A stretch of 64,000 bases of DNA from contig NC_086097.1 of NCBI RefSeq assembly GCF_963921235.1, forward strand, positions 127,288,001-127,352,000, given 5' to 3'. Shown here piece after piece: positions 1 to 64,000 of this stretch. The stretch's first letter is position 1; each line of letters starts with the position of its first letter. The position numbers were made by a program, and so were the translations under genes. The notes beneath the pieces were generated by a model. It searched no databases and was not told where the DNA came from. It saw nothing but the letters and a program-made list of their open reading frames with translations. This DNA comes from Mobula hypostoma (taxonomy: Eukaryota).

Positions 1-360
1 TGGGTCTTAACCCTGCATCAGGGTTCTTTTTATAGGAAGTCAAAAGAGAAGTTGTTCAGGGTAAGAACAAGTTCAGCCAGGCAGATGAAAACGTTGGTGG
101 AGTGAAACTGATTGGATGTTTGGAGTAGAAAGGAGCAAAGGGTTTTAAGCCTTTCCTGATGGGGGGATGGAGGTGTAGAAAGACCAGACATCCATGGAGA
201 AGATGAGGTAGTGGGGGCTGGGGAATAGGAGTTTTCAAAATAGTGGAGGGCAGGCGAGACATCCCAGATGTATGGTAAAGGACTAGAACAGGGCAATCAA
301 GAGAGGAAGAAATAAGTTGGCGAGGCAACAGCAGGTGGAAAGGAAGCATCTACCTGGACA
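1..360 (-). mobile_element. Penelope-like element, decayed reverse transcriptase fragment
   Basis: Minus-strand ORF remnants (LPYIWDVSPALHYF...PHQERLKTLCSFL) resemble the PLE RT segment 'LPTYIRDT.HAL...MDV.SLYT.IPH.EGL.AL.FFL'; frameshifted. Confidence 0.55.
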
Positions 361-455
361 ACCTTACTTGTAGATCAGGATCAGGACTGCTGACTGATTG
401 CATCTTGAAGCTCGAATTGGTTGTGTGCTCTTTGTCCTTCAAACTGATCAATTAT

Positions 456-812
456 CTGGGCTGATACTCCAGTGTAGTATTGAGGGAGAGCCCCACTGTC
501 AGAGGTGCAGTTTCTCATGTGGGGAACCAAAAATAGGAACAGGCTCCCTCCACTCTCTCAAGAACCCATGTACTCACAGTACTCTTCAACAGAAGAGTAG
601 GGAAGTCCTCCCTAATGTTTATTCCTCGATCGAAATTTCAGGGATTATCTGGTCAGTATATCATTGCTGCTATTGGGAGACTAACATGCACAAGTTGATG
701 TTTCCTGTGTTTTAGCTGTGACTACTCTTCAAATATTTCTTTGGCTATAAAGTGCTCTGGCATGTCTTGGAAAGTGGCGTGAAAGGTGCTAAATCAATGC
801 AGTCTTCCTCTT
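456..812 (+). mobile_element. Deu-domain SINE (AmnSINE/SacSINE-like), old copy
   Basis: GGCTGATACTCCAGTGTAGTATTGAGGGAG...GATTATCTGGTCAGTATATCATTGCTG...GTGAAAGGTGCTAAATCAATGCAGTCTT resembles the Deu domain and L2-type tail as I recall it. Confidence 0.6.
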
Positions 813-2022
813 CTGCATTTAGAATGTTGCACACGATTCTGGGCAGATTTTGTTCATGTTCCCCAGCCCCAATAGACTCTTTGCTGTGTTCAACCCAAGA
901 GCTATATTTTCTAGAGCTTCATCCCTTATTAGAGGAATATATAGAAGGAAGTAACAGTTTGAAGTGGAAAATGTCTTTTCTTGCCACAGGTATTTTCCCT
1001 CACTTTACTTTGCTGTAATTATTACCCATTCTAACTTGATTGTTCGTAGCTGCTTCTAATTTGTCAACTGATTTTTCTCTCTCTATTTCCTTTGCGTATT
1101 TGGCATCCTGTAATGTGATCCGTGGATGATGGCTGGACTCCTGCTATTCCTTCAGGTGGTCCACAGAGAGGACTGTCCCTACACTGTCGCTGTCGCAGTT
1201 TTGCCTCTTTAATGTCCCACCGCTCCTCCTTTGCTTCCCATTCCTCAGGTGCAGTGCTTCCCTGAGCCACCACATTCATCCCTTTATCAGGGCAGGGTCG
1301 GAATAAGGTACTAATAATTACAAAGTAGCTTTAGCACTACCTTTAGAACAAAGCAGTAGTAACCTCTTCCCTGGGGTTAACTGCTGCTGTGTTAAATTCT
1401 GTACCTCTCTGCTTGGACTTTTCCATCACTGAAGTGCCTCTATACAAACTGGAATATTGTCCTCTCGGATCACTTCTGACACAGTTGATGGCTCTATCCC
1501 TGTGTAGGTGAGTGGGGTTACCTTTGGGTCCATCCCCCATCATCCTAACTCCAGCTCCTGTGCAAAGACCTCCGGCTGGCCCCTTTTTGAAAATCAAAGT
1601 AACACAACTTACAGGTGTAGGTGTTCTCATAGAGACGTAGGTCCATTGCAGTGGACTTTTACTCCCTCAGTCATTGGATCCTCGGGCATTTGGTGTGGCC
1701 ACTGCCTCTGCCTGCTTTATATGAGTGCTCGGGTTTGTAACTTCTTGAGAAATTTGCTTATTTAATAGTATAAAAGCTCCAATAAGCTGAATTCTACACA
1801 CTTGGAAGTTTGCTTTTATATAGCAACTTCCACAGCTTGGGTTGTACCAGAGGATTTCCCAGACAAAAAGTCCTTCTCGTCTCAGTGTAAGTGTGGATAA
1901 CATTAAACATAGAATAGTACTGCACCAGAGCATCTTGCAGTGAACTAATTAAATGCTGAACTAAATTAATTACTTATGCTTACAATATGCCCACATCCTC
2001 CCATTCTCTGCACGTTCATGTG

Positions 2023-2521
2023 TGGATGTGTTGGTTGTCGTTTCTGACGATGACGTAAACCTGTGCGGGAGGAGTTTTACGGTGAAAAGGCTGTTACTCT
2101 GGGGTAGTTCCACTCTCCCAGCCTCAAAATCTTGGTCCAATGGTACGAGAAATTGTCACGGCTACAGACTTCCCCGGCTGCAGTGGACAGCCATGATGCA
2201 CTCAGTACCTTGTCATGCTCTTCGCTCTCCACGAAGCGTTGTAGCACCGCCTTCTTGGCCTTTGGATCTTGTAGTTGATCTCACCCAGTCTGCCGGAAAT
2301 GGCTTCACTCACTGGGGTAGGCATGTCCCTGTATCACTGGGACTGGACATTCCCGGCTACTCTCACCTGGTTTAGCTTGCCCGTCGGAGCCGTGTACCGG
2401 GGTGTGGCCACTGTCCCTTGTAAGCTTTTACTTGGAACCACAGGTGAGAGCTGGGTGGTAGGTGGGAACCAAAGGTGGATGAGCTGCCCCTGGGCGGAGC
2501 ACGACAAGTCTGCCACCAGAG
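2023..2521 (-). mobile_element. Non-autonomous RTE-type retroelement inserted in a CR1-type tail
   Basis: CpG-rich ~500 bp block interrupting a CR1/HE1-type tail; shares the CTCTCAC...TCCAAGT...GCTAAACCA.GTGAG motif with 23118-23537. Confidence 0.55.
2360..2450 (-). ncRNA. HDV-like ribozyme core (partial; P1 5' strand not seen)
   Basis: Minus strand: P2 CTCTCACCTG/CAGGTGAGAG (10 bp perfect), P3 GGT/GCC, L3 TCCAAGT plus a 21-nt insert, P1' ACACCCC, P1.1 GG, P4 GCTC/GGGC, J4/2 GCTAA. Confidence 0.45.
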
Positions 2522-4269
2522 CTGCTTATGTAAAAGTCTTTTAAACACCTCTTTTTGCCTCCATTACCACACCTAGCAGCAGAGTCCAGGCACTGTTAGT
2601 GTATTGGAAACAAAAACTTAACCTTTCTCACCTCTAGTATTAAACATTTCAATCCTGGGGAAAAAGCTACATATCTGTCTCTCATAATCTGATAAATGCG
2701 GAGAATTGTACAACACAAGCACCCCTATCAGAGATTCTGAGTAGGTATAACAATTGTTATTGAAGGATAAATATCAGCATGCTAGATGGGGTGTGGATGG
2801 GAAGAAACAGGTTTGCTCTTCTTGCACTTTCATACAGCTCCACCTCCACCAGCTCAGCCGAAACTGATGGAAGGTCATGGTCCCATTCATCTTCTCCCAC
2901 TGCTCTTCAAACCTTTCACGGCCTGTACCCTTCCTGCCTTTGTACTTCCAGTCCCACAACTAATTTCTCCCTCTTGCCCCTTTGCCCTTTTCCATGTACT
3001 GAATTTTCCATTCTCTTCCCTCTTTCCCCCCCCCCCCATCTTTTGTCTCACATCCTTTGGCTTCAGACTCGATTGCCCTCTATGGAGTTCTCCAGACATC
3101 TGCATCTCTACCTTTCTTAAGATCCTGCCTCTTGTCTCCTTAACCTTTCCTTTATCTCTGACATCTCTGAACTGCTGTGCAATTGTCCTAAAAACTGAAT
3201 GATGGAAACTCTCTGCCGGTTGCAGTGGAAAGAGAAACAGAGATAACATCTCAACAGAAGTGTCTTTGACCAGAAACGTTGAATCTCTTTGCACAGATGT
3301 TGCCTGACCTACTGATTATTTGCAGTTTTTTCGGTTTTTACTTCAGATTTCAAGCATCTGCATTTTTTTCCCTATGCATCTGATCTGACTTTGCCAAAGT
3401 GTCACTTCCTAATTGCTGGAGCATTTGTCTAATTAATGCACTTGAGCCTCTTGGGTAGTTGGAGTTGGGAAATGCAGGGAACCAGTATTTACAGTAAGAT
3501 CGTTTAAGCAGGCTACGTGTAAATCATTGGAAAACTCCAAATGTGTCATCAAACTAGTTGTATCCAAACAAAATGTGCCTAGATTCCTTGTCTGAACATT
3601 GTCTTCACAACATAGTACCAGTGCAAACTCTCTGATTCACCAGTAGGCTTGTAAAGGTCTTTTGTTACAACAAGCCACTTTTCTGAGAGGCAAGGGCACG
3701 CTTCCTCTGAGGTCGAATTGCAAGCTGGCTTCTCAGGATACACGTAAACATCTCTTGACATCAACCTCACCTCCTCCACCATCAAAAACCTGTGTTAGTT
3801 TGTTCACAATGAACTTCAATAGGTAGGTCAACAGGTGCGTTTAATGGCAGAGAAATGTATACAATATACATCCTGCACTTGCCCAATTTTCTCCTTGAAG
3901 AGGTCAAAATGTGACAGCAATGTTTATTGATAAATAAACCAGGTTTTACTTATGCCGGTTTATTTTTCAACTTGACATGAATGCAATGAGTGATAAATGT
4001 AGGAAGGTTTTGAGCTAACATTTTATAGACCAAAGCCATTCATTTTTGCATCAAAACATGTCATACCAAGTGGGAGAACATACAGTCAACACTCTTGTAA
4101 CCTATAATGATGAAGTTATAGCACAAAGAAAATTGTTTATTGGATATTTTAAAACACTAAGAAGTTAAAACTGTTATAACAATTTTAGTTCTTCAGACCA
4201 GGTTAACTTTGTGATCTGTACTTAACGTAATGTTGAATGTTGCCATTTTCAATTTCAGTTGCTGTTTGC

Positions 4270-4840
4270 TTTCTCTCTTTTTCCCCTTCCAATTCACCTC
4301 CTATGCTCCCATCTCCATGTTCTTTCTCATATCCCCCCTCTTGTTTCCACCTACCTGTTACCCACTGGATCCCCTGCCACTCCCCCATCTGTTTCCATCT
4401 ACCCTTCACCTCTCGTCTAATGGTTCTTATCATGACTTTGCTCACTTGACAGAGTCAGCATTAGCAGGCTTTTTGCTTCTGCTTATCACCTTTCAGCAGC
4501 TGCCTCCCCCCTCTACCTTCCCTGTTCCCCGCCTGCCTTCTTGCCTTCTGTCTACCTCTGCCTATCATTCACCAGCCACTGTTTCCCGTTCCCTCCCCTA
4601 CCTTGCTTCATTTGCCCATCATCCTTCACTCTTTCCTGGTACGTCAATCTCATTCCAGTCTCTGTGTCACCATTCCTTCTCTCCTCCTTATATTGGCAAT
4701 CTTCCTCTCCACACTCAGTCCTGATGTAGAGCTTTGACCAGAGACGCTGACAATTCCTTCCCTCCCGCAGATGCTGCCTGTCCTGCCGAGTTCCTTCAGA
4801 TTATTTGCTGCTCCAGATTCCAACATCTTCAGCCTTTTGT
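4270..4840 (+). mobile_element. Penelope-like terminal repeat (pLTR) fragment, decayed
   Basis: Pyrimidine-rich tract ending CAGTCCTGATGTAGAG...AGATGCTGCCTGTCCTGCCGAGTTCC...CTCCAGATTCCAACATC, the same tail as the element at 40695-41925. Confidence 0.6.
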
Positions 4841-5053
4841 GTATTAAGTTACAAATCTTTTGATTATTTTTACTCATAAAATAAGCATGCATCATTAAAA
4901 CATATGCTCATGGTCACATTGGATTTTGTGGGACATCCTATACATCACATTTCCCTCGATACTGTGTGTTAAAACAACATGTAATTGGCAGTAAAGCAGA
5001 ATGAGACATTTGAAGTCTTCCATAGTTGCCATATAAATGTGTGTTTTTCTGCC

Positions 5054-5436
5054 TCTTATTTCTGAGACGTTACTGGGTCAAGTCCAAGATGTGCAATCTG
5101 ATTGGTTGGAAGGACTCGCTAGCCTTGGACCCCCTCTTCCTCCTCTTCTCTATGAGACCCCTTTCCCTTTTCCGTTTTCTGAGTCTCATCTTCTCCGTAC
5201 TTCTCTCTCAGAAACCCTTTTCCACCACCTCTTCTGGGCCCCCTCCTTCCTCGTCCTTGTCCTTTGGGTCTCTTCTCCCCAGGAAAAAGCACAATTTGCC
5301 ATTAAATGACTTGCCATATTCTTTGGGTATTTATTTTAAGTGTGTAGCCTTGGATTTGTTGAGTTCTTATTTCTGAGACGTTACTGGGTCAAGTCCAAGT
5401 TGTGCAATCTGATTGGTTGGAAGGACTCGCTAGCCT
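5054..5436. repeat. 72-bp direct repeat (5054-5125 and 5365-5436) around a 239-bp pyrimidine-rich spacer
   Basis: TCTTATTTCTGAGACG...GGACTCGCTAGCCT occurs twice with one mismatch. Confidence 0.95.
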
Positions 5437-6134
5437 CACACAGACTGGGGCCGCAGAACTCGATGGAAATAGTTACCTCTGCAGAAGCTGATGGCTCACT
5501 TCACTGAGGTCACATATTGGAATACGAGCAAAGATCATTCTTTAGTTCAATGTGTAACGAGTTAGTCAGATCTGTTTGAGTGAAGTTAAATATTTTCCTT
5601 ATTTTCTGCCACGTCACCCATGTCTAGACAGTCCAATATTGAAAGGAAACCTTTTTTGAACTTAACCTGTTATTATCTTGTGGAACTCCAGGATGCCAGA
5701 ATTACAATAATTTAGCCTTTGGATTTAATGTCTAATTTTATTTTTTGAGCTAAATGTATAATGAATTCTGTTTGGAAAATCCATGTAGGCCGAGGGCCTG
5801 GGAAAAGGTAATTTTCCACAAATTATTATTCTACCAAACTGTTTTGTTGGTAACTAACTGTGGGTTGTTCTGTCCCTTCACCTGCCGTTGAAAACAAGTA
5901 TGACCTGTTTATTCCAGTTCAAAGAAGGTCGGAAAAAGTTGAACACACGTGTACTGAGGTCCTTTAATCTTTAAATTTATCCTGCCCCATAATTTGTTAC
6001 CTAACGTTGCTTTTTGAGCTTTTTTTTCTTGCATAGAAAAATACTCAACTGTAATCTGATGCTCAAACTCGTGTCAGCCTGCAGAACTCGTAAATGTATG
6101 AAGTCTTTCTTAACCATTATTTATAACTGATAGG

Positions 6135-7010
6135 AGGCTTGCATTACTTGGCCACTCTATCACTAGAGGAAAAAGTACAAAGCAAACTATTGGGGATAAA
6201 GTCTGACAAGTCTCCTGGGTCTGGTGGTCTGTGTTGTAGAGATTATTTAAAGAAAGTGGCTGCAACAAAAGTGGATGATCCAGATGTAATTTACAAAATT
6301 AATTGGATTCTGGGGAGAGAATTGGAGAACCTCTAATGTAACAAGAAAGAAGAGAGACAAAGCAGAAAATGTATATGGGGGGGGGGAATAAGGCAGGAAT
6401 CTGTTCTTGTGGTACGACAAGGCTTTATAAAATAATTGAGCAAAGTCAGCATTTTGATAAATTTGCTAGAATTCTTTGAGTATATAACAAATTTGGTGGA
6501 TAAAGGGAAGCCAGTGCTGTGTTTTTCCATTTCCAGAAGCATTTGATAAGTGCAGAAGAGCTTGGGGTGGGGGGTGGGCAGTTGCATTTATAAGGGGTGG
6601 GCCAACTGACAGTAAATAAGAGTTGGGGTAAATGGCTCGTTTCCTGAGTCATAATCAATATCCAGTGTGGTGTCACATGGATTGGTGCTGGAGCTCCACT
6701 ATTGTGAAGATGGCTTGGATGACTGAGCAAATGTACTGGTAATGCAAAGACAGTTGAATTAGTAAGTTGTGAGAAGGATATAAAGGAATTTATATATGTT
6801 AAGTGAGTGGTCGAGAATTTGGCAGATGGGAAAGTATGAGCTCATACCCTTTGGAAGGAGGAATAAGAAAATATCGATTATTATTTAAAACAATTGGAAT
6901 GGCAAACTTTTTGTGGTTCAATAGGATCTGGAAGACCTAGTACATGAAAGACAAATGTTTAGTGTGCAGGCACAGCTAGTAAATAACTCATGGGAGTTTT
7001 AGCTTTAACC
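6135..7010 (+). mobile_element. CR1 LINE ORF2 fragment, heavily decayed
   Basis: Translation LLGIKSDKSPGSGGL...LKKVA; downstream remnants of 'DFQKAFDK' and the SGVP region. Confidence 0.7.
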
Positions 7011-7997
7011 ACAATGAGCCCACACCTTGGAGTCTTGTGTACAAGTTTAGTCTCCATACAGACAGACCCCACTGTTCAACGTGTGGAACTTTACCATTAC
7101 TGAATTCACAAGTCGCTACCCAAATTTGAAATACGGAATAAAATCTGCTCTTAGAACTCGTGAGGAATAAAAAGGTATATAAATCAACTTTCTTCATCTC
7201 TTATTTCACACCTGCACAGATGACGCAGTTTCACCTTATTTTTCTGCCTGTGTGTACATAATTAATATTCCTTCATTCCCTGCATAATAGCCTCTTAAAT
7301 ACCACTATTGCATATGCTTCCACCACTCCCCTGGCAACCTACTCCACGCAGCTACATCTTTTCATGCAAACAAACATTGCGCTTGTATCTCTGTTGAACA
7401 TTTGCCTCTCTCACTCTTATATGCATGCCCTCTAGTCCTTGGACATTTCTACCCAGGTAAAAGGATTCTGATTGTCTGCTCTGCTTATATCTCTCTCCTT
7501 GACTTGTAGCAGATGTCCCCTTGACTTCTTAAACAAAGTAGTAAACCAAATGTGGCTCCTCTCTAATGGTCTGGGAAGCCTTAGAGCTTTACTTACCAGA
7601 GTATAACTCACGTCCTGGACCCTTTATTTAATTTCTTCAGAAAATTGCCTAGAAAACTGACTCATAAATGATGTGCTAAGAGTCTTGTTGAGGCTGCTGT
7701 GTATCTGTTTGTACACAAGGCTATTCATAGTTTTATGTAACGTGGATCCAAAAATGGTTGTTTACAAGGGACCTTGGAAAGCAGATATAAAAATAGAGCA
7801 TTCCATAATTGTTTATCATGCCCAGATGCATCTGTGGAAAGAGAAGAGAGTTGGTGTCCTGGGTCGATGATGTTTGATGGACACAAGTGGAGTTTGATTT
7901 GTTTCAGAATCCTGGAAAATGCAAAGGTTCCAATTCTTATCTTGCAAAACCCAGCACATTAACTGTCACTCATAGTTGGTAGTGGATGCCTGTATCA

Positions 7998-8870
7998 TAC
8001 ATACTTTATACTTTATTGTCGCCAAACAATTGATACTAAAACGTACAATCATCACAGCTATATTTGATTCTGCGCTTCCCGCTCCCTGGAGTACAAATCG
8101 ATAGTAAGTATTAAAAATTTAAATTATAAATCATAAATAGAAGATGGAAAGTAAGGTAGTGCAAAAAAAAACCGAGAGGCAGGTCCGGATATTTGGAGGG
8201 TACGACCCAGATACGGTTCAGGATCCGTTCAGCAGTCTTATCACAGTTGGAAAGAAGCTGTTCCCAAATCTGGCCGTATGAGTCTTCAAGCTCCTGAGCC
8301 TTCTCCCGGAGGGAAGAGGGATGAAAAGTGTGTTGGCTGGGTGGGTCGTGTCCTTGATTATCCTTGCAGCACTGCTCCGACAGCGTGCGGTGTAAAGTGA
8401 GTCCAAGGATGGAAGATTGGTTTGTGTGATGTGCTGTGCTGTGTTCCCGATGTTCTGCAGCTTCTTCCGGTCTTGGACAGGACAACTTCCATACCAGGTT
8501 GTGGTGCACCCTGGAAGAATGCTTTCTACGGTGCATCTATAAAAATTAGTGAGGGTTTTAGGGGACAGGCCAAATTTCTTTAGTTTTCTCAGGAAGTAAA
8601 GGTGCTGGTGGGCCTTCTTGGCAGTGGACTCTGCTTGGTTGGTCCAAGTCAGGTCATTTGTGATATTGACCCCAAGGAACTTAAAGCTTTTGACGTAGTC
8701 CGCTACTCCTTCTGAAGTCAACAACCAATTTCTCCATTTTGCTAACGTTAAGGGATAGGTTATTGTCTTTGCACCATGCCACCAGGTTCTTAATTTCCTC
8801 TCTGTACTCAAACTCATCATTACCCGAGATACGGCCTACAATTGTTGTGTCATCAGCAAACTTATACATA
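7998..8870 (-). mobile_element. Rex1/Babar-type LINE, 5'-truncated (RT C-terminus and 3' UTR)
   Basis: ORFs YKFADDTTIVGRI...WCKDNNLSLNVSK and KFLGVNIT...LYFLRKLKKFGL...FYRCTVESIL...LPSGRR...NSFFP; 3' AATAAA with short-repeat tail near 8000-8015. Confidence 0.9.
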
Positions 8871-10073
8871 TACTGACCACCACTGGAACAACGTCATGCT
8901 TGGATTGTAACGTTATCATGATCATTCAAACTATAATTAACCTAAGAATTAGTCACCATTTCACCAAAACAAATGAGTAGTTATGATTTACTGGGAGAAT
9001 GGGGTTAGAATAAAAAAAAACCTTGTGGTTGGAAGTGGAGCAGACTCAATGGATTGAATGATCTAATTCTGCTCCTGTATCTTATTGCCTCAAGAAATCT
9101 TGAGGTTCACCCTCTGAATCAAACTCACTGTGCCAGTGAATTTGCTTTGAACTTGACCTCTGAAATTCCACAAGTCAACTCAGAATTTCAGAGGTCAAGT
9201 TCAATACCTGCATGTTTATTAAATGCATCACAATTTCATTTTCTAAAGCTTATCACAAGGATATTTGACCTGCCTATGTGAGTAATGTATGATGAGAACG
9301 ATACCGAGCCAAAATATTCAGATTCAGACCCTAGTCTTTGCACAGCAGGTTTCTGGATGCTCAGTGGAGATAAGTGACTTATTGTAGAATGCACACAGCT
9401 TTATGTCTGTCCATCTGTAGCGAAATGGTCATGTTATAGTACCAGCTGATTGTGAGTTGAATCCCACTATGGCAGTTGGGGAATTTAAATACAGGTACTA
9501 AATAAGTCTCCCCCGCCCCCAATAAAACCATTGGCATCTGTTATGGTAAATGTAAACTGACTGGATTGTGTAAGTTCCTACCTGATTGCCTCAGGAAAGA
9601 AACTCTGCCATCCTTACCCAATGTAGCCTACATCGGCTTCAAGTTCACTAATGTGATTGACTCTGAACTGCCAACTAGCAGTTATGGATGGATAAGATTT
9701 GGAATTGGTTTATTATTGTCATGTGTACTGCAAGACAGTGAAAAGCTTTTCTTGCATCCTGTTCGTAGAGACCATGTGCGTTAAGGTGAAACAATCACAA
9801 TGCAGAATAAAGCACGATGGCTACAGAGAGCCAGTAACAAGAAGCTGCAAAATCATTACGAGATGTATTGGGAGATCAAGAGTCCAACTTATAAAACTTA
9901 CCAGTGACGTATATTCCACAAATAGTGTAAAGATAAATATTGGCCTAGATCTCAGCTGTTGTGACATGCCCCTCAGAAGAAAAATGTGTTTCCAGCTTCC
10001 CTTCAGAACTTGCTAAAGAACCTAGTGCATGAAGCCTCACCTTATCTCACTTGTGCCTCCTGTGTTCTTATAG

Positions 10074-10271
10074 GGCAAGGTGTCAGCCCCAAACTTTCTG
10101 GCTTGATGGGACTCCATGGGCCCCAGGAGAAGCAACCCTTCCTGGTGGCTTTCTTCAAAGCCAGCAAGGTGCACATCCGAACAGCTCGCTCAGCAGCAGG
10201 CAAGCGCAGGAACCAAGGCCGCACCAAGTCTACATCTGTTCAGGATTCACCCAGGGCAACGAGTTTAACTG
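10074..10271 (+). CDS. bmp7: BMP5/6/7/8-subfamily gene (BMP7-like), internal exon equivalent to exon 4: end of prodomain, RXXR site, mature N-terminus
   Basis: Acceptor cctcctgtgttcttatag|GG, donor ACTG|gtaagt; 198 nt, phase 1/1. Encodes GQGVSPKLSGLMGLHGPQEKQPFLVAFFKASKVHIRTARSAAGKRRNQGRTKSTSVQDSPRATSLT, matching the BMP7 '[30 protein letters not shown]' pattern. Subfamily is secure; the exact paralog is less so. Confidence 0.92.
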
Positions 10272-10559
10272 GTAAGTGGGACTAACTAGAGGAGTAAAGT
10301 TTCAGTCTTTAGTCTTCCATTCAAGAAGGGTGCGAGTTTTAGCTTGATTGGTTTAATTGAAATGCTGCTATGTGACCAAAGGGATGAACTGCGTAGAGGA
10401 CAGTGACAAATCTCAGCAAGATTTAAAAGAGCTGGCAGAAAGGGCAGATACATGGCAGATGAAGTTTAAAGGTCAAAAGTGAGTTTGTTGTCATGTGTAC
10501 ATGAAAGCACAGTTGCAATGAAAAAACTTACTTGCAGCAGCACCATAGGCACAACATTG

Positions 10560-12203
10560 TGTTGTGTGTTCAATATATCAGTAATATTTGAGTAATCTTG
10601 TAAATGTATTGTTTGAATAAGAATTGTTTGTTTACATAATGCATTGTGGCTTGTATGTAGAAGTACATAAATTGCTACCATGAGATAAGTGCACACTTCG
10701 CTTAAAGGAAAATGCGAAGTTAGATTTGCATTTCCACCTCTCTTGTTTTCCTTCAAATTGAGCTCAGTGTTTTGAAGTTACAAAACATATCAGTGGTGAT
10801 GAGGTATTTCTTAAATGAACCTGAGATGACCACCTACTTGTTGAAATGCAGTGATGATGGGTTGAGTTTTTGAAAAAAAAACAGTGCCACACATGCATAA
10901 AAGGCAAAAACTGAAGAGTTCACAGGTTCATAAACAGTGAGTACAGTGTGATAATCATTAAAAGCAAGAGGAGAAATGGCTGGCTACATCAGAAAGATTG
11001 TCACACTTAATTACACAACAGATAACCGGATTTTATATACTGAGCTAAGTGTGCAGAATTTTTAAGCAAATACAAGAGCAAAAAGAAACGAGTGCCTATT
11101 TTGCTGAGTGCATTGGATGTAAAGGCAGACAGTTTGCTCCAACCAAACAAGCAGAAATGAGTTTGGCTGATATCATGAAAGCAATGCAGGATCATTTAGA
11201 ACCAAAACAATTGTTAATTACAGAACGCTTTAGATTTCATAAGTGGAATCAAAAGGAAGGGGAGTCCATTTCAGCGTATGTGGCTGAATTGAAGAAGTTG
11301 AGTATTGTCAGTTTTGGTGATGTGCTTAATGATGCACTGACAGATTACTTAGTTTGTGGAATCTTACAAGAGAGCATTTGAAAATGGCTCCTAACTGAAG
11401 CACAACTTACATTTAAAAGAGCAGTTGAAATTGCTATATCAATGGAAACAGAAGACAGAATTGCTATTGAGTTGCAGTCAGGAGCGTAAGTGAACGTGAA
11501 CAAAATTGCAACATCTATACAGGAATCAGACTAGCTGAACAATTTGAATTATCGTTTTGTCAGGAGATCACATACACTAGACCAATGCAGATTTAAAGGT
11601 GAAACTTGCAGAAAATGCATCAAGGTAGGACACATATAAAGAGCATGTCAGGCAGACAAAAATAAATTGACTGCACAGGGAAGAGAAAAAGCTTAAAAAG
11701 TCAAGTTGCAATTTCATAAAAAGCAGCAGTCTGCATGGTGTTGATGAAAAATCTGATTACTATGAGAGTGACGCAGGACTGGGTATCCTCGAGATTTACA
11801 ATGTGAAAATTAACAATAGACAAGCAATATGGCTTACCCCAGAAGTGAACAGCATATTAATTAAAATAGAATTGGACATTCACTCAGCTGTTTCGGTCAT
11901 TCCACAAAATAAAATAAGTTTGACCACCATTTCAAAGATACTGAATTGAAGCCTGCAGATATCCAACTAAGAAACTACACTGGAGAAAAGATAACTCGTG
12001 TAGGAGTGACATTTGTAACAGTGAAATACAACAACCAACAAGCCACATTAGGCTTGTACGTGGTAAAAACAGGAGGACCAGCATTGTGGGGCTGAGACAA
12101 CTACAACTTCATTGGAGATCCTTCCACCATTTACATGCCACATCCTCTGTAATAGTCAACTGAAAATAGATTTTAAAAAAGTACTGGATAATGCCACCAC
12201 TGT
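10560..12203 (+). mobile_element. Gypsy LTR retrotransposon, 5' half (LTR ~10560-10792, PBS, gag, protease), decayed
   Basis: TG...CA LTR followed by PBS-like TGGTGATGAG (10794); Gag 'ERFRFHKWNQKEGESISAYVAELKKL'; CCHC knuckle CRKCIKVGHI*RAC; homologous to the copy at 17105-21422. Confidence 0.88.
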
Positions 12204-12240
12204 CTCCATGCTGTACACCAGAGGGCAAGCAGGTGCTGTT

Positions 12241-12850
12241 AGTCTGACTGCCACACTTTTTGTAGGTAATGTATATGAGAAAGCCTCAGGTAAGTTAATC
12301 GGGCATTTACTTGAAATGTGGCTTGGTTTAAGCTGGAAGAGAGTTCAAGGAGCTTCAGGAAAGTTGCAAACATTTGGATGTTGTGAGTATAAAGAACCAG
12401 AATCTACTCTGTGTCCATTAAGGTTATTGCATTGACTTCAAGTGGGAGACAAAAAGCTTCTTGTAAAAGTAGATGCAAAGACCAAAGCTCAGCTGGATGA
12501 ATGGAAGGCCAAAAAGAAATGTGTCAATGGAGATATGAAAAAAAGAGGATTCATCAGATGATGTTGTGGATGAGGAAGCCAAGAGGAAAGATCAGATGGT
12601 AAAGGGAACAATAGAAAGATTAATGTGAATACTTCAGTGAACTAAATGCATCTTCTCAAGATCAAGATACACACCCTCAAAGGAAGGAAAAGGAAAAAAA
12701 AGAGAAAGACATAAGTGCTATAGAAATGGAAGGGGACAAATGAGACCTATTTCCTTGAGAAATTGGCATATTCAGAGGTACTCACAAGAAACCAGAAGAA
12801 GAAAAAGGAAGGTGAGAAAAGGACAAGAAGTTGTAAAGGAGAGAAGAAAG
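12241..12850 (+). pseudogene. RBM25: RBM25 processed pseudogene fragment (RRM and following region)
   Basis: Translates as TLFVGNVYEKAS...LSWKRVQGASGKLQTFGCCEYKEPESTLCPLRLLH*LQVGDKKLLVKVDAKTKAQLDEWKAKKK...DISAIEMEGDK*DL...HKKPEEEKG, matching RBM25; intronless, with stops and frameshifts. Confidence 0.9.
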
Positions 12851-12919
12851 GATCAATGTAAGTCCATAGAGAAAAGGAAAAGAAAGGTGTCCCAAGCTGT
12901 CAGAATCACTTCCTGCATT

Positions 12920-13480
12920 GGATATTATTATTATTTGGTTTATTGTTGTCATATGCACCAAGAAACAGTGAAAAGATTTTATTTGCATTCGATCCAGACA
13001 GGTGAAGCCATGCACAAGTACATTGAGGTAGTATGAAGAAAAGCAGTATGCAAAATACTGTTGCAGTGCAGAGAACATGCAGTGCAGGTAAACAAAATGC
13101 AAGGGCCACAATGAGATAGATTGGGAGATCAACATAATATTGTTTGAATATGTGAGGGCTGTCCAAGAGTCTCATAACAATGGGAAGAAGCTGTCCTTTA
13201 ATCTGGTGATGCATGCTTTCAAGCTTTTGTCTCTTCTGCTGGATGGGAGAGGGGAGAGAGGAGAAGTGAGAATGACCAGAGCGGGAGGGGTCTTTGATTG
13301 TGTTGGCTGCTTTCCTGAGACAGTGAAAAAATATAGACTGGGTCATTGGAGAGGGGAGGCTGGTTTGTGTGATGGACTGGGCTGCGGTTTCTTACCGTCT
13401 TGGGCAGAGCAGACCCTGGACCAGTCAGTGATACATCTGGATAGGTTGATTTCAATGGTGTAACTATAAAAATTGGTCAT
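12920..13480 (-). mobile_element. Rex1/Babar-type LINE 3' fragment
   Basis: HCLRKAANTIKDPSRSGHSHFSSLPS motif and the characteristic 3' UTR. Confidence 0.75.
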
Positions 13481-14274
13481 GTGAAGTGTTCACGTGAACT
13501 GCAGTTGGACCTTCGTCAAACTTTGTATTCTCACATTGGTGGTTCTCGTCGACTTTACTTGTATTGTGCCAGTTGGACGTGGAAAAGCACACATTTCCCA
13601 TCTCCACCCCACTCAGCTAAGTTATTCTAAGTTTGTTTCATAACATTCAAGCTATAGAACAATGCTTTTCTTGGCCTTTTTGTTATCAAGTGTAGTGAAT
13701 CATTTGTTCTTTTCATACATCTGTTCTCACCAGAGGAGGAGCTGCGGAGATGAGAGATTTATGCTATGATGCTATTGTTCATTAAAACAATAACCATAAA
13801 AATAAAAGCACACAGCTGACTTTGCACGCTGGATTTAGCATCTGTTTCGCCGCAACATGCAGGATGCTTATTGAGGCAGAGAGTCTGGAACTCAGTTCCT
13901 CACTTTGACAGCTAACTCCTCATAACTGATGAACCATGTGTGTGAGTACTGTAGACCCATACAGGCCCTTCAGCCCAACTTATCCATGTCAGCCAGGATG
14001 CTCATCTAGGTTAGTCCCATTTATCTGCACTAGACCCATATCCCTCCAAGCCTTTCCTATCCACATACATGCCCAAATATCTTTAAATGTTGTTCCTGTA
14101 CCTGCCTCATCTGCTATCTCTGGCATGCATCTACTTTGGAGTGGGAGATAGTATACAAAGGTACAAATGTGGTTGGGAGAGGGAGGGATTTCAGTTAAAT
14201 GCCAGAGATTACATTTGGAGTCATAACTGAATAAAACTGACTCTGCATTCTGTGACTTTCTAGTCATTGAGAGT

Positions 14275-15075
14275 TTTTAAGGTGACCTTAACCTTAATTC
14301 TCTTTAAGAGACCCAACATTACCTCCTCCTTTATGTCAAAATGACGCAGCATATCAATACTATCGGCACCGATCTCCCTATCCTCCATGTCCTTCTTGAT
14401 AAATACTGATGTAAAGTGCTCATTTAGGGGTTCATCCTCATTCTCTGCATCCAAGCAAAGGTTACCCCCTTTTATCCTTGAGTGGTCCCACCCTCTCCCT
14501 AGTTATCCTCTTAATCTCGATTGCTTTGAGATTCTCCTTAATCCTGCTTGCCAAGGATCTTTCGTGTCCCCTCCTGGCTTTCCTAATTCCCTTCTTGAGA
14601 TCTTTCCTGGCTTCTTTATAATCTTCAAGGGTTCTGTTTGATTCTAGCTTCCAAAGACTTGCATTCTTTTTCTTTTTCCTCCTTGACTAAATTCTTCACC
14701 ACTCTTGACATCCAAGGTCTCTTGCCTTGCCATTCTTATCTTTCCTTCTGGACTGGCTGCAATTGTTTATAAGATCACAAGGGCCACAGGCAGAATAAAT
14801 GGTCACAGTCATTTTCCCAGGTTGAGGAAGTCTAAAACTAGAAGTGATGGGAGAGGCAAATTTTCACACAGGGGGTGGTGGGTATATGTCACAAGCTGTC
14901 AGAGGAATTGGTAGAGCCAGGTACAATTACACTGTTTAAAAGATTTGGGCAAGTATATGGATAAGAAAGATTCAGAGGGAACTGGACCAAGGATAGGTAA
15001 ATGGGATTAGCTCTGATAAGAATCTTGTTGACATGGACTAGGGGGCCTGTTTCTGTGAGGTATTGCTCTATGAAT
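14275..15075. mobile_element. CR1 LINE fragments (minus 14275-14760; plus 3' end 14760-15075)
   Basis: Minus ORF LNEHFTSVFIKKD...IKEEVMLGLLKRIKV; plus-strand CR1 3' end. Confidence 0.7.
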
Positions 15076-17104
15076 CCAATGCAGGTTATCTTCTAGCATC
15101 AGATTTTGATGTGTTCAAATTCTAAATGAAAATGTATGAAGAACTGTCCAAGGTCAGCATCTGCAGAAGGAGAACTGAAGTTCACATTTTAGATCGATGT
15201 CCTTTGACGTGAAACATTAACAATTTTTCTCTTTCCACAGATGCTGCCTGAACATTTTCAACACTTTCTGTTTTTATTCCAGCATCTGTAGTGTTTGATC
15301 TCCATGCTTACACTTAAACTTGCATACTGCACTAAAGTCATTCTTAACAAGGCCTTCTTGAAGTCTATCATATGGCTTTGCCATATGAGCTTATTTCTAG
15401 TTAGGTCCATAATGCCAAGAGTAACTCTTTACATTCATTTAGTCAAGTGTGTTCTCATTGACATTGACAAAATTTGACATTGAGATTAGGGATTCAAGTT
15501 TGTTGAACTGAGGATGCATTGTAAAAGAGGAAAAGAAGGTAGAGAGATTTAGGATGGAAAACTCTAGACTTAGGATCTTAAGGCAAGGTTACTCAAAACC
15601 CTTCACTGCTTCCAATGATGGAGCAGTGAAAGGTTTTGAAGACAACAACAATGTCAAATGTGAGGTGTGGTAGGGCTTTAAGGCATTGCAGGTCAACAAG
15701 TGCAGAGTAATTTTCACATAAAGGTATATTCCTGGTAGAATAGATGTGACTTGTGTTGATGTAGGAAGTGATTGGGTTGGGAGGACAGTCAAGAGGATAT
15801 TTTTCAAGGTGTAGATACACTGTTTGCAGTCTGAATTGGAATTGGGCAGGGGTTCATAGGTAGACCAGAGTGGCATAGTAAGTAGTGGCTAGCACAACCA
15901 TTTACAGTGGATTTCTTTCTGGTCCTCTAGTTTCCTCCCACATTCCAAAGACATAGAGGTTAGAGTTAATAAGTTGTGGACAAGCTATGTTGGTGCTGGA
16001 CGAATGGCAACACTTGCTCTCGGCATATCCTTGGACTGTGTTGGTTGTGATACAAAACAATATTTTGATGTACATATGACAAATAAAGCTAATATTTTCT
16101 TTTTTTTTGGATGTTGGCAAGGAGGCTTGAGGTTGAAACAACTTGAACATTGCAGCTTTATTAATCCCTGGCTGGTTGTTTTTGGCTTCTGATGAATCCA
16201 TAGAGCTTTACATAAGTGAATTCTGAACTTTCCTTTCACAGTAACATCTTAACAAAGGGTTTTGTTGCTTTCCGTGTTGATGGTCCTGATGTACTGAGGC
16301 GGTAACAGTGTACACAACTCCAATATCAGGGTAGATGTGTTCTTCATGGATCCAGGTGCTTTTCTTTGGACCATTCTGCAGTCTCAAATCTCTGAGAAGA
16401 TTATGTACATTTTTTGCAAGAAAATGGAAGATGTTGTTCTCACACCTCTCTTACTGGGCCTTATTCAGATTCTATCTTGGTATTCACATTTATGAATTAT
16501 TTCACTTAAAAGTCTTTGAACAGAACTGCATGCAGAAAATTGCAAAACTGTAGTGCAAAGCCAACATTCCCAAGCAGTGTTCGTCATGTTTAAGCACTGC
16601 CTAGAGAAACTGATACACTGAGATAAATCAAGATTTCTTCCAGGACTTGAGGGCAATGCCTGAAATTCCTTGTGGGGAGCAATGTTTTAAAATTCTTTCT
16701 GTCTGACTCTGAGAAACCCTTCAGGGAATGAACCCCTTGCAGTTGCGAAAGCTTAATCCTTCAAAACCTCCCACCAACTCCTCACCTGCGATTTCTGCTT
16801 TCAGTAGAAGTATCTGAATGCCAAAGAGCCTGCTTAACTGCTGAATTAATTTGGAGTTGATCTTCACAGTTCAAGAGTTGAACCTTGGCATTTATAGACG
16901 GCATAATTTGAACACCGCAGATTGGTCACAGGTTGTTTAGAAGAGGCAATCAGTTCTACCTCAGAGCTACAAGTCCTCTTCTACACTGTTTCTGTAGTTC
17001 CTTTCTGTCCACAACATTATTGTGGCAGAGAAAGAGGCTGTTCTTCTCATCTGTTCATTGAAGAAGCACATCAGCTTGTTCCCTACTCTTTTCCCCATAT
17101 TCCT

Positions 17105-17325
17105 TGCAATGTATTTAATATTTCAGTAATATTGTAAATATATGGTTTGATTAAGCATTTTTTGTTTGCATAGTTAAATAGATTATATATAGAAAGTACA
17201 TGAATGGCACACGTTATTACGCCACCATGTAATATGTGGGCACTTCCTACGGGAAAAACTAAGCAGATGAAACGTATCCCAGCTCCTGCATTTTTCCTTA
17301 GATTAGTTTCCAGACTTGCAAAACA
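17105..17325 (+). repeat. 5' LTR of Gypsy element
   Basis: TGCAATGTATTTAATA...CTTGCAAAACA; aligns with 21205-21422. Confidence 0.85.
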
Positions 17326-17825
17326 AGGTAGTTGTAAAACAAACCGGAGATGACTACCTACTTGTTGAAGTGCAGCAGGGTTTTTTTTTGGAAGAGGGAG
17401 AGGTTTGAGTCTAAAAAAACAGACAAAATTCATGGATTCAGAAAAAGTGAGTGCCAGTTGATGATTATATATAAATAAATAAGCAGAAATGGCTGGCTAT
17501 GTCAGAAAGATAGATGCATTTGATTGCAGAACAGATAACTGGATGATGTACGCTGAAAGAATTGAGCAGTATTTGAAACCAAATGGAATAACCGAGAAGG
17601 AATGAGGGACAGTGTTGCTGAGTATAATAGGTAGAAAAGCATACAGTTTGCTTAGAAATTTAACTGCTCCAACCAAACCAGCCATAATGGGCTTCGCTGG
17701 TATTGTGAATGTAATGTAGGCACATTTACAACCAAAAACTTTGTTGATTATATATTGTTTTAGGTTTCATAAGCAAAATCAAAAGGGAGTTAATTTCAGC
17801 TTACATGGCTGAATTGAAGAAGTTA

Positions 17826-18170
17826 GAAAAAAACATAGAAACATAGAAAACCTACAGCACAATACAGGCCCTTCGGCCCACAAAGTTGTGCTGAACATGT
17901 CCCTGCCTTAGAAATTACTAGGGTTACCCATAGCCCTCTATTTTTCTAAGCTCCATGTACCTATCCAAAAGTCTCTTAAAAGACCCTATCGTATCTGCCT
18001 CCACTACTGTTTCCAGCAGCCCATTCCACACACTCACCACTTGCTGTGTTAAAAAAAAACTTACCCCTGACATCTCTGTACCTACTCCCAAGCACCTTAA
18101 ACCTGTGCCTTCTTGTGGCAGCCATTTCAGCCCTGGGAAAAAGCCTCTGAATATCCACACAATCAATGCC
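17826..18170 (-). mobile_element. CR1 LINE 3' end inserted in Gypsy gag
   Basis: Minus ORF FLTQQVVSVWNGLLETVVEADTIGSFKRLLDRYM; (CATAGAAA)n tail; AAGTT duplicated at both junctions. Confidence 0.88.
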
Positions 18171-21100
18171 AAGTTGTACAAGCATTATCAGTTCAGTGAT
18201 GGTTTTAATAATACACTGAGAGATTGTTTAGTTGATGGAATCTTACAAGAAAACATTCAAAAATGGCTCCTAACAGAAACACAACTTGTATTTAAAAGAG
18301 CATTTGAAATCACTGTATCAATGGAAACAGCAGCCAGAAAAAGTAATTGAGTTGCAACCATGAGTGAAAGTGATGGTGAACAAAGTTACAATGTCTAACT
18401 ACATCCAAAAAGCATGTCGGGTAGACAAAAATAAATGGATCGCAGAAGGAAGAGATAATGATAAAAGGTCAAGTTGCAGTTTCAAAAAGAGCACTAATTT
18501 GCATGCAACTGATGAAAATTCTGATAATGATGGGAGTGACACAGGTTTGAATAGCCTTGAGATTTACAGTGTGAAAACTAACAGAGAAGCAATATGGCTT
18601 ACACCTGAATTGAATGGCAAATTAATTAAAATGGAATTGGACACTGGCTCAGCTGTTTCAGTCATTCCACAAACTGATTTTGAATGGTATTTCAAAGATA
18701 CTGAACTGAAGCCTGCAGATAACCAACTAAGAACTTGTACTGGAGAAAAGATAACTCCCGTGGGAATGGCATTTGTAACAGTGAAATTCAACAACCAAGA
18801 AGCCACATTGGGTTTGTATGTGGTAAAAACAGGAGGGCCAGCATAGTGAGGATATGATTGGCTGAGACTACAACATGATTTGGGATCCACCCACCATTTG
18901 TATGCCATATCCCCTGCAATAGAGTCAACTGAGGGTGAATTAAGGAAGGTACTGGATGATGCCACAGCAGTGTTCAAGGATGGCACTGGAAAACTCAAAC
19001 ATATCAAGGATCAGTGTGAACTGAAAATGCCACACTCAGGTTTTACAAACACTCTGTGATTCCTTCTCATCTGTGATAAAGCCACCAGTGAGCTAGATCA
19101 CATGGGGAGGGTGAAGGAATTTGTTCCAAGGTTGAGTGGAATCTACGGGCAATGCCATTGGTCCCTGTAGCCAAGAAGGATGGTTCTGCCAGGATCTGTG
19201 GCGATAGCAGATCAATACCCTCTGCCCAGGATAGAGGATATCATTGCAAACCTTTCTTGAGGGAAACACTTCAACAAAATGGACATAGCTTCACCCTACC
19301 TACTGATGGAAATGGAAGAAGAGTCCAAAGTGTTTTTCTCCATAAACAATCTCAAAGGACTTTTCCACTATAGTAGACTTACTATTGGCGTAGCATCTGC
19401 ATCTGCACCTGCACTCTGCTGGAATGCCATGGACCGGTTGCTGCAAGTCTGTCCAGGCACTCAGTTACCATCATTGTTTCCAGTGAGGATGACAAGGAAC
19501 ATCTCAAAATTCGCAGGACGGTGTTAAAAAGATTAGAAGATTATGGACTCAGAGAATGATGCAACAAGCTTGAATTCTTTAAACCAAGCATCGCCTACTG
19601 TGGCCACACCATTGACGCAAAAGCATTACACAAGTGTGCTGAGAAAATTCAAGCAGTGATGGATGCCCCAAGGCCAGAGGAAGCATCACAGTTGCTGTCT
19701 TTTTCAGGATTTGTTCATAACTGTATCAGGTTTCTGCCAAACCAGCCTACAGTGCTCTACTCCTTGAATTCAGTGGAGGAAGCTGTGTGAAGTGGCTTTC
19801 CTAAAGGTAAAGGAAATGTGGCATCAGACAACACACTCACACACTAAAATCCACTGATCAGTGAATCTTGCCTGTGCCACATCCCTCTCTGGTATAGGTG
19901 TAGTCATGTCACGCATTATGAGTGAATAAAGTGAACGCCCCATAGCCTTTCCATCATGCTCCCTTACCACTGCAGTGAAAATGTATGCACAGATTAACAG
20001 AGAGGCTTTGAGTGGTTTGGGGTGTAAAGCATTTCAAGCAGTACTTGTCTGGCCTCATTTCTGATCATCAACCGAGTGTCCATTGTCAGTTCACAGAAGG
20101 GTGTTCCCCAAAGAGTAGCGGCGTGAATACAGAGAGGGCCTCTCTGTTTCTTGGAGGATACCATTAGTAGTAGTAGTAGTAGTCATACTTTATTACAAGA
20201 TCGAATTCAAGAGGACAATTAATCATGGAAATGCAAATGCATTGTCCCATTTACCCTTGGACAAGGAAATAAAAAGAAGACACTCCTCTTGACATATTCT
20301 CCCTGATGGAAAGCAGGAGTCTCCCTATTACGGCAGAGATGATCCAAAGGGAAACCAGAAAAGACCCCACACTGAATCAAGTCTGCATGGCCACCCAAAA
20401 TGGCTGGAGTGTGCAGCAGAAATTCCAGTTCCCCCATTTTTCCCAGCACCTGGATGAACTACCCTTGATGGAGTTTGCTTCATGTGGGGAATGAAAGTTG
20501 TTGTACATCCACACTGAGAGCGAAAGTGTTGGAGGAGCTACGTGCTGGTTATCTAGGTATGGTCAAAATGAAAGTGTTGGCTTGAATCTTTGTCTGATGG
20601 TCTGGGATAGATCAACAGATCAGGCAGCTCCCGATTTGTTGATCTGCCCACACGTCCAGAAGATGCCAAGAGCAGCTCCTCTCCATCCGTGGCAATGGCC
20701 TGCAATGCCGTAGTGAGGCACTACAGAGGTGATCAAAAGTGGGTACTTGGAAAGATTAAGGACAGATCTGGACCACTGTCAGTGGAGATTGCGTCTGAGG
20801 TCATCTGGAGATGGTACATCGATTAGTTGAGGAGAGCAGAGTTAGTTGTTAGAGAATAAATGTGTACAGAGCTGTCCTGCAGTCCGAGAGTCAACTCCTA
20901 CAACCACCATGGAGGAGGCCCTAGTACCTGAGATTGTTTCACAGCCACAGGTCTCACTTGCCAAGCAGAGTGATTCCCCAGCATTCCACCCCCCCCCCCC
21001 CCCCCCAGCCTGTCAGGAGATCCATTATCCCAGAATGGTAAGAAACCCTCCACAGTGATCGAATCTCCCTGCTCTGGATTTATATATGTTAGTTGTATTA

Positions 21101-21204
21101 TATGGTATACTGAGGACACGAGATGACTAGAGAGCAATATGTTACAAATTTGAGTTGAGATGCATTCTATATTGAGTTGGAGTTTACAGCTAAGCAGGGA
21201 GGAG

Positions 21205-21422
21205 TGCAGTGTATTTAATAGTTCAGTAATATTGTTTGATTAAGCATTATTTGTTTACATAATTAATTATGGGTTATATGTAAGAAGTACATGAGTGGCG
21301 CACGTCAATTACGCCGCCGCATCATATGTGATCGCCTCGCTAAAGGAAAACTAAGTAGACAAAACATACCCCAGCTCCCGTGTTTTTCTTTCATTTAGTT
21401 TCTGGAGTTACAAAATGTAACA
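21205..21422 (+). repeat. 3' LTR of Gypsy element
   Basis: TGCAGTGTATTTAATA...AAAATGTAACA, directly after the polypurine tract. Confidence 0.88.
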
Positions 21423-21719
21423 CTCCTAAAACTGATATTTTTCAATTGCCTTTCTAATTCCCTCTTGAAAGTCCTGACATTCTTTCTGCCTCCTGGGGAA
21501 TATGGGCAAGTAGAACTAGTTTAGAGGGGAAATCTTCTCGGCATGGACCATTTGGGCTGGAGGGCTTGTTTCACGTTGTATGACTGATGCCATGCATTTA
21601 GGATCAGATTGCATTCTAAGAATGTAGAACGTTGATTTCAAAGACAAGTAGTTTTGGCCTTTATGGTTTAAATAACAATGGGGATCTTCTGAAGAGGAGA
21701 TTTTGGGGTACAGAGTAGA

Positions 21720-22390
21720 AATCTTCAGCAAGAAGTGCACCAGAATGTTGCAGGAGGGTTAGAGAGTGCTCACAATAAGGAGAGATTATACAAACTTGGA
21801 TTGTTTTCTCCAGGGCACCAGAGACTGGGGGGAGACCTGATAGAAGTGTATAAAATTAATGAGAAACATAAATAGACAGAGTCATGAGTCATTTTCCAAG
21901 GGTGGATGTGTCAAAAACTAAAGGGTTTAAGATGAGGGCGGGGGAGGGGGTGTCAAGTTTAAATGAAGTGTGTGAGGCAAGAGAGCGTTCGGAGCCCAGA
22001 ATGTGTGCATTGGAAGGTGTGGAAATGAATACACCAGCGATGTAGAGCATTAGGAGCCCACAATGTGTGCATTGGAAGGTGTGGAAATGAATACACCAGC
22101 GATGTAGAGCATTAGGAGCCCACAATGTGTGCATTGGAAGGTGTGGAAATGAATACACCAGCAATGTAGAGCATTAGGAGCCCAGAATGTGTGCATTGGA
22201 AGGTGTGGAAATGAATACATCAGCGATGTAGAGCATTAAGAGCCCACAATGTGTGGAAATGAATACGCTAGCAATGTTTAAGAGGCATTTAGACGGACAT
22301 ATGAATTGAGTTGTATAGGCACAGGCAGGTGGGATTAGTTTAATTCGACATTATGTATATTGTGGTTCTGTGCTGTACTGTTCTGTGTCA
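21720..22390 (+). mobile_element. CR1 LINE 3' fragment containing a minisatellite
   Basis: CR1 3' ORF2 remnants (GGAGACCTGATAGAAGTGTATAAAATT) and tail (CTGTGCTGTACTGTTCTGTG). Confidence 0.7.
21991..22278. repeat. 62-bp minisatellite, 4 full units plus 1 partial
   Basis: Unit GGAGCCCACAATGTGTGCATTGGAAGGTGTGGAAATGAATACACCAGCGATGTAGAGCATTA starting at 21991, 22053, 22115, 22177 and 22239. Confidence 0.97.
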
Positions 22391-23117
22391 TAACATGAAG
22401 CACTTGGTTTTGTGTCCAAATCCTGTAATTGTCACCTGATAGGTGTTGGAAACATATTCGGCGATAACATTCTAAGGAGAGCAGGGTCAATACCAAAGTG
22501 AAAAATATACAGACTAAAATAGAAATTGGGTGGTTGACTTGGGCAACGCTAGCCAAATAACGACCTTTGGCAGTGTTTCCTTCTATGCTTCTGGCTGCTA
22601 ATTCCAGTATGTGTGAAGCCTACAGTGCTGGACCTGAGGCACCAAGCTTACCAAATGTTCCAGCTTCAGTGTCATTGTTTAATTTTACATGCTCATGTGA
22701 AACCCAAGACCCACTGAGATCTTAAATTACCTGAAGTTTGGTAATTTTTCATTGCCAACACTTTGCAGAAATTAGTTAGGACAGTTGCTTTGGGCTAACA
22801 TTTCTGTTGAAAGATTGCTTTGGTGCTTACATTATTTCTGCTGTTGCATTTAACATAGAGTAGTACAGAAACAGGCCCTTCAGCCCATAATGTCTGAGCC
22901 AAGCAAATTAAATTATCCTTTATTCCTGCTCCATTCCTTGCATATTCAGGTGCCTCTAAATCTCTTAACATCACTGTCTGTGTTTTTGACTAGCATCTAA
23001 TTTTGCACATGTCTTTGAGGTTTTATTAAGTTGTATTAGTAGATTGAAGCTTTCTGTAAATCAAACTTCATTTTGTGGAGCTCTGTGGCTAAAGGATGCA
23101 TTTGTTATACTCCTTGT

Positions 23118-23537
23118 TCGGTTCTGTTCAGATCCCGCAACCCTTTTTATGGGTTGTAGGGGCGCTTTCGTGTGTCATAGGCAAGTGAGGCCTAGCGGTG
23201 CGCATCCCTCTCCAGGCCTGGACCACAGCCAGTGTCCTCCAACTTGGTGGCTCGCCCTGGTCTCGAGCGTACGGCTATTGTAGTTCGTCGGGGAACTCAT
23301 CTGCCCTGGCTGGTGGCTTCATGGATGAGATCCTTTGCCCAGTGGTGCTGTGGTAACACCACCCCCTCACATGGTTTAGCCTGGCAGCTGAAGCGGTGTA
23401 TTGGGCTGTGCCACTTGGAGGCATACGTGAGAGAGTTAGGAGATGGATGAGGACCAGTGATACCTGTCCACCATGCGAGGTAGAGTACAGTTGCCAACAT
23501 CAAAGGTATCACCTCTATCCAGGGCCCCCTACACCCC
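23118..23537 (-). mobile_element. 420-bp non-autonomous retroelement (RTE-type) with 11-bp TSD
   Basis: ATACTCCTTGT at 23107-23117 and 23538-23548; GC/CpG-rich interior; no recognisable protein; shares a motif with 2023-2521. Confidence 0.75.
23364..23537 (-). ncRNA. HDV-like self-cleaving ribozyme (predicted, partly decayed) at the element 5' end
   Basis: P1 GGGGTGT(23537-23531)/ACAGCCC(23409-23403), 6 of 7 pairs; P2 CTCTCACGT/ATGTGAGGG; P3 GCC/GGC with 7-nt L3 TCCAAGT; J4/2 GCTAA (C at 23379); the P1.1 partner is AA instead of GG. Confidence 0.6.
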
Positions 23538-23646
23538 ATACTCCTTGTAACATAGGTTTAACCATTCATAGAGTTGTACAGTCTGGAAAAAGGCCATTCA
23601 GGCCAACTGGCCCAACCTAGATGCCTGACTAGAATAAATCCCATTC

Positions 23647-23744
23647 AAGCAACACACATCAAAGTTGCTGGTGAACGCAGCAGGCCAGGCAGCATCTGTA
23701 GGAAGAGGTGCAGTCGACATTTCAGGCCGAGACCCTTCGTCAGG
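23647..23744 (-). mobile_element. Penelope-like pLTR 3' fragment carrying a minimal hammerhead motif (23711-23744)
   Basis: Minus strand CCTGACGAAGGGTCTCGGCCTGAAATGTCGACTG; near-identical to 32409-32504. Confidence 0.75.
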
Positions 23745-25039
23745 TTACGCTCACTTGAAGGTTTTGACAGCCTGTTTTCACTTACTATCATGGAATCATT
23801 ACGACCCAAGAGAACTTTCAGCCCATTTTAACCCTATCTCAGCATCTATCTGCTTTACCTTCTGCTCCTCTTCTATTCTTGCAGTATTTTCTCCTTCATC
23901 TATTTCCTTGTTTGAATTGGCTGCCACCAGCCTTTCAATCAGTGAATTCCTCCAGATCACAGCAGCTTGCTGCTTGACTAAGTTTTACCTCGTGTCACAC
24001 CTGGCTTTCTTCAGTCTCCGAATCTCTGTCTGCTCGTTCCCTACCCTTCCCCCAATGTCTCTGTGTGCACTTTAAATGGGACACTGTTGAATTTGCAAAG
24101 TAGTAGCATGGGACAAGTTTCATATTTCCCAGAGATTTTTTTGCTCGAGCAGAGACTTTTTAGCATTTTAGCTCTTGAAACATAAATCCCTGTTTTTTTT
24201 TGATAACCATGAGACATAATACTTCAGACATGGGCAGTGTGGATTAAAAATCTAATTTCAGTGTTATTTGCACATTTAAGAATGGGATTAAACTGGAGAA
24301 AATGAGGAGACGTCTGCAGAACGGCGTGTTTTCAGTCTAATGAGACATAAACTGTGAGGACATTTGAAAGCTGTTAAAAACAACATTTTGTGCATCTTGA
24401 TGCCTTTTGGTCAGTTTGTTCAAAAATGACATAAGTATTTGCTGCTTTTAACCTCTATCTGAAATTATGCCCCAGCCCTTGAGAAGTAGAATGTGAGAAA
24501 ATATTTTCCTCACCAATCCCAGGGGAAACTCTATCGTCTTAATTTAAATTAAGGCCATTTAGCATTTAGGCAATGTAAACAATCCTAGGAATCGTTTATC
24601 CCAATGCCATTCCCTATAAATAAGAGGAACCCCTCATGTAACTGCTATGAGGGAGAAGAAGTAAAGAGCTGGTGATTAGACTGTGCTGCCGTGATTCCCC
24701 AAATGTGCTCAGCATGCAATGCTGTCTGTGCGCCCTTGTGAAATGTTTGTGTGTTGAGCAATCTGTTGTTTATGCCTGCGTCAAAGTAGAGACGTCCCTT
24801 AACCAGAGTTTTCTGGCTGCTCTTGTACATTGTGTACTTCTTGCTGCGGAACCTTGTATTTGAGAGCTGAGGGCGTTTATCAGCTTGGAAAATGGATATT
24901 GTTCTTAAATGGCATTACATCTTCAGGACTGTGCAGGCAGCAGCCTGAGCCATGAAATGAGCAGAGGTAAGGATGAGAAGCCAAAGCCTTGCCCTCTCAA
25001 AGACCGAAGGTCGGAGTCCCACATGTGGCCGACAAGAGT

Positions 25040-25145
25040 GCCACGGTGGCAGAGATAGAAGAGCTGCTGCCTCTCAGAGACCTGGGTTCAATCCTGACCG
25101 CGGATGCTGTCTATGTGAAGTTTGCAAGTTCTCCTGCGTGGCTTT
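25040..25145 (+). mobile_element. tRNA-derived V-SINE (HE1-like) 5' part
   Basis: GCCACGGTGGCAGAG...GCTGCTGCCTCTCAGAGACCTGGGTTCAATCCTGACC...GTGAAGTTTGCAAGTTCTCC, with box A/B and the start of the V domain. Confidence 0.7.
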
Positions 25146-27125
25146 CATAGTCATTCATTCGTTGAGAGAGACGATTTGTAAGCAGGCCCTTCAGCCCACC
25201 AAATCCGCACTGACCAACTGCCCTTTACACATATTATACAGTAATGCCATTCTTCACATGTTCTGATCAACTCTCCTCAGATTCTGCTACTTACCTGCAC
25301 ACTAGGGGCTAATTAATCTACTAACACACAGAAAAACGAGGGCACCTGAGAGAAATGCATGCAGTTGCAGGGAATACGTGCGAACTCCACACAATAGCAC
25401 CCGAAGTTTCCTTTAAATACTAAAATACATTGGTAGAGTAATTATTATATTGAAGCTGTAACAGACATTGTTGAGGCTGGATTTGGAGAATTGTGTGCTG
25501 TTCAGGTCACCTACCTACAGGAAAGATGTCAACAAGCTTGAATGAGAGCAGAGAAAATTTACAAGGATAGTGCTGGGACTAGGGGACCTGAGTTGCAGGG
25601 GAAGGTTGAATAGTTTAGGACTTTATTTCCTGGAACACAGGAGAATAAGAGGAGATTGTAAACCACCGTAAATTGCCCCTAGTTTGCAGCCAAGAGGTAA
25701 AAACCGCAGAAAGTTACTGGGTTTGTAAGGATAATTCTTTTATTTTAATTGGTGATCAGTTATAAGATAATTTAATGGTCCAGTAGAATCTCGACCTCAC
25801 AATCTACCTTATTATGCCTTGCACCTATTATCTGCCTGCACTGACCTTTCTCTGTAATCGTAACATTTAATTCTACAATCCATTATTGCCTTTTCGTTGT
25901 ACTACCTCAATGCACTGACGTGATGAAATTATCTGAATGAATGACAGAAGTTTTTCACTGTGCCCGTGACGATAATGAACTTATTTACCAATGGTTTATT
26001 ATTGTATAGCACGGACTCCATGGGCCGAAGGGCCTGATTCCACGCTGCATGCCTCTGTGATCACCAGCCACTCCCAGTGTGAGGGACTTGGTCAACCCCA
26101 TATGGAGCAGAATACTTCTGTTATATGAGGAAAAGATGCGGGCAATGGCAAGTGATTAATCATGTGGCCAAGCCCTGGTTTCCACCCAGTTGTCATGGGC
26201 CCTGCTTTTTCTCAACTTGTAAAGCAGAAAAACGTGGATATAATTGTGCATCTGACTGGCTGTATGCCGGCCTTCTGACACTGAGCAAAAGGAAATCACC
26301 TTTTTTTTGAAAAGAAAAAAACAGCCCAAAGCTGAACCTCATGCTCTAAATATTTCTCAAGTTAAACCCCAGCGCAACACAACCCCCTCCATTGTTAGCT
26401 ACTTGTGGGATAGCCAACTTTTTGTCTTTAGCAAGTATGCCAGCATTAAACAAATGGTTTGGTGAAAGGGTTAATGCCTTTATGGGCTGATGAGCTGTCA
26501 CTTAACATTTTTTAAATACCTTGAACATGGCTGTAGCTGTTTGAGGAACTTGGGTTGAGCAGCGTGCAGCTTGTTAGAAGCAGATCCGGCCATTTAATGT
26601 CTAGCATAAAATTTTATGAGCAGGAAGCAAACCAGAAACACTTTTATTGCTGCCACTTTCGTAGCATTTACTATCAGTGGAATCTCAAAGCCAACAGCTT
26701 CTTGCTTAGCTTAATGAGGCATCCAGTGGTGTGTGTGGAAATGCCACTCAAGGTAATGGATTATCGATTACTGATATTGGTGAATACGTTTGTAATGATC
26801 CCAGTTAACCTTTCATTAGTAAGTGAAGAAGACAAAACAATCTGTTTGCAGGGTTAACGGCAGAGTTAACGCGAATAAAACCTGCATGGGAATATCCCTG
26901 TGGGCACCAAAATCCTTTCATCCATTTGTCCCTGTTAACAACAGTGGCTTAACATTTGAAGTGATGCTGAAGTGTGCACAGACAACAGAGGCTTCCAGTT
27001 CTGTGAGAGCTTTTGGGTAGAACAGTGTCTTGAGTCACTTAACAAAAGAGTTGTGTGATATAAAGTGCCCTTTTCAGGACATCCAAAGCTGCCTTTCCAG
27101 TGACAGCTATGACGTGGCGAACATT

Positions 27126-27177
27126 GATACTGTGCCACATCTGGAGATACTGTGCCACATCTGGAGATACTGTGCCA
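27126..27177. repeat. 20-bp tandem repeat, 2.6 copies
   Basis: GATACTGTGCCACATCTGGA repeated perfectly. Confidence 0.95.
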
Positions 27178-27411
27178 GTTGGCCAACACCTTCGGAACTG
27201 CTTAAGCGAGAGAGGGGCAGAGAGGTTGAAGGAAAGAATTCCAGAGCACAGCATGTCTGTTGCTGATAGTGAAGTGATTTTAAAGTCAGGAATGTGCAAA
27301 AATAAAAGGAGCACTATAATCTTGTGTGACTGAAGATAGGGGAAGGCCAGAGAAATGGCAAGAAGTAAAACTGGAGGAAGGTTTGAAAAAATTTTTAAAT
27401 ATTGGCATTTT

Positions 27412-27830
27412 GCTTACTTACGACTTGTTACTCCACTGGTGTTGAGGGCAGCAATGAAGGTCCTTCACCTCTGGCAGCGTTCAGGGCTTTCTTTATCATG
27501 TCAGTAACTTCCTCTCAGTTTTCACTACCGTCAGTCATGCTAATCCCAGGTGAAGACTCAGGAATACTGTCAGACTTAGATGTAGATGGTTTCTTCATTG
27601 CTGTTTCCATAACAATTTAGTTTTACCAGTCAGTGTCGTTAGCCCTGAGCTGGACTCCCAAACCTGGAGGACGGGTGGACCCTCTAAGTCTGACCTCTAC
27701 CCTTTGACCCTTTTGGCGTGGGTGACCCGACCAAAAGCCAAAGCATAAAGCCCTGACTCGAGCCAACATAGTTCTCTGGGTCATTGAGGCACGCAAGCCT
27801 CCAAACCCAGTGACAAGGTTGTGATCCGCT
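27412..27830 (-). mobile_element. Bipartite non-autonomous RTE element (5' UTR joined to 3' tail)
   Basis: Minus strand starts GGATCACAACCTTGTC...GGCTTGCGTGCCTCAATGA (BovB/Expander-like 5' end), contains CCTCCAGGTTTGGG...GGGCTAAC and ends in (TAAG)n. Confidence 0.7.
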
Positions 27831-28505
27831 TGGAGATCGTGACGTGGCTGGAAGAAAATCACTCCATTAAAATTATACTCATAGCAGGTGTAAATGAATT
27901 TACTACAGATTAATGGGACTGAATCATAGAGTAGATATTGTACAGGAGGTCATTCAGTTTGTCGCTGCCAGAAGGAATTAAAAGTAGGGTTGATTGGATC
28001 TTAGCACTACACTACTCATTAGATTGTTGCTAAGAACACTAAATTAAATAATGTAGTTTAATCTTATCCCTTAATAACAAATGAACATGCTAGAAATATT
28101 TAGATCAGGCCACTTCTGTGAAAAGGAAAAAAGAGTTCCCATTTTATGTTGGACCCTTCTTCAGAATGGTCTTTGATCTGAACCAGTAATCCTATTTCTC
28201 TTCCCACAGATTTAGCCTGAAATGAGGCTTTACTATATTTTTATTTCATATTTCCAGCACTAGACTTGCATTACTCTGATTCTTTAATGTGATATAACTG
28301 AATTGTGCTCAGCTGAATTTTTGAGGAACATTCTACTCTCTTGGGGCATTGCAGGAGTGAACAAGAAGCAGTGTCTGTTTTTGCTTTGACTTTCTAGCGC
28401 ATATGAAAATTCATGGAGGAATATCTTCATTTAGTTAGAACCACTGAACATAGGAGGAACTACTACTTTGTTGTTTTATGGCAACATTACATTGCAATTG
28501 CAAAG

Positions 28506-28977
28506 TCCTGGGATGGCAGGACTTTCATATGATGAAAGACTGGATGAACTGGGCTTATACTCGTTGGAATTTAGAAGATTGAGGGGGGATCTTATTGAAA
28601 CATATAAAATCCTAAAGGGATTGGACAGGCTAGATGCAGGAAGATCGTTCCCGATGTTGGGCAAGTCCAGAACGATGGGTCACAGTTTGAGGATAAAGGG
28701 GAAGCCTTTTAGGACCGAGATTAGGAAAAACTTCTTCACACAGAGAGTGGTGAATCTGTGGAATTCTCTGCCACAAGAAACAGTTGAGGCCAGTTCATTG
28801 GCTATATTTAAGAGGGAGTTAGATATGGCCCTTGTGGCTAAAAAGATCAGGGGGTATGGGGGGAAGGCTGGTACAGGGTTCTGAGTTGGATGATCAGCCA
28901 TGATCATACTGATGGTGGTGCAGGCTCAAAGGGCCGAATGGCCTACTCCTGCACCTATTTTCTATGTTTCTATGTTT
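28506..28977 (+). mobile_element. Young 5'-truncated CR1 LINE
   Basis: Intact ORF PGMAGLSYDERLDELGLYSLEFRRLRGDLIETYKIL...FFTQRVVNLWNSLP; (TTTCTATG)n tail. Confidence 0.93.
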
Positions 28978-29544
28978 TAATACAAAATAACAAAAACTAA
29001 ATTACAGTAAGTATACATTAAAAAAATTGAATTAAGTAATGCAAAAAGAAAGGAAAAATAGTGAGGTAGTGTTTATGGTTTCATTGTCCATTCAGAAATC
29101 TGATGTTGGAGGGGAAGAAGTTGATCCTGAAACATTGAGTGTGTGCCATCAGGATTCTGTACCTCTTCCTTGATGGTAGCGATGAGAAGGGGTCATGTCC
29201 CAGATGATGGGGGTTGTCTATTTCAGGTTTTGCCTTTTGAAGGTTTCCTGGATGCTGGGGATGAGAGTGCCCACGTTGACAGAGTTTACAACTTTCTGCA
29301 GCTTTTTCTGATCCTTTGCAGTGGCCCCTCCACACCGGCTGGTGATCCAACAGTCAGAATGCTCTCCAATGTACACCTGTGTGAGTGCCTTTGGTGACAT
29401 TCCAATTCTCATGAAACTTTTCATGAAAGATGGCCACTGTCATGCCCTCCTTGTAATTACATCAATATGTTGGGCCCAGAATGGATTCTGAGAGATGTTG
29501 ACACCCAGAAATTTGATCTGTTCACCCCCTCCCCTTTGGCGTGA

Positions 29545-30150
29545 CTTTTAGAATTTTGACGGACTTCTGTGGATGTGTGACGGAGAGTGTGTCACGGGCT
29601 GGTGTGGGAGCACTGGTGCCCTTGAATGGAAGATTCTGCAGAAGGTGGTGGATTCGGCCCGGAACTTCACAGGTGAAGCCCTCCCAACCGTTGGGCATGT
29701 CTACATGTGGTGCTGTCCTGGGGGTCCCCATTGCCCAGGTTGTGCTCTCTCCTCACTGCTGCCATCAAGAGGAGGGTACAGGAGCCTCGAGATTCACACC
29801 AGGTTCAAGTACAGTTAATACCCCTCAACTGTCAGGCTCTTGAACAAAAGAGGGTGGCATCCCTTGGCTTCATTTGCTTCATCATTGGGATGTTCCCACA
29901 ACCAGTGGACTCACTTTAGGGGACTCTTAGTCTCATGTTCTCATTATTTATTGCTATTAATTTATATTTGTGTTCATGCAGTTTGATCCCTTCTGCACTC
30001 TGGTTGAATGCCCTAGTTGAGCGGTCTTTCATTGATTTTGTTGTAGTTACTATTTTATAGATTTCTTTAGTATGCCTACAAGAAAATGAATCTCAGGGTT
30101 GTATATGGTGACGTATATGTATTTTGATAATAAAATTTACTTTGAACTTT
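29545..30150 (+). mobile_element. Rex1/Babar-type LINE 3' fragment (nested)
   Basis: KILQKVVDSARNFTG...SLLPSRGGYRSL; tail ATAATAAAATTTACTTTGAACTTT. Confidence 0.75.
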
Positions 30151-30322
30151 AATTCTTCAATGAGGACGTGAGTGTGTTCCCCGACTTGCCCTTCCTGAAG
30201 TCCACAGTCAATTCCTTGGTCCTGGTGACGTTGAGTGCAAGGTTCCTGCTGCGACACCACTCAATCAGCTGATCCATCTTGCTCCGATACCCTCCTCATC
30301 ACCATCTGAAATTCTGACAACA

Positions 30323-30637
30323 CCCAGGGCGTACCCTCTTCTCATTGTTACCGTCAGGTTGGAGGTACAGAAGCCTGAAGGCACACACTCAGCGATTCAG
30401 GAACAGCTTCTTCCCCTCTGTCATCTGATTCCTAAATGGACATTGAACCCATAAACACTATCACACTACTTTTCTTTTAATTTCTGTTTTTGCACTACTT
30501 ATCTTAATTTAGCTATATAATATACATATATACTTGTAGTAATTTGTTTTTTCTCTATATTTATCATGTATTTCATTGTACTGCTTAGCAAGTTAACAAA
30601 TTTCACAACATATGCTGGTGATATGAAATCCTGATTC
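30323..30637 (+). mobile_element. Rex1/Babar-type LINE 3' end (nested)
   Basis: GGAGGTACAGAAGCCTGAAGGCACACACTCAGCGATTCAGGAACAGCTTCTTCCCC and 3' UTR. Confidence 0.75.
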
Positions 30638-32248
30638 ATCAGCAAATTTTAAAGCTGGTGTTTGAGCTGTGGGTAGCCACACAGTTATGGATAGAGAGAG
30701 CAGAGCATTGGGCTAACGATGAATCCTGAGATGTGCCAGTGCTGATTGTTGAGATGTTATTTCTGATCCTCACAGGTTGTCATCTCCCAGTGAGGAAGCA
30801 AAGGATTCGGTTGCAGAGGGAGGTATAGAGGCCCAGGATTTTGAGCTTCTTGATTTAAAAACCCAGGGCATGATGAACTGTGGTCAATAAACAGCAGCTC
30901 GATGCAAGTATTACTGTTATCCAGGTGATCCAAAGCCGAGTGGAGAGTCAGTGAGATTGCAACAGGTCAAGATGCTTGCTTAGGCAGGAGATGATTCTGG
31001 CCATGACCAACCCCTCAAAGCACTTCATCACCGTAGATGTGAGTACCTCCGGGCGATAGTCATTGAAGCAGCAGTGAGAGATTGAAGATGTCCTTGAACA
31101 CTGCTGCCAGTTGGTTGGCACAGGTCTTCAAAGCTCCATCAGGGTCTTGATGCCTTGCGAGGATTCACCCTCTGGAAAGAAGTTCTGGCACCGGTCTCCA
31201 AGATGGAGATCATGGGGTCACCAGATGATGCAGGGATTCCCACAGATGATGTTCTATTCCCTTTTTCAACGCATGTATAAAAGGTGTTGAGTCCATCTGG
31301 GAGTAAAGCATCACAGCCATTCGCAATGCTAGGCTTCACTTTGTAAGAAGTAATGACCTTCAAGCCCTGCCAGAGCTGATGTGCATCCAATTCTGACTCT
31401 AGCCTGAATCAATTTTTTTTTTTTTGCCCTTAAAATAGACTTCCATTAGTTGTACCTGGACATCTTGTATATTTCTGGATCACTGATCTTGAACGCCTCA
31501 GCAGACTATGAATCTCCTGGTTCATCCACTGCTTTTGGTTTGGGTATGTCTGGTATGTTCCTGAAGGCACACACTCATCCACACAGACCTTGATGAAGTT
31601 GGTGACAAGTGTGATGTATTCATTCAGACTTGAAAATGAATCTACTTGTAACATTCTTCTCCGCATCCCTTGACCATACCTTGCTGGTACTCTGGTGCTG
31701 CAGTCTTTAGTCTCTGCCTATACGCCAGGAACAGAAGTACAGCCAGATGATCAGACTTTCCAAAGTGTGAGCATGGGGCGGCACGCTAAGTATTCTTGAT
31801 GGTGGTCTAACAGTGGTCAAATGTGTTGGTTCCCCTGGTTCCACACATGATATGCTGGTCTTAACTGAGTCTACATGTCTTTAAACATGGTGTTTTGATT
31901 TATTCTAGATGACAGGTCAGTCAGAAAATACAGACCCATTTTGGGCTATATGTTGTCTTTCATGCTTTAATTTGTGTAAGAATATTAATCTACAACAAAC
32001 CCAGAGATGGCTATAAGGAAAGCTCCAGTCATGGCCCTGGGAGCTCCTACTGACGTGGGTCATTGGATTTCTGTATCTCCTGCCTGATGGTAGCTGCAAG
32101 AAGATGCATGGCCCTGATGGTGGGGATGCTTGATGATTGTTACTTTCTTGAGGCAATGTCTCAAGTAGGTTTTTACCAATGATGGGAAGGGATGTGCCTA
32201 TGCTGTTCAAAGCTTGCTGCAACCAGGCATGAAAATGATTAAAATACA

Positions 32249-32504
32249 TGTCTTTCTCCCCAGACCTCCTGTCCCATGATCCTCTTGTATCCCCTTTGCC
32301 GATCACCTGTCCAGCTCTTGGCTCCATCCTTCCCCCTCCTGTCTTCTCCTATCATTTTCGATCTCCCCCTCCCACTTTCGAATCTTACTAGCTCTTCCTT
32401 CAGTTAGTCCTGACGAAGGGTCTCGGCCTGAAATGTCGTCTGTACCTCTTCCTAGAGATGCTGCCTGGCCTGCTGCGTTCACCAGCAACTTTGATGTGTG
32501 TTGC
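32249..32504 (+). mobile_element. Penelope-like solo pLTR insertion with 10-bp TSD
   Basis: TTAAAATACA at 32239-32248 and 32505-32514; pyrimidine-rich body with hammerhead motif. Confidence 0.8.
32405..32442 (+). ncRNA. Minimal type-I hammerhead ribozyme motif
   Basis: TAGTC-CTGACGA-AGG(GTCTCGG)CCT-GAAA-TG-TC-GTCTG: intact CUGANGA, GAAA and GUC core; one mismatch in helix I. Confidence 0.6.
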
Positions 32505-32882
32505 TTAAAATACAAAGCGATATGTTACGGGACAACAAAGTAAGAGGCAGGTTTGGGTGGAGAAATTCATCTTTGGAAATGTCGCTTGCAGGTGGCTTGA
32601 AGAGCCTTTATTCATGTGATATGAATAAGTAAATTGAATTATTTTTCTCAAGTATGCTTCCATTGACTCAAACTGAGTCCAATGGATAAAACCACAACAC
32701 AGCATGTTTAATTTGTATTACAAGAGGTGAATTCTCCCTCATATATACACACACCTGTAAAAGATTGTGGGTTAAATTGATGAGCTGGGTCTGCTGGTTG
32801 CTTAGTTTTGTGATTAGAGGCATGAATTACAATTATAAGAAATAGTAATAAACCTTTATATAAAAAAAATAACTAGACCCTA

Positions 32883-32891
32883 GTACACTTG

Positions 32892-32953
<62 letters not shown>

Positions 32954-33155
32954 GCTGGAGGAACTTGACGGGCCAGGCGGTATAAATGGAAAAGAGTACA
33001 GTCGATGTTTCGGGCCAAGACCCTTCAGCAGGACTTGGCCTGCAATATTGACTGTACTCTTTTCCATAGATACTGCCTAGACTGTTGAGTTCCAACATTT
33101 TGTGTGTGTTGCTCCGTTTTCCAGCACCTGCAGATTTTCTCTTGTTTGTGCTTGG
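32883..33155. mobile_element. Inverted pair of Penelope-like pLTR fragments with (CA)n, flanked by a 14-bp TSD
   Basis: ATAACTAGACCCTA at 32869-32882 and 33156-33169; left arm on minus, right arm on plus (ATGGAAAAGAGTACAGTC vs GACTGTACTCTTTTCCAT). Confidence 0.85.
32897..32950. repeat. (CA)n microsatellite
   Basis: About 27 CA units. Confidence 0.97.
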
Positions 33156-35759
33156 ATAACTAGACCCTAATTCATCAAAACAAAATAAAAAACAGAACAG
33201 AGTGTTTGGAAACACTCAGTAGGTCAGGCAGCATCAATGGATAGAGAAACAGGGGTTCAAGTCGAAGAACTGAGAAGGAGTGAAAACAAGTTAGTTTCAT
33301 TTGCAGGGAAGGGGGAGGGGGCTGAGGCAGAATGCACCATTTCACAGTACAATTGCCTTTACCAGCTGGGTGTGAGTTTCTACTTCACACCATTTTATTC
33401 TGATGATTGGTGAATAGCAAGGAAGAAGCCCCAAATATGATTCTGATGACCCCCCCACCCCCACCCCTTGACGTTGTTGTTAGGGCATTGCACTCAATTC
33501 TGGACCAAATGTGATAGGGTTCTGTCCTCTGTCTCTGTCATTCTGATACAATATTTCTGAATGTCAGTTGAAACAGGAGGTTGATGGGCTTTTATGTTTT
33601 TCCTAATGATTCTCAAAAAGCAGCAATGTGTTTGACCTGGAAAATTGACTGACGCATTCCTGCCCATCTGCTCCAGTGGATGTCTGCTGGCTCTGATGCA
33701 GCATCACGTCAAATTCTGTATGCAGGGGTTGCTGAAGAGCACTGGGAATTCTCCCCCCCCTTCCTCCTTTCCCCCTCTCCCCTCTCCCTCCCTTGTTCTC
33801 TGTGCTTGCATAGTTGACCATTTTGACTCCTGTTGCTGTTTTTGTTAGTGGTAGGATCATCTGAAACTACAGCAGCTGTGTTAAGGGCAGGAAACTCCTT
33901 AAACATCCAAGCCAGATCTTTACATTTCCCTTTTAGCTTTGTGTCAATACACATTGTGTACTTAGCAATTGCTGCCTTCCGTTGCCCACCCAGAATGTGT
34001 GCAGAAGATTAGTTTGAAGTTGTTGGTGTTGTGAAATATTTTATCAAATTATGTACTATCTAGTTTATACAGTACAATCCCTTAAAGATGAGGATTATTT
34101 TTGTAAAACAAAGCAATGAATTCTAAGCTACTTCAACAGTGCTTTCAAAATAGTTAAATTATAACAAAACTTTAGATATTTTGGCAGATCCAGGCATGTC
34201 AAGCAATTCTCATGAGCAATAACTATGATCAATGCATTTTCTCCATGAGGAAGAGAGCTTCTGCTGGACTGGGGGTTGCAAGATGATTATTGAGGGGAAC
34301 TCTGCTTTGCTCATTGAAGAAACCTCCTGCGGAATTAATATTCAAGGCAGTAAGGGTTTTCCAAAAACAATACAGAACTGTGCTTGGAGTAAAATACCTT
34401 GACAGTGTCATGGCTCTGTTCAGCTTAACATTCGCAAAGATGTTTTAGAAATGATATAGCAATTATTTCTAAGTTCTACTTAAACCTGCAGCCCAAATTC
34501 CTTCTAATAACTATTCCTACTTGGGGGCTTTAGTGATGGTTGTGTTTTTATACTAACTTCGTTTTTCTTGCACTGTTTGTGTTTTGCTTTGCATCTAATC
34601 ACAGCAGCACAATGTCCTCGCTGTGGTGGATTTTCACTTTCATGGATTTGCCGTTATCTTTTATCTATGGAGCGGACTGCTTCAGCTTTTGTGCACAGTT
34701 TCCCCTGGAGACCCGTGAGGTGTGAGGTCTGAGGTGTGCTCATATGTACATGAGGAGGACTATGTTTTGGCATCACACGAGATGCTGGTGGAGCTCGCAG
34801 GGGGTGTTCTTCTGGACTGATGAAGGGTCTCTATCAGAAATGTCATCTGTCCATTTCCCTCCATGTATGCTGCCTGACCTGCTGAGTTCCTCTAGTATCT
34901 TGTATGTTGTTCCAGATTCCAGTCTGTGCCTCTAATATTTTGAGGCAAGACTTGCATAGAAAAGATCCAAACTAAGGGGCAACAAAATGAAGCTGATGGC
35001 CAAACACCCTGCCACCATTTTGTTAAGGTTCTGGGCCCCCCCCCGCCCCATTTCATTAATACACATACAGTATAAGTTCCTGGCATTTTAAGAAAGCATT
35101 GGAGAGGTAGAGGTACAGATTAATAAGGATGGGATGGACACATTTGGAACCGCTAAGATTTGGCCTGTGCTCTTGGATGATTCCTAAAGCTTTATGGTCT
35201 GGGACCAGAGTACATCACAGAATTACTTTCATTTTATAATCCTGCTTGAGCTGAGGTCGTCTTCTGCCAGTATCTTAAATTTAAATCATCTCCCTCAAAA
35301 GATAATAAGGCAGGTCATCTCTTTGAACTTTGCTCCTAAATGTGGAATTCAATATCTGACACTATAAGGCACTTTGAACTAAATCATCTGTATGAGAAGT
35401 GCTCTATAAATCAGGTACTATTATTAAGAGACTTGGGAGTGAGCCCAGGGTCACCAGACCAGTGTCCCATCCAGCAGAGACACCTGTACACCCAAGCACA
35501 ACGACTTGAATCACTGACCCCTGTTAACTCTTTCATTGCCAATCGTGAAGCTGCCTGTGGGATGTGGATGCAAACCCAGGATGGTCTTGGGCACAGTTCA
35601 CTGGGTTAGTTGCTTGTGTAGGGAGCAGGGCTGCGGGAGTTGCATGGCAGGAGGGGACAAGATGGGTTTTAACCTGAGAGGAGAGCGGTAGTGAATGAGA
35701 AACATTTGAAGGGGACTGTAGAGGGCTGTGATAATTGGATCATTCCTTTCACACTGGAG

Positions 35760-36129
35760 ACACGAGCCAGCAGATACTGGAATAGGGAGTAACAAACAAA
35801 GTGCTGGACGAGCTCCGTGTCTATGGAGTTGACATTTTGGGTTGAGACCCTTCATCTGGACTGGAAGTTAAAAGGGAGATGGGCAGTATAAGGAGGTGAC
35901 AGGATGGTATGCAGCAAAAGCCAGCGAGTGATAGATGGGTCCACCGAGGAGGCGTGATGGGCAGGTGGAGGTGGAAATAGTGACAGAAACTGGGAGCTGA
36001 TGGGGTGGAAACAGCCAAGTGTCTCCGATATTGAAACTAGATGGCAGGGGAAGGTGGAGCATGGAATCAAGTGAGGGAGGTAATGAGGGCAGATGGGAAC
36101 AGTTGTTACAGGGACCTAGTGAAAGAACT

Positions 36130-36165
<36 letters not shown>

Positions 36166-36280
36166 TGGTAGATGGCGTGGGATGAGTAGGGGAAAGAAAC
36201 AGGATGAAGGGGGTCCGGGGTGTGTGTATGGAGGACTGGTTAGATCAGAAGGAGGGAGGAAAGGGGACAGAGGGGGAGCA
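35760..36280 (-). mobile_element. Penelope-like pLTR, decayed, with (GT)n(GA)n
   Basis: Minus CAGTCCAGATGAAGGGTCTCAACCCAAAATGTCAAC; purine-rich plus strand. Confidence 0.65.
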
Positions 36281-36677
36281 GTTCACACCTCCTATTCCCA
36301 GTGGCAGAGAATTTGCCACGGTTGACATTGTTTACTCTAGACTGGTAGAATGGCAGTGTGTCGCAGGTTTGATTCGTTCATAGGCTTGGCAGTCAAAGTT
36401 GGTGGCAAGCTCTCCTAGAGGCACTAAGATGAAGATCTCCTGGTGGAACTGGGAGGAGGGAAAGTACAAGAGGCCAAAGTCTTCTCACCCAACCAAACAG
36501 TAAAGCTGAAGTATACCTGTCCCTGGCCTCTGCTTCTTTTGGTGTCCTACGATCATAAAAACCACATTTTAAAAAGAAAAGTGCACCTTTGGTTGGTCCC
36601 CAAGAGGCCACCGCATTTGAATGTGCTACCATCTTACCAGATATTATTCCTATCCTCCCTTCTGGCCCCTTCCTTTC

Positions 36678-36715
36678 CAGTCCTGATGAAGGGCCTTGGC
36701 CCGAAAAATCAACTG
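36678..36715 (+). ncRNA. Minimal type-I hammerhead ribozyme motif in pLTR fragment (~36640-36775)
   Basis: CAGTC-CTGATGA-A-GGGC(CTTG)GCCC-GAAA-AA-TC-AACTG. Confidence 0.55.
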
Positions 36716-37967
36716 TTTACTGCCCTCCATAGATGTTGGTGACTTGCCGAGGTCCTCCAGTATTTTGTGTGTTTTGCAGTGGCACCAAAGTCTTTGCATA
36801 TTTTCATGGCCAAAGTTGATGCACAGCTTGAGAAGCAATAGTGTAAAAGTTTGCCATGGGTGGGAATGCAATTGGACTTACAATCAGGTCAGCTATGATC
36901 TTATTAAGTGGTGGAGCAGGGCTAAGGGGCTTTCTATTGCTTTGATATGTACATTCATTCCCTATAATAAATGGTTCCTTTAATCATGTAAATAGAACTT
37001 CTGGGGTGGTGATCAGTGTCAGGAGAATGGAGGATGGTGGCCCTTATCGAAACGATCCCCAATAAGAGCCTTGATATAAATTGGTTAATTCCACTCAGTA
37101 GGTGGAATGGGCTGGAAGGAGATGGTTATAGAATTCCAAGGGAATTTCACACAATATCTGATAAATAGAGAGAGGTGTTGACTGGTGATACTCATGCCTG
37201 ATTTTGCATTTTGCATGAAAAATAAGTACAGCAAGAAACAGGATGAAGGGGTCTGGGGGTGTGTGTATGAAGGACTGATTAGATCAGAAGCACAGAGGAG
37301 AGGGGACAGAAGGGGGAGGACACTGGTGGGCCAGGCAGCATTGGTTAGGCGGAATTGGTAGTCAGCATTTCAGCTCGAGAGTCTTCACCTGGACTGGCTT
37401 GACTTGCAGAGTTCTTCCAACACTTTTTGTGTTGCTTCGATTCTAACATCTGCAGTCTCGTGCGTCCCCAATAAAATGAATAGTTTTATAGAAAGAGGCT
37501 GAGGTAGATGTTGTGTTGACTGCATCCTGTCGAAACATTGCAAGGGAAACCTCCCTAGTCCTAAAAAGACCATCAAATTAAATTATAACATCAGGATTCT
37601 GAGTTGCAGGAACAGATCAGGAGAGATTTGACTCCAGTTTTGACGTAAAGCCAAAGAGAAGGGATGTCAAGTGGAATGGATATGGTTCATCCCACACACT
37701 ATATCAATCTGCACAGTGACTACAGGATAAGCAGGGTGTCTGGAAGGAGTGGGAGAATGAAACTCTGGCACCGTTCTTCTTCACAGAATCATTAATAGCT
37801 TGAATATTTTCTTACATATCACTGCACAAATTAAAATTCAAGTGGGGTAGGGTGCTGTGAAAACCTTTCTCACTTTACAAGCAATAAGAGTATTTGATGT
37901 ATTTCCCATATCTGTGCTTCCCCTTATGTAAGTTTATTCTGAAATGTAATTTTATTCCTTCCAACAG

Positions 37968-38044
37968 AATACAATACCAGTGACCAACGACAGGCTTGCA
38001 AGAAGCATGAACTCTACGTCAGCTTCCGGGACCTAGGATGGCAG
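37968..38044 (+). CDS. bmp7: BMP5/6/7/8-subfamily gene (BMP7-like), internal exon equivalent to exon 5: start of TGF-beta cystine-knot domain
   Basis: Acceptor ttttattccttccaacag|AA, donor TGGCAG|gtaata; 77 nt; phase-compatible with 10074-10271 (G+AA = Glu); encodes [26 protein letters not shown]. Confidence 0.95.
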
Positions 38045-38319
38045 GTAATAAAAAAACAGATTTCTACTTTAATAAGGTGCTCGGGATGGGAGTGAAATAA
38101 TGCTTAGCTGGAGGCCCGGACTATTGCTCGTCTTGAATGCCTGCCACCACTCGGTTGGTACCACTTTCCCATCTGTGTCAGAGGTTCTGTGTCCCATGAC
38201 AAAAATATGAGCCCAAGAATCATGTCTCCACTCTGGTAATTGGTTTATCTTTGTGACATACTGAGAAGCAGTGAAGAGCTCTGTTTTGTGTGCCATTGCC
38301 TACATTAGACTATTGTTAA

Positions 38320-40130
38320 TTGACTAAAGCTCTGCCTTCAAAACTATAATTCCAAGCAAAACTCATCTCCACACTCCAAGACTTAGGACTCAACACCTCC
38401 CTTCACATCTGGATCCGCATTCAGATCCATTTATTTATCACATATGCATTGAAACACAGCGACATTCTTGACTTCTTGACAAACAGATCGCAGTCGGTCA
38501 GTAAGTCACTTCCACGCTGATTATTCTCATCACTGGCACCCCACAAGATAGTGACCTCTGCCCATTCTCCATATACACTCATCACTGCATGGCTACGCAC
38601 TCCATCTACAAGTTTATAGATGTGATGGGTCATTACCTCTGTCCCAGGATACCGACGGACTTTTACCACTGTACCATTGAGACCATACTCACCAACTGCA
38701 TCTCAGTGTGGTATGGCAATTGTCCCGTATCGGACCGCAAAGCACTCCAGCGTCTGGTGAAAACTGCCCAGTGGATTATCGGTGCCCAATTGCCCACCGT
38801 TGAGAACATCTACCGTAAACACTGCCTGGGCAGGGGGAAAAGCATTAGCTAGGTTGCATCTCACCCTAACCATGGACTTTTTACTCTCCTCCCATCTGGT
38901 AGGTGCTACAAGAGCCTCCGCTCCCGCACCAGCAGGCACAGGAAGAGCTTCTTCCCTGAGGCTGTGACCCTGCTGAACCTCTCATCACAGCGCTAAGCAG
39001 TATTGCATCCGTATTGTACTGTCTCAGTACTTTTATATTTGTGTGCTGTAGCACTTACTTTTTATTCGCAGTTATTTTGTAAATAACGCTCTTTGCATTT
39101 CTGCTTAGATGCTAACTGCATTTCATTGGCTTTGTATCTGTACTCGGCACAATGACAATAAAGTTGAATCTATCTATCTATCTCATAATGAGGAATCGGA
39201 GTACAGGAGGAAGTAAGAGAGCCTAGTGACATGGTGTCATGGCAACAACCTTGCCCTCAATGGCAGTAAAACGAAAGAGCTGGTCATTGACTTCAGGAGG
39301 AGCGTGGGGGTGGATCGGTGCACATAATCCTGTTTACATCAATGGTGCTGACTGAGAGGGCAGAGAGCTTCAATTTCCTAGGAGTGAGCAATAGTGTGTC
39401 CTGAAACAATCAAATAGGTGCCATGGCCAAGAAACCTCACCATTGCTCCTACTTCCTGCAGGCTAAAGCAATTTTGCATGTCCCCTTTGAAAGCAACTAA
39501 TTTATATCGATGCACCACTGCCCGTATCCTGTCCAGATGCATCACAGGTTGGTATGGTGACTGCAGAGAGTTGTAGACACAGTCCAGCACATCACAGGAA
39601 CCAGCCTCCACTCCCATGGACTCTGCCTGTATTTCTCACTGTCCCACTAAAGCAGCCAACATAATCAAAAACTCCATACATCCTGAACATACACACTTCT
39701 TCCCCCTTTCATTGGGCGGAAGATACAAAACAACACACACAGAATACTGGATGAACTCAGCAGATCGGGCAGCATCAATGGAAATGAATAAACAGTCAGC
39801 ATTTTGGGCCGAGACCCTTCTTCAGGACTCTGGGAAGCACATACCAGCGGGTTCAAGGGCAGCTTCTGCCTCTCAGTTATCAGACTATTGGATAGTTTCC
39901 TGGTGTGACAAGCTAGACTCTTGACCTTACTATCTATGGCATTATGGTCTTGCGACCTGTTGTCTACCTATACTGCACTTTTTCTGTAAATGTGACCCTC
40001 AGTTCTGGACCCTGTTATTGTTTGATCTTGTACTATCTCAAAGCACTGTGGTAATGAATTAATCTGTATGAATAGTATGCAAGACTTTACCTTGTTGGTC
40101 ATGTGACAATAATGAACCAATTTACCAAAT
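38320..40130 (+). mobile_element. Rex1/Babar-type LINE with a nested younger Rex-type copy (~38620-39180) and a pLTR fragment (39729-39829, minus)
   Basis: RT remnants (SIYKF), FYHCTIETILTNCISVWYG...RKALQRLVKTAQWIIG, two separate 3' UTR tails. Confidence 0.8.
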
Positions 40131-40139
40131 TGGGAAAAG

Positions 40140-40690
40140 CGATAACAGAATGCAGAATATAATGTTACAGAGAAAGTGCAGTACAGGTAGACAAATTAAG
40201 GTGCAAGGGCTAATCTGAGATAAACTGAGAGATAAACAATACTCTTTATTGTATAAAAGATTCATTCAAAAGTTGCAACAGCAGGCTAAAAGCTGTCCTT
40301 GAGTCTGACAGTGTGTAATTTCAAGCTTTCCAGTATCACATTATCACTGACTTAGTGACATGAAATCTGCTTGACAGCAATATAGTGCAAATACATACAA
40401 TTATTATAAATAACAAAAATACTAATGGAAAAGAAAAGTGTTCGTGGGCTCATCTTTTTAACTTTTCCCAGTGGAAGTTGGGGTGGCGGGGTGGGGGGTG
40501 GAAGGAGAGGCAGTGACTGGGGTGGGAGGGGTTCTTGATTAAGTTGGCTGCTTTCCCAAGGCAGTAGGAAAAAGTGTAGACAAAGACAGTGGAGAGGAGG
40601 CTGGGTTTTGTGGTGTTCGTAGCCCTCTTCAATTTCTTAGAGTCACAGGCAGAGCAGTTGCCATACCAAACTGTGATGTATCCACATAGC
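40140..40690 (-). mobile_element. Rex1/Babar-type LINE 3' fragments
   Basis: YITVWYGNCSACDSKKL...CLGKAANLIKNPSHP. Confidence 0.7.
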
Positions 40691-40694
40691 ATAA

Positions 40695-41925
40695 ACACGA
40701 AAAAATCTGCAGATGCTGGAAATCCAATGTTCTCACCACCTCCCTCCTCTTTCTCGATCTCTCTGTCTCTATCTCTGGCAACAGTTTATCTACTGATATC
40801 TTTTATAAACCCACAGACTGTCACAGCTACCTGGACTATAGCTCTCTCTGTCACTTGTAAAAACGCCATCCCTTCCTCCCAGTTCCTCTGTCTCTGCTGC
40901 ATCTGCTCTCAGGATGAGGCCTTTCATTCCAGAACTAATGAGGTGTCCTCCTTCAAAGAAAAGGGCTTCCGTTCCTCCACCATCAACACTCCCCTTACCC
41001 CATCCTCCCACCACCCCAACAAAGCTAGGGTTCCTCTTGTCCTCACCTACCACCCCAGCCGCCTTTGCACCCAGCACAAAATTCTCTATAACTTCCACCA
41101 TCTCCAATGGGATCCCACCACCAAGCACATCTTTCCCTCCTCCCCCACTTTCTGCTTTCTGCAGGGATCGCTCCCTACGTGACTCCCTTGTCGATTTGTC
41201 CCTCCCCACTGATCTCTTAACCTTGCAAGTGAAACAAGTGCCGTACCTGCCCTACACCTCCTCCCTCACTACCATTCAGGACCCTAAACAGTCCTTCCAG
41301 GTGAGGCGACACTACACCTGTGAGTCTGTTGGAATCACGTACTGTATCTGGTGCTCCCCGTGTGGCCTCCAGTACATCAGTGAGACTTGACGTGGATTGG
41401 GAGACTGCTTCACTGAGCACCTATTTCATTTCTACTTCCCATTCCCATTCCGACATGTCGGTCCACGGCCTCCTCTACTGTCACAATGAGGCCACATGCA
41501 GGTTGGAGGAGCAACACCTTGCATTCCATCTGGGTAGCCTCCAACCTGTTGTTACAAACATCGATGTTTTTCAAACTTCTGTTAATTGCCTCCCTTCATT
41601 CCTCCATTCCTGTTTCCCTCTCTCATCTCATCTCCTTACCTGTTCTTCACCTTTCTCTCATGCTACTCCCATTTCCCTTTCTTCCATGGTCTTCTGTGCT
41701 CTCCTATCAGATTTCCCCTTCTCCAGCCCTTTACCTCTTTCAGCAATCAACTATCCAGCTCTTTATTTCACCCCTTCTCCTACCTTCTTGCTCTGACTTC
41801 TCATCTTTTTTTCTCCAGTTTTGATGAAGGATCTCAGACTGAAATGTCGATTATTTATTCTTTTCCATAGATGCTGCTGGCCTGCTGAGTTCCTCCAGCA
41901 CTTTGTGTGTGTGTTGCCTCCAGAT
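40695..41925 (+). mobile_element. Penelope-like element: RT thumb, GIY-YIG endonuclease and pLTR, decayed
   Basis: CKNAIPSSQFLCLCCICSQDEAFHSR...RVPLVLTYHP; TCESVGITYCIWCSPCGLQYISET*RGLGDCFTEH (GIY-YIG); RLEEQHLAFHLGSLQP; short inverted pLTR piece at the 5' end. Confidence 0.88.
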
Positions 41926-41929
41926 AGGA

Positions 41930-42310
41930 TGCTCTTTGTGGACCATCTATAAAAACTAGTGCTGGGCATTGGGGACATTCCGATCTCCTTAGCCTTCTAA
42001 ACAAGTAGAGGCACTGGTGTACTGTCTTGGTCATTGCACCTACGAGGCAGGACCAGGACAAGCTATTGAGGGTGTTTATTCTTAGGAACCAGAAGCTCTG
42101 AATTGTTTCCACCCAAGCACCATTAATACAAACGGGAATCTATTCTGCCTTGCTTCCTAAAGTCTTTTGTCTTGCTGTCTTTGTGGGAAAAGTTTTGTCC
42201 TAACACTATGCCACTAGGCTCTCTACCTTATTCCAATACTACATTTCACCATTGTTTCAGATCTGGCCCACCACGTTGGTGTCATCTGTGAATTTGTAGA
42301 CGGAGCTAGA
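41930..42310 (-). mobile_element. Rex1/Babar-type LINE RT fragment
   Basis: Minus YKFTDDTNVVG remnant; SLSWSCLVGAMTKTVHQCLYLFRRLR. Confidence 0.7.
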
Positions 42311-42869
42311 ACATAGTTGACAGCACAGGAACTGCCTGTTCAACCCACGGTATTGTGCCACGTTAATGTAGCCTACTTGATCTAATCCCTCTGCTGTGCA
42401 CCTGTTTCATTCTCTGCGCATCCGTGTGCCTCATCAACACCTCTTCAACACCTCCATTGTGCTTGCCTCCACTGCCACCCTTAGCAGAGCATTCATGGAA
42501 CCTATATTACACACAAAAAAAACTTGCCCAGCACATCTCCTTTGAACTCTGCACCTCCCACCTTAGAGGCATGCCCTCTAGTGTTGAACATTTCAATCCT
42601 GGAAGAAAGACTCTATCTACACTATTTGTGCCTCTCAGGATTTAAATATACTGTACTTCTATTGGGTCTCCTCTCAGCCTCAGCCACTCCAGAGAAAACT
42701 ATCTACTCCTCATCTATGTTTCTCCCGTCCTGCTGAAGTCTCAGCCCTCTGTATACTTTTTCCATAGATACTACCTGGCCTGCTGAGTTCCTCCAGCATT
42801 TTGTGTGTGTAGCCAAAGAAAACAGCCCTAGTTTGTAGTTAGAGCTGAATCTGCTTTAACGCACAGTTG

Positions 42870-43250
42870 TGAATTTATAGGGAGGATGGTAGGGAGGTGA
42901 GGACACAGCCTTACGGGGCATCGGTTTGGATTGTGAGGGAATGCTGCCCTGTCAGTGGTGCTGACTTTCGAGTGGGGTGTTAATGAGGCCCCATCTGTTC
43001 CCTTCAGCAGCACTGTCAGAGATCTCGTAATCTTCTAGTCTGTACTTATCCCTTTATTGGTTAGCGTCATCGCTGCAGATTATCTGGCTGTCATTGCGCT
43101 ACTTTTTTGTGGGATCTTGCTATGCACAAGTTGGCTGCCAAGTTTCCTCCATTACAGTTGGGCTGCTTTCAGCTCAGAGGCATAGCACTGATTCATAAAA
43201 CTTGGGGATTTTCTATGAGGGATGTGAAAGGAACTATAAGAAATGTTCAT
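42870..43250 (+). mobile_element. Deu-domain SINE, old copy
   Basis: GAGGGAATGCTGCCCTGTCAGTGGTGC...GATTATCTGGCTGTCATTGC...TGTGGGATCTTGCTATGCACAAGTTGGCTGCC; similar to 456-812. Confidence 0.6.
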
Positions 43251-46200
43251 TGTAAAGCAAAAGAACTTTCAGGCCTGTGATTAAAGTCCAGCATATTCAG
43301 TTTCTTTTAATCTTGGCCCAACTCTGTGAAGATGCAAGTATGTTGAAAGATGTCATTGCCTGCCAATGCTAATGCAGTCCAGCAGTAAGTGTCGTCTTTT
43401 AATGAACTATTTCAGACTCTTCTGACCTCAAAATTAAAAGTTGTATGATGCAAACTGCAGAGCAAAAATGTTGCTAAAACAAACCCGACTGCCTTAAATC
43501 TTATTAGTAAAGGGTAAAATTCAAAAACTCATGGAATGCTTGAATAAAACTGAAGACTTCATTGCATCTGAATTCATGTTAACAAAAAAAGATGTGGATT
43601 TCTATAGCACCTTTCAGGAGCACCTTAACTGCCAATGAAATGAGGAGTGAGGTTACTCTTACTTTTGCAGTGTTGGAAACACAGGCACTAATTTAACACC
43701 AATGTCCAAAGGCTGGATATCCCATCCCTAAGTGACTCACCTCCAAACGCCCTTCAACAAGGGAAAAGTCAGGAGCACTTGCCTAGATGAGTTAGCGTTA
43801 ACAACTCTCAAGATCGACACCCTCTGGACAAGGCAACCCACCCCAACCATCAACGTAAGTGTTCAGTCCCCCCACCACTGAAAGGCAAAGACTTCAGTGT
43901 GTATAGTCTACAAAATGCACTGCGGTTACTTGCCTGAGCTACTGTGATAACAGCTCCGTAGAGGGAGGAGACTAGCAGGCACGTGGGAATGTCACTGCCT
44001 GTTGGGTTCCCTGTCGGTCCTCACACCATCCTGACTTGGAAATAAATTATTAAATCGTAGATTTATAGAACTCAGAAACAGACTTTTCAACTGAACTCTA
44101 TTGCTGACCAAGTTGCCTACCCAAACCTAAACTGATCCCATTTACCTGCATTTGGCCCATATGTTTCTGTACCCTTCCTCTCCTTGCACTGTTCAAATTG
44201 ACTCTAATTGTTGAACTTCTACCTACTTCCTCTAGTCCAGAGATAAAATACTATATCTCCACTCCCAACTGTACCTCCCAGAAGTGGAAGATAAAACACA
44301 ATAAAGCACAAGGCGTAGTATATTACATATCCAGCACAGCAAGCTGGGTTCAATTCTAGTGCAGGCTGTATGTACGTTCTCCCTGTGACTGCATGGGTTT
44401 CCTCAAGGTGCTCTGGTTTCTTTCCACATTCCAAAGACATGCATGTTAGTGGCTTAATTAATCACATGGGTGTAATTCAGTGCCAAGGACCCTGTTACTG
44501 TGCTTTATTCTGAACTAAAAATGAAACTAGTTGCTTCAGTGGTGTCAGATTTGGGGTAAACCCCACCCAGTGCACAGCTAAAATCTGCCCTGCTACTGGA
44601 TATCATATTCTTGCTGAAAGGCCACTCCATTGTAATGAGAGTCGGTTTGCTGAAACCTTATTGCGTCCAATTGCTCCATTTGTAGTTACCATCTACACTG
44701 GCCTGAGGAAGTTATTCTTGGACACACACTTAGAAAACGGGTGTTGTTTCTACAAAAGAAAATGACAAATGGCAGCTCTGCAAGCAGGATCTTACTGGCA
44801 TGATCTTCTTTTAAAGTCAGCAGTGTAAGTTCTTTTGGCCTGCATTGTATTCAAGCAAAGACCCTGAATGTAAATGTCAGCACTGGTGGCGGTTTCCAGG
44901 AGAAACTATTTTGGCTGTTACTCTCCAAAGCTAAGGGACTTAGTGAGTGTGGTGTACAAACACAATCCAGATGTTGAAGCCAATGTGGACACTAGATCTG
45001 CCATTTGCCTGCCAATGATTATTTTGCCCAGATGATGGAAACCTACTTTAGTTGGGAAGTAGCCAGTGCAGGTTGTTGGAAAGCTCTGCGAAAAGAGAAA
45101 CAATTGGCCTGTTGACTAACGGCAGCTTCCAGTTGATCACAGCCTTAAGACAACTCCCTACATCGTCCTTGCTAATGGCCTACAGGCTTCCTATCATGAT
45201 TACATCCCTTCCCTAGGTAACACTGTGCCCTGAGGCAGTTTCCTTAGTGCAGACACCAGAAAATTGAAGCCTTGTGCCTTTGGGATACTCGGTGAACATC
45301 TGATGCTCACCCATCCGAATCAAGTGATGTCCTGGTCCACTGTTTGATTATCTTGGGCCAGCCTGTTCAAGCAAAAGTCTCCACACCCTTGTCCCAGGAC
45401 AAGAGAATTTCAAGAGCTCAGAATTCAGGGGGTTTTCTGCCAGGGGTCCAACGTTCTTGCAAATCCGGTGCTGGCTTTGAGGTGGTTGCTTTGATTTTCA
45501 TCCGTACTTCACGGGCCCTTTGACCTGTCTGGTTCAAGTCAGCATTTGGCTGAACATTTCCGATACTCGTACCTGTCCAACTGTCTTTTAACAGTTGTTA
45601 TTGTACCTGCTTCAACCACCTCCTCTTCGTAGCTCATTCTGCACGCATCCCTCCCTCTGTGTAAAAACAAAAATGCCCCTCAGGTTCCTAGTAAACCTTT
45701 TTTCTCTCTCACCTTAAATGTATGCCCTCTTGTTCTTGATTACCTGACCCCGAGGAAAAGATTTGAGTGCGTTCACCCTATCTATGCCTGTCCTGATTTT
45801 GTAAACCTCTTTCATATCACCTCTCTGCTCCTGAAAGGAATAAAGTCCTCGTCTATGCCATCTCTCCCTATAACTCCGTCCCTTGTCAATAGTTTCTACC
45901 CACTTTCCTGTATTACAACAACCAAAATGGAGGACTATACTCCAAGCGCAGCCTCATCAGCGTTCTGCGGAACCTCAGCATCACCTCTCAACTTCTATTC
46001 TCAATGCCCTGACTTATGAGGGCCAGCGTGTTTGTTACAATATTTTGCAGTTTTGCCTTTGGGACATCTTGAGTATCCCTTGCAGTTTTACATTAAAAAG
46101 GCAACTCCAAGGTCAAGAATCAAATCCCAGTGGCATCATAAACCTTTCCCTTTCTGGTCTACTGTTTCAATTGAAATGTATAGATCATAAAATGGCAGTG

Positions 46201-47488
46201 TTGACCATTTGGCTTGTGATCCTGACCTTTCCCAGATCTGTTGCCCGTTTTATTCCCCCTGTATTTGTGCGTGTGAGTACAAATACTCTCTGGGTGGGGT
46301 TCGAAAGGCTCCTCCCTCCTTTTAGAAGGTGCAAATCAACCACTGCTCCTGCTTCTGATAGTTGCCTGTGGACTTCTGGTGGAAGGATGATTGGACGAGC
46401 ACATTTATTCTCAGCGGTGACTCCATGCCCATGATAGTGAGTTAGGGGAATAAGAGCAGAGAAGCTGAGGGCCATTTGCAGATGTGTAATCACATTCCAG
46501 GAGCTCGGTGCGTAAAGGAAGAGTGGAGCATGGTCAAGGATTGGGAAAGAATGCCTAAAAATGGAGCTGCAGAGCATGTACTGTGCCCTTAAATCAGCAA
46601 CATTATTATCTTGAAGAAAAGAAACAACTTATCAGCTCTTGGGTCTTCCTGAAACTGTATGCAGCCAATAAAATATTGGCCTTGTTTTAACATAGCAATC
46701 ACAGTAACAGTTTGTTTTCAGGAAGCTCCCATGGACAGTATTGTAGGCACAAGTGGATAATCTGTTCCACTGATGTTTTCTTGAATGCTGTACTTTGGCC
46801 AGAATATCGAGGAGGGCTCCCCTTTGAAATGAAACCCCAAAGGATCTTCTGCATCCACTGACAAGGCTCTGGTTAAGATCATCTCCAACCAAGAAGTCTC
46901 TAGCAGAGGAGTGCTCCCTCTGGGGTTGGCCGAGATTTCTGCACTTGAATCTCGAGTTGGGCTTGAGACGTGAGCACTCACTTGAATGTTCAGAATGTTA
47001 ATCCTTTCCAGATCCTGATTTGCCAGCTCTTCCAGCTCGTATTACCCTTGTCAGTTCCAAGGATTCCGCTCTTAATAAGGAATCGTGGATTTACAAACCT
47101 TTCAAGTTCCACTTCCAGGGCAGTCTGTTTAATTGTTGTATTTAATAGGAATAGTGACATGGTGGTTAAATTACTGAACTGGCATTTGGAGACCTGGGTC
47201 AAAGGTAAGTGCTTGAGTTCCACCCAGCCCTCTGAGGGAAATCAATTAACTAAATCTGGAGTAAGAGGCTAGTCTGGGTGGTGTGACCATAGGATTGTCG
47301 TTAGGAACAAAGCTGGTTCATTGGTGCTGTTGGGAAAGGAGACCTGCCATTCTTGTCCAATTGAATTGTGACTCCAGACAGACGCATATGGATGGCGTTT
47401 GTCTGCTTTCTCCATTCCAGAGCAGGTAGGGATCCTGCCTCCTCAGCGACACTGGTGGATGAATAAAGGATACTTGTTGCTGGGCAGA

Positions 47489-48995
47489 TTTTTTTTATTT
47501 CAAAATATACTTTATTCAAAAATAAAATTATATACAATAAACCATTCAATAACTTTCCATCCTTTACATACATTTCCATCATAGTCTGTACATATCCATA
47601 CTTATGGCCACCCACGTGGCACTCCAGTTGTTCACCTTACCACATCATTGTTGAGGGGTATACTCCCCGCCCACCGACCCCTCCCACTCCCACGGGTGGA
47701 GGAACCTATACCGTGGTCCTTCCCCACCGGGCCCTTGCGGTGGCCGCACCAAGTTTCAGTGCGTCCCTCAGCACGTACTCCTGCAGCCGAGAATGTGCCA
47801 GTCGGCAGCATTCTCCCACGGACATCTCCATGTGCTGGTAGATCATCAAGTTTCGGGCCGACCAAAGAGCGTCTTTCACCGAGTTGATGATCTGCCAGCA
47901 GCACCGGATGATGGTCTCCGTGTGCGTCCACGGGAACAGCCCGTAGATCGGAGAGTCCTCTGTTACGCAGCTGCTGGGGATGAAACATGACACTAGCCCG
48001 TCCATCCTCCTCCACACCTTCTTTGCGAACTGACAGTGTGCAAAGAGGTGGGTCACAGACTCCTCCTCACTGCAGTCCTCCCGTGGGCAGTGGGGTGCGG
48101 AGACGACGTTCCGGGCGTACAGGAGGGCTCTGACTAGGAGGGCATCTCTCACTGCCAGCCAGGCGAGGTCCTGGTGCCTGTTGGTGAGGTCTGGCGATTA
48201 GGCATTTTGCCTGATGAACTGGACGGTCTGCTCAGGGAACCACCCCACTGTGTCCATCTCGTCCTTCTCCTGCAGTGCCTGCAGGACACTACGTGCCGAC
48301 CACTGCCTGGTGGCCCTGTGGTCAAAGGCGTTCTCCTGGAAGAACTTTTCTATGAAGGACAGGTATGGCGGCAATGACCAGCTGATTGGGGTGTTGCGCG
48401 GGAGTGGGGCCAGACCCATCGTTCGTAGCCAGGGCAACAGGTAGAACCTGGGCACATAGTGGTACTTGGTGCCCACATACCTGGGTTCTACACACAACCT
48501 GATGCAGCCATATACGAAGCTGGCCATCAGGGTGAGGGTGACATTGGGGACGTTCTTGCCCCCATTGTCCAGGGACTTGTGCATGATGGTCAGTCTCACC
48601 CGCTCCATCTTGGATCCCCAGACGAATCTGAAGACAGCTCGGGTGATTTCTGAGCTGTAGGAGCGGGGCACGGGCCACACTTGCACCAAATACAGCAGCC
48701 CTGAGAGCACCTCACACCTGATGACCAGGTTCTTGCCCGTTATCGACAGGGAGCGCCCTCCCCACAGTCCCAGTTTCTGTTTCACCTTGGCAGTCCGCTC
48801 CTGCCAGTTCTTGTTACACGCCACGGCCCCTCGAAACCAGATCCCCAACACCTTCACGTGGTCAGACCTGATGGTGAAGGGGACACTGAATCGGTCTGGC
48901 CAGTTGCCAAAGAGCATAGCTTTGCTCTTTGTGTGGTTGACCCTGGCCTCTGACACTAGCTCAAACTGTTTGCAGATGCCAATCAACCTGCGAAC
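47489..48995 (-). mobile_element. Tx1-clade (L1 group) LINE, 5'-truncated, young
   Basis: ORFs 48198-49022 and 47706-48152 share a frame with a single stop between them: KVLGIWF...WGGRSLSITGKNLVI...GGKNVPN and CCHC CPREDCSEEESVTHLFAHC; AATAAA and poly(A) at 47489. Confidence 0.88.
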
Positions 48996-49479
48996 TGATT
49001 CCACCTTTGAATATGGACCCAAAGATGTGTGTCGGAGAATTCAGGGGCATCATGTCCGGCCCAGTTTGACCCTGGCCACTTGCTGGTATTGATGAACCAA
49101 ACTGCTACTCAATGCCTTTTGAGCTGAGGGAAAGGGAGAATCGGTCTAGACTTTTTTTTGGGGGGTACCTGTTCAGTGACTGGCCCCTGTTGTCAGCTGC
49201 ACAAGTCATAAGGTCATATAGAACAGAAACAGGCCTTTCTGCCCACCCTGTCCATACCGACCATCAGGTAGCAGTCGATACTGAGCCCTTGGCCTGTTGT
49301 CTGCCTCTACCACCCTCAGAATCCAATCTCACTCTCCGGAAAACATTCTTTCTCATGTCACTTCAAAACTTCTGTGCCTTACCCTAAACCCATGCCCACT
49401 AGTTTCAGACATCTGCTGTGGGTAAAAATTTTCCTACCATCTGCCATATCTATCCACCTCATAATTTTGAGCACCTCTA

Positions 49480-52400
49480 TAAAGTTCTATAAGAGCTGCC
49501 CTCCACAGTTGCCTGTGGCAATGAATTCCACAGATTCTCCACCCTTTGACTAAAGAAATTCCTCTTCACCTCCATTCTAAATGCATGTCCACCTATTCTC
49601 AGGTTGTGCCCTCCGGTCCTAGACTCTCGCACTGTCGGAAGCATCCTCTCCACATCCACATTATCTCAGCCTTTCGACATCCGATAGATTTCAATGAGAT
49701 CCCCCCTCATTCTTCTAAACTCCAGCGAGTGCAGGCCCAGAGCCATCAAATGCTCCTCATGTGTTAACCCTTTTATTTCTGGGGTCATTCTCCTGAATCT
49801 TCTCTGGACACTCTCCAATATCAGCACATGCTTTCTTAGATAAGGGGCCCAAAACTGCTCACATTACTCCAAGTTAGGCCTCTCCACTGCCTTATGAAAC
49901 TTCAGCATTACATCTTTGTTTTATATTCTAGTCTTCACAAAATGAATACCAGTATTGTATTTGCTTTCCTCACCACTGACTCAACTTGCAGGTTAACCTT
50001 TAGGGAATCCTGCACAAGGACTCCCAGGTCACTTTGCACCTTGGATTTTTAAATATATACTTCTATTCCTTCTACCAAAGTGCATCGTGCTTCCTGGCAC
50101 TGTATTCTATCTGCCACTTCTTTGCCCATTCTCCTAATCTGTCTAAGTCCTTCTGCAGCCTTCCTGTTTCCTCAACACTACCTGCCCCTCCACCTAACTT
50201 GGTATAATTTGCAAATTTGGCCACAAAGCCATCAATTCTGTCATCCAAATCATTGACATAAAATTGGGTTCTTTTGGGTCTCCTGCTTTGTCACTACCTG
50301 TGAGCAAGCAAATCTCAAGGTTATATAATTTATACATTTTCTGATAATAAATGTACTTGAATCTTGAATCTCTTTGGCTAGCTTACTTTTTCGCTCTTTT
50401 TGGCTTTTTTTCAGTGGCCTTCTGTTGATTCTTAAAAACTTCCCAATCCTCTAACTTCCCACTAATTTTTGCTCTATTATATACCCTCTCTTTTGCTTTT
50501 ATGTTGGCTTTGACTTCCCTTGTCAATCATAGTTCCCTCATCCTCCCTTTAGAATACTTTTTCTTCTTCTTTTGAATGTATATCCTGCACCTTCTGAATT
50601 GCTCCCAGGAAATCTAACCATTGCTGCTCAGCTGTCATTCCTGTTAATGTCCCCCTCCAATCAACTTTGGCCAGCTCCCCTCATGTTTCTGCAATTCCAC
50701 TGTAATACTGATACATCTGACTTTAGATTCTTGGGCCTCTCAAATTGCAGGGTGAATTCTATCATATTATGATCACTGCCTCCTAAATGTTCCTTTACCT
50801 TAATCTCCCTAATCAAATACGATTCCGTACACAACACCCAATTCACAATAGCTGATCTCCTAGTGGGTTTAACCACAAGCTGCTCAAAAAAGCTATTTTT
50901 ATAAATTCTCCCTCTTGGGATCCTGCACCAACCTGATTTTACCAAGCTACCTACACATTAAAATCCCCCATGGCTGTCGTAACACTGCCCTTTTGACATG
51001 CATTTTCTATTCTCCCGGTGTAACTTGTACACCACATCTTTGCTCATGTTCGGACGTCTGTATATAACTCCTATCAGGGTCTTTTTATCTTTGCAGTTTC
51101 TTAGCTCGACCACAATGATTCTACGCCTTCAGTTTTGGTGTCATCTCTTTCTAACCATTTGATTTCATCTTTCACTAGAAGAGCCACCCAACCCCCTCTG
51201 CATGTCCTTTCGATACAATGTGTATCCTTGGATGTTAAGCTCCCAACCATCATCTTTTCTCAGCCACAACTCAGTGATGCCCACTACTTCACATCAGCCC
51301 ATCTCTAACGGCGCTACAAGATCATCTACCTTATTCTGTATACTGCGTGCGTTCAAATATAACACCTTCAATCTTGTTTTTGTCGCCCTTTTCGATATTG
51401 TCCCCCTGTTACACTTGAACTGATTCCACTGACTGCAATATTGCCCTATCATCTGCTTGTCCTTCCTGACAGTCTTGCTACACGCTGCCTCTGCTTGTAT
51501 ACCAACTGCCCCATCCTCAGCCCCATCACTCAGTTTCCCACCCCCCTGCCACGTTGGTGTAAACCCTCCCCAACATCCCCAGCAAACCCACCCACAAGGT
51601 TATTGATCCCCCTGGGGTTCAGGAGTAACCCATCCCTTTTGTACAGGTCATACCTTCCCCAGAAGGAAATCCCAATGATCCAGAAATCTGAAACCCTGAC
51701 CCCCGCACCAACCCCGTTCCTCAGCTGCGTGCTCATCTGCCAAATCAGCCTATTCTTACCTTCATTAGCACCTGGCAGCAATCCAGAGATTACTATCCTG
51801 GGGGTCCTGCTTATCAACTTTCTACCTAGCTCCCTAAATTCTCTCTTTAGGGCCTCCTCCTTTTTCCTACCTGTGTCATTGGTGCCAATATGTATCAAGA
51901 CTTGTGGCTGTTCACCCTCCCCCTTTAGAATGCTGTGGTCCTGATTTGAGATGTCCCTGACAATGACACCTGGGAGGCAACGTACCATCCAGGTGCCTCT
52001 AACACATCAGACACGAGAGTGCATGGCTCCCCTAACTATGGAATCCCGTGTCACTACTCCCCCACTACTATTCTGAGCCTCAGTGCCAGAGACCTGATTG
52101 CTATGGCTTCCTCCTGGTGGGTCGTCCTCCCCAACAGTATCCAAAGTGTTATACTTATTATTGAGGGAAACAGCCACATGCTCTGCACTGTCTGCCCATT
52201 TCCTTTTCATCTGCTGACAGTCACTCAGGTACCTGCCTGCTTCAGCTGGGTGACCAGCTCCCTGTAGCTCCTATCTATCACTTCTTCAGTTTCATGTATG
52301 AGCTGAACGTCAGCAGGTTGCAGCTGCAGTTCCCTAACATGTTCTCTGAGGAGCTGCAGCTCAGCACACCTGGTGAAAAGAGGTTATCCAGGAGTCTGGA

Positions 52401-52500
52401 GGTCTCCCAGAATTCCCACATCTCACACAAAGAACACAACACTACACGAACTACGTTCTAATAGGGGAAGAATGAAGAAGAAACTGACCAAATACTTCCA
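49480..52500 (-). mobile_element. CR1 LINE, internally deleted and decayed (ORF1 SGNH esterase, EN, RT, 3' end)
   Basis: ORF1 VRCLPG...VLIHIGTNDTG; EN HLGGSDHNMIEF; 3' NFFSQRVENLWNSLP. Confidence 0.88.
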
Positions 52501-53324
52501 CGCCAAAGCCTCCCCACTCCAACACTGGTCCACTCACACAATGGCCGCTCCACTTGTCCCTGCCTTATTTTTAATTGCCCTTGCTAATGAATTTTGATTT
52601 AATTGAGGGGCTGCCAGAAAATCCTGAAAGCCCATGAACTCTCCTTTTTTAAAACCTCACTCACGGGCCTTTGAGTTGCCTCCTCTTTCGCTCCCGATTT
52701 GTTTGAACATAGTATCAGCGTATAGAGTCATTCAGGCTCATTAGATTATAGAAGGTATAGATAGAGTAGGCAGCCAGATTCTTTTTCCCAGGAGAGAGAA
52801 ATGTGAAGTGCTAGCGGTCATACAGTTGAGGACAAAGGGGTTATGTTCAAAGCAGAAGTGCAGGCTAGTTTTTCCACAAGGGGTGTCGCGTGCCTGGAAT
52901 GCACTGACAGTGGTGTTGGTGGAGGCAACTGGAAGCATTTGAAAGTTTGTTAGGTAAGCATGTGAATGTGCAGAGCATAGAGGGGTATGGACATTTCAAA
53001 GGCAGAAGGGATTAGTTTAGTTATGGACATTTAATTACTAGTTTAATTAGTTTGGCACAACAATGTGGACTGAAGGACCTCTTCCTCTGCTGTACTGTTC
53101 TATACTCTATTAAGAAAATGAGGAATACCTTCTCTTTGGGATGTGACTGTTAGGAGTTCTGTATGCAAGGACACGGGGGGTATTGTGTCGATGTATATCT
53201 TCTGGGCTGTGCTAGATGGCTGTAGCAACATGACCTTGCAGTGTGTCGTTCGGTCACTGTGCTTAGCACATCATAACCATGATCGCAGAAGTGGCTATGG
53301 TGTATTTATTTATTTCTTTAGAGC

Positions 53325-53402
53325 CAGGATTCCCAACGTGGGGTCCACAGACCCTTTGCTGGTGGTAATTGTCCATGGCATAGAAAACGTTGGGAGCCCC
53401 TG
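53325..53402. mobile_element. hAT (Charlie/MER5-like) MITE
   Basis: Imperfect TIRs CAGGATTCCCAACGT...ACGTTGGGAGCCCCTG; flanks CTTTAGAG/GTTTATAG resemble an 8-bp TSD. Confidence 0.65.
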
Positions 53403-53419
53403 GTTTATAGTGTAGAATA

Positions 53420-53670
53420 GGCCCTCCCAGCCCTTCAAGCCACTCTGCCTGCAACCCACCGGTTTAACTCTACCCTGATCACGGGACGACTTACAATGAC
53501 CTATTAACCTACTAACTGGTGTGTCTGTGGACTGTGGGAGGAAACCAGAGCACCCGGAGGAAACCCACACGGTTGTGGGGAGAACGTACAAACACCTTAC
53601 AGAAGAGGCCGGGATTGAAATCTGAACTCCAACGTCCCGAGCTGTAATAGCGTGATGCTAACCACTACGG
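53420..53670 (-). mobile_element. tRNA-derived V-SINE
   Basis: Minus CCGTAGTGGTTAGCATCACGCTATTACAGCTCGGG...TGTACGTTCTCCCC...GGGTTTCCTCCGGGTGCTCTGGTTTCCTCCCACAGTCC. Confidence 0.8.
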
Positions 53671-53769
53671 CACATAACATGCGTCTGGTATGTTCTACAT
53701 AAATTTAAAATACATTTCTCTCTGAGCATGAAGAAGATGCCTTTGAGATAGATGGCATCTACCATTCAA

Positions 53770-56470
53770 CTTAACTAACAAAATAAGCCCTGGTAGGGGG
53801 TCAACATCTTTGTGGGCAGGTTTACGAGAACTCTAGGAGTGGGTTTAAATAAACTAGGTTGCCAAGGGGATGGGAACCAGAGTGATTGGTGAGAGGATGG
53901 AACAGTTTCTGTAAAGGTAGATGAAATGAATAGAGTGATTGTCAGGAGGGACAGGCAGTGGATAGGGCATAATTATAGTCAGTTGGATGGTTGCAATATG
54001 TATACTTTAGTGCAGGAAGTATCAGGAATCAGGGTGATGATCTTAGATCAGTGCACGGAACTACAGCTTTGTAGACATTACAGAGACTTGGCAAGAGACA
54101 AAAGCAGGAATGGCTGATGAATGTTCTGGGGCTGAGATCTTTCAAAAGGGACTGGGAAGGATGTAAGAGAGCTGGGCGCATGGCATTGCTAACCAGAGAT
54201 AGTATCACAGCTGCAGAAAGGGATTACGTCGTGGAGGGATCGTCTACTGAGTCAGTGTGGGTGGAAGTCAGAAACAGGAAGGGAGCATTCACTCTACTGG
54301 GAGCATTCTGTGGACCTCCCAGTTGAACCGAGACATTGAGGAGCGGATCGGAAGGCAGATTTTAGAAAAGAGCACAAACAACAGCATCGTTGTCATGGGC
54401 GACCTCATTTCCCTAATATAGATTGGCATCTCCTTGGTGAAAAAAGTTTAGATGGGGCAGAATATGTTGGGTGTGTCCTGGAAGGATTCCTGACACATTA
54501 TGCAGACAGGCCAACTAGAGGAGAGGCCATATTGGATGAAGTACTAGTCAGTTAGCTCGATCAGTGACATATCTCTCGGCGGGTGAGCATTTCAGAGACA
54601 GTGACCTCGGTTCCCTGACCTTTACATATCCTTGGAGAGGGATATGGGCAGTCAGTATGGAGGGGTATTTAATTAGGAGCGAGAGAGAACTATGATGCTA
54701 TTATGCAGGAACTTGGAAGCATAAAATTGGGAACAGATGTAGTCAGGGAAATACATAACAGAAACCTGTAGGGTTAGGGAGCACTTGCATGGGGTTCTAG
54801 ATAGGATTGTCCCATTGAGGCCGGAAAAGGATGGTAGGGTGAAGGAACCATGGTTGACACAGATGTGGAACATCTAGTCAAGAGAAAGAAGGAAGGTTTA
54901 TGAAGCAAGGATCAGACTAGGCCCTTGAGAATTATAAATTGCCTGGAAGAAGCTTAAGAAGGGACCGAGGAGAGCTAGAAGGGGACACGAGAAAGTCTTG
55001 ATGAATAAGATTAAGGAAAACCTCAAGGCATTATACACATACATGAACAGTAGGTTGACTAGAGCGAGAGTGGGACCAGTTAAGGATAAAAAAATGAAAC
55101 ATGCCTGAACTCAGAGGAGGTAGGGAAGGTCCTTAATGAATACTTTGATTCAGTGTTCACCAGTGAGAGGGACATTGACAAATAGGAGAACACTCATAGA
55201 ACAGGCTAATTTGCTGGAACAGATTAACATTGAGAAAGAGAATGTGCCGGAACTTTTGAAAAACATTATATAAGACAAGTCCCTGGGGCCAAGTGGAATA
55301 TACCCCAGGTTACTATGGGAAGTAAAAGAAAATCCTTACTGACCACAGGAGTAGTTCCAGAAGATTGGCGGGTGGCAAATGTTCCATTGTTCAAGAAAGG
55401 TAATAGGAATAATCCTGGGAGTTATAGACCAGTGAGTCTTACTTCAGTGGTGGGTAACCTATTGGAAAGGATCCTTAAAGGATTTACAAGCATTTGGAGA
55501 AACATTGTCTGATTAAGGTTAGTCAGCATGGCCTTGTTAGGGGCAGGTCATGCCTCAGAAGCCTAATAGAATTATTTGAAAAAGTGATCAAAGAAATGGA
55601 TGAAGGTGGAGCAGTGGATGTAATGTGTATGGATTTTAGTAAGTGCTTGACAAGGTGCATTTAGAAAGTCTGAAGGCATGGGATTCAGGGATACCTGGCT
55701 GTGTGAATTCAGAATGGGCTTGCCTGTAGAAGGCAGAGAGGGTGGTTGCAGATGGAGTGTATTTTACCTGAAGGCCAGTGACGAGTGGTGTTCTGCAAGG
55801 ATCTGTTCTGGTACCCTTGCTCTTGGTGATTTTTATCAATGAATATCAGACTCTGGGTTAGTAAAAGTTTATTGATTACAAGAGGTTGATGGTGGTGTGT
55901 GCTAGTGTAGGTGGTGGTTGTAGGTTACAGCAGGACATTGATAGGATGCAGAGCTAAGCTGAGAAGTGATAGAGAGAGTTTAATTTGGAAAAGTCTGAAG
56001 CAATTCGCTTTGGAAGATCGAATTTGAAGAGCAGAATACAGTGTTAATGGAAGAACAGAGGGATCTTGGGGTCCACATCTATAGATCCCTCAAAGTTGCC
56101 ACACAAGTTGATAGGCTGGTTAAAAAGATGTATGGTGTGTTGGCCATGGGGTAAGGTAGCATCTCTGTACACTCTAGGTTCATCCACACTTGCGAGTATT
56201 GTGTTGATTTCTGGTCGCCTCATTAGAGGAAGGATGCAAAAGCTTTAGAGCGCAAAGTCAGAGGTGATTTACCTGGATGCTACCTGGATTAGAGAGCATG
56301 TCATCTGAGGAAAGGTTGAGCAAGCCAGGGCTTTTCTGTTTGGAGCAAAGCGGGCTGAGTGTACAAGATGATGAGGCATTACAGAGTGGACATCCCACAC
56401 ATTTTTCCCAGAGTAGAAATAACTAGTGACGAGAGGGCATAATTTTAAGGCGAACAGAAGGAAGTATGGG
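53770..56470 (+). mobile_element. CR1 LINE ORF2 (EN and RT), decayed
   Basis: STESVWVEVRNRKG; TGVVPEDWRVANVPLFKKG...PGSYRPVSLTSVVG; SGVLQGSVL. Confidence 0.9.
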
Positions 56471-59400
56471 GTCATGGAAAGACCATGATCACCTACGTCA
56501 TACGACACGGTGCATAACCAACGAACTGTTACATACTGTCTTTGTACCAGTGCTGTCTGCCATCAGTATGCTTAATCTTTTGACATATCCTTACCTTGTG
56601 CTTTCTGGCTTTTGACTATATGTTTGCACATCAAAAAGCCTCATCCATGAACTCAGTGTTCAGCCCTCTCCGGGGCAGACTTGTCTCCTTTTGCAGAACT
56701 GCACTGGATGTATCTTCACTGTGCTTGTGATAATCTGTGTCACAAAATGATCACTCCAGAAATAAATATTTGCCCTTTAACAAATACATTTGTCTACCTG
56801 GTCACCACACTGACAGCACCAGAAGTCAGGATTGAAGACAGATTACTAGAGCTGTTTGGCAGCAACACTACCCACTGCACCACATCACAGCCCTTTGGAG
56901 AAAATACCTTCTCAAAATACAGGGCTTTCCTTTCTCTCCTCTACAGCCACCTCACCCTACCCAGCCCTTTTTGTTCAATAAAGTGATGGCCCCTGATGGC
57001 TTCAGATCATAAGATAAGATATATGAGCAGAATTAGGCCATTTGGCCCATTGAGCTTGTTTTCGCCATTCTACCATGGCTTTCTTTTACTCGCTGTACAA
57101 TGGTAACGAGATCAAACAAGTAGAGTTGCCCCTGAATTCCTGTAGTCACACAGCACAGAAAAGGCCCTTCAGCCCATCATGTCTGACCTTCTAATGCGTA
57201 CCAATCTAAAGTAATCTAATCCAAATTCTTACACTCAACCCATTCCTTCTATGTAGTGCATTTCAAATGCTCAGTAAATATTGAACTCTTGGAGATTATC
57301 TTCCATCAGCCTCTCAGACAGCTGAGTTCCAGTTCCCAATCACCCTCTCGGTGTAAGTATTTTTCCTCAAATCCTCTCTAAATCTCCTATGCCTCAAATT
57401 AAATCTATGCCTTCTTGTCAGAGAAACCTCTGCTGTGGGGCTAGTTTTCTGACTTTACCCAATCTATTTTGTGTAACTCAATGTGTCCACTCAATCTGGT
57501 CTGCTTCAAAGAGACAATCCTACAGTATCAAGTTAGTGCTGGTATTATTTCTGGTACCTTTGGAGTTTTGGCCCACAGCTGCTACATTTCATTATCGTGT
57601 ATAGGAAGCACCATGCCAGATTCTGATGGAATTGCCTGCTGCCTCGGAAGGCGGCTAAAGAGGCCAAGTCAATATGAGGTTGATAGGTTCTTCATTAGTC
57701 AGGGCATCAAAGATTACAGGGAAAAGGCAGGAGTATGGCGGTTAAGAGGGATAGTAAATTATCTTGGTGGGCCAAATGGCCTAAATCTGCTCCTGCATTT
57801 TATGGTGTTATGGAATTCTTTTTGGAGTGGTCCAATCAAAAATTATAATTAAAAATGCTGGAAATACTCTGCAGGTCAGGCAATGCCTGTGGAAAGAGAA
57901 ATAAAGAGTTAACATGATGGGAGAATAATAGAAAACAAGCTCATTTTAACTTGCAGAGAGGATAGAGAAATTGTCTTCTTCTCGCTCTAGTGCATTATGT
58001 TCAGTGTTTTTTGCGTGGTCGCCTTAACGATGGGGAGAACAAAGCACGCAGATGTGGGACACCTTTGCTCATTCTGTAGGAGTGATTTGGCTCCCTATTA
58101 TCTGCCATTTAATTCTCCATCTCGCCCCCTCACTCTCTGTCTGTGGCTTTTGTTCTTGTTACAACAGGGCTCGTCAGTGTAAGCTTGCAAACCAGCTCCC
58201 TGTTTCTGTGTGGACACATTGCAGCCTTCCACACTTTATATTGAATTCTGCAACTTCGGGGAACTCATTTATGTGGTCTGCCTCAGAATAGGTGATCTCA
58301 GCAACGCCTTTTCCTCCATTAGTACAGTCTGGGCATGCCCTATCACATAGCATTTTGTATCTTTGTATTCTCACTCTAAGAAACTTTATTTCATGGTTTT
58401 TGTTCATTTTCTTTCTCTCTGACTGTTTCCTATTAACCTAGTGACCTGATGGTCACTACATCTCATCCCCATCACAGCTCTGACCTGACCCTATTTTTGC
58501 CCTGTTCCTCCCTCTACCACCCTCTCTGCAACTTAAAAGTTAACACATTTTCTTCCATTCCCAGTTCTACGTTTTTCTCCCCACAAATGTTGCCTGATCT
58601 GTTGAGCAGCTCCAGCATTTACCATTTTTATTTCACATTTCTATTTTATTTTAAAATTTTCATATTCAAAAACCTGGCTGGTGACGCTTCCCATTGTCAG
58701 CAGTAAGATCTTCTCCATCTCCATGGCAATGTAGGCAAGCGGCAGCAGCCGGCCACATTGTTCAGAATTACCTGCAGGTTTCTTTTTGGAAGACTTTGGG
58801 CTATGTAGCCCTGCTGTAAGGCATGAATACTTGACGAGGTGTGGTCCTTGGAGGAAGTGTTGCTGGTTTGTTAAACTGGTTTGGCTAATAGTTCTTCCCC
58901 ACCCCAGCTAGATAACATTGCCTGGAGTGCCACCATTTGCTCTGTGGATGCTATGCTACTAGGTTTGTTACTGAGCAATGCAAGAAGGGAGCGTCCTAAC
59001 TTTTCACTCTGGCCTGACTGAGTGGTCCCATGTATGGGCAGGAGATGGAGTTGCTGTGATTGACCTCAACACCCGTGGGTCTAGGAGAAAGGGATGGGAA
59101 TCAGCTTGAGCTGCTGCTGTGTCATGCTGCAGAGAAGCTCCTGCTGGAAACTGATGTAGTTCATTGTCAGGTAACAGAAGGACAAAGGTAGAGATTGACA
59201 CACTCTAGGAACATCCAGTTTACTCGGTACCATGACTGTCAGGAATGCTGATCCCCGGGGGAGGTGCTAAACAAAGGATTCTTTTTACAAACTTTTCCAC
59301 CTGAGTCTTGCAATCCTGGACAACTTCTTGGGACTGCAAGACCTCTAAATTCCTCATCTACTGTTCTTCCCTTCGCTAATCCTAAAATGGTTAATTTTCT

Positions 59401-59569
59401 GAAAATCAAAAATACTGCAGTTGCTAGAGATCTGCAATAGAGGCAGACAGTATCAGGAAACATTCATTGGGTGAATAATCTCTTGGTTGGATAGTGCTGG
59501 AAGACTGTTTTTGTGCTTACTGTGGTAAACATAACTGATAGAATTTATTGTCCCAGAGCTCCAGTAACT

Positions 59570-59800
59570 TTGGTACAGTCCTGATTTGGCTGCTGTTTCT
59601 GTGGAGTTTGCACGTTCGCCCTGTGACTCTCTGGGTTCCTCCTACATTCCCAAAAGGTGCAAGATTAATCGACTGCTGTACAATACCCCTAGTTAGGAGG
59701 TAGGTGGTGGAACAAGTAGAAACGTCCGGAGAATTAATGGGATTGCTCTGTGAGCTGGCAAAGACTCAATGGGCCAAATGGCCTCATCCCACATTGTAAG
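59570..59800 (+). mobile_element. V-SINE (HE1-like) fragment
   Basis: CTGTGGAGTTTGCACGTTCGCCCTGTGAC...CTCAATGGGCCAAATGGCCTC. Confidence 0.65.
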
Positions 59801-59987
59801 GAGATATGGAATGCAGCGTAAAAGAAATGTGGCATACTTTTGAGGGAATGGGGCACTTTGTAAGCTGAGTTGCTGCTAGATTAGCCTAGTAGTTTACTGA
59901 CGTATATTTACCAGGTTCTCATCCCTTCACTGCTGATATGCGATCTGATCTTGGGTCTTCCATTTAAAAGTTGCTATCTGTTTCAAA

Positions 59988-62900
59988 TGTTTTTATTGTG
60001 AAGCAACATCAGCTTAACCACAACAGACAATGTCCTAAAGTCCAATGCTTTTTTCTTTTCTTTCTTATAACAACATAATGAAAATCAAATGATTGTATGT
60101 ATAGTAAACAAGCAAAAAGCAAAGGAAACCCTACCGCCCCGTCTCCTTTCCCCTTCCCAGCCCTGCCCTCCCCTCACCCCTCCTGTATGTGCTGTTTAGG
60201 TCCTACCGCCCTCCACACTTAGTTCAGCTGTCGGTCTCTTCTAAATACAACAGTAATGGTTGCCGGCTTTTTTCAAATTCCTTGAGTCTGTCCTTGATAA
60301 TGTATCTTATCCTCTCTAGATGCAGAGTGTCCATTAACACAGCCAGTCGTTGTCTGAGTAATGGAGTTTCCTCCTTTTTCCAGAATATCAGTATGAGTTT
60401 CTTTCCATTAAGTATGCCATAGGTCAGGAGTTGTTGCTGGGTAGCCTGGAATTTATTTGACCTCACAGAAGTTCCAAAAATTATTAAAATGGGGTCTGGT
60501 ATTATCTGAACCTTTAGTACCTTCGATAGGACCTCAAATATTTGCTTTCAATACTCTTGTGTCCTGGAACATAAAGCATAACTATGTAACAAATTTGCCT
60601 CCGAAGACTTGCATTTCTCACACATTGGAGAAACCTCTGGGAATATTTTATGAATCCTTACTTTTGAGTAATGTAGTCTATGTAAGATTTTAAATTGTAT
60701 TAAATAATGCCTGGCATTGATGGAACAGGAGTTAACATACTCCAAAGCCTCATTCCATATAACCCCCTCTATCTCTGTACCCAACTCCTTTTCCCACCCT
60801 CACTCTTTTTTAATATTATCCATTGTTGTATGGCAATTATTTTGTATGGCACCACACAGATAGTGTTCTGTCCCTAAACATGACCTTAAATGATTATCTA
60901 ATTTATCAGGTTCTACCGTCTCAAAACCAGAAAGATGTAATCTTATATAGTGTCTTAGCTGGAGATACCTGAAAAAATGACTCTTTTGCAATCCAAATTT
61001 GTCCTGGAGCTGCCAAAATGACGCAAAAACCCCTTGTATGTATAAGTCTCCAGTGCTGTGTTTCCCTAATTCTCGCCATGCATCAAAGGCCCCATCTATA
61101 TATGAGGGGATAAGAGGGGTTCGCTGATATAGGTACAAGAGAGGATAGAGTTCTGTGTTTCAAAAACTTCCCCATTTGTCTCCACATCTGTATGGTGCTA
61201 TGGATAATGGGATTGCCTCTATAACAAGCTTTATTTAACCGAATTGGGGACATAATGATTGCCCCTATGGAATATGGTAGGCAATCCTCACACTCCATCT
61301 CCAACCATCCGGGAAGTACAACTGTATCATCTATCCAGTATGCTATATGGCTGATGTTAGCAGCCCAGTAATAAAAAATAAAGTTGGGTAGTGCCAGCTC
61401 CCCCCACTAGTCTTATTCTTGCAGAGATGTTCTTTCCTAATTCAATAGGCTTTATAATTCCATATGAAAGGTAGAATTATTGAATCTAATCCTTTAAAAA
61501 ATGTTTTGGTAAGATACAGGGGCAGGTTCTGAAATAGAGCAGTTGGGGAAGGAAGACCATCTTGACTGCATTTACTCTACCCACTAAAGAAATTGGGAGT
61601 GTCTTCCAAAATTCTATTTTCTTTTTAATCTTTTCAATTAGAGGGGTAAAATTCGCTTCAAATAGAGAGCTATACTTTTTGGTTATTGCAATTCCAAGCT
61701 AAGTAAACTTCTCAAGGGTTATTTTGAATGGAAATTGTTTAAGCCCCTCCTGTTCTTCTACTCGAATAATTCACTTTTCCCCCAATTAATCTTATACCCC
61801 GAGAAAGTGCCAAATAAGTTGACTATTTCCAGCAAAACTGGAATAGTAATATATAGTTTTGTTACAAACAACAAAACTTCGTCCACATAAAAGGAAATTT
61901 TGTTGATAGTATATTCTGTATTGTACCCATAAATTTCGGGGTGAGAACATATAGTCTCCACCAGTGATTCCAGGGCCAACGCAAACAATAAGGGACTTAA
62001 TGCACAGCCCTGTCTTGTGCCCCTGTGCAAACTGAATAGTTCCAAGAGGGTCTAATTAGTTAGTATTTTAGCACTAGGGTTACTGTACAGTAGCTTAATC
62101 GAAGTTATAAATTTGTCTCCCATTCCAAATTTTTTCAAAACCTCGCAGAGGTATTGCCATTCCACTTGGTCGAATGCTTCCTCAGCACCTAAACTTAATA
62201 TTGTAAGGCCTTCCTTCGGATGTCTTGGGGAATGCATTATACTAAGAAGACGCCTGATGTTATGGAAAGATAAACCCCGTTTGATCTGAATGTAACCCCC
62301 CCCCCCCCCCGATAAGCCTCAGGGTCGCTCAACTCACTGTCGTCTAGGGGAAGCAGCCTTCAGCCCTGCCAAACTGGGTAATTAAGTTTGTGTGGATGCT
62401 GTGTGATGTACCCCACCCCGCCATATAACAAACAATACACCATATACGATTAAATGATTACAATTTATAGATATTACTGGAATTGTATAATTAATAGAGA
62501 TAAAATATAAAAGGAAAGTAAAAGGCGCCAAACTTATCAAAGTTCAACCTCTTCGTGCACAAAAGTTGGAGCTGTAGTAACGGGGTCGGCTTTCCGCCAC
62601 TCGATCCCCTCCGACCACCTCGACCCACCACCTGGGGCCAACCACGGTGATCGACCAGACGCTCCACACGGGTCTGTCTTCATCTCCTCTCCTCGCCGAA
62701 GACCCGGGACCTTGGACTCCAACTCGGGGCCCGCCCTGTCGGCCAGCTCACAGCATTGTGTCCACTCTCTCTGTCCCCATCACGCCTTCTGCCCCAAAAC
62801 CCGTGCATCACAATAGCTTGCAGACACACAAGAAAGAATAACATCTATCCCAATTGGTTAGCAACTGAATACACTCCCTCTATAACCCAAACAAGCTGCT

Positions 62901-64000
62901 AGCGAGAGAACTTTCTCAGCAGTTAACATAACAAAGAGCCATTTTAATTAGCCTACGCCGTAACATAAAAGAAGAGACCCTTTACATGAGTGTACCAATT
63001 TATTTATCTGCTGACTGAGTCTCCTTGCCAGCGTTTTAGCCAAAATTGTCTGATCCGAATTTAGCAGTGAAATCAGTCTATAAGATCCTACCTCCTCTGG
63101 ATCTTTGTCCTTCAGAATAAGCGTGATAATGGCCTCGTTCAGGGTTTGGGGTAACGTGCCAGTTTCAAATGACTTTCTGTACATCCTCACCATACAAGGT
63201 GCTAATAAGTCACTAAACTTCTTATAAAACTCATTACCTATTCCATCCGAACCTGGACTCTTGCCATTTTTCAGGAATCTTATTGTTCTTACTATTTCGT
63301 CATTTGTAATCTCTGCTTCCAAAGCCTGACACTCCGTCAGATTGCGTGAAGGTAGCCTACAAGTGTCCAGAAATGTGTGCACACTCCTCGTCGGTACATT
63401 AGATTGTGATGCATATAATTTTTCATAATACTGACAGAACCATTGATTAATGTCTTTGTGTGACACCAATGGAGTGCCCGAGTCTGATTTAATTTTATGA
63501 ATGGCCCGATCACTTTCCAATTTGCGTAGCTGTCTTGCCAGCAATTTCTGCGGTCTATCACCAAATTCAAAGAAATTCTGTTTTGTAAACATAAAGGCTC
63601 TGCACATCCGTTCTGAGAGTATTTGGTTAAGTTTGTATTTCAATGCTGAAATTCTGTTGTATTTTTTAGCGGATGATTGTCGCGCATTCTCCGTGTCTAG
63701 TTTACGTATTTGTTCTTCTAGTTCTATCTGATCTGCGCTACTACTTTTCTTTAGGGAAGACTGAAAAGAAATTACACATGCTTTAACATAAGCTTTAAAT
63801 GTTTCCCATAGTAGTCCTGGGGGTGTTTCACTATTATCATTTGTCTCAAAAAACAATAAAATTTGCGATTCTAAGTACTCACAAAATTTTGGATTTGTAA
63901 GTAGCTGAGGATTAAACCTCCAATTTCTATGTATTTGCATCAATTCACCCAGCTCCAGAGAAAAAGTAACAGGGCTGTGGTCTGAGATGACAATATTATG
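59988..64000 (-). mobile_element. L1 LINE ORF2 (EN end, RT, CCHC) and 3' UTR, decayed; continues beyond the window
   Basis: HNIVISDHSP, WRFNPQLL, KSPGSDG, YRLISLLNSD..ILAK.LARRL, RGTRQGCALSPLLF, FYVDEVL, CEKCKSSEANLLHSYALC. Confidence 0.92.
62291..62986. mobile_element. Solo LTR (696 bp) inserted into the L1 RT
   Basis: TGTAA...TTACA termini; flanks TGAA/TGAG; splits the L1 motif KLVHS|DQTGFI. Confidence 0.88.

Follow-up and report, generated by a model that had tools for sequence, protein, structure and literature searches.

An old bipartite copy of RTE-type LINE ends headed by a predicted HDV-like ribozyme

The 420-bp insertion found on the minus strand of the window (the whole 64,000-nucleotide stretch of DNA analysed here) is very probably an old, damaged and non-autonomous copy of the two ends of an RTE-type LINE, whose own HDV-like ribozyme, predicted in its first ~175 nt, likely freed the RNA just before the first base of the element (G1) for copying by the LINE protein. 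Sequence comparisons place the element among bipartite LINE derivatives that arose by internal deletion, and not among SINEs with an independent head. The original prediction of a SINE-like element is corrected accordingly, as both ends match one LINE and the open reading frame (ORF) has been deleted, while its proposal of an RTE-type LINE as partner is supported by the endonuclease and reverse transcriptase (APE + RT) architecture and by the matching ends. Because the element is an internally deleted LINE derivative, the putative ribozyme would be the LINE's own 5′ end.

Anatomy of the window copy

As had been recognized from the start, the insertion (23118-23537, minus strand) lies between identical 11-bp repeats, ATACTCCTTGT being present at both 23107-23117 and 23538-23548, with 420 bp between them. 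Read on the minus strand, it displays the order of an HDV nested double pseudoknot, each helix named in the original prediction occurring at its expected place, with P1 paired at 6/7 positions:

23538..23548, unstranded: target-site duplication by the element 5′ end, same as 23107-23117; directly adjoins G1 with no base between
23531..23537, minus strand: P1 5′ strand, pairing with 23403-23409; copies start here; compensatory changes in sister lineages
23537, minus strand: G1, predicted cleavage site and first base of the element
23435..23530, minus strand: J1/2, ~96 nt, a predicted long irregular stem bringing P1 and P2 together
23424..23434, minus strand: P2 5′ strand; terminal pair broken in the window copy, double changes in families B and C
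23422-23420 / 23419-23413 / 23412-23410, minus strand: P3 / L3 (7 nt) / P3′
23409-23403, minus strand: P1′ (P1 3′ strand), 6/7 pairs, one mismatch
23402-23401, minus strand: P1.1 position, AA in the window copy and GG in the family majority
23381..23396, minus strand: P4 hairpin, 2/5 pairs broken in the window copy
23374..23380, minus strand: J4/2, in which 23379 is the predicted catalytic C; C in 31/33 aligned sequences
23363..23373, minus strand: P2 3′ strand (P2′)
23170..23362, minus strand: remainder of the LINE 5′ leader, stopping just before the LINE main AUG region; runs into the endonuclease ORF in L031, L033, L034 and L099
23118..23169, minus strand: deletion junction (GAAA), then the last ~40 nt of the LINE and a short tail of 5-nt units; agrees with 20 LINE copies at their 3′ terminus save for a 2-nt insertion
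23107..23117, unstranded: target-site duplication by the element 3′ tail

The position of the J4/2 C (23379) is confirmed, and so is the crippled state attributed to this copy, in which one mismatch has appeared in P1 and both P1.1 pairs, the last P2 pair and two of the five P4 pairs are gone. Its longest ATG frame comprises 67 codons, and this copy is likely inactive, both as a ribozyme and as an element, as far as its damage allows prediction. Nothing suggests that it has acquired a function. The window revealed no host gene either, Pfam searches on 148 of its 197 stop-free frames (at least 75 codons) having returned mobile-element domains and one sub-threshold match only.

The parent LINE and the bipartite origin of the element

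The short element consists of the first ~367 nt and the last ~40 nt of a 3.3-kb endonuclease/reverse transcriptase LINE of the same genome. Three of 30 matches (L018, L029 and L030) run past ~340-367 into the endonuclease reading frame, and L031 and L033 hold the same 5′ 338-367 nt as the short element, followed by the endonuclease ORF; L033 goes on, with later insertions, through the reverse transcriptase to a 3′ end like that of the short element. A whole copy of this family-A LINE (L234) measures 3342 nt from the G1 region to the tail. At the other extremity, the alignment of 20 LINE 3′ ends identifies the final stretch of the short element (~40 nt) as the LINE terminus, save for the 2-nt insertion. 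The tail is built of a 5-nt unit in short family A versus a 6-nt unit in the LINE-A ends, and the exact driver subfamily of short family A is not among the 20 LINE-A ends examined, whose tail unit and 2-nt site differ. Tail microsatellites differ between LINE and miniature in both known pairs (6- versus 5-nt unit in A, 5- versus 3-nt in B). The three LINE-A copies L018, L029 and L030 (G000:C64:9.03-9.10 Mb) also have their upstream flank in common, and derive from segmental duplication within this region, not from separate insertions.

The LINE pieces match the Pfam domains Exo_endo_phos and RVT_1, and the best database relatives of the LINE are 71-75% identical in the RT, most of the full-length ones being single APE + RT proteins of ~1020 aa. 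With its single APE + RT ORF, its length of ~3.3 kb and its microsatellite tail, the driver LINE has the features by which RTE elements are recognized, and is assigned to the RTE type on this architecture, length and tail. Atlas neighbours of the LINE protein include a "Craniofacial development protein 2" cluster, which we take to be linked to RTE. The passages of PMC6007223 on animal RTE insertions describe a target-site duplication beginning with A, a T at -1, and a T-rich stretch near -10; among 19 junctions, A comes first in 10, T occupies -1 in 12 and -12 in 13, and the T share of positions -13 to -8 (0.40) barely exceeds that of the adjoining windows (0.34 and 0.38).

Could the element nevertheless be a Pol III SINE of the classical type, its head derived from a small RNA, or its fold a chance pseudoknot? 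One 9-mer resembling a B box (position 271 in the majority line) points to a SINE. Against this stand the absence from the element of an A box, of a tRNA gene and of any Rfam head (a tRNA/7SL/5S-type head was looked for and not found), the fact that its entire 5′ part is LINE leader, and the covariation of its helices between lineages (see below), so that this alternative is largely refuted and barely credible.

Copies of family A, their 5′ ends and a probable route of mobilization

Word-seeded searches of the genome (3.48 Gb, 200 contigs), in which copy numbers are lower bounds, returned 332 candidate relatives of the window element; 40 were scored, all 40 with E<=1e-80 and 77-83% identity, and 30 were fetched. 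Their flanks are unrelated and similarity sets in at G1, and the copies represent independent insertions with a common junction, target-site duplications and a repeat tail, in agreement with the multi-copy non-coding retroelement family that had been proposed. The copies are only 82-90% identical to the majority line, indicating that family A is old. In addition, contigs of run X2, which carries another organism label, lead from unique flanking sequence on either side into the element; since they contain the same flank-element joins, the insertion predates the split from the run X2 organism. One of these X2 contigs has deletions in J1/2. Run X1, presumed to be RNA, had no reads covering the element, which does not count as evidence on its expression. 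A very high-copy 95-bp repeat fragment located beside the element (window 23648-23742) is absent from the matching X2 contig, and is a younger insertion.

The clustering of 5′ ends at G1 that had been anticipated was assessed on 30 copies chosen by their 3′ 173 nt only (the window copy included, and 19 loci shared with the first set): 21/30 start within 3 nt of G1 and 27/30 within 12 nt, the corresponding numbers being 6 and 9 among the 11 new loci. When LINE copies were retrieved by their 3′ end and ~4.2 kb was fetched for each, 1/20 extended as far as the leader, some of the others being interrupted and not truncated. Duplications scoring at least 8 were found in 12/33 copies versus 1/165 mismatched flank pairs. 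Families A and B together provided 19 well-defined junctions, with duplications of 8-15 bp; these end at G1 in 11 cases, and in 6 they include one or two bases from the start of the element.

The most likely course of transcription, cleavage, mobilization and decay would start with a master copy transcribed as part of a longer RNA, from which self-cleavage would leave a 5′-OH end at G1. The LINE endonuclease/RT would then recognize the retained 3′ end and prime reverse transcription at the nick (target-primed), giving rise to the 8-15-bp duplications, and the copies would subsequently decay neutrally.

A dual system, as in L1Tc/NARTc, can also be considered, in which the leader would in addition be an internal Pol II promoter at or near G1, the ribozyme trimming read-through RNA or serving LINE translation. 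Such a system would alter the claim that the family is promoter-independent, but the element would keep its identity. Clustering of 5′ ends at G1 would equally result from an internal promoter with its start at +1, and the miniatures keep ~190 nt past the ribozyme, more than cleavage needs, in which RTE loci of other origin show ~80% conservation. Precedents exist as well, since the relevant part of PMC3383444 describes Pr77 of L1Tc/NARTc as promoter and ribozyme in the same 77 nt, and Kojima, in the passages of PMC5786205 concerned, regards bipartite LINEs as Pol II transcripts. On the other side, a review (PMC6765202) states, in the part bearing on this point, that promoters of their own are missing from RTE and baggins elements with such ribozymes. 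The junctions themselves weigh slightly in the same direction. A copied cap might leave an extra G before the first element base, and none was seen between the duplication and G1 in the 19 junctions of families A and B defined by their target-site duplications. On balance, we consider a dual system rather unlikely, and retain release by self-cleavage of a longer transcript as the preferred route.

The HDV-type fold and its covariation

HDV-like cores have an L3 that starts with UCC and carries a G at its position 6, and a J4/2 with the catalytic C, and these features are all found here, the J4/2 C in 31/33 sequences. The family majority presents a complete core (P1 7/7, P2 of 11 bp, P3, 7-nt L3, P1.1 CC:GG, 5-bp P4 and GCUAA), in which the P1 pairing (7/7) and the P1.1 GG lost from the window copy are restored, as foreseen for the consensus. 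The majority line built from 27 aligned copies of the short type passed a strict HDV descriptor, compared with 0/170 shuffled controls, these being shuffles of other upstream regions and not of the element. The descriptor was passed by none of 47 single upstream regions of related LINEs (17 metagenome and 30 own-genome, B copies included), because these regions are decayed, have one base more in front of P3, or have an enlarged L3. A covariance model recovered 3/51 metagenome loci and a second element of the window. A comparison with Rfam HDV-like models had been suggested, and Rfam returned no HDV-family match at gathering score or at E<=10, a result that the ~96-nt J1/2 may explain. Over 33 sequences, 86% of the cells of the core helices are paired, and the middle P3 pair is C-G in 16/33 and G-C in 13/33.

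Sister lineages were sought because copies within one family decay neutrally and cannot show covariation; indeed, decay only is observed within family A. LINE lineage B, found by a protein search of the genome, has a leader ~84% identical to that of A. Six helix positions separate the A and B majorities. Together they make up three double changes (P1, G-C to A-U; P3, C-G to G-C; P2 end, C-G to G-C, the last requiring a one-base alignment shift, with a one-base insertion adjoining), and no change is left uncompensated; the other core differences sit at unpaired positions. By a rough count, the chance of six changes falling into three pairs is about 1e-4. Family C and metagenome locus L161 add one double change in P2 and one in P1, bringing those seen over A, B, C and L161 to two in P1, two in P2 and one in P3, with none in P1.1 and a single-sided change in P4. 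Of the helices proposed for a covariation test (P1, P2, P3 and P4), the first three show covariation between lineages. The covariation score (0.182 versus 0.131+/-0.008, 0/500 shuffles) is overstated since the rows are related and kin are counted repeatedly, and its honest unit is about five independent double changes. The P1 changes of the metagenome locus L109 were dropped as covariation, as they overlap its own target-site duplication. Modelled in this way, an HDV-type ribozyme fold of ~175 nt is predicted at the 5′ end of the LINE and of its miniature.

The J1/2 region gives a different picture. The perfect 9-bp stem to which the original prediction had drawn attention is real in the window copy but private to it, two of its nine pairs forming in only 7/32 and 6/33 aligned sequences. 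No covariation was detected over this stem (278/500 shuffles), and it was rejected as a family structure on both grounds, the rarity of its pairs and this lack of covariation. An alternative long stem is 90.9% paired over 33 sequences, without covariation excess, and single-strand folding of J1/2 is significant in 1/4 copies only. This alternative stem and the extended P2 resemble in design drz-Agam-2-1, as far as the corresponding part of PMC4908430 describes it.

Sister miniatures

LINE-B has also produced a miniature (L036 and L236-L255; 444 nt plus tail), made in L036 of the 5′ 390 nt and the 3′ 58 nt of its LINE, with 1023 candidates. Twenty fetched copies are 93-99% identical to their majority, 15/20 start within 3 nt of G1, and duplications were found in 7/20 copies versus 0/100 controls. 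This miniature arose independently of that of family A and is younger. A third short family, C, counts 2724 candidates, of which 40 were scored, and has a complete core.

These families bear on whether the ribozyme is functional in the parent LINE only, being a passenger in the miniature whose cleavage would not be needed for spread. The location of the compensatory changes, which lie between LINE lineages while decay prevails inside family A, is compatible with such a passenger. It fits less well with the independently born A and B miniatures both having an intact core and starting at G1, nor with the complete core of the third family. We hold this alternative to be improbable, and a ribozyme also acting in the miniatures is preferred.

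Family C is represented in the window by an element at 2360-~2545 on the minus strand, extending on to ~2030, through which the family was found; its L3 is widened by a hairpin, and it has lost the P1 5′ strand. In front of P1, 7/11 other aligned copies carry a near-duplicate of their first 9 nt, and the true 5′ end of family C may lie 9 nt further up.

Relation to known elements

According to the passages of Kojima (2018, PMC5786205) on the subject, bipartite ORF-less LINE derivatives come from RTE, Ingi, Vingi and R2 only, the RTE examples named being RTE-N2_Lch (coelacanth), RTESINE1/2, MAR4_MD, WALLSI3 and Bov-A, and their kept 5′ end is tied there to self-cleaving ribozymes predicted in RTE. 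Like RTE-N2_Lch (5′ 214 bp + 3′ 70 bp), the present element joins RTE ends by an internal deletion (~367 + ~40). Unlike those miniatures, whose fold is not displayed in the same passages, its HDV core is resolved and supported by covariation.

Other likenesses are found outside RTE. The Drosophila R2 SIDEs and R2/R1 hybrid SIDEs similarly combine a 5′ HDV-like ribozyme having a large J1/2 with a LINE 3′ end, no ORF, and compensatory changes (P1-P4 in the SIDEs), and the portion of PMC3414825 concerned reports self-cleavage of R2 SIDEs in vitro; in contrast to these elements, described there as rare and confined to 28S rDNA, the present family is dispersed, with hundreds of candidates and an APE-type driver. 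In NARTc/RIME (L1Tc/ingi clade), as treated in part of PMC3383444, +1 is likewise the ribozyme cleavage site (predicted here) and both ends are common with the LINE, whereas NARTc belongs to trypanosomes and has a 77-nt ribozyme and a proven internal promoter, compared with a predicted ribozyme of ~175 nt in this study. With drz-Agam-2-1, the ribozyme shares (predicted) cleavage at the first P1 nucleotide, a long base-paired J1/2 and a P2 of 11-12 bp; in the relevant section of PMC4908430, the activity of drz-Agam-2-1 is measured, where ours is predicted, and is sped up by the structured J1/2 and the extended P2.

The design of a ribozyme-headed miniature was thus already known (R2 SIDEs, NARTc, bipartite RTE elements), cleavage having been demonstrated for the first two, and the present family appears, from its sequence features as tested here, to conform to it. 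No published description of the family itself was found in the mostly open-access literature that was searched. The covariation and the mapping of 5′ ends provide sequence-level support for bipartite RTE derivatives keeping a working HDV-like ribozyme, which is mostly a prediction in print. At least three short ribozyme-headed families in one genome, with and without a widened L3, offer a natural series for tests of the ribozyme and of RTE cis-elements, and the same two ends, 5′ and 3′, serve in gene-insertion tools derived from RTE-1, as outlined in part of PMC13708176.

Leader conservation and pairing between LINE ends

The part of the leader that follows the ribozyme (23170-23362) is ~80% identical to the leaders of the RTE loci L109 and L149, which come from unrelated sources. 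A short hairpin located before the main AUG (window 23181-23201 region) is kept, by eye, in L109, L116, L117, L124, L149 and L157, with paired changes in L117 and L149, and is retained even where the ribozyme has diverged.

Pairing between the two LINE ends was examined in five lineages, using the 26-32 nt after the conserved leader hairpin and the 37 nt that lead up to the 3′ terminal motif. In every lineage, the best partner of the 5′ segment is the 3′ segment of that lineage (5/5 rows), and the LINE-B 5′ segment pairs better with the 3′ segment of A than does A's own. Compared with shuffles, the pairing is clear in B (0/500), L109 (7/500) and L116 (2/500), marginal in L157 (49/500), and not better than chance in family A (170/500). 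A lineage-specific long-range helix between the ends is plausible on these few lineages, its signal being weak in family A.

It is possible, if doubtful, that RTE-type LINE RNAs spawn miniatures in this manner, the ribozyme fixing the 5′ end, a lineage-specific helix clamping the start-codon region to the 3′ terminus, and the ORF forming a loop that could be dropped in one step. The B junction would then lie in the loop of the helix, and the ORF of A would have been replaced by a GAAA loop at the helix base. If true, this would explain why RTE is among only four clades with ORF-less bipartite elements, a restriction left unexplained in the passages of Kojima 2018 dealing with it. No description of such a helix was found within the same literature scope as above. 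In two B miniatures, the junction does fall inside a loop that a long helix closes (z -2.9 and -3.5), and the junction fold is not significant in three A copies.

Locus L109 (790-4240), on a metagenome contig, is a full-length RTE-type element. Its leader and that of family A are 82% identical, a high value that may be due to horizontal transfer. The last five bases of the 10-bp duplication of L109 are those predicted as its P1 5′ strand, an overlap that suggests a microhomology junction or a P1 contributed by the target.
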